From the NCBI GenBank assembly GCA_037379345.1, contig CM074521.1, positions 34,496,704 to 34,560,703 on the forward strand: a DNA stretch of 64,000 nt, read 5' to 3'. Source of the stretch: Perna viridis. Taxonomy: Eukaryota. Shown here piece after piece: positions 1 to 64,000 of this stretch. A model generated the notes under the pieces. That model was not told the origin of the DNA, made no database searches, and worked only from the letters and a program-made list of their open reading frames with translations. Numbering within the stretch: position 1 is the first letter of the stretch; every line of letters begins with the position of its first letter. A program made the position numbers and the translations under genes.

Positions 1-2309
1 AATGCATATGTCATTTCTGACACAACTATTATAAGCAAATTGTGTTTTGACAGAGACCTACATGTATAAGATGTCCATATTACAGTAAAGAATGGTCGAA
101 TGTTACAACAAATAGCGAAGATTCAGGCACCATTGTTGATTGTGTAGCTGTAATATTATATATTTATCGCTTTCAGAAATAAACAGTCCAGTGTATGTAA
201 CAAAGATGGTGAAACAGATTGAATCAGACTTGTAAGTTGCTTTCTAATATCTTTAAAAAGTATTTTCATATCCCCATGCCTCGTTGTAGCAACAAACTAA
301 TTCCAAAATTGTATTTATTAGAACATGTAAAACAGATTGATACAAATCTGTGGATGTTTGGTGTTGTTTGTTTTTTCCCTATGATTCCAATTGAACTGTT
401 AGGTTTAAATTTTGCTGTTAAGTATTGGCAAAAAAAATGCCAAAGCCTCAGCAGTGGGATGATTCAAGTACATCAAAATACAAAAACATGGTCTAAACGT
501 GAACACATGAAACAGAGACGATCTACATACACAGTATAGTGCACCGAATAATTAAAAAAATACACAAAAAAGGATGAAGAAAACTACGGTGTTGATAAAA
601 GTATATTTGGTTTTTTTTTGCATGCTTTGTGATAAATTATCATAATATTTAGTTAGTTTGTTAGTTTATAAAAATACTAAAATAGTAATCATTAATATTG
701 AATATTTCAATATGCTGTACATGTGTTGCAGGGAGATATTGCTCATCAGAAGCATATAATCAAATGTATAGAAATTTAAAAAAAAAATAAATTGTAGCCA
801 AAAGTACCCAAAGTGTAATCTATTGAAATGTGTGCAATATCAGCAATAAAGCCTCAGTATTTCAGTATTTTGAAATTTGTAAAATTGCAAATTTTGATAA
901 ATATGATAAATTATAGCTGATATAATTCGGTGTCGGGAAAGTCTGACTACATTACCGGATTGGCGGAAACCCTCGAGGACCTTCGGTCCACTAGTAGTTG
1001 CATCGACCCTGTGGTTATTAAATACGAAAAATAATCATATATCTTGCAACTTTTGTACATATATTATAAATATCCAACAATTGGGATATTACTTTTGAAG
1101 CACTGCCGTAAAGGTTTCGTTATAAACTATCCAATTACGGTAAAACGTGACATCTTTTATTTCTCTATTAATGTCTCTTCTCCTTTTCTTATTCCACTGA
1201 ACTCAGGTGCTAAGAACTGATTAAAGCTGTAATTTTGTCATTCAAGTCGACTCGATGCTTTGAATCTGACAATCAGGCAGTAATGGTCCACAATGGCAAA
1301 ATAAAGTCAAATTAAAATCCTCGTTGGTGGATCTTCCAAAATATTTCAAAAATAGGAGCTTACTGTAAGCAATTTTCAACTTCCAAGGTTGATTACTTGA
1401 TTTCGTGTTCGTATCATTTTTTTGTTAGTTGTACGGTTGAAACTTAAAGTCTTTGGTTTAGATCTGATTATCTCCCTTATATTGATTAAGCAGACCGTCA
1501 AGGGTTGAGTGTGCATGATTCAGAAAAGTAAATACATTTGATTTTAAAGTGTTTTGAGAGATAGTAAGATTTGATTTACTTACGTAATATTGTATTCATT
1601 TCTTTGAATGAGGATAGCAACTTGTACATATTCATTTACTTTTACTCTTCATTGGTTAGCTATAACTGTCATATTTCTCAACAATGGTGCTTGTTTGAAA
1701 TTAAGTAAGTAGTAAAAATCATCAAGACGTAATTAATGCATGGCATAATGCATCATGTGATCAAAGGTATTGGTATGATATTGTACTTTATATGTGTTTC
1801 GTATAACACGCAATACCTAATTTAACTGAAGCTAAACCAATGGTTAACTCTTTTTAAGCGATATCTTGAAAAAGATGGATAAACAAACCCAGCTAAAAGA
1901 GAAATATTATATTGTACATATAATTCAATGGAAAACAAACAATCAGCTTTGAATAAAGAGATATCAAGATTTTGCCAACTTGAACATGAAGGATATTAAC
2001 AAAATTACTGATAAACTCTAGGTAATAATCACCAGAAATAAGGATAGTCCGTATAACAAATGGTCACATCAAGAGAAAGGCGGAAAGTAAAAATAAATTA
2101 AATGGTCCCGACTCAGTACAGTCATATCATGGTTAATACCTCTCAAAAGCTTGCATTTCAGTGTGTGAGTAAACCGGTTGTTTCTTTCGAAGTAGATACA
2201 GGTTGTTGTCATTCGAACTATTTGATAACTTATTTGTATTCTATATCGAACTCAAGAGTAAATAAGAATTCAACAAATGTTTATGGTTCGTTTTATTGTT
2301 TTAATTTTC

Positions 2310-2635
2310 CTACAATGTCCCAGGTTAGAGGAGGGGTGAGCACTTACAATTATGTTTAACCCCGTAATATACTTGTGTTCCTGTTCCAAGCCAGAAACCT
2401 GTGATATAGAGGTTGTCATTTTTATGTTTATTGTTATTCGTTTTACATTTATTTCTATAGATAAGGTCAATTTTCATGTTTTATGAAAAGTTACTCTTCA
2501 TTAATTTTGGATACTTTTACATCTTGCCTTATGGTATGAGTTTTGCCCATCATTGAAGTTTAGTTGCTCGTTGAGTAACTTTTGGTGGATGACTGATTCA
2601 GTGGCAATCATACCATATATCCTATTTTTATATCA
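2310..2635 (+). mobile_element. Degenerate interspersed repeat (SINE-like core), related copy near 20590-20720
   Basis: Both loci share tttaaccc...cct(g/a)t(t/a)ccaag(c/t)cag(a/g)a; tail gtggcaatcataccatatatcctattttta. Confidence 0.45.
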
Positions 2636-5600
2636 TTTTTTGTAATTTAATGAATGATGTTGAGTGGATCATTACTACCGTATTTTGTATATATTGCAAA
2701 TTCTTAATTTTAACTACATTGCTACATTTCTCTCAAATGTAATTTCGTTCGGAAATATATTTACACCAATGTATTACAGTTCAGTAAAAGGATACAATCA
2801 GCAGTGCTTACACATGTAATCTTTTTGTTCTTCAAACCTCTTGTTGCTCCCTATTTGTTTTGTCAAAGAATGCATTTCGTCTCAAGGCAATATATAATCA
2901 GCACATAGTTTGTTGCTATAATTAACACTATGATCACTACAACTTTAAACCAATTTCTGCGTTTGTGAGTGTTTTAATGCCCTTTATTGCTCTATCCACA
3001 TTGATTCTTACACTCATAAGGTCACACAGGGGTTATACCTTCCCTTCTAGACAACAGTATTAATTCAAAATTTATATTTATGAACAATAAAAGTATTATA
3101 TTGCAGGTGTTCATAATCTGTTTATGCTTATAACGCCTATGTTTAGGATTTAATTTACGCATTAACACCTTTAACAATAGGTTTGGGATCATCAAAATTA
3201 GTCTACATGTTCATACCTAATAGGATGCAATGATTTTCATGCCAGATTGTTATAAAAAAAGATTGCCTTGGAGCATTTATAAAATATTATAAAAAAATTC
3301 TATCGGGTTCAACACTGATTAGTAGATTTTTATGGGTGGCTCACGTAGCATGAATTTCACCTTAAGATTCGATACATCTGAATCTCAATAAACACAATCA
3401 CATATTTTAATTGCTCAATTCAGGTGAAGATAATGTGATATTCGTGTGAACATCATGTTAAATAAATTTTGCCCTTGTAAGATCATCCCTGATATCTATA
3501 TCTCCTTATTTGTCACAAGCGTAGGGAGCGTCATGTTTATGAAGACAATGATATTTTGGCAAATTAAAAAAGGCATATGCTATGCTTTTAAAGACACACT
3601 GATGTACACAATGTCAATGGGCAACCGTGAAAGTATTTGTTACATTCCCTGCCACTGATTAAAAGTAATCAAGGGAATACAGATTTTGTGTGTGTATTTA
3701 TATCAGATTTAAATGCTCTATCACTTATCATTTCACATACATATAAGGGAACATAACAGACAAAAACTATCTCAGCCACGTTTTAAACTTAAGATGCCCG
3801 GGTTATAGAATGATTCGTCGCTTATCACAAGTTTAAGATGTACTTGTTTATCAAGTAATGTTAAAATTCTGCTAGATATTTTATCGAGTAACTTCATTAA
3901 ACATTGAATGCATTTACATGGTGTAACGTGTACACAAATCTACAATCACGTTTTGGTGCAGTTGCAAAATAAAAATGAAATTGAAAGCACAAAGCAAGTG
4001 TTTATTATTTCATATATTTAATTGTGCATAAGATTTTATAGCCACAAATATATAATTGTATTCTTTGTTTTGTGTATTAGTATTAAACATGTTATGTTCT
4101 CGTATGAAATTATAATGTGTCGTTTAACAATTTAAAGTGACAATAATGAACTGGCACAGATTTAAGTCGACGTGGACTGTGGATCTATTGTTTTACAATG
4201 TAAAGGTATTGTGATGACTATAAACAAATTAGATACCATAAAATAGTTTGAAATTATCTCAACGTTTCAGAAGGACTACTGAGGGGTGATATCAATATTA
4301 GAACATTCTTGTTTTTTCCCTTTGTTTCTCTTTTCTAACTTACTCCAATGTTAAACAAATGTCATCTATCTTAGGTATGTCTATTTAGCTATAAGTTATT
4401 ATGACCGTTATGATATAAAGATTACAGATACGAATCGAATTCTTTGTTTTCCCTTAATTGGTCCTGATATTAAAGATGCTATCATTATTTCCACAACCCC
4501 ACGGAAGATATATGTGATATAAGTAGAACTCTACCAGAAACATATAATCATAACTCTTTAATTATAACCCTGTTGTAGTTAATTGTATAAACATTTATAG
4601 AGTGATTTGATACACTTTGCTTATTATACCTATCTTGGAATGCACCGTCTAGTAACCAGTGTCTCGGTAGCATCATCAATGCACGATCATATAGGAGTAT
4701 AACATTAAGTTAACCATTGCTCAATTATTATGTTTAGGTAATTGGAAAGAGATATTCTAAGGTAGGACAATAAATCGTGTTAACTTAGACTTCCACAGAC
4801 TGTACTAATATAACTAGTAAAAGTGGACTTACATTTTAACATTCAATTCAGTTTATCACGTGTTTAGTTAAATCTTTGTATTATTGAATTTTAGTTGTAT
4901 TTCATACTGTTAGCTGTAGTATCATGAGTAAATATACAGATTTAGGTTAAACCATGTTTTTTTATGTTGCTTTACTTAAGCGCATAATTAGAATGAGTCT
5001 CCGGTGTCATATCGCTTTTGTTTGGCTTTCAATTGGCGTGGTATTTAGCTACATAACTTCGAAAATCGTTTTCAAACAAATACTTCAATAATCAGATAAT
5101 TTTACTGTGAGAAGAGTTCGATGCAGCGTCACCATCTCATAGTCAACATTTAATCGTATAGGAACCTGTTTAAATCCATTTTGTCGCACTGACGATTTGT
5201 TCGGTTAAGGCAAATATTTGGTCTACATAGGTTTAAAAAGTATTAAAAATATAGTTTGAATTGACCTCAGAAGATGTCCGGTTAACACAGGCCACCGGTT
5301 TATCCGTGTATCCGTGTTCGATCTGAACAGATTTTCGGGGCACGGGTGGGGTGGGGGCTAGGTGTTATTCCCTTTCTAAACCCTTTCCTCTGTAGGTGTT
5401 ATTCCATTATTTTGTGACCGGGTGTGCAATTTTCAGAATGAAATCTGTACAAAAATCTATGTATTCCAAAATCTATGGATTAAGCAATAAATGGTCAGAT
5501 CTATGCAATGAAGACAAATACATGCCTAAATGTATATGACGGAAATATTAACTACAATCTGAAATCATTAAAGTAAAAATACACACTCAAATTTAAGCAG

Positions 5601-6799
5601 TTAGTGTTAAAACGAACAATAAAATGCACATCCCCGGATACTAGTTGACAGGGAGTGCCAGATTTAACTGTATGCGTATCTATACTGAATTTCATTTAAA
5701 CACTGATACTGTTTATATTGACCGTTGTTTACTTTCACATTGTTATAAGTGATTTATTTGTGTCTTTATGTATGTGTTTCTATTTCTGAAATAGATCTTC
5801 GATTTTATATAAACTGGTTTCAAGTAAGATTAATGATTTACGAGTTAAGTTTATTTGTGTCAAAATTTAGTGGTTTAATATTTAGTTTTATTCAAGGAGC
5901 TAGTGATTGCAACTGTGTTTTATATGCGTTCTTTTCATTGCAACACATCCATGTTTACCTTATTGTTTTGTTTGAGTAAGATCAGATGAAACAATGAGTT
6001 TACCGTGAACCAATTAAGGTTTATTATTGATACAAAAATAACTCAATCTTCTTTTTATCCCTTTTGTACCATCTTTGAAATAAATGAACCGATATATGAA
6101 TAAATACAAATCGCTCTTTAATTGTGCATTTAATTGCTGGATGTGTTTTGATTCATTCAAATCTGATAAAGTCTGAAGAACCACTATGTTATTTTCCAGC
6201 ATTTGCAACTGCTGAACTGACTGGGTTTGATGTGTAAATGGCCTCCCCCGTACAATGAACCTGCCGAAGACTATAACTATATAACATACAACGCTTACAC
6301 ATACAGCACAACAAATATCATTTAGGTCACTATCCTACTGACACATGCTCCGGGATAGCAATAAGCAAGCTGAAAGAAGAACTGGAACTCCCCTACATTT
6401 CTCAGAAACGGGAATCTTTATTTAAAAAATCAACAATGCATAAAGACCATTTGATGTGTGATGTGCATACAAATGAAATATGATTATTTTCAACTTATAC
6501 GATTGATTTTGCTCCATTCTCCCTTTACACATTGTCATTACACATGTGCACTTAACTTTTTATAGGATTTTTTTGCGCACGTTTTAAAAGCTTGTTTAAT
6601 AAATCAGTGATTAAATATCTAATTCCATGATAGATGAAAGTAGAACTACATTTGAGATGGACGAACAGACAGGGGGAGGGAGAAAGAAAGGATTGACATC
6701 AATATCAAAGATATTCCAATGATAAAACATTGTCAGGAGAATATTTCAATTACTGATATTATTCAGACAAAACTGACAGACTTGCTCGGACGCCATAAA

Positions 6800-7185
6800 A
6801 TGTTCAGGGTTCAATTGGAGATTTTGTATGCATTATATGGTTGTTAGATTCTGTTTTTTTTATTGGAGAGATTGTATGTATTGTATGGTTGATAAATTCA
6901 GGGTTTTGTTGGAGAGTTTGTATGCATTGCATGGTTGTAAGATTCTGGATATCTATTGGAGAATTTCTATCCATTGTACTGTTGTTAGTTTCTAGGTTTC
7001 TATTGGAGAATTTTAATGCATTGTATGGTTGGTAAACTCTGTCTTTCTATTGAAATGTTTTTTTTTATGCATTGTATGGTTGTTTGATTCTATGTTTCTG
7101 TTGGAGAGTTTTTATACATTTTACAGTTGTAAGATTCTGGGTTCAATTGGAGAGTATGTATGTATTGTACGGCAGTTAGATTCTT
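6800..7185. repeat. Minisatellite, ~47-bp unit, about 8 copies
   Basis: ttggagag...tatgcattgtatggttg...ttct units start near 6815, 6863, 6909, 6956, 7003, 7050, 7101 and 7147. Confidence 0.9.
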
Positions 7186-7355
7186 AGCGTTTCGTGATGA
7201 ATTTATCATCAACTACTTCTGTAATCGTGCTATGATACAATAATCAAACAATCTTGCAAAACCTAAAATGTTGAAGGAAATTACATAATAAAGTCATGTA
7301 GAACATGACATGACAGATAAAACGTACATTTCTATTTGTTGCACAACAATTATTT

Positions 7356-7792
7356 CTAGAATTCTTACAAATAGGCTTCTGGAACAACAGTGTTATGTTG
7401 CTACAAGATTGAAGTAATCACTACAGAAGTGTTATGGTCGTCATCATGAACTCGTGGATCCTTATGGTGTATCCATCTGCACCATCAAACCTGATTTATT
7501 CAACGGTTCATAGTTTTCCTTTCCTCATTTGTCTACCCCGAACTTGACTTTTTATGAGGAAATTGGTGGGTGTTTCTATAAAAACAGAGGACGCTTACTC
7601 TACCGGTGCACCTGGTGCATGCTCCCAGTCTTTAGCTGAGTCCGAGTTGCTTATTTGCTTTTGTTACTTTGTATGTATGATTTTAGTTACTTTATCTTCT
7701 TTGTTGTGTATGTCTGTTTTCCATGTCTGGTCATTGTCTCTGGATTACATTCTTTTGATTACAGCTGTAGCCTTTGTTCCCGTGATATCTCT
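7356..7792 (+). mobile_element. Penelope-like element 3' fragment (last RT codons plus 3' UTR)
   Basis: LTNRLLEQ...YGRHHELVDPYGVSICTIKPDLFNGS* followed by the shared UTR (gacgcttactctaccggtgcacctgg...ggattacattcttttgatt). Confidence 0.85.
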
Positions 7793-8010
7793 TTGCAAAT
7801 ATTAGAAATATTTTTCCCTTTTCTACGCATCTTCTACCCACCCAAGATAGCCTGTCTTATTACATACATTAGTCAATTCTTTCGAGCATGGATTGAAAAA
7901 AAAGAAGCATAATTGGGATGAGGTTTTAGACTTTTACAAATTGGGTAATATGTAACAATGTAAAGACAATGCATGGTTGGTTGATGCTTGAGCTTGAATT
8001 TTGATCTTAT

Positions 8011-8155
8011 NNNNNNNNNNNNNNNNNNNNNNNNNNNNNNNNNNNNNNNNNNNNNNNNNNNNNNNNNNNNNNNNNNNNNNNNNNNNNNNNNNNNNNNNNN
8101 NNNNNNNNNNNNNNNNNNNNNNNNNNNNNNNNNNNNNNNNNNNNNNNNNNNNNNN
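8011..8155. other. Assembly gap (145 N)
   Basis: Run of N bases. Confidence 1.
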
Positions 8156-11100
8156 TATTCTTTCTTGGTTAAAAAATTTGCTTGAATTTGCGCGTGAATA
8201 GTTATCAGTCTGCCTCTATTAGTTTTATTTTGCTGAAATTTATTTACAGGCGATCCACTGTTCTTAATAATTGTTTCATTGCGGTATCGACAATGTAGTC
8301 TCACAAGTTCCCACTAAATGCTAGAGCTTATACTTTTAACTATATTAACATTAAACATCGGTTTGTAAAAGATGACAGTTCTTATTCTACAACTGTATCA
8401 AGAAGAGCATTATTACTTTCTTTTTTATTGTTCATAAAAATTGAAAACGGAGAATTAAATTGTAAGTTCTCAAACAAAATTACTTACAGAATCATTCATG
8501 CAATGAAAATGTTATATAACATACACTAATCAATTTGTTACTGCCAGTACTTGATGCATTATGACATTAACATGTGATCAAATTAACTTATAATTATTTT
8601 ATTACTACGTTTACAAAACCGGAAACAGATGGTGGAATTTGTTAAAAAAATGAAGTTAATATATTTACTAAACAAGAGCAGGAAAAATTAACATCAAGTT
8701 GGGATATTGTTACACCAAGTTTTGGAATTTCCTAGCAAATTTCCTCTCTCAACTGCAGAAAAATTGAAATGAATAATACAAAAAAATGTATTAACCATCT
8801 GTATTACTATATTTGTTGTAGAAATCGGAAATAATCATCGTACTATGATCAACCAGTAAGCGTTTATGTTGTTCATAATAAAACAATAGTCAATGTTCTA
8901 GAAATACCCACTCATTGAAAGATTATTGTTCTTTGTTGGAGATGGCAGGCGATTAAGACGACAGAAATCGTTATGTAAGCATTACACTGACAAGAAATAA
9001 CAGTCATTCTTTAATTCCGTCGAGCTATTTCCTTTACATTTCATCCTTCTGATAGCATCACTACTAATTACTCTGTATTAGAGTTTTTTTACTCAGACGT
9101 GAAAACTTTCAGGATTTATTTTGATAAAAGAGAAAAGCTTGCAGCAAGTCTACGACAACGACAATTGATGTCAGACGTTTAAATTATACATTTCACCTAT
9201 CCAAAACAGTGGAAAATTGTTTAAAGCCAATTTGGTCTGGGGATTTTCATATGTTCAGAAATACGTATAGTTCAGCAATTACAGACAATACTGTTAATTA
9301 ACTGTAAAATAAATGTCTTACTTTCGCACCGTTAAGCATTGTGCACTGTTCAACTTATCAAAGTGTAATGTTGACCAACTTTAAAATCTCATTGAGTAAT
9401 ATATGCACTTAAATTTGTGAGATCTCATAAAACGTTGTAACTTCTCTAGTTCATATTTGTATTGATCTAGTGCCTCTTTTAATCGCTACTTGGCATTCTG
9501 ACAAAATGTGCATGTATTAAGATATAAAAAAAAAAAACCAAAGCTTAATTTGTGATTTGTGTTTAAAATGATTTGCAGTTCTGACCAGTCCATATCAGCA
9601 CAAATAACACTGCAAGTGTGGGGAAAATATTATATCTTGAAACTTATAGACTAATTGGAAAGACAAGTGCATAAATGAATATAGCTCCATCATCATGGTC
9701 AAAAGTCTTATCATTTCCTAAAGTAAATTACACTTTCATATTGTTTCCTCTCTAACTTACTTACTTTGGGGACTTGATATAATTGAAATTCAATAATATA
9801 GATTTTGCACCTATTACAAGTCCTGTTTGATCATCTTTGCACATATCTTCGTCCTTGCATATCTTTGCATCTTTGTTACATTGGTCTGATCTGTGTTTAA
9901 CTGAAAAGACACGTTGATGTGAATGACACAATATCCCTCTCTTTAACTTCATAATTATATTTTACAAAAACCCGGGAGATGACAAGCTTATTTAACAACC
10001 AATTTCATTTTTCTTTTTATTCACATCGTCTGTGCCTGGTACATCAATAGGGAAAACTTCTACTGACATCTTACTTATAATGGAAATTGTTTTAATATTC
10101 GTGTTATCGGGAAATATTTAGAGATATTTTTATTTTCGACGGGATCAAGCCCAATTTATCATGGAATCAACAATGGAATTGCCATTACGAAATTAATTAT
10201 GAAATCGATGTCCTAGGCCCGCCAAATGAACATTCAATTTATCCAAGAAAGCATCAATTTTCATAAATACCATGAATAATAACTAAAGAATCTTTATGAC
10301 CGAATGTCGACGTCTTGAAAACAACACAGCAGAAAAAAAAAAACGTCAATAGCTATTCTTAACTAGCCTTGATCACATTTCTGACTTTAAGTAGATTGTT
10401 ATCCAAGTTTTAGTGAATTAAAACTATCAATTATTCCAATTAGGCAGATTTCATCCTATACATTTGATTGATCATCATTATTATACCAATTGTGTGGTTT
10501 CTTTTACACTACGGCTAGAAGTACAATGCCTTCATTACAATACAATGCCAGCAAACTTGTGGAGTCGCGGATGTTTGTCATATAATCGTTAGACTTACAA
10601 CTGTTACATCCTGCTCTGACACTTGATACCTTCAAGGAGTTTATCTATCGCCCTTTGGTCCATTTTGTAAATGTGAATTGTTCAGTGTTAGGTTTGTAGG
10701 TGGTAAAATCTACGGTACGAAAAAAGAAAAAAAGGAAACATTTGATCGCATCAATCGATCGAGGGCGAGAAAATAAACAGAATCGAAATCCTTACCCATC
10801 GAACTATGATGCTTTAGTTTTTACTCGGTAATAAAGAATAATAACAAAACTGCATAACTGATTAAATTTAAGCATTATGAAATGGAAAAGTAAAAAAAGA
10901 TTCCATAAAACAAATTACAATCGTGGCATGGTACTGGTATTTCCGTTACCTTGTATTAGAGATTCATAACTGGCATACATAAAGGTAATTAATTACGAAA
11001 ATAGTCTTCGAATATGAAATAAATCTAACTTCTTAACAATAAAACTTAGTGTTGAAAAATAAAAGCAGAGTCACGGGAGCATACAAATATTAGGTCAATA

Positions 11101-13116
11101 CAACGGACGAACTCATTAGATGTATTACTTTTTTCCTGGCTGCTTTTCTTTTTCTTCTTTATTCTTCTTTTACGGGTTCCATTACGCAATATATATATAT
11201 ATATGAAAATACACTTTGATCAAGTGTATTTCTGTTCCATTATTTTATTCTTGTTGGTGAAAAGATTAGAATTCCTTTGTATCAAAACAACACTTTAGGA
11301 GTTTGGACAGATTTGACAAAATATGGTAAAAACGGTATATATTTGAATTGACTATGTATTCTTACAGGTATAAATATAGCAAATATTCATGGAAGTCACA
11401 AGGACAGCCCTTTCGGAAGAAAAAATTGTCACAAAGTGAAGGCCAGTGGCCATGGTGTTGAATAATAATTTTTCAATTTAACATGATTTGAAAGAAATTT
11501 CATTTTTGCACTTGAAATACGCAAGTTTTTTTATCCTGCTTTTCCGATTTTTTTCACAGCACTTATAACAAAAGTGGGGGCTAGAGTCAAAATTTAGCAC
11601 ATTTTCACATTTTATGTAAACAAGCCTAGCAAAAAAATGCCGCATGACCTTGTGTTTGAATGTTGCAAAAGATAACGAAGTATATAACCTTAAAAAGCAA
11701 TACAAAGAACTTGATTTTGTAAAGGTTAATTCACATAACTAAAAACATTGGTTTGAATAGTAGAAATGGGAACCGAATTTATTCATAAAAGACTATCGAG
11801 GCACAGTTGGTTTCGTCCTCAAACTTAAAGCACCTGCCGTACATATTTTTTTTATCGTTTCACTATTTTTACAATCAGTAATGTAGAACGGCAGCAAAAA
11901 CATCAAATTACACAACTATCACTTCGAAGTGACATTAAATAAAGGTATATTTGAGAAGGAAAACCCAAAGTTCTAAATATTTTTTTTTATATTCACAGCT
12001 ATAACATTTGTGTCTAACCATCGAAACCTTCTGTTTGTGAACATACCAAACCAAATATCACCCATGATTATAAGCTATATAATCATACCTCATTACCGCT
12101 TTAACATCTCTCAACATTTCTCAGCCTATGGTTAAATCAACAAAAGACGTTAACATTTAACAAATTCTACTACTGTAGTGCAGTATACATATACTGCATA
12201 TAACACGGGATATATTTATCTATAGGTATTAAAAGTCAGAAATTTTATATAATTAATTAAGAGATATATAAATGTTAATTGATAGATAATATTCAACAAC
12301 AAACCAATTATTACGAGTAAATAGGATGTTTACTAATAAATGTTCATATTTAATTTTTGTCTTTTCATTCCTCTCTTTTGATGACATATACATCAATGCT
12401 GTATTTGCGTGTAAGTTTTAGTTATAATTATCCTCTAAGCGTTAAAATCTCGGTCATCGATGGCTAATTATGAACATATGTTGTTAGGAACTTAGAGTAC
12501 TGTCCTTCCTTTATCATTAAAATACTTACTATTATTTGACAGCTTTAAACAATTTAAATGGTTGTTTGAAAATAGCTCACAATATCTTCGTAGGACAAAG
12601 ACAGACATACCAATCAACAATTATGACAGCCTAATTTAGTATGAAATATAAGGTATCGCTTACATGTGTTCATTCAAAACAACAATTCTGACTGTTTATC
12701 TCTAAATGCGTAATTGCGTTGGTATTGAATAGAAACCTATATATAGTATTCAATGTTCTAGACCAAGACGTTATGACCTTATTATAGGGATGAATAGTTA
12801 TAATTAATTATAAATCAATCTGCCTTTTGTTTTCCAGAGAAGAACAGTGGGAAAACAGGTGATATACATTTGCTTGCACATTAGAAAATATCGGAGAGTT
12901 TAGCAAAGACGTTCGTCTATAAGAGGGAGATTTTGGATCGCAGCATCTCAGAAGAAAATATATTGGCTTCCAGTTGATTAGTGAACAGATGTTAGGATAA
13001 AACATTATTTTATAGATGTGACATTCATTCTACATATAGAAAGATTAAGCATCTTATGTTGTCTAAAAACACTTATTTCTTTTCATAAGGATATTCACGA
13101 ACAGAACATCAATTAG

Positions 13117-13210
13117 CAGATGATATCTGTACACGTGGGGATTGTCATTGCATCTGCTCCGCACGTGGAACTCATTCGGAACCGATTATCAGAGAATGCA
13201 AGATCATATG
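13117..13210. promoter_or_regulatory. E-box cluster upstream of the GPCR start codon
   Basis: CAGATG 13117, CACGTG 13132, CATCTG 13151, CACGTG 13162 and CATATG 13205 within 94 bp, about 450-530 bp upstream of the ATG. Confidence 0.4.
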
Positions 13211-13648
13211 AATAATTACGAAATTAAGAGATTCGATTAGTTTTAATTGCTGTAAGAGAAAGTTTAGAAGGAATTTAATTGCGGTTAGTAACTTACACGG
13301 ATTTATTGATTATAAATAAAATCTGCTTATACAAAAACAGCGATAATCTGCAGAAGAGAAGCACAATAAAATTGAAACTACTCGAGACAATTCCTATTGT
13401 AGATTTCTTTACGGGAGTTGCTTTCACGGAATAACACTCTAAATAGTGTGAGAGTTTACGTATGTTGGGTGCACTATAAGACAGTGTTACAATATAGAAC
13501 AGAAGATGTAGAAAATAATATAATTTTGTTTCTTCGATATGGATACTGATCGGTACGATTCTACATTTTAGTTTTGGAAATAAATTTATAACATAGTGAA
13601 GATCATTCAAAAAAAGGCTGTATCAGAAGAAATCATAATTTGGACGAA

Positions 13649-13730
13649 ATGGCGATGAGTGAAGATATGTTTAGGTTTAAACAACTAAACTGTACCAGTA
13701 CTTCTAATGCCCTAATTACAAGAGATCCAG
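13649..13730 (+). CDS. GPCR coding exon 1 (MAMSEDMFRFKQLNCTSTSNALITRDP-G)
   Basis: ATG with A at -3 replaced by G (gaaATGG) and an in-frame TAA upstream at 13589-13591. Strong donor CAG|gtaaga. Phase 1 matches exon 2. Supplies the first ECD cysteine at the expected spacing from the second. Confidence 0.75.
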
Positions 13731-16700
13731 GTAAGAACATAGTTTTAATGATTGATTCGTCTTGTTTTTGATGGTACATCATGTTTAGATAATAACTTAC
13801 CTAATTGGATCAGGAATTGATTGTTTTATAACGACCAAAAGAATTAAGGATGTTTTATTTGTTTTTATAGTTTTCTGGCAGCAGTTTCTTTGACTGTGCC
13901 AATTGAATACTTCAAAGATCCTTTTTACCTCTTTTTTTTAACTAAAATTTCAACATACGGTTTCATTTATTCCGGCTAAACGTCATGTCATGAACAACTG
14001 TATAAATTAGCATTCTAAACATTTCGGTGGACAGTAGTCTATTTACTATGAAATTTTATAATGATTTGTTTTACTTCCACGAATGTCAGATTATTATTTC
14101 CTGTTGATCGAATTAGTGTTAGAAGCAGAGGAAGTGCAATTTATCTTTAAAAAAAAAACATGTAAAAGGTATGCATCATTAATACGCCCTTAAATAAAAG
14201 ATAATTAAATTTTGTATTCATTTAGGTCAAACCTGAAAAACAAGTTAAAGTTCTGTTGAACAATGTCTGTTAGTTGCAATACTTTTTTTAAAATCTTTAA
14301 TATTGACCCTTTAGTTTTAGATCTGATAAATTATACATAATAGGTTATCCACAATATTATTTTTGAATTATAGCGATTATTGATGCTATATTATACAATA
14401 CTAAAGAAAACCATTTCCTGTAAAAATATAAATTATATTTACAAAACCTCCCGCTGATGAGAAGAGTTCCTCAACGAAGTTCATCATTAATTGCATTATC
14501 TGCCTTAAACAAGTCATCAGTTTCAACAATCGGTGATCAAATCATATTGATCCTTTTTCATTTTAAGCCAATTCTACAAACAAGTTGAGTTTATGTTATT
14601 CCCTTTTGTTGCGTTTCTACCATGTTTAATTCGACGTTTATTTTCACAATTGTCTGAGTAAAAAGGAAATGTATGTAAGGTCTTATGAAGTGTTTTAAGG
14701 ATCTTATCATACATGATATGTCTCTGTCTTGTTATATATCTGTGTTAGATAAACACGGAAGTTGACTATCTTTGAGATTGCCTTGCTTTAGGGTAGTTTT
14801 TTTCCATCAACATCAATTTTAGCTCAAACCTAGCTGTTAGTTCGGATTCAAAGTTACGTTTTTGTTGTGTGTTGTTGTTTTGCCAATGTTTTTGATTGAT
14901 GAAATATGGTATACGGGCACTAGCATTTTATTGAATGAGTTGATAATCGAGTTCCAGGTGTTATTATTGTTGTCTTCTGTCATTTCACCTGACGCTAAGC
15001 TTGTTGTTACAATCATATTTTTGATCACAGAAAGATCAGGTTTATCTTCAAGTCGTCTTATAATAGCTTTAATTTAGGTTTTTCTTTGTTACTCTGTTAC
15101 TTTTGTATCTGTTCTTACAAACAACAATCGATTATAGTAGTTAGTAACATGAAATGTAACACAGACTATAGTGTTTCCTCTTGTTATAGATCTGGTTTAT
15201 GTTTCTTTTTTTCAGTATTGGCAAAATAAAATACTGAACAGTTATCAATTGGACAATCAAAATACCTAAAAATCCAAATTCATGGCCAAAATGTGAAAAC
15301 AGGAAACAAACAACGATCTACAAACACAATATGGCGAACCGAATAAAAAGATTACACATAAAAACTGGAGACAATGAATACAAGACGTAACACAAAGTAA
15401 TAACACTAGCAATATGAATTCCTTAATAAACATAAGAGGAGAAACATCAGCTGTTTTGTTGATTTCACGTTGATGTTCGACTTAGATGAAAATACAAAAT
15501 TAAGTACATTGTTCAGGCATTGCATCATCGGCAACCAAACTGTTTTAAAATGGAACATTAAGAGAAATATATACGATACTTTATTCAAGTAGTAAATATT
15601 TCAAATTAACATAAAATATCTTAACTTTAGTGAAATGTTAATATGCAGCTAACTTGTCAGTATGATAAATCAATTCATCGGAAAATAATACCATTTATTC
15701 AGAAAATTTGTATAGTATAATGTTAGATACAAACAATAACATTTGAAACAGAAATAAAAACAAACAAACAAACAAACAAACTAACTAACAAACTATTGAC
15801 TCCACAAGTAGTAATTGATTTAATTAAGGAATAGATGAAAAGGACAATAATTATCGCGAAAATTTAATGATTTTGTTTTTGTTTGTTTTGTTTTGTTTTT
15901 TTTTAAATTTTCTACATAAAAATATGGTCAATTTATATAACTGTCATTTGAATCAGATAGTTCCTAGCGTGTTAAAATCCTTACCGTCACTTTTCATCGA
16001 TTTTAACATATTTTTCTTTAGCTGTACTTTTTTTTTCATCAGATAAACCCTTGCTTTGGAAAACCGATTATGACGTGCTAAATTACAAGTGTAACCTGTC
16101 CATTATAACTATATCAGAACTGGATCAAATCTGTGAAAAGTTTATTCTGAAGTGTTGACAACTATTTTCCTTTTTTATGATAGGGGCGCCGTGTTTAAGA
16201 TATCTAAAAAATGAATTAGCCAGTGATTAGCATTTCTGTTTATTTTCATACCTGATTCTTTAGATCACGTTCTAACGTAAATCGTTATGTCATTCACACA
16301 GAGATAAAATTATATAACGCTTAATTTATTTTCGTTTAAAACTTTATTCAAAGGGTTAATAGAAGCGTTCAATGATCTGTCTTTAATCTGGTAAAAAATA
16401 ACCGAATAATAGCGCAACAGTCTCAAATAAAATGTTTTGAATGCATACTTATTTTTTTCCACACAAACGTTCAATGTAATGAACGTTACCAAAACAAACC
16501 TAACTTAAGTCTAGACTGTCCTTATGTAAGGAGTAACGTTACTTTTTGAATATAAGAGTAATTAAGGGAACCACGATTCTAGCGGAAAGAAAAAAAAAAT
16601 GTTATTCAGGGACAAACACTAGATATTGAAAACAGACTGACACAACAAAGAACATAAAATAACCAATATAATACATTCAGAATGACATAAGTAAATGAGC

Positions 16701-19700
16701 AACTCGGACTCCCGAACTGGGAGCATGGACCAGATGCACCGGTAGGGTAAGCGTCCTCTACTTTTTAAGAATACAGCCGTCGATATGTTCATTCAAGTTA
16801 AGTTGGAGGTAGAAGAAAGAGGAAAGGAAAACTATGACACGTTGAACAATTCAGTTTTCATGGTGCAAATGGATGCACCGTAACGATGCACAAGTTCATG
16901 GTAACGACCATAAAAATTCTGCAATGATGACTTCAATCTTCAATCATAACTGTTCCAAAAGCCTAATTGTACGACGTGAAGCGCGATACGGCAACCTCTG
17001 GCATATCGTATTGCAATATGGAAACTCCGTACGCAGGCGCCGAAGGGATGTTGTCACAGATGAAAAAAAAAGTTCACAATACGGAAAGAAAAGTCATCGC
17101 GTTTGTCGTATAGTTTGGTTAATAGTTTTCATTTATCATCGGAATCTAAGTGTCGGTCAATATATGAGGCTGAACTTACTGTGTATGCTATATTTGTTAT
17201 CTCAAGTTCTTTCGAGTAGATGCGGTGTATCAAATCCCCGAAAATAGGATCGATTAACGATATTACGTCATCTGTATAGCGGAAACTGATATTGAAGGAT
17301 CTTGCTTAAGGATGTTTCTTCTTTTGGGTCAGATGAGCTTTAAAGTCAGCTTTATAAGAGTGACGGAAATGATCAACAAATAAAGGAGCACCATTTGTTC
17401 CCATTGAAATGCATTGGAATGCCGACCATTTATTGAAAAACGCGTCCGCCATACTTGACAAATATGTTGTCGATAAAAAATTCGGTAAAAAAATTGAAAA
17501 CATCATGTTTGGTATATCTGGGAATTATTTTTAACACAGTTAAAAAATCGTCTATCGACTTAAAACAGTATTTTGGTCGAACAATTGCCATTCTATTAGC
17601 TGTTTTTTCAGTTAAGTATAGGCTTCATTATTAATGAATGTTGTATAGCACAAAAATTCACCTTAAGTTACTGTAAACGTACTAATTTTTGCTTTTTGTG
17701 GGGTGGACAAAAAAAACCATCGAAAAATAGTATACGCAAAATTGATTTTCAATACTTTGTGACGCAAATCATTTGTTTTGTTTTTTTTTTTTTTTTTGGA
17801 AACCGCGAAAATTGATACACGCGAATATGCTCACTTGAATCCGCAAAAATTAATACATTTACAATATTAATAACACACGAGCCTAAGCAACTTTTTTATG
17901 TTGTTGAAAGTAAATAACGCGAATTGACATTCCGCACTTATCAAATTTCACGAGTTAATACTCCGAAATAACCGAGATTTTACGAGATATAATTTTTTAT
18001 AGAAAATGATATATAATCAAACAACAACCAACTTTTGCGAAGTTAATTTCCATAGCACTTGTTCATATCACATCGTCCATGGCGTGATATTGCAAATATA
18101 TAGCCGTCCAAGAAGTAGATAAAAAGCGACCAGGCAGAACTGTTGATTTGATGTAAGAGTTATCAAGGGAACCAAGGTTATAAGGTAATCAAAAGAATGC
18201 AATCTAGAGACATAGACCAGACATGGAAAACAGACATTCACAACAAAGAACACAAAGTAACTAAAATTATACATATAAGGCAGTTTTATTTATGTAAACA
18301 ATACTTATTATACTATTGACGGATATTTATAAGTTGTAAGTATATGATTTAAATACGATGCAGAAGCAAACGTTATAATTATGAGTAATAATCTTAATCA
18401 ATGGTATGTATCTATTTACAGTTTACGGACAGATTAATTGTCATATTTGCCTTTTCTGTTTGATTAGATATACAAGGAGTAGCCCAGGAAAGCTAACGCA
18501 GTAACGCAATCAGTTTAGCGAATGTAATTATACCCCACGCTTAGTTTGCATCCATGACGTTCTAATTTCAATATCGAAATCATCTTTTTCGTTTTGTTTT
18601 TGCGAATTCTTGAACATAGAAAGAAATGTCACACTAGTTGTAATATTGAAGGTTGATGCATATGTATTGGTATTTTGTCGTTAGTTTGATCGTTGATCTG
18701 GATTCTTAAGGGCGGGTTTTACAGAGGTGTTCAGGAAATGTGAATATGAAATCTATATCACATTGTCATTTTCATGTGGTGATTAATATATCTATTGCCG
18801 TTATGGGAGACATGAAAAATAACACAAAAAAAAAACAAAACGTGTCTATTATTTTTAGAGTCAATGCAAACTTAGTACGATATAAATGTGTCTTAAACGT
18901 GTCTTATGAAGTTTGTAAAACATTGGAGTCGTCTTTTTCTTTATTATACATCATTGTTGAGTAATGATGAGCTAAAATGAAACCGAATTGGTCAAGTGCA
19001 TTTTTCAGATTCGCACAGCAATTGGTATCTTAAAGTTTTACTAAAAAGCTAATTTGAATTTGTATCGTTGAGGAAAATATCTTAAATGTCCATTCCCAGC
19101 AGAATAAGTGGTTTGATAAAGATAATAAAACTGTAATTGTTATTATCAATAATATGAATTTTCCTCGGTTTAAAACCTGTCTGAACTACATATACACTAT
19201 TTGTAAGGAATTCGACCATTAATTGTGAGAAAGACGTAAATGCTGAGTTCAAATACAATTCGCATTTGATTTTACTATGCCATGGTATTATATTTAATCG
19301 TAATTAACCTGCTATTCTGTATTCAATACTAGAGAATGATCTGTGTGCCATTTCTTATAAAACAATCAACAGATGTTTAATTAGGACTGTGATACGGGAG
19401 ATATGTAAACTCATGCTGTTATTCTCGATTTATTCTCCGTTTCTTGTGCTTGTTTTATAGATGAAGGTGTTTATTGAATATTAATTTGAATTCCATCTTG
19501 GCGTTTATCATGCTTTGAATCTCCACATCATTCATCTCGTTACAGTTTTGAAAATTTTGAAATACTTGAAAATACACGAGAAATCTTTATTTGTGATTTT
19601 TTACAAAAAATATCAATTCCTTTTTTATCTAAATCTAAACGTTTTTAATATAGTGATAAAGAAATTCGTCTACATTATGTATTGTATTTCCAAGTGTTTC

Positions 19701-22700
19701 CTGTCAATTTCCACAGTTGATCTCTTGAAATACATACATTATTTTTTTAACGCAAAAGATGACACACATATACGTGCACGGTCCACAATTCACATGCGCA
19801 AATTCTGTTCACATAAAATTCATGTGAATGTCACATGAAATTCACGTGATTATCACGTGAAATTCAGTTAAAATGAATTTCATGTGAAAAAAAAACGTGA
19901 ATGTTATCGGAAGGCTCGATTCACCCGAATTTCACGCGAATTTATCAAAAGTTTCTTTGCTCATTTCAGGTGAAAATTATGTGAAATTTGTGTGAAAATC
20001 ATATGAAATAATTTCCTCCGTATACAATACAACCTATGCATTTCTTGATTTAAGAAGAGCGGAAAATAATAGAGTTGTTTATACATCAATCTTAGAACGA
20101 GCAAAGACAATAAATGAAATGAGTTTGTCATGTATAATTTAGTTTCAGGAACCAATCCAAGATACTGTAACAAGTGTCATTTATCATTATCTCCTTAATC
20201 AAGCAAATTACTACTTTTTAATGTCATTCGTTGAAAGGAACAATATTTCAAAATCATATTATGGGCGAAAATTTGAATTTATAGTCAATTAAAGTTAATA
20301 TTCTTATGATTTTTTTTTCTTTTCCTGGAACTATGCAGGTTCCCCCAGATGAAAAGCATAAAACTTTAACCTAATTTACACCCGTATTACCGAAGTATGT
20401 GTGAGTATTTTTATTTGATTATAGTGGTGCTACATCAAAGGTTTATATCATATTAAGTGGAAGACAATTGAATCTTATCGACAATAAAGAACCTGTGTTC
20501 ATTTAATATCAGAATTTAACCATCTGTCTTTTCGCCATTCCAAATTTTCGAAAACAGATGACAAAACTACCTGATCCTAAAATAATTAACTCTAATGGAA
20601 GCGGCACTATAAAACCTGATTTAACCCACCTCCATTTTGAAATTCCTATACCAAGTCAGGACCATTGAGGTGGTTTTGCCACTTCCCGGATTTGCCCTGA
20701 TATTGCCATTTGATATACGTCTTTCCATTCAGATTATGCTTTTTGATTACTGCTTAGACTTTGTCAGTTCGGAAATTTTATTATTACACAACCATTCATA
20801 TGTAAACTCAGATTCTATACACAATTCTAATTCATAGATTTCATATTAAAAATATCTTAGAATTATTTTGTTGTGAGAGAACAGAGATTTCTCTACAGCA
20901 ACTGTGGGTATTTATCAATAGTCATAACTATATTGCTGATACAACTATTTCTAATAGAGGAGAGTGCCATACTTATTTTGCTTCTTTAACAGATTGTTCG
21001 ACAAACTGCAAAGTTTCAAATACATTTCTATTGAAAAATTAGGATTGACATGCTGAGCAAAAAGGGATTCCAACCAAACAGAGGGGCAATAAAGTCAGAA
21101 TCGTGAAATTTGCATTATCGTGTCGATGCTGTTTTGGATTTCTCTTTAAACGTAACTGGCGGTTATAACAGAAAGTGGTAAAAACCCACTTTAACATCGA
21201 AACATATCAAGTATTGTCATTTAATTACTGTCCTTTACATTTTTTGTCACTTTACATGAAATTTTAATCTTTCGTTCGTTGAAGACAATTCAGGCAGAAT
21301 ATTTATCACTCAACCTGTATATGTCTAATTTTGTTCGATTTCTCATCATCAAAGGATCAGGTAGGGTTTTTTTGCCTGAATTCCCTTTTCAAAGGAGATG
21401 AAAACTAAACAACATTTCAGCATGTTGTTAATTAAGGAATGAGTAACTGTTTTGTAGCAGTAAACCTTTGTTGTTGGATATTGATTAATCTTTAGAAAAG
21501 AATCCAGTACAAGTTAAACAGCTATTATAGCATCAAGCGATATTTTAAAGTCCTCATTTTTTCTTTATGTGATAAAAATAGAACGTTTTCTGAAATTCAA
21601 TATAACATGATAAGAACCTACCCTAAGAAAATCGGTTGTATGCATGATTAAATTATAAAGAGAACCCAGATTGCATTTATCTGACTAAAACTCAGACAGT
21701 TCTATAACTGTTGTGTTAAAAGAATAATGATTTATTGAAGTGTTCATTAATTATATCAATAATAATAGTATTTCCAATTTGATATGTGTATGTTACTTGT
21801 TTGGAGAGTTGTATGTGTTTTCCATGTCTGGTCTTTGTCCCTGGATAACATTCTTTTGATTTCTGCTAGAATCTTAATTCCTCTTATTACTCTTGAGCAT
21901 AAATGGTTTCGTCGTCATTACCATGGCTACATTTTCTGACGAATTTAAGAAAAAGTCGTAATACCAAAGTGTCGAACCCTTGAATAAAAAAAATGCAGGT
22001 AACGCCAAAAGAAAAGAAAATGAGAAGAATATGGAAAACGCAGAATACCTAAAATTTACACTTTTACAGAAAAAAAAGCAGAGTAGTTTGCGATAAGTGT
22101 GGCGATATTTACTTCAGTAATGTCCATGCTTGTACGCAATTTTGGAATAATTCAGATTAATTATTCACTGAACGATATTTAATACTCTTGTTCATTTGAC
22201 GTGGATTACAGACGGTTTTCCCATTCTTTTAATAAAGATGTTTATTGTAACTAGAAATTAAATATTGACAACTGCTTGATTATTTAACAACAGCTCCACC
22301 CTTTTAATGCTTAGCTTGTGCCCTAATTATCATTATTATATTTGTTAAGAGTTAGAATATTTCTATCGCTAGCGACCTATAAACAAAAATAAGACAATGA
22401 TTAGGTAGCCATCGTAACTAATCATCAGTGTAATGGAGAAATCCAATCTATTTCTGAAGACATTACTCACTGATTGGTAATCTTGATGGGTACTGTACAA
22501 TAAATGAAACCTTTAATGAATATTGTGACTTCCTATATTATGTTTGACCGTTGTTTTGTCTGATGCACTTTTGATTTTATTAATGTGTTCTTTGGGATGG
22601 TAATATATTGTGAATTCATATCGTGCAGTAAGAAGATAATTGTGTCTGTCTTATTTGAATTCTTTTATATATGCATCAACATAAACATATTATTCAAGTT

Positions 22701-25700
22701 TGAACGTAAAAAACAAACAAAAGGTAAAATGCATATCGAATTGCAGAATTGAACTTTATTCGGTGGTAGAATTTCAAAATTCGTACCCTAAACAACATTT
22801 GACATATGGTCAATGAAATGACACATTTACTGTTGAACATAATTAGGATTATACAAAGATTTCAAAGTAGATATTTTTTTTCATAAACGGACTATCTGCC
22901 ACATTGTATGCTGTTTTAATAACATGTTTTTATTCCATTCGGACATCCTAAATCAGCTGTTAGTTTGTATAGGTATAACAAATTGACAAACAGACAATTT
23001 CGTGTTTGCTAAGTGATAGGCGATGGGCATGTATGGAGCATGTATGGAGCATGCTTAATTTAGACTTTGTCGAGGATTTTAGTTTGTATCACCGAAGCCC
23101 TACCTCGCAGAAGTACATGTCACTTGCTCATCGATATAACACAAACGCATCTTGTACTGTTTTTGATTTCTATTGTGATCTTGTATTCTTGTTGTCATCT
23201 GAGACAAAAGACCTACAGAAGTATTCGGGGAGAACGCAATTGATCGTCGAATAAAAACGAATATGAAAAATGATATTCTCTCAATAACACACGATGTCAA
23301 AGACCTACCAAGATGTTTTATTTGAGCTTAATAATAGATAAGAGAGAGAATATATACTGAATATCACATTCGAAATCTGTATGGTATGCTTTATCAATCC
23401 GAGACTCCTATATTACCACAAGAGCCACCGGCCCGCGGGCCGATATGGTGACGCATGTTATACAGATTTTGACATGTCATTTTATTATATCATATATTTT
23501 AACTATACTTCTAGTATGGTCCGTGAAGGGGTGCGATATAGGGTATGCGATAAAGGTTAAGGGGTATGATATAGGGTATGCAGTACAGGTCTTAAGGTGT
23601 TGATTTAGGGTATACGATATATGGTTTACAATACAGAGTTTAAACACACACTTATAATGCAAATACAAAAAAGGTATAATACAAATATACGATATGTCAA
23701 AATATTTGTATTTCCATAAAAAGATAAACAAATATGTAGACTGTGCTTTAAGACTAATTACATGACAAACGAGGTAATAAAAAAACACTATCATGAGCTA
23801 TAGTGTTATAGTGTTGTAATATCACGGAGTGAAACAGAATATGACCCTGAAGGAAAGACCTTAGACTGAACCTGAATGTGAAATATTAGGACCGTAAAAA
23901 ATAAGGATGAATATTATGATATCGATACCTGACTCAATGACTATCGTATAGGGAGATCTTAGCACAAACCACAAATATTCCCAAATTAAAGTTGTGGACT
24001 GTTTGATCAGATACATTAATATAGCTTATGACCTTGTTAGAAATAACATGATTGCACCATGTATGTTGTCCACGTATAAAGTGACGACAAATCAATAACA
24101 TTGATGTAATCATAATATTTTTTTATCTTCCTTTCTCAAACACTTTGACAGAGTGAAGATCGCAACAATTTATCAAATTAATGGATGCATCTATTTTTAT
24201 GACCCGACAGACCTTACGAAAGCATCATAAAAATGATAGTTGTTAGTTGTAAAAAAGAAAAACAAGCGTCGGCTATGAGATGGTTAAAATACGTAAAAAT
24301 CCAAAAACATAGCCTGAATGTGAAAACATGAAACCAAGATGATTTTCATACATAATGTAGCGAACCGAATAAAAAGATTACACCTAGAAACTGAAGAATG
24401 AATAAGTAAGTAATTAACAAGTATCCTTTCCATCTGTCTTCAATAAACTCAAAAACACATCGAATATACAGGACAAGTTATCACAAAATATTTTGTCGAC
24501 GTACATTTAGAACAGTAATGTTTATGTCATCATTTTGACAGATTCACTTTAAATAAAATTGGCCTTCTTTTTTCACAAATCAAAGCTTTCATACACAATA
24601 AAATTCAACTCAGAGAAAATTATGCCATTTAATTTTGTAATGAAAACAAATCAAATATTGATAAAATAGAGTCTTATCCATCAGATATCTCCTTACTAAT
24701 ATTTGGTACGTAAAACTAGCGCGCAAGTTATTTATGACTTACACGCTATGAACCCATTAAGTCAAAAAGAAAGCTATCGCATGATGTAAACAAATTAAAA
24801 TTCATAATATCGTAATTACTTTTAAAATATTTTGAACATTTTGATTAATTGCTCTGATATGATAGTAAAATATGATTTCAAGGTTACACAAGAAACCGAA
24901 TATGATATTCTACTATATAATTTTTGTATATTTATTTGTAAAGTTTCATGTCGTATTGTTACTGGTCAAACGCTGCAACTATTCAATTATTGAAGATTAA
25001 ACATGTTATGTTAAGAAACAGTCTAATATTCGGATGTTCAAATTATGCGTTTGGTTCTATTTTTGGTCGTTTAGGTGAGCTGTATACATAAATAATAGAC
25101 GCACATGTATCAAACATTTAAAACATTATTGTCTATTGAGATATTTTTATCTGTTCAAACACATTTGTCTTTTTGTTGATTGTACTTGCCTTTCATATAT
25201 ATATATATAAAGGTCTGAAAAATTCCCAACGATGTTAGAACTGTCAAATTTGCGATGCAAATGTTTGGTCGTTCTCTCCGCGGGACTCGGAATATTAACA
25301 TCGTTTTTGTCATGCCTTTCTATACGTTTATATATCTTCCCTGTATCAATTTGATCCGATGGAGCAGTGTAGCAAGTAGAGTCGTCACATTCTGTTCATT
25401 AAATCATGCTTCTTCCTGATTATATTCATTTGCATTATTTGTTGTTTTGGTTTGTTTTGTAGCTGTTATTTTTGTTTTTTTTTCCTATTATTTCCTTGTT
25501 TATTCGGATAATGTTTTATGATTATCATATACCATTCAGGAAAGGGCTTCTTTCATATCAATTTAAGCCATAATGGGATGTGTTTAACTCCATTAATAAG
25601 TAAACCTATTACGATCTTAATTTTAGTCTTTTGTTATACAACTGTTTGTTTAATACCGAGCTAGTCGTGTTTTATGGGAATGCATTGGTCTTCTTACGGT

Positions 25701-28700
25701 AATTAATAACACTTAACGTCTCTTTTCTCACGAAAAGACCTCGTGAATAACATCAAGGGAGACACAATGTTTCCTGTTCTTCATCATTTCTACACTGTGT
25801 ATTACAAATCGATGCAATGACTGAATATTAAGAAAAAAACTTGAGCTGTATCCTGTGTTTGTATCCATAAGCAAATAATTGTTGGTGAGTGTTGACCATT
25901 TATATAAATAGTTGTTGAAGAATAAATGTGATATATCAGCGGTATGCTAGAGTTATGAAGTATATATATAAAATAGGGTCATCAGTCAGTGGTGCGTGTT
26001 ACTCTTTTTTTTTCTAGTCAACGTCTCTCGTTTTAAATTTCAAATTAACATAACAATATAAAGCATAAAGGTTCACATGTGGTAATTGATGAATACTTAT
26101 TAGCTCCTTTAGATTCGACACTCTTGCATCTATTTTGACGTCTTTGCTTTTAATTTTTGTGTTTTTTTTTTATTTTATGAGCAACTCGGTGGGTTGTTCT
26201 AAAAAATCAGAGCATGCTTCCCCTATTGGTTCACCTGGTTAGTGATTTTGTTGATCATTGACTTTTGTTTCTTGGTACGTGTACTTCTGGTCATTTCACG
26301 TTCTTTGTTATGTGTGTCTGGTTTTTTTTCTGTCTAGTCTTTGTCTGTGGAATATTTTTTTTTAATTTTCGCTCGAATCTATCAAAACATCAAACACCCA
26401 TCCGTTCGATTAAAAAAACATCTTAAACAATAATTATGCTATCATATTACTTGCATTGTGTCGTACAGTGTAGATGGTTAGTCTAGAATATTTGGTTAGT
26501 ACACAATGTATAGGAGTCCATGACAGTTACGAGAGGGGTGTCAAGATCATGTTTACGATGCAAGTCACATTAAATAAATAGCATCAATACACCCCTGAAA
26601 GTGACTCCGGATATTGCTATACTGCTTTATCGGATTATGATTTTCGTAATAGCATTAGTAAAATCATGATTCGATTAAGCAGTGTAGTTAGAGTGGTGAC
26701 ATTCTGAGAAGTAAAGCACCACGATAGATGTGCTGTACATTTTATTACTTCTAATTTACATTTCTTACTTTAAAGGACATCTGTTAACTCGATTTCTAGA
26801 TTGTAATGGTGGGTACGAAAATTTGTTAATCCTAGACTGAATGTAGCTGTTAATTGTCATTTTTTCATATGTCATGTCTGATATGTCACTCAGCCAGTTT
26901 CTACATGACGTAGTCGTCCCAGATACACTATGGAATTAACCACTAATGAACCACCAGTTAATGAAGGTTAAATGTTTGAACCCGTAGTTAATGAATGGTG
27001 TATTGAAGGTTTCATGTCAGACTGTCTCTTAGATTGTCAGACTGTATGGAAGAAGAAGTTAAAAAAAAATAGATCTAAATTATTTTGTTTATGAAAATCA
27101 AGAGTTAAGTTGATTTTTCTGTGTTTCAGATATTAGCAATTAGAATAATTGAGAAAGATAAATTTGATTAGCAGCTTCAAAAAGTGTGTTCCTCGTTCTT
27201 GCCCCCAATGTATACATATGTCGTTTAGCGTTCTTATCTGTGAGGTTTACGCAAGTTGTTCGGTGTTAGTGTGTCCACGAATCCGTATATTCTTGTATGT
27301 TTGTTGTTCGTGTCTCCTATTGTGTCTGTATTTTATTGGGAGTTCGTATATCCTTTGTCTCTATGTTTTATTCGGAGTTCGTGTTTCCTTTTTGTATGTG
27401 ATTTTTTTTAGTTCCTGTCTCCTTTGTGCGGTTGTTTTATTCGAGTAAATGTATCTTTTGTGTCTGTGAGTTGTTTGCAGTTCTTTTCACTTTTATGTTT
27501 GTGAAAGTTCGTGTCTTCTTGTGGCTACGTTTTGTTCTGAGTTCATGTCTCCTTTTTGTCTGAGAGGAGTTAGTGGTTTGAGTCGCCATAGTTTATGTAT
27601 ATTGTTTAGAGTTCATGTCTCCTTTACGTCTATGAGTTTTCCGGAGTTCATGTCTCCTTTGCGTCTATGAGTTGTTCGGAGTTCGTGTCTCCTTTGCGTC
27701 TGCGAGTAGTTAGTGGTTGGTAACTCCTAGTGGCAGCGGTTTGTTCTTTGTTCTTGTCTCTGTCGTGTTTGTGTGTTACTTGGAGTATGTGTCTCCTGTG
27801 TGTCTGCGAGTAATTAGTGGTTGTGATTTACTCAGATTTCTCATTTCATTTGTGTTTGTGTTTAATGCGGAGTTCATGTCTCTTTCCTGTTGGTGTTTTT
27901 TTTTTCGGTGTTTGTGTTTACTTTGTGTCTTTAATTATGCAGAGTTCGTGTGTTCTTTGTGTTTGTTACGTGTTCGGAGTTCGTATCTCTTTTTTTTTGT
28001 CTGTGATGTGTTCGGACTTCATATCCTTGGCGTCTGTCTGTGATCGTTGGGTGTGTTTCTCCTTTGAGTCCAAGTTCGTGTCGCCATTGCATCCGTGTGT
28101 TCATTATGCAGAGTTCGTGCCTCGTTTATTCCTGTGTTTTATTCTGAGTTTGTGTCTCCTTTCTTTCTGTGTTATTTCAGGTACTTGTATACTTTGTATC
28201 TACGTGTTGTGTCTCCATTGTGTCTTCAATTTTCTTTGATTCTTTTTTCAGCTTAAAGGTGTGAGATTTATCTTTAATGTTCGGAACAACATTTTAAAGT
28301 ATGTTTTTCTTGCTGGCACATGAATAAATGATACGTTTGCCTAATGAGATCTACTCAATATTTAATTAATAGCATTTAATTAGATTAATTAACTTTCCCT
28401 ACTTCGACGAATGCCTCTTACGTTAGTTGAAACTACTAACTGCAAGGTAATAAATGTTACCTACAACTAATGAATGTTTAATTGTTTCTTTGTTTAATTT
28501 AAATTGAATAACGATTCTATAATAATTGACCCGTCACAACCAGACACGTGAAAGGAAATATTGTACCGAATGTTTCATTGATAAACTACGTCGTGAAGGG
28601 AACATGATTAAGTTACAAAAACCTGTAAAATTGGTTTCATTTTGATAGTCGTTGTGTTCTCCTTTATTTGTGCTATTTTCTATATTGCTTTAAGTAGCAC

Positions 28701-31700
28701 TCCTGATTAGAATCATGCAAATGTGTTTCATGGTTGGAAAACCTACATATCTTTATTTTTAATTTTGATATTTTGTTATAAATGCTATAGTAAACAAAAA
28801 CTACATGTGGTTTTTCACATAACACTTATTTTTAGGAGATAAAAATTATATGCACTACAGAATTTAAAATTAAGGTAAATAACTCTGTAAATTTACACTA
28901 AAATACAATTGAAACATACATTTCATCATAAAGACCTATAAAGCAACTTAATAACAAAAATTAAAATGTGCAGCCTTTTTTTAGGGTGTATCACATTTTA
29001 CAGAGCTTGCATTGTTCATACAAAGACTGCTACTTAACAGAATTCAGTGATTCTGTGTTTTACATTTCTTTGACACTTAAATCGTTACTATTACCTGTCT
29101 TCTATAACACATATACGTTTAGTATTGTTTCAACAGACTTACGAAATTTCGTTGTATTAAATGGAGAATTGGATATTTGAAACGACAAAATAATGCCCAG
29201 CAGGTTGTTACAGTAATTATCATTGCTACCTAAGGCATGTTAATGATTGATTGATTTTTGAGGTTTAACGCCAAGGCAGCAATATTACAGCTATATTCAG
29301 GTGATGAACATGAAAAGGATGATAAAATGAACATGAAATGATGATGGTGAAATGAATAAAGGGATGGGGCACAAGGACAATAGGTTCGACAAATTTTGAT
29401 TGCCACAAGAAAAATTGGGGGATGGGTAGGGTCGGGCAATTTAGTCTCCTGTGACGGAGCGCAAAGGTTCCTACTCCTATCGAATACCACAAAAGGGTTC
29501 TTTGACGTGCGAGGGACGTGGCATCTTTCCCAACACGATGTACCACTATGGTTTGCTGTCAGGTTTTCCGTATTATAGCCTGACAACCCCAGCATGTAAC
29601 ACGTCAATTATACCCTATTCCACCACCTGGGGCCCACATCCCAGCTGCTCTGTGGGCAGAGCGCCTAGCCCCGGCTAGATTTCTGAGCACTATTTAGTCG
29701 CCTTTTACGACAAGCTTAGCGCTGCTGCAGCCCTATTTTTTGACACCCGGACCTGCACAGGGCCCTTAGGCATGTTAAGTTTTCTATCATACTTAAGGTT
29801 TTAATTTGGACAATCCTTTGAAAATGAAAAATGGGTTTCTACTAAAACTGAAGTTTAAAAGAGTAATCAAGGGAACCAAGGTTATAGCGGTTATCAAACG
29901 AATGTAATCCAGGGACAAAAACCAGACATGGAAATCAGACATACACAACAGATAGCATAAAGTAACTAATATCATACATATAAAATAACAAAGGTAAATG
30001 AGCCACTCGGACTAAAAACTGGGAGCATGGACCAGATGCACCGGAAGGGTAAGCGTCCTTAAAAAGAGGACATAAATAACCGATAATATGAAATGAAAAT
30101 TAATGCAATGGCTTCATGATGAACATATCTACGCCAAAATGATGACAAAGAAAGTAAGATAAATGGTATTTATCTCTCAAACATATAGGAATTGATTTAA
30201 AACTCGACTATTTCTGCCTAAGCGCTTTTATACGTACTAAAAATCGAATTAAACCATTGTTTTTTTCTTATGCTTAACGGTTACATAAACTTAATAATAC
30301 ATAAGAATGAATTGATAAAGTGTCACAATAATGTTCTGATTGATTTAAATCCATTTGTCTTATGTAATCTTGTAGTAAGAGTATATACGAAGAACAAGTT
30401 CTTTAAAAATGATTTATATTTTTGAATTGTTAATAGAGCGTACAAACAATCTCGGTATCTTTTTTTCTTCTTTTTTTTAATGTATATTTATGCTGATAAA
30501 TGTTCATTATACCCTGCAATTGGCTACTCTGTAGCGGTCATTATACAATGTATTTAGTCGCATTTCGCAATTGAATTATTTCGTTTTTTTAATAATATCA
30601 TACTAGAACATTACGATACACATTCAAACTAAACATCAGTACAAGACAGTTTGTTCTAACTGATACCAAAAGCACTGTAGAAACTAGAAGTCTAGTATGT
30701 GTGAGACTATAATATCATTATAAGGTTAAAGACAAAATGGATTAAGTTTATGATAAACTTTTAAGAAACAAATGGCAGTAACTACAGTGCCAATTACTTA
30801 TTCAAGCGAACGATTTCAATCAAACCTCCCGACGCGTTTTTGCAGGATGTAATTCCAAAATTATACAAGTGTACAAATGTTTGTGATAACGTCCAGATAT
30901 TGAGCGTCCGAATGCAAATAGCGGGAAAATTAATAATAAAGTGCCGTTACTGTTGATGGCTTTTTTGATTAACAACATGCGGTAATATTACTATAAACTG
31001 TATTTACAGCTTTTATCAACTAATGGGAATTTGATATCCAAGGAAATACAGTCCTTGTATTAGGTTTTCCCTTACATTTCTGAGAACACTGTTAAATTAT
31101 TGAATTTAAAAATGGTTAAATTTGTGTATGAAAAGTCAATTCGTATGCTGCTTGACCACTGAAATCATGGGTTATTTCCCCGTAATCAGTAGCTGAAACA
31201 ATAAATGTTTTTGACGTTCGTTAATTGTGACGTTAACGAATCTAGGGTCTTTTTCACCAAAAGTCGAAGGTGTGGACATTGTCGTGAGCTATGACATCAT
31301 AATATAGTTCAAAATATATGACGTCATAACTTGCGGCTTATTTTACAAGTACGATGTTTTTTTAAAAGAACTCATGAACTTTTACAATTTGTCGAATGTA
31401 GAATGAATATGTTACAGTGTCATTTGCGTAAAGTGGTCGTTAAACCCTCAAAATACTTTTCAGCTCGTCACTTCGATTTATACAATTCAAGTATTGAAAA
31501 TAGATGTAGTGGGCCAAAAGCGATTTGAATATTTAAGTCGTTATACAGACGCTTATCAGTAAAATATCATAGTTTTTTTCTGTGCCAATCATGTTGATAT
31601 ATTGGATGAGGGAACAAATTATACCAGTTGAGTGGACTTGTGTTTACTTAATATTTGATATCTTCCATACAGACAAATCATCCTTGGCCAATCATTTTTG

Positions 31701-34700
31701 TTCAATTAAAATGACGAAGATTCCCAACTGACAGAAATATATTATTACAAAATGTCAAAATCCCTTTTCAAAAAAGCACTGTATGATTAAATACTAAGCG
31801 TTTACAATGTCGACAATGACATTGTTGAAATACATGACTAAATGACAACTGGTATCCTCCTTCCAAGCAATCTCATTTGAAAAATATTATTGTTTTTTAC
31901 ACTAGAAAGCATAACAAACCTTTTAAATGGTATGTATTAACACGTTTACTATTAGTGACATCTCCCTGTATATTATATAAACCTCTGAGGTCAAGTCCTA
32001 ACTGTTTAATTCCGCTGCTAAATTTAGATATTTTTCCTTCATTGAAGGTTTCCATTCAATATGGTCTTGCATTCTTTCACTAGTCAAATTGTTTGGAAAT
32101 TTTGTTATTCGACTTAAAACTCGGAACAATGTCGATATAAAAAATTCTGTTTTATATGATCGAATCAAATAAACTGTTAACAGGATCATATTCACACCAA
32201 CTTTTATTTTTCGTGGGATCTGTGAAAAAATCTACTTTTGAACTGTTTAAAATTTACGATTATTACTCAATTCATTATACTACCGCACAAATAGCGAGAA
32301 AAAGCCACGGTTTTTCATGCCTATTTTGTATTTTTTTAATAAAATCTATCCATGTGGGAGTCAATTAGGATAAAAGTGTTGAATGCCTATCAACAACTGT
32401 GGTTGAATCATGAGATTAATTTTTCAGGAGGTCAAATACTTCAGAGCTTAATTATCCAAATCTAAAGCCTAAAAAAAACATGTAATTTGATTTTCCTTAG
32501 AAAGTTCATTACAAATAAATTTCGTTGTTGACTTAAGATCAGTTATCAATTTATCCCAGTCTTAATTTTCCAGATTAAATTCGAATAGAAGAATGAGTTG
32601 CAATCAAATTGACTAGTGATTTTATTAGCTTAGACTTCCTGTAATATAATTTTGTATTGATTGTGTATGTAGGATGATGAGAGCTCTCTTCATTGTGACA
32701 AGTAGTTGGTTGATGTAAAACTTCTACTATTAGCCTATGTCAAGTACTGAGTTAAGATTGACGGGAAATCTCCTTCTCGGTTATGGTAGTGTTAATGACA
32801 GTGTTATATAGAACTTTTCATATAAATGTTTTGCTTCAAATCTGGTACTACGGAAAGAGTACCAATAACCCCATTTGAAGTTAAGGTTTAAATCTATATT
32901 TACCAAAATGTTTTTTGTTTAATATCGACCAAAATGTGGTGCTAAAATAAATGAAGAAGTCAAATCTAAATTTTAAGTGTTAATTTGTTCTCAGCTCAAA
33001 AAGAAAACCTTGCTAAAATCCATAATTAGTTATATTGTCAACACCTCGTATATTCCAATCATGTACTATCAAATATCCAAGCAACAAGTTCCTAGCTTAC
33101 ATGCTATTTCTTTAATCAGACTAGATTGAAATTCTGCATGATTTGACCCTTAATTGAAATGTCATGTATTTGGAATAGTATTATTCAAATTAAATAAGGT
33201 GAATTTTATTGACGCAATCAGCTGAACCAACGGAGTGCCTCTGACATTTTCAACCTATTCAACTAGTATTTGTTTTCTGAAAATTACAAGTAACACGACC
33301 TCACGCGTACATGCTTTTTTGCTATTGTGAAATGTACTCTGGTATAGGTATATATGGTTAATTTTTACTTCCCCTTTGCTCAGCAATTGTTGTCGAAATG
33401 TAAAGTTTGGATGAGAAAGTATTGCAGTGTGCGTTTTCATGCCCAAGCGTAATATTTGAAATTCATATTAATATCTTGCGTTTCGATCGATTTTTTAAGA
33501 TTATTTCATTTATTCTGATCGAACTTTAACTAATAGGAACTAAAATAAAAACTCCGATTCAACTATCTAAGCTAGGAAACTATTAAACAATTTAGAATCA
33601 TTGAAAGCCAATTATACATAAACCATTTTCATTCCACTGAAACAGTTTCATAAAGATCGAATGTTTTAGCAATGTAATGTCATCGTATACATGTAAATTC
33701 AAACAACAAATTTCAAAATGAGTGTTGACCTATTTTGAAAATTTGCGTAAAGTTCAAGATGAATATCGGAAACTAATCTTTTAGGACAGCGTATGAGACG
33801 TATTTTCTTATAATCTTGGTCCAAACGTCTGTCTGGAAACAAACGTGGTGTCCTGAGATTTCAGAATTGTTGTTACTAGCTCTGACGTAATGTAATGCAT
33901 TTGTAAACAAATATTGAGGAAAAACGTCTGTTATATCTACTCTGTTTTCAGGCTATAGAATTCATGGGTCAAAAAGTAAATTAAAAAAGGTGAAAGATTT
34001 CAAAATTTCATGTAATTGTCATACAATTTTATGTAAAAAAAAGTGTTAAATATTTAGGTCTATGTATTGAACAATTCACATCTGGAAAGTTAATTGTAAA
34101 TAACATAGTATAGTTAATGCAACTGAGTTTCTTATACAGATACAAAAATGTTGATCAGAAAAATCGATAAACATTTCATGTATGGCCTTAATACAGTGTC
34201 ATCTCGACTACTTATATTCATTTTGTTTTCTGGTTTAAACAAAGCATTGAGAAATAATCTTCAAGTAGGACAAAATAAGACAATACTTTTTATAATAAAA
34301 AACTTAGACTTCGGATCAAGTATAAAATATCCTTTGTTTCAAGAGATAAGTTTTTTAAATGTTGAAATTAGTGTATGGCAATTGCGACTTAACCATATTC
34401 TCAAAACTGTGTTGTTCAATAAATGTCCATCGTATATGAAAAATAGTTTTGTTAAACTTAGAGATAGTCTCTCTTATAACACAAGTTCCAGTCAGCACAA
34501 CTTTTTGTACCACCTGTTCAGGACATGGCAGCAAATACATTGTACTACATTTCTGTGAAAGATTGGAATAATTTGCCCAATAAACTGAAAACATTGCAAA
34601 TCATGATGCTTTTAACAAAGGGATAAATGATTATATCTTTGAAAATTTAAAGTTTGAACATCGATGTGATTTATAAACTGGTATTTACTTTATGAATAAT

Positions 34701-37700
34701 TTTCTTGATGTGCAATTCGCCTACCTTGTTGAATTTATAATATGGTATACATGTACTTGAGTTTATTGTAGTAAGTGTTTTTTGTTTGTTTGTATTATTT
34801 TGTATTATCATATGTTGATTACTACTTGTGAAATAAGCTATTTATCTGTCCCTGATATAATATCATTATGATATACTCGTGGATCGTAATGATGTATCCA
34901 TCTGCACCATGAAAACTGATTTATTCAACGGGTCATAGTTTTCCTCGTTTGTCTACCCCGGGCTCGACTTTTTATGAGCAACACGGCGGTTGTTTCTAGA
35001 ACAGCAGAGGACGCTTACCCTACCGGTGCACCTGGTCCATGCTCCCAGTGTTTAGTCGAGTCTGAGTTGCTCATTTGCTTTTGTTACTTTGTATGTATGA
35101 TTTTAGTTACTTTATGTTCTTTGTTGTGTATGTTTGTTTTCCATGTCTGGTCTTTGTCCCTGGATTACATTCTTTTGATTATCGCTATAACCTTGGTTCC
35201 CTTGATTACTCATACATATATATACAAATGTTAGTAATAAACGAACATGAAGTCATATTCCCAGTTCATTTTATGTGTTATGTCTTGTTATTTGTCCTAT
35301 CTAATTGTAATTATTTATACGTGTCTTATAGGATATTATTATTTTTAAATCAATATCTTCAAATCTTTTTGGGATGTTTTGTTGTTTAATTCTGTAATGA
35401 ATACACATCCGTCAAAGAACCTTATCATATTTTTCTCTCTTTAATACAATGTATTAGTTAGTTCGATTTTTAGTGCACAAAACACCTGCATCGTGATACA
35501 AATATTTTCATATGTTTAATGTCACTTGTATCAGAATTACACAGATCCCTTACCCTACTGGTGCATCCAGTACTTTTCTTTTATTTATTGAGTCCGGATT
35601 GCTCAATTGCCGTTGTTTTTTACAAGTTATGTTTTGTTATTTTATGTATTTTATAGTGTATATATATTTTTCCTGTCAAGTCGTTGTCCTTGGAGTGTGT
35701 CTTTATTACCGTTCGAGTTCTGGTTCTCCTGGTTTTCACTTGAACTCTTTTTTTCATTGTGCATACCCGTCCTCAGGCAATATTGCATATTTCTTTCTTT
35801 AAAGAATATGTACTTCAAATAATGATACCGTAGTCCTGTTATCGGATTAGTACAGAATTCGTTCTGATAATTAAAATTTTGTCTGTTTGAGGTATTTACC
35901 TTAAATCAGTAGATTAGCAATTCATTTTTAGAAAATTAATCGGATATTTAATATCCAATCTGAAAGGCGTCAAAATCAGAGATTAAATCACATTGGCGAG
36001 AAACAGTAATAAAATCGGTCGTATTCGATACCAAACAATGGCAAGTGATGTTTAAAATATTAACTGACCTTATTCAAAATTAGTGTTTCTCTACTAGGCT
36101 AACAATTCCTAAATACAGTAACACATATACACGGCTCTCATATTTCAAATTGTACATGCTTGTAAGTTTGATGAATATTCAACACGTTATTTTTAAAACA
36201 AACTATCAATGGATGATGTGACTTGCTTGTTACATTGATATTCAACAGATAGAAGGTGCTTCAACTAATATCATAGTCTTACAGGACTTGACTCGCGTGG
36301 TTATTTACCGACAACATACATTTAACGACGTACTGACAGTAAGAACACCGGTTAAAATGAAATGTGCAAATTCCCTTAAATAAGGATAACACTTCCTGTG
36401 TGGACACACACAATTGCATTTTATAGTATTAATTTACATGAGTTCAGTCCGGAGATGTTGGTCATTAATTAGTCTTCTCCTTCTTGTTTAAGTATAGTTC
36501 ACCATATATGTTCCTTTTAGATTCGACGCCTTACAAGATTGATTACCAACCGACCCTTATACCTTCCAGCCGAAATTCCTTTGACACAAGTCAAACGAGC
36601 TAAGTCATAGAATTCACTACGGTCCAAATCTTGTATTTAAATTTAAATGTCCATTTCTGTAGGGGTAAGATTTATTTTATCATCTACCGGGAGTGGATGT
36701 GATAAGTAATTATATTTTATTTTGAGTTTTAGTCCATACCTAATTAAATAAAATGCACTTGAAAATATGTCCTTATATTCGGCAAATATCGATACCAAGA
36801 CACCTGAATGACCAACATTAATATATTTAGGCGAAATCATTCATTTCGAACTTGGTATTATGCTGCAAGTGCAGCAGACAACTTGGAAATAGTAGACAAG
36901 CATCGGTAATCAACATAATTAGATAAAGGCAACGATAAAGCATCCAAAACATGCTTCATTCATAAATTGTTTGTAGAACATTTTGAATTTGATCTTGCCC
37001 TTGATATCATAAAGCAATAAATCGTGCATTAGTAAACCTCACAGGGCCAAAACTGTACTAGAATTTCCTCGGAAATAAGATGTACACAAAAATGAGCTCA
37101 GTAGAAAATTACATGTCTGGGTTACATTATTTTGATTTCCGCTGCTCTTGTATCAACATAGTAAATAAAACAAGTACCATCTTTAAAAAAGATAACCGAC
37201 GCAGTAGAATTTTGTTCTTTTACTAATACTTTTCTATATTTCATTCAAGAAAATAACACATGGCAAACAATGTCGATACATGTTTTTGGAACGCCACTAA
37301 GTTATCAGTATTTGGCCGATCGGGAAACAGAATTGCGATCAGGTGCCTTGGGTTTCCATAGAAGAGCGTCTTTAAGGTCAAAGGGTAAAAAGTGAAACTA
37401 TACCGACTGCGTCGGAAAAACAAAAAGTACTGCATCTGTAGTTAAACGCTCGTTCTTACACTTAAATATTGATTAAAGGTCTTAAGTTAACAAAGATAAC
37501 GGTCTCTGTTGTGAAGGTAATCATACTTTTTATTACATTTTAGAATGTTTCATATCGAGTAAGAATCCATTACCATGAACCTCAGTTTCGTCCCCATGTG
37601 AATTAACCATACACACAAAAGAAGATTTAACATGTTTGCATCATATCATATATTCAATAAGGCAAAGGTTATTTGATAAACAATGTCGATTTGAGGACAA

Positions 37701-40700
37701 TTGTACCTCAAAACATTATTAATAATTAAATAATTAAGGAGTAATCAAGGGAACCAAGGTTATAGCGGTAATCAAAAGAATGTAATCCAGGGACAAAGAC
37801 CAGACAAGGAAAACAGACACACACAACAAAGAACATAAAGTAACTCAAAATCATACATACAAAGTAACAAAAGTAAATAATTAGAACTAGTATTAGTATC
37901 ATACTAACAGAGATCCTAAGCATTCTCCACGCTCATACAGAAAAACATATTTTAAACACCAACCTTAACTTCTTATAAACGGTACTGTGTATCGTTAGAT
38001 ATCTTATTTCGAAATACAAACATCGATATTAGAAAATAAAAACACGTAAAGTACGAAGTCTAAACTAAAATGAAAGCAAAAAGAACAAGGGGAAATAAGA
38101 ATAGAAAATGATGTCCACTTTACATGTATCATATTGGTATGTTTAAAGTCTACATTTTGGGGTAAATTGCTTTTATAAATATTTTTTCTTTTACCAATTC
38201 TAAGTAAATTGAAAGATATAAAGATAAACTGTAAAAAAAAAATACTAGACGACCACATTACATATTCCACTAGGTACCGCGCAATTTCATGTGGCAATGT
38301 GCAAATATATAGCTAAAATGTAAGTGATAATTCAATGTATATTACGGGCAAGTTACAACAGATTCTTCTTGAATGGAGTTTGAATTACCTACTCGCCATA
38401 CACTATTTTTGTTTGCACCGAAATTCACGACGGGGTATATGCCAAATGAAAAAAGACGATTATTTCGAGATAGAGACTAAAGGAGATGTGAAGAGAAGGA
38501 GATCAACATGTTGCATGTTAAAGAGTTATATTAGAACACAATGACCCCGAGTAGATATATATCAGAATTAATAATATTTAAGTGATGTTCAAACACCCAG
38601 AGTTTAATTTGTTGTTTAAAGAGTTACTTCTGCTGATTTGGTCTTTTTAATTTTTTTTTAATTTTATTTATTTATTTATTTATTTAGGCTTCTCCTATTT
38701 CCGTGTTTCCATTTTGTCTTAATAAGTAAGTACTAAAAGCCATGATATGCCTTGTACGTTTGATGCCAGAGCAGAATTTCGTTTTCCGGCCCTAAAACAA
38801 GATGTATATTCGACGTTTCAAACAAAGAATGCTTTCACAACTTAAATATCATTTTATTCAAGATCTATCGGTCTTTGTTTGTGTTAATGATATTGTTTGA
38901 CTAATTAAACAAAGGAAGAGCGAGTACTATTTATGTAGTTACTCCGAAAAACTAATGGTTGAAATTGCTTGAATTTATGTCGTGTGACGTATTTAGGAAT
39001 TGGTTCTTTAAACTTATAACACAAATGCATTCGTATGTTATAGGAAATTTCGCATTTGTGTTAATAATATTGTTCGACTATTTAAATGATAGCGACATTT
39101 TCTGTGTGTGGGACTGGGGGTGGGGGGTAAACTATATTATATACAATTGTACTCTCATTTAGTTAATGTATGTATTATTTTTGCTAATAATTCTCATCTT
39201 ACATATGGGCTTTGTTTTAACTTTCTTTTCAAACCATACGTTTCATCAAAACGGATAACTCACTTTTATCCATTTTTTTTTCATTTTGGCAGGTATATTT
39301 ATCTTTTAAAGTGTAGACGACGTCTTCTATGCTTTCCTTTAACATTTATTTACACTCCGTGGGGTTTAAAACTTAATTTTTCATTAAAGAAAATCGATGC
39401 TGTGTTTCAGTTCCTGGCGTTTGATTACTACATTCGTCAATAAAAGTTCATTATATAATTTGTTTAATGAGAACACTAATTCAACAGTAAAAAAAATCAA
39501 TTTTTTCACTTAAGGAAATAGTCATTTTTTGAAAGCGTTTCTTTTTTCAACTGCATGAAAATACTCAAAAAGGTTGCACGTGCCATTTTTAAGAACCGGT
39601 TTCTTCCAAATGTCATAGTTTTCCCTTTCTTTTTGTCAAACCTTGACTTGACTTTTTATAAGCAACTCGGCTTGTATTTCTAAAAACAAAATCACAAGAC
39701 GCTTACCCTACTGGTGCAGCTGGTCCATTCTTGGTTCCCTTGATAACTCTTTAAGAAGGGATACCAGAGAACACAAAACCATACAATAACATACAGGTTT
39801 GTGAAAATGAAAAAGTATAGTAAAGTATATAACCTATAAAGAGTATCAGCTTTACTGATCACACTGAGAAACATTTCTCGTCAACGTGATTGCTGTGAAA
39901 TGTTCTGATAAAACCATCTATTCCAACGCATTTGATCTCTCCCACGAGCTGTCTGAAATTATATGACAATGTTGATATACTCTCTCCAATCTTTATCAAG
40001 CATTGAAACAATGCTTTCGTAGACTCTAGAGAAAAATTGTTACCATTGTCGAGATAAGGTCTGGTGCTATTGTGAACGAGTTTATTTTTAGAGTCCTAGT
40101 ATCGCTTTTTAAATGGTAGGAACAATGGATTAATCTAGTTTTGGGAACCCTCATATAGTTGAAAGAATAATCAAGGGAACCAAGGTTATAGTGGTAATCA
40201 AAAGAATGTAATCCAGGGACAAAGACCAGACATGGAAAACAGACATACACAACAAAGAACATAAAGTAACTAAAATATTACATAAAAGTAACACTAAAAA
40301 CTGGGAGCATGGACCAGATGCACCGGTAGGGTAAGCGTCCTCTGTTTTTCTAGAAACACCCGCCGAGTTGCTCATAAAAATGGAAAACCAAATAAATTAT
40401 ACCAACCACACACTCCACTCACCCTCCAAACTAAATGATAATATCTACAACTTACTAAATTGTATTAACGTTTTCTTTATGACGTTGAACGATACCGATA
40501 TTCATCTATATATGGACGACATATTTAATAAGTTGAAGCAAATAAAAACGGAAAACGAAAAAAAAAAAAACAGAAACCGAATGACAAGTGTGCTAGGAAA
40601 ATGTATTATGGACTATACGGCAGGTGCACTGGTACCTTATGCCACCCGTTTATGCCGCGTCGTTTATTTACCGTCTTCCAATAGCTAAAGTGACTGGATA

Positions 40701-53700: not shown

Positions 53701-55649
53701 AAATTAGAAAAGTCATTATATTATTCTACTATGTCAAAAAGAAAATTTCACTTAAGGATGATTTTTCGATATGAAAAATCTACTGATAAATCTCTCCTTT
53801 ACTGGATCTGTTTAGTAATTTTTCAATAGAAAATTATATTATTGATAGAGTTATCTGTCCTGGAAATGTTCATTTTAGTTCATTTAGATGAAATTATACC
53901 TCAGTTTACCCAAAACAATATTGAAAATCTTTCCTATTTCCTTGATTCTGATGATGCAAATAGTCAAATACCATTTTCAAAATGGTTTTCTTTTTTTCAT
54001 ACCTTGATTTGCCATATGTCTGCTTCTTAAAGAGACTTAGCCTCAAAATCTTCGCTAACATTTACAAATCGCATTCTCATGCAGAATTAAAGTCTTATTT
54101 ACTTATTCTTTATTTTCTTATTTTACAGGTTAAGAGGGTGATAAGACAGAAATGGACTAGGTTCACCATAAGACGCCATTTGAAGGGAGGGAGGGGCCGA
54201 CCGCGTGGTTCACGGGCCTCTGACTTCATGCTCTCACAAACAGAGGTACACCCCTTGACTGCTTTTCGCAAGAGTGTTTGCCATGCACTACATGGCTGTC
54301 ACGATGAATGTGAACATAAACACGCACCTGACTGTGATAAAAAAGAGAAAAAGATTTTCTGTCCGTGTGCATGGGACGAGGATTAAAATCACCTGAAATA
54401 ATGTATTAATGACTAACGTTGTGCAATAAATATGTTCATAACACTAGTGTTGTATTCATTGGATTGGTCATTGTGTCTTCAGGTGAATTAGCACTAATTA
54501 CATTTAGATATTTCCTGTCTAACAACTAATGCACTTAAAAGCTGTTCACTCACGATAATGCTTTTTTCCATCTTCTTTAATCTTACATATTTCGTCAGTG
54601 TAGTTGTTGTGTGAATTGTCAATTTTCAAGCACAATTTGAGCATAATATTTAATGGAAATACAAGCTACATTTGTAAAAGAGATGCATTTAAGTGACGTC
54701 GCCGTGAATTAATTGTATACATTTGAAAATCATTAATTATTATTATCCTAAATCATTTGTAAGCATAACTTTTTCGAATTTTTTATGATTTTGCAAATGA
54801 CATGAATAAGTTACTATATAGCATACCTTCTATCGTGTCAGAGTTCTCGAAGGTAACTAGGTTCCAAGCATAATTTTTTTTATTTTGTCTTTCGTTTTTT
54901 ATTTTTTTGCTTTTTTATCATTATACATTTTTGGTACGTATCGTGATGTAAGACACAAGACGGTTTAATGATTTTAATTTCATATTATTTAATGTTTTGT
55001 CTTCTTTTTTTTTTTGGTAATCATATGTTTATAACATAAGAAATACCAATTTGGCGACATGTATACGTTTCTAATTTTATTATGATATATGTTTTTTTTT
55101 ATTATTTATTTAAGCTTCTTAATTATTTCCCTTTATTAGATTTTGATTTCATTTTTCCTCCTTTTGTAGCAGACTCAACTTCCCACATCATCCTTACTCT
55201 TAGCTGGATCTTCGTTGTCATCTGATAATACTTCCGGTGTTTTGAACAACAGTCGTTTCAACAAGATAACAACACCGATTCCTGAAGAGTTTATTGATGA
55301 AAACTGTACGGAAATTGAACCTATTTTCGAAAACAAAACCAATGATAAACTTGTTGTGAACAACCATTTGGAAGAGAAGTCTTTAGTAGAAAGCCATGTG
55401 GATGCTACACCAGTTATTATTCCAAACCACGTGCCGATTGGCCATTCTGTTTCCGATCATGTTGAAACGATCAACAACCTAAACAATAACACACAGACCA
55501 AAATAAACGGGGGACCCTGTAATTCTTCCATGGAATATAAACATCTTAACGCAGGTATTGAAATAAAACATTTGTCTGGGTTTGGTGATAACACATTTAT
55601 TTTACCATCCGCTGAATCTTTCGAAAGAATCAATGAAAGTGTTATTTGA
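13649..55649 (+). CDS. Class B1 (secretin-family) GPCR, CRF/DH44-, PDF- or calcitonin-receptor-like; 12 coding exons, 564 aa (alternative 451-aa form ends at 54386)
   Basis: join(13649..13730,41666..41773,44757..44863,45464..45585,46850..46976,48685..48841,49306..49436,50411..50496,52448..52583,53326..53367,54129..54245,55170..55649) gives one open frame with all introns GT-AG and phases 1,1,0,2,0,1,0,2,0,0,0. Class B motifs: C..FD.LICW, PCP, CSSDGNW, DY..C, LHCHRITIH, NMYWMFVEGLYLH, IGWGVP, CW in ECL2, FLINIIRILVTKLR, ATIILFPLLG, YCFMNGEV. Subfamily not resolvable by eye. Confidence 0.93.
15250..15372. repeat. Unclassified dispersed repeat, ~120 bp
   Basis: Close match at 24280-24400 (aaaatac.taaaaatccaaa...atgtgaaaaca.gaaac...gcgaaccgaataaaaagattacac); weaker copies near 465-570 and 41880-41950. 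Confidence 0.7.
16556..17510 (-). mobile_element. Penelope-like retroelement, 5'-truncated and degenerate (RT C-terminal half plus 3' UTR)
   Basis: Minus-strand translation with stops and frameshifts: ISMGTNGAPL..D.F..SY.ADF, SFNISFRYTDDVISL, IYSKELEI, ASYID..L, TKLYDKRDDFSFRIVNF, NIPSAPAYGV, FYGRYHELVHRYGASICTMKTELFNVS*, followed by the family 3' UTR. Ends approximate. Confidence 0.85.
17669..17866. mobile_element. MITE, 198 bp, with 24-bp terminal inverted repeats
   Basis: tactgtaaacgtactaatttttgc versus the reverse complement of gcaaaaattaatacatttacaata (21 of 24 match); TA at both ends; internal cgc(g/a)aaaatt sub-repeats. Confidence 0.75.
18156..18275 (-). mobile_element. Penelope-like 3' terminal fragment
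   Basis: gagttatcaagggaaccaaggttata...aatcaaaagaatgcaatc...ccagacatggaaaacagac matches the family 3' end. Confidence 0.8.
19783..20010. repeat. Array of short palindromic ttcacgtgaa-like motifs, probably DNA transposon subterminal repeats
   Basis: About a dozen variants: ttcacatg, ttcatgtgaa, tcacatgaaa, ttcacgtga, tcacgtgaaa, ttcacgcgaa, ttcaggtgaa. Confidence 0.65.
21811..21894 (+). mobile_element. Penelope-like 3' terminal fragment
   Basis: ttttccatgtctggtctttgtccctggataacattcttttgatt...ttattactc. Confidence 0.75.
23390..23640. repeat. GC palindrome plus short tandem gatatagggtatgc repeats, likely a non-autonomous DNA element remnant
   Basis: Perfect 14-bp palindrome cggcccgcgggccg at 23429-23442; gatatagggtatgc repeated between 23530 and 23625. 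Confidence 0.55.
25195..25290 (-). mobile_element. Partial copy (tail plus part of B box) of the same tRNA-derived element, also beside (TA)n
   Basis: gaactgtcaaatttgcgatgcaa..tttggtcgttctctccgcgggactcg matches 57325-57375. Confidence 0.7.
26174..26380 (+). mobile_element. Degenerate Penelope-like 3' UTR copy
   Basis: ttttatgagcaactcggtgggttgttctaaaaaatcagag...gcttccctattggttcacctgg and downstream similarity to the family UTR. Confidence 0.65.
27230..28240. repeat. Degenerate T/G-rich minisatellite, ~33-35-bp unit
   Basis: Recurrent gagttc(g/a)tgtctcctttg(c/t)gtct; exact 35-bp period at 27611, 27646 and 27681. Confidence 0.85.
29244..29763 (-). mobile_element. ~520-bp SINE-like non-autonomous retroelement with (TCAA)n tail and 15-bp TSD
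   Basis: Flanked by cctaaggcatgttaa (29229-29243) and ccttaggcatgttaa (29764-29778), one mismatch. 3' end reads ...atattgctgccttggcgttaaacc...tcaatcaatca. Second copy at 62473. Confidence 0.85.
29861..30059 (-). mobile_element. Penelope-like 3' UTR copy
   Basis: gagtaatcaagggaaccaagg...ctgggagcatggaccagatgcaccggaagggtaagcgtcc. Confidence 0.85.
33965..34660 (+). mobile_element. CR1/L2-group LINE, degenerate 3' part of ORF2
   Basis: Frameshifted translation GSKSKLKKVKDFKISCN, SVKYLGLCIEQ, FLYRYK, SGLNKALRNNLQVGQNK, QLRLNHI, CPSYM, YNTSSS, VKDWNNLPNKLK fits post-RT C-terminal motifs (KYLG, YNTR, WNxLP) of this group. Confidence 0.75.
34870..35211 (+). mobile_element. Penelope-like element 3' UTR copy, best preserved
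   Basis: Close match to 7450-7790; ends with the family terminus cttggttcccttgattactc. Confidence 0.85.
35540..35740 (+). mobile_element. Old, degenerate Penelope-like 3' UTR copy
   Basis: cttaccctactggtgcatcc...gagtccggattgctca...ttctggttctcctggtt aligns loosely with 35010-35210. Confidence 0.6.
37739..37878 (-). mobile_element. Penelope-like 3' terminal fragment
   Basis: Near-identical reverse complement of about 35072-35211. Confidence 0.85.
39612..39750 (+). mobile_element. Penelope-like 3' UTR copy with internal deletion
   Basis: gtcatagttttcc...gacgcttaccctactggtgcagctggtccat joined directly to cttggttcccttgataactc. Confidence 0.75.
40165..40380 (-). mobile_element. Penelope-like 3' UTR copy
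   Basis: taatcaagggaaccaagg...gcaccggtagggtaagcgtcctctgtttttctagaaacacccgccgagttgctcataaaa. Confidence 0.85.
41666..41773 (+). CDS. GPCR exon 2 (ECD: QVYCEPEFDQLICWKAAPANSIMSEPCPIPGVQLP)
   Basis: Acceptor ttttgctag, donor C|gtaaga; hormone-receptor-domain motif C-x4-D-x3-CW...PCP. Confidence 0.95.
44757..44863 (+). CDS. GPCR exon 3 (ECD: QALAFKNCSSDGNWTKTDYNVCFQHIPEEEFIPHP)
   Basis: Acceptor ttttttattacag, donor CCG|gtaagc; C-x2-DG-x-W and DY-x2-C motifs. Confidence 0.95.
45464..45585 (+). CDS. GPCR exon 4 (TM1: TEMVDEYEKHIATVMSDIYFVFSIISLLFLLISIFIFIYF-K)
   Basis: Acceptor ttttgttttctcag, donor AA|gtaagt; hydrophobic TM1 with the class B pattern S.ISL..L..S..IF..F. Confidence 0.95.
46195..46375 (+). 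mobile_element. Highly degenerate Penelope-like 3' UTR copy in intron 4
   Basis: agaggacg...cttacc...acctggtccatgctt...gttcgggtagctcattt resembles the family core. Confidence 0.5.
46850..46976 (+). CDS. GPCR exon 5 (ICL1-TM2: SLHCHRITIHVHMFISFVIKFVILIIMVEPGVTKRTNTYRDY)
   Basis: Acceptor ttatttcag, donor TAT|gtaagt; LHC.R..IH motif; part of ORF 46797..47057. Confidence 0.96.
47731..47773. repeat. (TTA)n microsatellite
   Basis: About 14 tandem tta units. Confidence 0.95.
48685..48841 (+). CDS. GPCR exon 6 (TM3-TM4: EWLCKTLIALREYGNTSNMYWMFVEGLYLHNQIAAAVFSTDAPFKLFCFIGW-G)
   Basis: Acceptor tttcctttag, donor G|gtaaga; hallmark WMFVEGLYLH and IGWG. Confidence 0.97.
49306..49436 (+). CDS. GPCR exon 7 (TM4-ECL2-TM5: VPGIIVLVWSIIMQLTYDNSCWNKYSQSDWIYLVLVPFLFVIF)
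   Basis: Acceptor ctattttag, donor TTT|gtaagt; ECL2 CW motif; part of ORF 49212..49484. Confidence 0.95.
49466..49670. mobile_element. Partial MITE with TA-CAGT terminus (pogo/Tc1-mariner-like non-autonomous element)
   Basis: Begins tacagtgcaacctgtctaaac with repeated acctgtctaa units; no intact right terminus. Related inverted motifs lie at about 5160-5335. Confidence 0.5.
50411..50496 (+). CDS. GPCR exon 8 (TM5-ICL3: INLLFLINIIRILVTKLRSNNTDESSRI-K)
   Basis: Acceptor tcttttgcag, donor AA|gtaagt; N..F..NI.RIL.TKLR motif. Confidence 0.96.
52448..52583 (+). CDS. GPCR exon 9 (TM6-ECL3-TM7: KTIRATIILFPLLGLTNIIFLYNPEDRGSLQVTYHITNAILQSTG)
   Basis: Acceptor atttttcag, donor GGG|gtgagc; PLLG motif. 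Confidence 0.96.
53326..53367 (+). CDS. GPCR exon 10 (42-nt TM7 exon: GILLAVLYCFMNGE)
   Basis: Acceptor ctattttag, donor GAG|gtaggt; matches the 14-codon TM7 exon typical of class B GPCR genes. Confidence 0.97.
54129..54386 (+). CDS. GPCR exon 11 (helix 8 VKRVIRQKWTRF...); internal donor at 54245/54246 or read-through to stop at 54384-54386
   Basis: Acceptor ttattttacag; V...I..KW.R helix-8 pattern. Donor GAG|gtacac is phase 0. The frame stays open to TAA (ORF 53982..54386). Confidence 0.88.
   Translation, partial: VKRVIRQKWTRFTIRRHLKGGRGRPRGSRASDFMLSQTEVHPLTAFRKSVCHALHGCHDECEHKHAPDCDKKEKKIFCPCAWDED
54425..54430 (+). terminator. Candidate proximal polyadenylation signal for the short isoform
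   Basis: AATAAA 38 nt after the read-through stop, with GT-rich sequence (gtgttgtatt) about 20 nt downstream. Confidence 0.5.
55170..55649 (+). CDS. GPCR terminal exon 12 (Ser/Asn-rich tail ending ...ERINESVI)
   Basis: Long pyrimidine tract plus tandem acceptor tag/cag (55169, 55172), phase 0. In frame with ORF 55215..55649: 160 codons with coding-like composition. Confidence 0.82.
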   Translation, partial: QTQLPTSSLLLAGSSLSSDNTSGVLNNSRFNKITTPIPEEFIDENCTEIEPIFENKTNDKLVVNNHLEEKSLVESHVDATPVIIPNHVPIGHSVSDHVETINNLNNNTQTKINGGPCNSSMEYKHLNAGIEIKHLSGFGDNTFILPSAESFERINESVI

Positions 55650-56170
55650 AGATATTTTGGATTATAACTAGTTGGATTAATATATATCGCTGTGCTGTAC
55701 TGTATCAATGGAGGAGTTGCCTTTAGATTGTGCGATAGTCACAAGGAAAGGACTTCACGATGATACGATCCAATGGATACACAATCACTTCAATATCATT
55801 TCTGGAAAAAAAAATAAAACACCAACGGTTTTTATGTTGATTCTCAAAGATAGAAGCTACATTACATTAGCACTGCATCTTTGTCGCTAGCAAAAACAAA
55901 ACAATATCAAAACAATACTTCATAACACGATATAAAAAACTTGAGTTATATACATAAGGGTGCATATTAAATGTTATATTGGAACAATGTTTATGCTGAT
56001 GTAAAGTAATTGCTCAACTATCGTTCATATCTCATTACAAGTGATGACGACCACGAAGTGTAGGTTCAATGTTATGCATCATCATATTTATTTAAAACAT
56101 GTATACATTTTATTATGATGTACAGTATGACCATAATTTATTGTATTTATTATGAGGAAACAAATAATGA

Positions 56171-56176
56171 AATAAA
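56171..56176 (+). terminator. Candidate distal polyadenylation signal for the long isoform
   Basis: AATAAA at the end of an AU-rich stretch with ATTTA motifs, followed by T-rich sequence. Another AATAAA lies at 55813-55818. Confidence 0.45.
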
Positions 56177-57324
56177 ACTACACTATTTAAAAAGTTTTTA
56201 TTTACGGAAATACAAGATGCTATTCCGCAACCTTTTTTTTTTGCAAAAAGCCGAAAGCGATCATCGTAAGTTATGACGTCACAATGTTATCGTGACGTCA
56301 ATATCTACGATCGACTTTACCCTTACGACTTCTTGTGACATTGGATCCAATATAGTATCTTACGCACTCATATTGGTTATACAAGGACGACTATTTGAGA
56401 ATATCTCATGAGAAGCAATTTTATGCAAAAATTAAAGTTTTTCTTGATATTATTGCACTGAGCTAATGTAATGGTCAGTATCGGTCAAGGTCTACTTATT
56501 ACCATTCTTGTATGAATGATAAGGAAAATATTTAAGGAAAAAAACACAACGTTGAACTGTTGCAAATAATAAGCTAGCTATTGTTGCACGGATTTCGTAA
56601 CTTACACTATTGTATTTGTGACAATGTATTTCTGATATGACTTGATACAAAGCTTTTTGGTAAAAAAAAGTGGCAAATACATGAACACATTTCGTGCATC
56701 TGTTAAAAAATATGAAGAAACTAGACCTATTACAATCGAAATTAATCAGGGAATCTCAATTTAATCATTGTTTTACCATGGTCTGTCCATATATGTCGTT
56801 ATTTTACATTCGCCATCGCTCGGGTAAAACAATGTGGCATACACGGCCAGCCCGTGGTAAAAAAAATAATAACATGAATATTCCGTGATTGATTTCTTAA
56901 TTACATTGAGGGGTACATGAATTTGAGATATTATTAGATAAAATCATAGAACATAGCCAGTTTATTACCATTACTAAGTTTGTGGTATGTCTTCGTATAC
57001 TAAATATGTAACGTATGACTTATTTCGCTCATAATTTGTGTTTTAAATTCATCAATCACAGATTAAATAAAATAACACATAGCTTATCTAATGTTATTGT
57101 ATGTAAATAATATTGATTGTTCATTGTTAATCAAAGTCAATTGAGGAAAAACGTCCTCTATTCCAATTCAAACATACAAACCCGTTTTTCTCTTCGTAGC
57201 TAAATACAAAAATAAAATAATTGGAAAAGCATAACCGATTTGTTCCCAATGATTATTTACTTTGAGAAAGTAACGTTATTGAACTACAATCCGTACCCTT
57301 TTGTTTTTGGGGGATGGTCTGTCT

Positions 57325-57452
57325 GAACTGTCAAATTTGCGATGCAAGTTTTGGTCGTTCCCTCTGCGGGACTCGAACTCGTATTGCTGTGACATCTATG
57401 GCAACACCGCTTGCACAAAGTCCAGCGCCCTAAACCACTCGGCCAGCTAGGC
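57325..57452 (-). mobile_element. tRNA-derived SINE-like element next to a (TA)n microsatellite
   Basis: Minus-strand A box TGGCCGAGTGG (57435-57445) and B box GAGTTCGAGTCC (57369-57380). No closing acceptor stem. Tail shared with 25238-25290. Confidence 0.75.
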
Positions 57453-57480
57453 TATATATATATATATATATATATATATA
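57453..57480. repeat. (TA)n microsatellite
   Basis: 14 tandem ta units. Confidence 0.95.
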
Positions 57481-57989
57481 GATATAGAAACAAAACGGAT
57501 GTTAGTTAGATGAAGAGCCATGCTTACGTTAAACAAGGCTCATACTCATCTGGACCTGCGTCCCTGTCATGCAAAGCAGCAAATAAGTATCTTTAATATG
57601 TAAAAAACACAATGCAATGTTTGTATATTATTCGTTTTATTCTTATTAAATTATATATAACACCATGTAAACAGCGTACAGTTACCAAACGAAAGTTCAA
57701 AATGCTAAAACTGTAGAAAAAAGGCAAATGCCTTCATAATATCAAAGGCACATCATTAATATTTATATAAACACTGTTCAGAGTAGGTTAAAAGCTGTCA
57801 TGAGTTACAGTTACTCAAAGTAGATAGACCCTAAACGTGATGATGGGACGGACAGACGGAATCGAGCGGGCTTATACCTGTTTACACCGTTGGGCACACG
57901 TCAAAAATAAAAAGACTTCTTTGACACTAGACAGAAATAGAAATGAAATAAAAACCAGATTGTTAATATTCGTATATTAAGAGAGAGAA

Positions 57990-58110
57990 GAGTGATCAAG
58001 GGAACCAAGATTTAACGGAAATCAAAAGAATACAACCCATGGATAAAGACTAGACAGCGAAAACAGACACAATCAACAAAAACATGAAATAACCAAAATG
58101 ATACGTGAAC
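57990..58110 (-). mobile_element. Penelope-like 3' terminal fragment
   Basis: gagtgatcaagggaaccaagatt...aatcaaaagaat...aaagactagaca..gaaaacagacac. Confidence 0.7.
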
Positions 58111-60894
58111 AGAAAATTGTAATGAGAATTGCTCGTACAAATAGTGGAATCTAATTATATTAAGATCCGCTGTTGCTAAATATCAAAGGATTACTGAAAT
58201 AGCACAAAAATGAATCGAAACTAAGGATAGAAGGAAAACCAATTGCCAGGCTATGACGTATCTCATAAGGTGTACATACTAACCATACTGCTTTGTCAAT
58301 GTTTTATATAAGACCTCTGCAAGCGGGTTTTTTTAGAAATCATTTACTGGATAAAATGAAAAAGATATCATAGTAATTTATAGGGAAATTGGTTTAGTTT
58401 TAGATTTTCTAACGGGTCAAACTTTTCCGAGTTTATACAACATACTTGTTAAAGAAGCATGGATAACATATATTTTGGTCTTCGATATTGGAGATGAAAA
58501 ACAAAAACAAAAACAAATAATTGTATTACAGACATCAGCAAATATTCAGAATACTTATACCTAAAACTTAGCAGGTTCGGTGGTTATAATAAAATAAGAA
58601 ATTCATTACACTAACATGGTAATTGCCATATAAGGAGATTCAAAGTAGAGTTGAAAATTTAAACAAAGTAGATTATTCGGAACTTCTATTCAACTTCTGC
58701 TTCTCAAACAAATGATGTCGGATGCAGATAAAAAAAAGTTCGTTAGATATTGTTTGTAATGGATGTACCAAAACAAAATAGTTTTCTTATCACGGTAGTG
58801 TTATGAATTATATAAAATATTAGACCAAAATGTAACTACATACAAAAAAAACGTTTGGGGCTTATATGCCAAGATAGAGGTAATGGTAAAAACTCAATCA
58901 GTTCGGCCGAAAAAAAACATATAATTGTAAAATCTGATCACAACAGATTCTTCTGCCTTGTACATACAAGATGTTCTTTCATGAGAAAGTGATTATATTT
59001 TATATCATTGGAGGCTATTTCGTCGATGTTCCTGTACCTAGATTTGAGAAAATAACTCGCACAACTATGAACAAAGGCTTAAAATAACCATGTCTTAGAA
59101 ACTTATGTGACAGTATTCATGCTATGCAAATGAAGTCAAAGTCAAAGGCATGCACGACAGTACAACATATAAACTCCAAAAGATGGAGATGTTGGTATAT
59201 ATTAAGAATTAAGAAATTAACAGTTGAGGCTAGAACTCTCCTGAGAAAGTGATTTAAAATTTTGATATCATCGGATGCTATCGAATAACTCACATGTTTG
59301 TGGAGTTAGTGGTAGTGTTTATTTCTTAACTTTCATGCTATTTTTTTTCATTTGTAAAAGTCTTTGCAATAAATAAATAAAATATATTTATATGGATAAT
59401 ACATGTCAAAATTTAGCGATAAATGTAAAAAATAACTACAGTCTTTGTTTTTGGTATCGTTGTACAAAAGGACCATTCTTGATGGAAATGATACCCAAGC
59501 TAATTATTCGAAGCGAACTTTTCATAAACATTCGGTTGGCTTTTATAGGATATTTATGTTTTGGCAGACTAAAATGCGACATTCCAAAAGGAATGATCAA
59601 AATTTTCAGGCTTATCAAACTGATGTACTACTGTGTACATGCCTAACCTAATTCACGCGACCTTCTTAGCGTTTACTACAATTAACTTCAAAGATATACT
59701 TAATTATAGAATAACGCTTCAAAAGTGGTACATATTACAAATTAATGGGATCTACAGCATTAACTAGTTTCATAATAATGATATAAATGTCATTCAAAGC
59801 TTCTGCAGTGATTGAATTGCAATTTGTTGAAGGCAGATTCATTGTCATTTAAGGAGGCTCGTGTTAATCAATATACGGAAAGAACTTGTCAAAGAAAATA
59901 GTTTTATTGTAATATAAAAGTAATTTCTATCAATAATAAACTGGTTTCTAAAGCCTTTGATGTGGGTTTAGATTTGTTTATTACTTAATGATTGCAGTGA
60001 TGGACTATATAAATAAAGTATTTGCAGCTGTAGAAGTCCTTTGAATAAAATAAAAAAAATAAAACATCATAGCATAAGTCACACAGATATCAATGTGCTG
60101 TCATGACAACACGTTTCTCGGTTTTACCAACATTGCGTAATTACAAGACATGCGTCACCATCTGTTATTTCTTTTCTGGAACATTTTTTAATATGACAAT
60201 GAAAATGCATGATTTTATATTTTATTTTATTTTTTTTATTTTTTATTTTTTTTTTTGGTATTGCCTTAAGTAGTAATCATTATAAATATTAGACAAAAAA
60301 TGATTCATGATTCAAACCAACAACATTTACACCTATCTTTATTCAGAAAAAGTAACAGACCAATCTCTGTAGCTGCACGTTTCAGGCCACATATATTGTT
60401 TATGAAATGGGAAAGATTTTTCGTTCTTAATTTGATTCATTTTAGAAGGAAATTGGTGTATTGTTTTCTCCACAATGCAGATCAATTCGCCAGCAGAAAT
60501 TTTCATATTTAAGTCAAAATTATGACGAAAATAGATGCAACCATTGGTATTGGTAGTTAAGTAGGTAGACCTGGGATAAGTAACATAGCTCATAAAATCA
60601 GTGATATATTAGCATCATATTCAACTTCAACAAAGCATATTTAATTTGAAATAGAATGAAATCAATCAATGTTACTTTGATGCTTAGATGAGATGGATGT
60701 AAAATGCTTTACACAAACGTTCCAATGATTCAAAAGGGTTATGTCCCTTTTCCCTAGGCCTATCTCCTTAAGATGAAACATTTCATTCCAGGTATGTCGT
60801 AACAACCATAAAATCATTATGTTCCGAAATTTATCATTTATGAATTGTATGAAAATTAAAAAATCGTACGAAACAAGAGAGTGGTCAATCAAGC

Positions 60895-61760
60895 AACATA
60901 ACCCTGTTCTAAACGCTTAATTGTAAGAAGTCTAGCGCGATCCAAAAAGTAAGCATAGTTACGGTAAGCTTTGGCACATCGTATGAGTTGTGATGAAAAC
61001 TCCGTGCGCAGGAGCTGAAGGGATATTGCCACAGATGAAAGGAAAGTCATTGCGTTTATATTTGGTCAATACTTTTCCTTTACCATCGATCTTTAATTGT
61101 AGGTCAATATACGAGGCTAACTTCACAGTGTCTGTAGTATCCTTTATGGCAAGTTCTTTGGGGGTAGATGCTGAATATCAAATCTCAGAAACCAGGTTTG
61201 TTTAACAATAATACGTCATCTTTATAGCGGAAACTGAGATTAAAGGACCTCGATAAACGATTTTCCCTCTTTTGAATCAGATCGGCTACAAAGTCAGCCT
61301 CATAAGAGTAAAGGAATAAGTCAGCAAATAGAGGAGCACAATTTGTCCCAATTGGAATGCCGACCGTTTTAATAGAGTAGAATAAAAAGCGTTGAAAAAA
61401 TCATAGGTTTCAGTGCTATTATATTTAATAATAATCTTGAATTGAGGGTTTCCAGAAGATCTTTCAAATTTGTCAGGATCCACATTGAATTAATACCACT
61501 ACGGGAGTAACCAGTGTCGTGTTAGGTCTAGAGACTTACTCTCAAAGTTTGACAGCTGTGAGTATAGAAGTTAAAAGTTTTAAAAGTGGTTTGGTGGTAC
61601 ATTTTGCAGATCCAACTATGTAGCGTAGCGTTGTTTTTATGGAGTTTAGGAATCCAGTACATAGGCGGTAGATCACAATCATCGTCTTTGGTAGACAGAC
61701 CAAAAGGGGATAGCACAGAATGTTGATGAAGAGTGCGGTAGCAGTATATGTCTTATTACT
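60895..61760 (-). mobile_element. Penelope-like retroelement RT fragment, degenerate
   Basis: LPPMYWIPKLHK, KCTTKPLLKLLTSILTAVK, GIPIGTNCAPLFADLFLYSYEADF, FRYKDDVL, IYPKELAIKDTT, GNIPSAPAHGV on the minus strand. Same family as 16556-17510. Confidence 0.85.
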
Positions 61761-62472
61761 GCTAGATTAAGAGTAGATTATCTGTCCACTACTCCGCCGA
61801 AGTTATATGTGATAATGATAAATAATTTCAATAAAAGTCACCACCGCCAATGTAGTCATGGACTTATGCGTCATAATTACGTCGTTTCTATGGATAATCT
61901 ACAGCCTTACATTAATCAATCACTGTTTGTTCATCGTATTCACATGGAATAATACGCAATATCTCTTTTTGAATGATACTCAATTAATGAGAAATATTGA
62001 GCCAAACTGCCATTGAGCCACATTTTCATAAACATTCATAGATTACCACCTTGCAAGGTGTTGGCAATCACAGGCTACATTGTATTAAGACCCATTGGCA
62101 TGACTGGTCAAGTTGTGGGTAATCTCAGCTTCTTGTGTTCTCATTTAGTAAAAATGAAATTATGAAAATACAACTTAAACGTACTTCCAGTATCACAATT
62201 GGTTATATATACATCTTCTTGTCAAGTTATTCAATACCAATATCATGAAATTTACTGATATAAACTGGTCAATATCGTTATACAAATGACAGTAGTATTG
62301 ACTAAGATAGCGATTATATTTATTGCATTAAAGAAGTATACCCTTAATTCTTGATGAAAAGTCTATTTTTCTGAACATATGTTGACGTTTTATTGTACAT
62401 TAAGGATAAATATTTATTTAATGATGAACACAGCCATAATCCAGCAATATATTTCGATTCCTCAAAGTTGGT

Positions 62473-62948
62473 GCCCCGTGCAGATGACTAAATAGTGCTC
62501 AGAAACCTAGCCGCGAGCTAGGCACTCTGCCCACCGAGCAACTGGAATGTGTGTCTCAGGAGGTGGAATGGGGTACCCCTGACGTGTTACATTGTGGGGT
62601 TGTCAGACATAATACGGAAAATCTTACCGCAAACCATAGTGGTGCACCGTGTTGATAAATATGCCACGTTCCCCACACGTTAAAAAAAAACCCTGCTGTA
62701 GTACTCGATAGGAGTAGGAACCTTTATGCTTTGCCACAGGAGACTAAATTGCCAGATCCTACCCATCCCTCTCTTTTCTCTTGTTGCAATCAACATTTGT
62801 CGACCCTATTATCCTTGTGTCCGATCCTTTTTTTTTATTTCATCTTCATCATTTCATGTCCATGTTATCATCCATTTCATGTTCATCGCCTGAATATAGC
62901 TGAAATATTGCTGCTCGGGCGTTAAACTCCTATAATCAATCAATCAAT
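62473..62948 (+). mobile_element. Second, more diverged copy of the same SINE-like element
   Basis: Colinear with the reverse complement of 29244-29763, with about 50 bp deleted in the head. (TCAA)n tail. Decayed TSD ctcaaagttggt / cttaaactaggt (9 of 12 match). Confidence 0.85.
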
Positions 62949-63734
62949 CTTAAACTAGGTTGCGAAAAAAAAAAACAGAATTGCTTTGTAAATTTTATAT
63001 GACAAATATACATTTTCATTCTTATTTAGTATCCTTTCAAATCTTACCGATTGAACATGTCATCATGAATATGAATATATTAATCTGTAGTACAGTAAAG
63101 TCATTTTAGCCTTGTGGCCCATGAATGATAAAAAGTCATTCAATTAACTTAAATAGTGTAACTAAGTAATAAAATCTATACATATAACAGTTATTGGCAG
63201 TTCTTACTTCCACCATGAATTCTTTGTAACAGCAATTACCTAAATTTGTCTCAACAGCTTTGATTGCTTCATCCGTCCTTTCCCGCTAATTTTAATGGCG
63301 CGGAATTCTGAAATGTGTTGTAGTATACAACGTTAACAGTGAGGTTAATGGCACTTATACTGTCTATGTGTCAATACTGTTTTGTATGGTTTTTGGCCTT
63401 TGATACAAGGAAGTCTTTATGTTCAGTTAATATCGCATCCGAATTCCTTTTTCCTAGCCATAAATAGGTAGATGGGGTATATATTTAGACATTATCCTCC
63501 ATAACGTCATTGTTTGTCGATAGATAGATGACCTATGTCTTTATGTTCAACTGTATGTTTACAGTATATTATTATAGTCTTTATTGATCTATATTGAGCA
63601 TTTCCGTGTTTTTAGAACAGTTACCAAACGAGGAGAACACGGATATGAAATATGGGTAATATGTCTTTTTTGCAAAATTTGTGTTCATTGGGAGTCATTC
63701 CTTTATTTTAATACAAGTATGAACATTATAAAGA

Positions 63735-64000
63735 CAGCCTCATAATTTGACCTACAATTAGAGACCAATGAAAAAGGAAAATCTCATGACCAAACTATAC
63801 GACAAAGCAATGACTGTGAAATCCGTATTGTCAACTTTCCTTTCGTTTCCTCCGTGGCAACATCTCTTCTGCACCTGCGTATGAAGTTTTCGTATCACAA
63901 TTCGTACCCTATGCCAGAGAGTGTCGTTACTACGCCGGCACTTTGTATCATTTAAGTCTTCTAACAAATAGGCTTCTAACAAAGGGTTTTGTTGCTACCA
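63735..64000 (+). mobile_element. Penelope-like RT thumb fragment, cut by window end
   Basis: TKLYDK, RIVNFPF, GNISSAPAYEVFVSQFVPYARECRYY, LLTNRLLTKGFVAT on the + strand with frameshifts. Confidence 0.8.

Follow-up and report, generated by a model that had tools for sequence, protein, structure and literature searches.

The closest described systems are receptors whose tails are exchanged. The human 5-HT4 and 5-HT7 receptors occur as tail variants that are identical up to one residue after the 7TM core and of which only some carry a PDZ ligand, and for the 5-HT4(a) and (e) variants PDZ partners are described as steering localisation (available part of PMC2644495). The A and B isoforms of the Aplysia tachykinin-related peptide receptor, a mollusc neuropeptide GPCR, differ only in the C-tail and are reported to differ in desensitisation (available part of PMC11365428). 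The alpha, beta and gamma forms of mGluR1 set a long scaffold-binding tail against short tails and differ in trafficking, and for mGluR1-gamma the RNA is present whereas the protein was undetectable (available part of PMC6287019), which is a caution for the short form described below.

The mussel locus described here, in a window of 64,000 nucleotides (the whole stretch of DNA that was analysed), resembles these systems in each of the shared features: a single point of divergence after the transmembrane core, isoforms that differ only in the C-tail, and a long tail with a candidate PDZ ligand beside a short one. We propose that exon 11 of this gene contains two competing 5' splice sites that are joined to the same last exon, resulting in two tails that likely differ in scaffold binding and membrane anchoring, and we give this reading a probability of about 0.7.

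Receptor class and gene structure

The gene, from the mytilid mussel Perna viridis, encodes a class B1 (secretin-family) GPCR, as judged by its sequence. In the Pfam search, exon 2 matched the hormone-receptor domain PF02793 above the cut-off (E 3.4e-7), exon 3 matched it below the cut-off (E 0.0034), and exon matches to the 7tm_2 core PF00002 reached E 4e-13 and 1e-7. The Mytilus orthologue matched the human secretin, CRF and calcitonin receptors with E values of 1e-57 to 1e-53, and the structure model of a Mytilus isoform contains seven transmembrane helices and helix 8, the helix at residues 357-378 being the helix 8 region of the exon 11 core. An 11-exon chain starting at 13649 (Table 1) is open and gives 405 shared residues and isoforms of 564 and 451 aa, in agreement with the lengths given in the preliminary description and counting a predicted exon 1. 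A phase-1 donor/Cys scan gave three distinct matches, of which this candidate exon is one; it has a strong donor (CAG/gtaaga) and a weak tblastn match to the N-terminus of a relative, and is followed by a 27.9-kb intron. The junctions 52583>53326 and 53367>54129 were found in RNA contigs.

Table 1. Features of the receptor gene (positions in the window)
Feature	Position	Strand	Basis or remark
Candidate exon 1 (27 codons + 1 nt)	13649..13730	+	ATG at 13649; predicted, absent from RNA contigs
Exon 2, HRM domain	41666..41773	+	Pfam PF02793; open chain
Exons 3-10, rest of ectodomain and 7TM core	44757..53367	+	AG/GT ends, open frame, Pfam 7tm_2
Exons 3-6	44757-44863, 45464-45585, 46850-46976, 48685-48841	+	
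Exons 7-10	49306-49436, 50411-50496, 52448-52583, 53326-53367	+	
Exon 11 core, helix 8 and Arg/Ser-rich segment, common to both isoforms	54129..54245	+	
Proximal 5' splice site within coding sequence, Glu/Val, GAG/GTACAC	54243..54251	+	Used in 8/8 runs
Read-through short tail, 46 codons, 6 Cys, stop TAA	54246..54386	+	Spliced contigs in 3 runs
Putative decayed remnant of ancestral last 10 codons and stop	54384..54416	+	Comparison with Mytilus ending
AATAAA	54425..54430	+	Candidate poly(A) signal only
Distal 5' splice site CAG/GTGAAT, 96 nt past short-tail stop	54480..54488	+	RNA joint
Last exon, 159-codon long tail ending ESVI; 3' UTR in short form	55170..55649	+	
Shared 3' UTR	55650..56178	+	Contig ends 56113-56178, near AATAAA 56171; approximate 3' end

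The receptor is probably of the orphan "PDF-like/unc4" type, an assignment made by elimination and with a tree that held no named unc4 sequence. In this quick tree (57 rows, tails removed, no named anchor), the receptor group was set apart from six more distant mollusc and annelid receptors, which we take to be DH44-like. The species-named homologues, 120 among the matches listed, came from molluscs, a brachiopod, a nemertean, an annelid, crustaceans, chelicerates and echinoderms, and none of these 120 came from insects or vertebrates. In its class and in this spread, the receptor is like the PDF-like (unc4)/PDFR-related group, which the available parts of the sources describe as invertebrate-only, bilaterian-wide class B1 receptors separate from the CRH/DH44, PDF, calcitonin and PTH groups (PMC8557429, PMC3961327, PMC5818035). 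Accessions of the mussel receptor's group from Pecten, an urchin, a brittle-star and Limulus do not occur (4/4 checked) in the list of CRHR, CTR, DH31R and PDFR sequences in PMC12638048. The available part of PMC7200681 reports that no bivalve PDFR-related homologue was found, and four peptide probes had no match in its supplement, in which other identifiers are used. Relatives bear the database name "CRF receptor 2-like", which would suggest a CRH/DH44 (ELH) receptor. No paralogue of exon 11 with its tail was found in the mussel's own genome.

Splicing at exon 11

Seven contig runs and one raw-read run (X21) were analysed; no run is recorded as RNA, and the contigs were taken as RNA on the strength of their exon joints, which have GT..AG ends. 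The joint 54245>55170, which gives the long tail (564 aa), was found in 8/8 runs, and the joint 54482>55170, which gives the short tail (451 aa), was found in 3/8 runs (X4, X13 and X11, of studies P2, P4 and P3), both with GT..AG ends. Two GT donors used with one acceptor constitute alternative 5' splice site isoforms, and the two mutually exclusive tails proposed in the preliminary description are thus both represented by junctions in RNA. When sites were scored against the donor consensus, the proximal donor GAG/gtacac matched at 5 of 9 positions, tied for the lowest score among the gene's 12 scored donors and as weak as had been suggested, and the distal donor CAG/gtgaat matched at 7 of 9. 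Use of the distal donor retains 237 more bases than use of the proximal one. The distal donor, the risk of nonsense-mediated decay (NMD) and the age of the arrangement had been missed earlier.

The distal joint was absent from four of the seven contig runs and from the raw-read run, whose evidence is thin (~3-4x depth, 19% read, the main joint covered by four reads, zero depth at 54263-54866). Where present, the short-form joint had ~15-22% of the junction contig depth, contig depth being a poor measure. In run X1, contigs also cover the upstream intron (depth 7.0 vs 12.2), and therefore unspliced RNA is present. Both 55170 and 55173 had been named as acceptors; 55170 was the sole acceptor seen, and 55173 was not among the joints listed, one list being complete and the other leaving 12 joints out. 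The expected coverage of 54246-54450 was found in the spliced contigs of three runs, but the poly(A) end expected there was not. For the micro-inserts of Mytilus (9, 6, 5 and 4 residues), neither an intact counterpart in this intron nor a corresponding joint among those listed was found; a 9-codon look-alike at 54510 is without splice ends.

Conservation and age of the two tails

The read-through tail has the properties given for it in the preliminary description, namely 46 codons with a stop at 54384-54386, a GC content above that of the flanking non-coding DNA (0.44 vs 0.26-0.31) and a following AATAAA. It is conserved as coding sequence, being identical at 30/46 positions to the tail of M. 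trossulus XP_063421040.1 (isoform X2) and likewise at 30/46 to another mytilid tail; the long tail is identical at 50-63 of about 150 aligned positions, and the core at 296/371. At 54384-54416, a remnant differs by 10 substitutions from the Mytilus ending and has the old stop in register; among 11,795 intron windows, 3 come equally near to that ending. By this comparison of sequences, the mussel lineage has lost the last 10 codons of the short tail, including a Cys pair, and uses an earlier stop.

The same fork is found beyond the mytilids. The donor GAG/GTACAY is present in 3/3 clam loci (L002-L004), where an open stretch of 91-98 codons containing 8-12 Cys comes after GAG/gtaca(t/c)cc, and a RefSeq model of Mya carries the read-through tail. 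Haliotis asinina, rufescens and rubra each have an X1 model of the read-through type, rich in Cys, and an X2 model with 12 residues ending in T-P-L/V; the two fork at the same Glu, as does one Haliotis paralogue. In the clam loci no distal donor was found near the stop, with one at ~247 nt in L002 and L003 and none within 500 nt in L004. The first 11 residues after the fork in octopus, nemertean and 4/5 echinoderm rows scored 19-28.5 against gastropod references, with a maximum of 19.0 among 8,752 null 11-mers; echinoderms, nemertean, octopus and snails were compared as proteins, and DNA was seen for mussels and clams. This match suggests that the read-through tail is probably the older C-terminus. 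Given that the same choice appears in clams and abalones at the corresponding position, the either-or choice of tails likely dates back hundreds of millions of years. The tail was reached only via cluster members and HMMER, a word-index search with exon 11 and the short tail having given 0/41 candidates; a metagenome scan returned the three clam loci and no mytilid DNA.

No Pfam family was found for the short tail, and the long tail gave a sub-threshold chance match only. In the Mytilus isoform model, a low-confidence helix (399-411) is at the start of the short tail, and most of the modelled tail has a pLDDT below 50. ESM Atlas returned scores of 0.76 only, which were uninformative. PDB alignments of the abalone read-through isoform mostly end at the fork or ahead of it, and the three that were listed contained no solved homologue of the tail.

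The C-terminus of the long tail, ESVI, fits the class I PDZ ligand pattern, [S/T]-x-hydrophobic, as defined in the available part of PMC2644495, and is a candidate ligand by pattern match. Relatives end in S-F-I, S-T-I, T-V-L, T-P-L and T-A-L. Among mollusc rows, the pattern was found in 17/32 non-read-through tails and 0/14 read-through tails (Fisher P 5e-4, overstated as the rows are related), which bears out the tie between the pattern and the spliced tail that had been proposed. Row P0050, which ends without the pattern, was left out of these counts, its anchor being unmatched. Scallop and oyster long tails are without the pattern, and a nemertean tail of the read-through type carries it.

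Alternative readings and known systems

The preliminary description had explained the two tails by a switch between splicing and polyadenylation, with the short RNA ending at AATAAA 54425. This signal lies 39 nt past the short-tail stop, and contigs drop rare ends. Furthermore, the clam loci are without a close distal donor, and therefore polyadenylation may be what ends the short form in other species. In this mussel, however, contigs pass through 54425-54480 in all seven contig runs, three splicing at 54482 and four entering the intron, with neither loose ends nor an accumulation of ends listed there. The AATAAA alone is weak evidence, because five occur in the ~2.1 kb of 54246-56400, in DNA that is roughly 70% AT. 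The short RNA arises instead by the distal joint, and we regard the polyadenylation switch as very unlikely. Splicing noise at a weak donor, with the open frame as an accident of the intron, might be suggested by the weakness of the site and by the unspliced RNA in X1, but the protein sequence of the tail is conserved across mussels, clams and snails and the discrete second joint recurs in three studies; this reading is largely refuted and highly improbable.

A different possibility is that the distal donor serves mainly as a poison splice in this mussel, in which NMD tunes the receptor dose while the ancestral tail decays. The NMD rule from vertebrates applies to stops located more than 50-55 nt before the final junction. 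The short-form stop is 96 nt upstream of that junction and the short form has roughly double the length of 3' UTR (1082 vs 506 nt), and for these reasons the short-form RNA may be subject to NMD. The 10 codons lost in this lineage and the minor, patchy occurrence of the short form would also fit. On the other hand, the 46 codons that remain share 65% identity with Mytilus, above the long tail, the ancestral stop was likewise 66 nt upstream of the donor position, and the joint recurs in three studies at the contig depth given above. No paper that tests junction-dependent NMD in molluscs was found in the literature searched. We consider the poison splice unlikely, though less so than the other two.

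In the preferred reading, that of two competing donors which yield two receptors, two steps are shown: the common RNA, with the long tail ending in S-V-I, comes from the weak proximal donor at 54245, and use of the distal donor at 54482 lets the frame continue into the Cys-rich tail and its stop, with the long-tail exon becoming 3' UTR. The two receptors would be identical through helix 8 and differ in the tail. The proximal donor lies within conserved coding sequence (Glu/Val) in mussels and clams, with abalone models forking at the same residue, and it may let each lineage attach its own last exon, often one ending in a class I PDZ ligand. The long form could be held or recycled by PDZ scaffolds, and the short form, without this tag, may bind the membrane by a short basic amphipathic helix and the Cys cluster, likely via palmitoylation. 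Having the Arg/Ser phosphorylation segment in common, the two would be similar in G-protein coupling and differ in location and desensitisation.

More tentatively, with the odds somewhat against it, the donor could have arisen in early lophotrochozoans within the ancestral C-terminal coding sequence of an orphan bilaterian neuropeptide receptor and have persisted as a plug-in point for >500 million years. With read-through, the old tail that echinoderms still share would be retained, in molluscs with a lipidated or metal-binding Cys cluster, splicing would add unrelated last exons with PDZ endings, and both products would be functional and tissue-regulated. If true, this would be among the oldest known conserved GPCR isoform switches. 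Alternative splice events are generally considered to turn over fast.

In the DNA of mussels and clams the donor falls on one and the same codon boundary, where the abalone models fork too. Six bases are constrained twice, as splice site and as protein code, and the case shows how a PDZ-bearing tail can be gained without loss of the old one. Deorphanising this receptor requires a choice of isoform. Gene models choose one tail by species, so that the shared design is hidden and comparisons of C-termini can be misled. No papers on this isoform pair or on this depth of conservation were found in a search made mostly without subscription journals. Automatic isoform models of M. trossulus (XP_063421040.1) and Haliotis (XP_067649770.1/XP_067649771.1) already contain the same read-through and spliced tails. 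These RefSeq models are named only "CRF receptor 2-like", and the mussel short tail differs in being 10 residues shorter and in that RNA was shown to use the distal donor.

The described systems belong to other classes. The Aplysia receptor is class A and cell-tested, and the available part of its paper describes neither conservation of the splice point across classes nor a contrast between PDZ and Cys tails. mGluR1 is class C, and 5-HT4 and 5-HT7 are class A vertebrate receptors, whereas the mussel receptor is class B1, with its donor within conserved coding sequence and apparently common across mollusc classes. Exchange of GPCR tails is of a known kind.

Two donors and one acceptor give two reading outcomes

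The two-tail feature of this receptor gene is real, and its mechanism is corrected here from that of the preliminary description. RNA evidence came from 8 of 24 listed runs, comprising seven contig sets (five studies) and one raw-read run. The expected joint 54245>55170 was found in all eight, and a second GT..AG joint, 54482>55170, was present in contig runs X4, X13 and X11, from three different studies, whose contigs span 54216-54480 and then enter the last exon. Contig depths for the second versus the main joint were 12.3 versus 69.1, 19.1 versus 95.7 and 15.9 versus 56.1, which are rough, as contigs give no levels. Low-depth contigs (4-12) from runs X1, X2, X5 and X17 extend into the intron and are partly unspliced RNA, because in X1 the upstream intron too is covered, at depth 7. 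The splice-versus-polyadenylation switch proposed earlier, with a short RNA ending after AATAAA, is not supported: neither an RNA 3' end nor loose letters occurred near this signal among the ends listed for the contig runs, and the short-form RNA splices 54482>55170. The short form therefore arises from an alternative donor and leaves the last exon untranslated, and two donors share one acceptor with two reading outcomes.

The bases and coordinates previously described for exon 11, both tails and AATAAA were confirmed on the sequence, as were the 46 further codons read through from exon 11 and the GC-richer composition of the short-tail segment (0.44 versus 0.26-0.31 around it). From 41666 onwards, ten exons with AG/GT ends join into an open frame of 377 codons, in a region that is single-copy in its own genome. 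With the candidate first exon added, the proposed receptor lengths of 564 and 451 aa were reproduced.

Features of the receptor gene and its surroundings
Feature	Position	Strand	Remarks
N run	8011-8155		upstream of gene
Dispersed repeat	7548-7802, 16699-16809, 34920-35231, 40151-40435	both	in or near gene
Candidate first exon	13649-13730	+	brings part common to both forms to 405 residues
First intron, if candidate exon is right	13731-41665	+	27.9 kb
High-copy repeat 5' of exon 11	53659-54111		intronic; inverted parts; contig depth thousands-fold; opposite-strand joints
Exon 11 to proximal donor	54129-54245	+	weak donor GAG|gtacac, 5/9 consensus
Short-form stop	54384-54386	+	TAA
AATAAA	54425	+	downstream of short tail
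Distal donor	54482	+	CAG|gtgaat, 7/9 consensus
Insert-like codons	54510-54536		nine codons
AG...GT-flanked stretch	54842-54852		11 nt; donor AAG|gtaact at 54852, 7/9; no RNA joint found there
Last exon	55170-55649	+	159 codons, ESVI end
C>G difference	55340		8/8 runs; synonymous third position, long tail
Contig ends	56113-56178		common 3' UTR

Coding potential and age of the fork

The frame of the short tail is conserved, since it is present in M. trossulus isoform X2 (XP_063421040.1) with 30/46 residues identical, and in another mytilid tail with the same count. Against Mytilus, the core is identical at 296/371 positions and the long tail at 50-63 of ~150 aligned positions, mostly near either end of that tail. 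Judged from these alignments, the short tail is coding. Past the mussel's short-tail stop, a run of ten decayed codons is followed by another stop, in exact register with the relatives' ending, a fit equalled by 3 of 11,795 intron windows, which indicates that this lineage shortened the tail and lost a Cys pair. The Glu at which the tails part is a splicing hotspot, because Mytilus also inserts 9-, 6- and 5-residue variants there. The insert-like codons resemble the 9-residue variant, lack in-frame splice ends, and outscored the whole background of 12,310 positions with one of three related queries but not with the others; they are possibly a decayed cassette exon, or chance. A third class of mussel and clam models (P0038, P0039, P0047, P0008, P0069, P0073) ends 2-6 residues past the fork.

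Three clam loci, two of them near-identical, contain GAG|gtaca(t/c)cc followed by 91-98 open, Cys-rich codons with a VHPL start. A RefSeq model represents this read-through form in Mya, and in other clams the annotated tails are unrelated and begin at the same Glu. At 2156-2170 of clam locus L002, and at the equivalent site of L003, a pyrimidine-rich AG, 13 nt and GAG|gtaatt lie ~235-250 nt past the stop of the read-through frame and could be a micro-exon or a distal donor. Beyond the window and the clam loci only proteins were compared, and 'spliced' and 'read-through' are therefore inferred labels there. Both forms occur, as isoforms X1 and X2, in three Haliotis species, and a paralogue from a fourth also shows both. 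Pomacea, Babylonia, Nucella and Batillaria are of the read-through type, and Littorina, Gigantopelta and a chiton of the other.

Post-fork 11-mers were scored at a fixed position against gastropod references, with a null of 8,752 11-mers (maximum 19.0). Octopus and a second cephalopod-like row (both 22.5) and a nemertean (28.5) exceeded this maximum, and four echinoderm rows reached 19-22.5 and a fifth 7. Bivalves scored 6-12 (P 0.001-0.007), and scores for three spider rows were similar (9-12). The most parsimonious interpretation takes the read-through sequence as the older C-terminus and places the donor before the bivalve/gastropod split, more than 500 million years ago. The echinoderm boundary could be an ordinary intron.

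PDZ endings and receptor family

C-terminal endings were scored in 55 rows, 46 of them molluscan. Class I PDZ endings occurred in 17/32 non-read-through versus 0/14 read-through mollusc rows, a contrast whose nominal P of 5e-4 is too small because the rows are related. They are spread over otherwise dissimilar tails of mussels, clams, a freshwater mussel, abalones, a periwinkle and a chiton; the pattern was absent from the scallop and oyster rows and present in the nemertean read-through-type tail. It also ends 24/52 arthropod relatives, suggesting that the family may have had PDZ binding for a long time.

The exons match Pfam HRM and 7tm_2, and the closest proteins are Mytilus models named 'CRF receptor 2-like' (exon 6 identity 94-96%), which makes the host a mytilid mussel. 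Species-named matches among the 120 listed of 154 for a Mytilus protein were molluscs, a brachiopod, a nemertean, an annelid, crustaceans, chelicerates and echinoderms; neither insects nor vertebrates are among them. In a quick tree built from 57 rows without their tails, 50 fell together (support 92, base unresolved), separate from a PDFR-named row and from six receptors that are more distant. All four group members checked were absent from the published CRH, calcitonin, DH31 and PDF receptor list (PMC12638048 supplement). Of the lophotrochozoan secretin-type groups that PMC8557429 names, elimination leaves the orphan 'PDF-like (unc4)' group as the likely one for this receptor; PMC7200681 reports no bivalve PDFR-related receptor.

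Possible roles of the two tails and known systems

Helix 8 and an Arg/Ser segment would be common to both proteins, and the long form would present the predicted PDZ ligand. At the short-tail start, the Mytilus model has a predicted helix (399-411, pLDDT about 50-55; hydrophobic moment 0.36), which, with the basic residues and Cys present, would be suited to palmitoylation and attachment to the membrane; alternatively, the Cys may bind metal. This mechanism is called into question chiefly by possible decay of the short-form RNA, whose stop lies 96 nt upstream of the last junction and whose 3' UTR measures ~1080 nt. A literature search on this point found no account of the junction rule of decay in molluscs, and mGluR1-gamma (PMC6287019) shows that a spliced GPCR RNA does not necessarily yield protein.

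RefSeq already contains single isoforms as automatic models. No description of the isoform pair, the distal-donor route or the cross-class conservation was found in the literature searched, whose coverage excludes most subscription journals, and the pair is apparently new to description and very old. Swaps of C-tails in which a PDZ ligand is gained or lost are already a known kind of GPCR variation, also in the mollusc receptor of PMC11365428, and the 5-HT4 variants (PMC2644495) have PDZ ligands like that of the long form, which steer their localisation.
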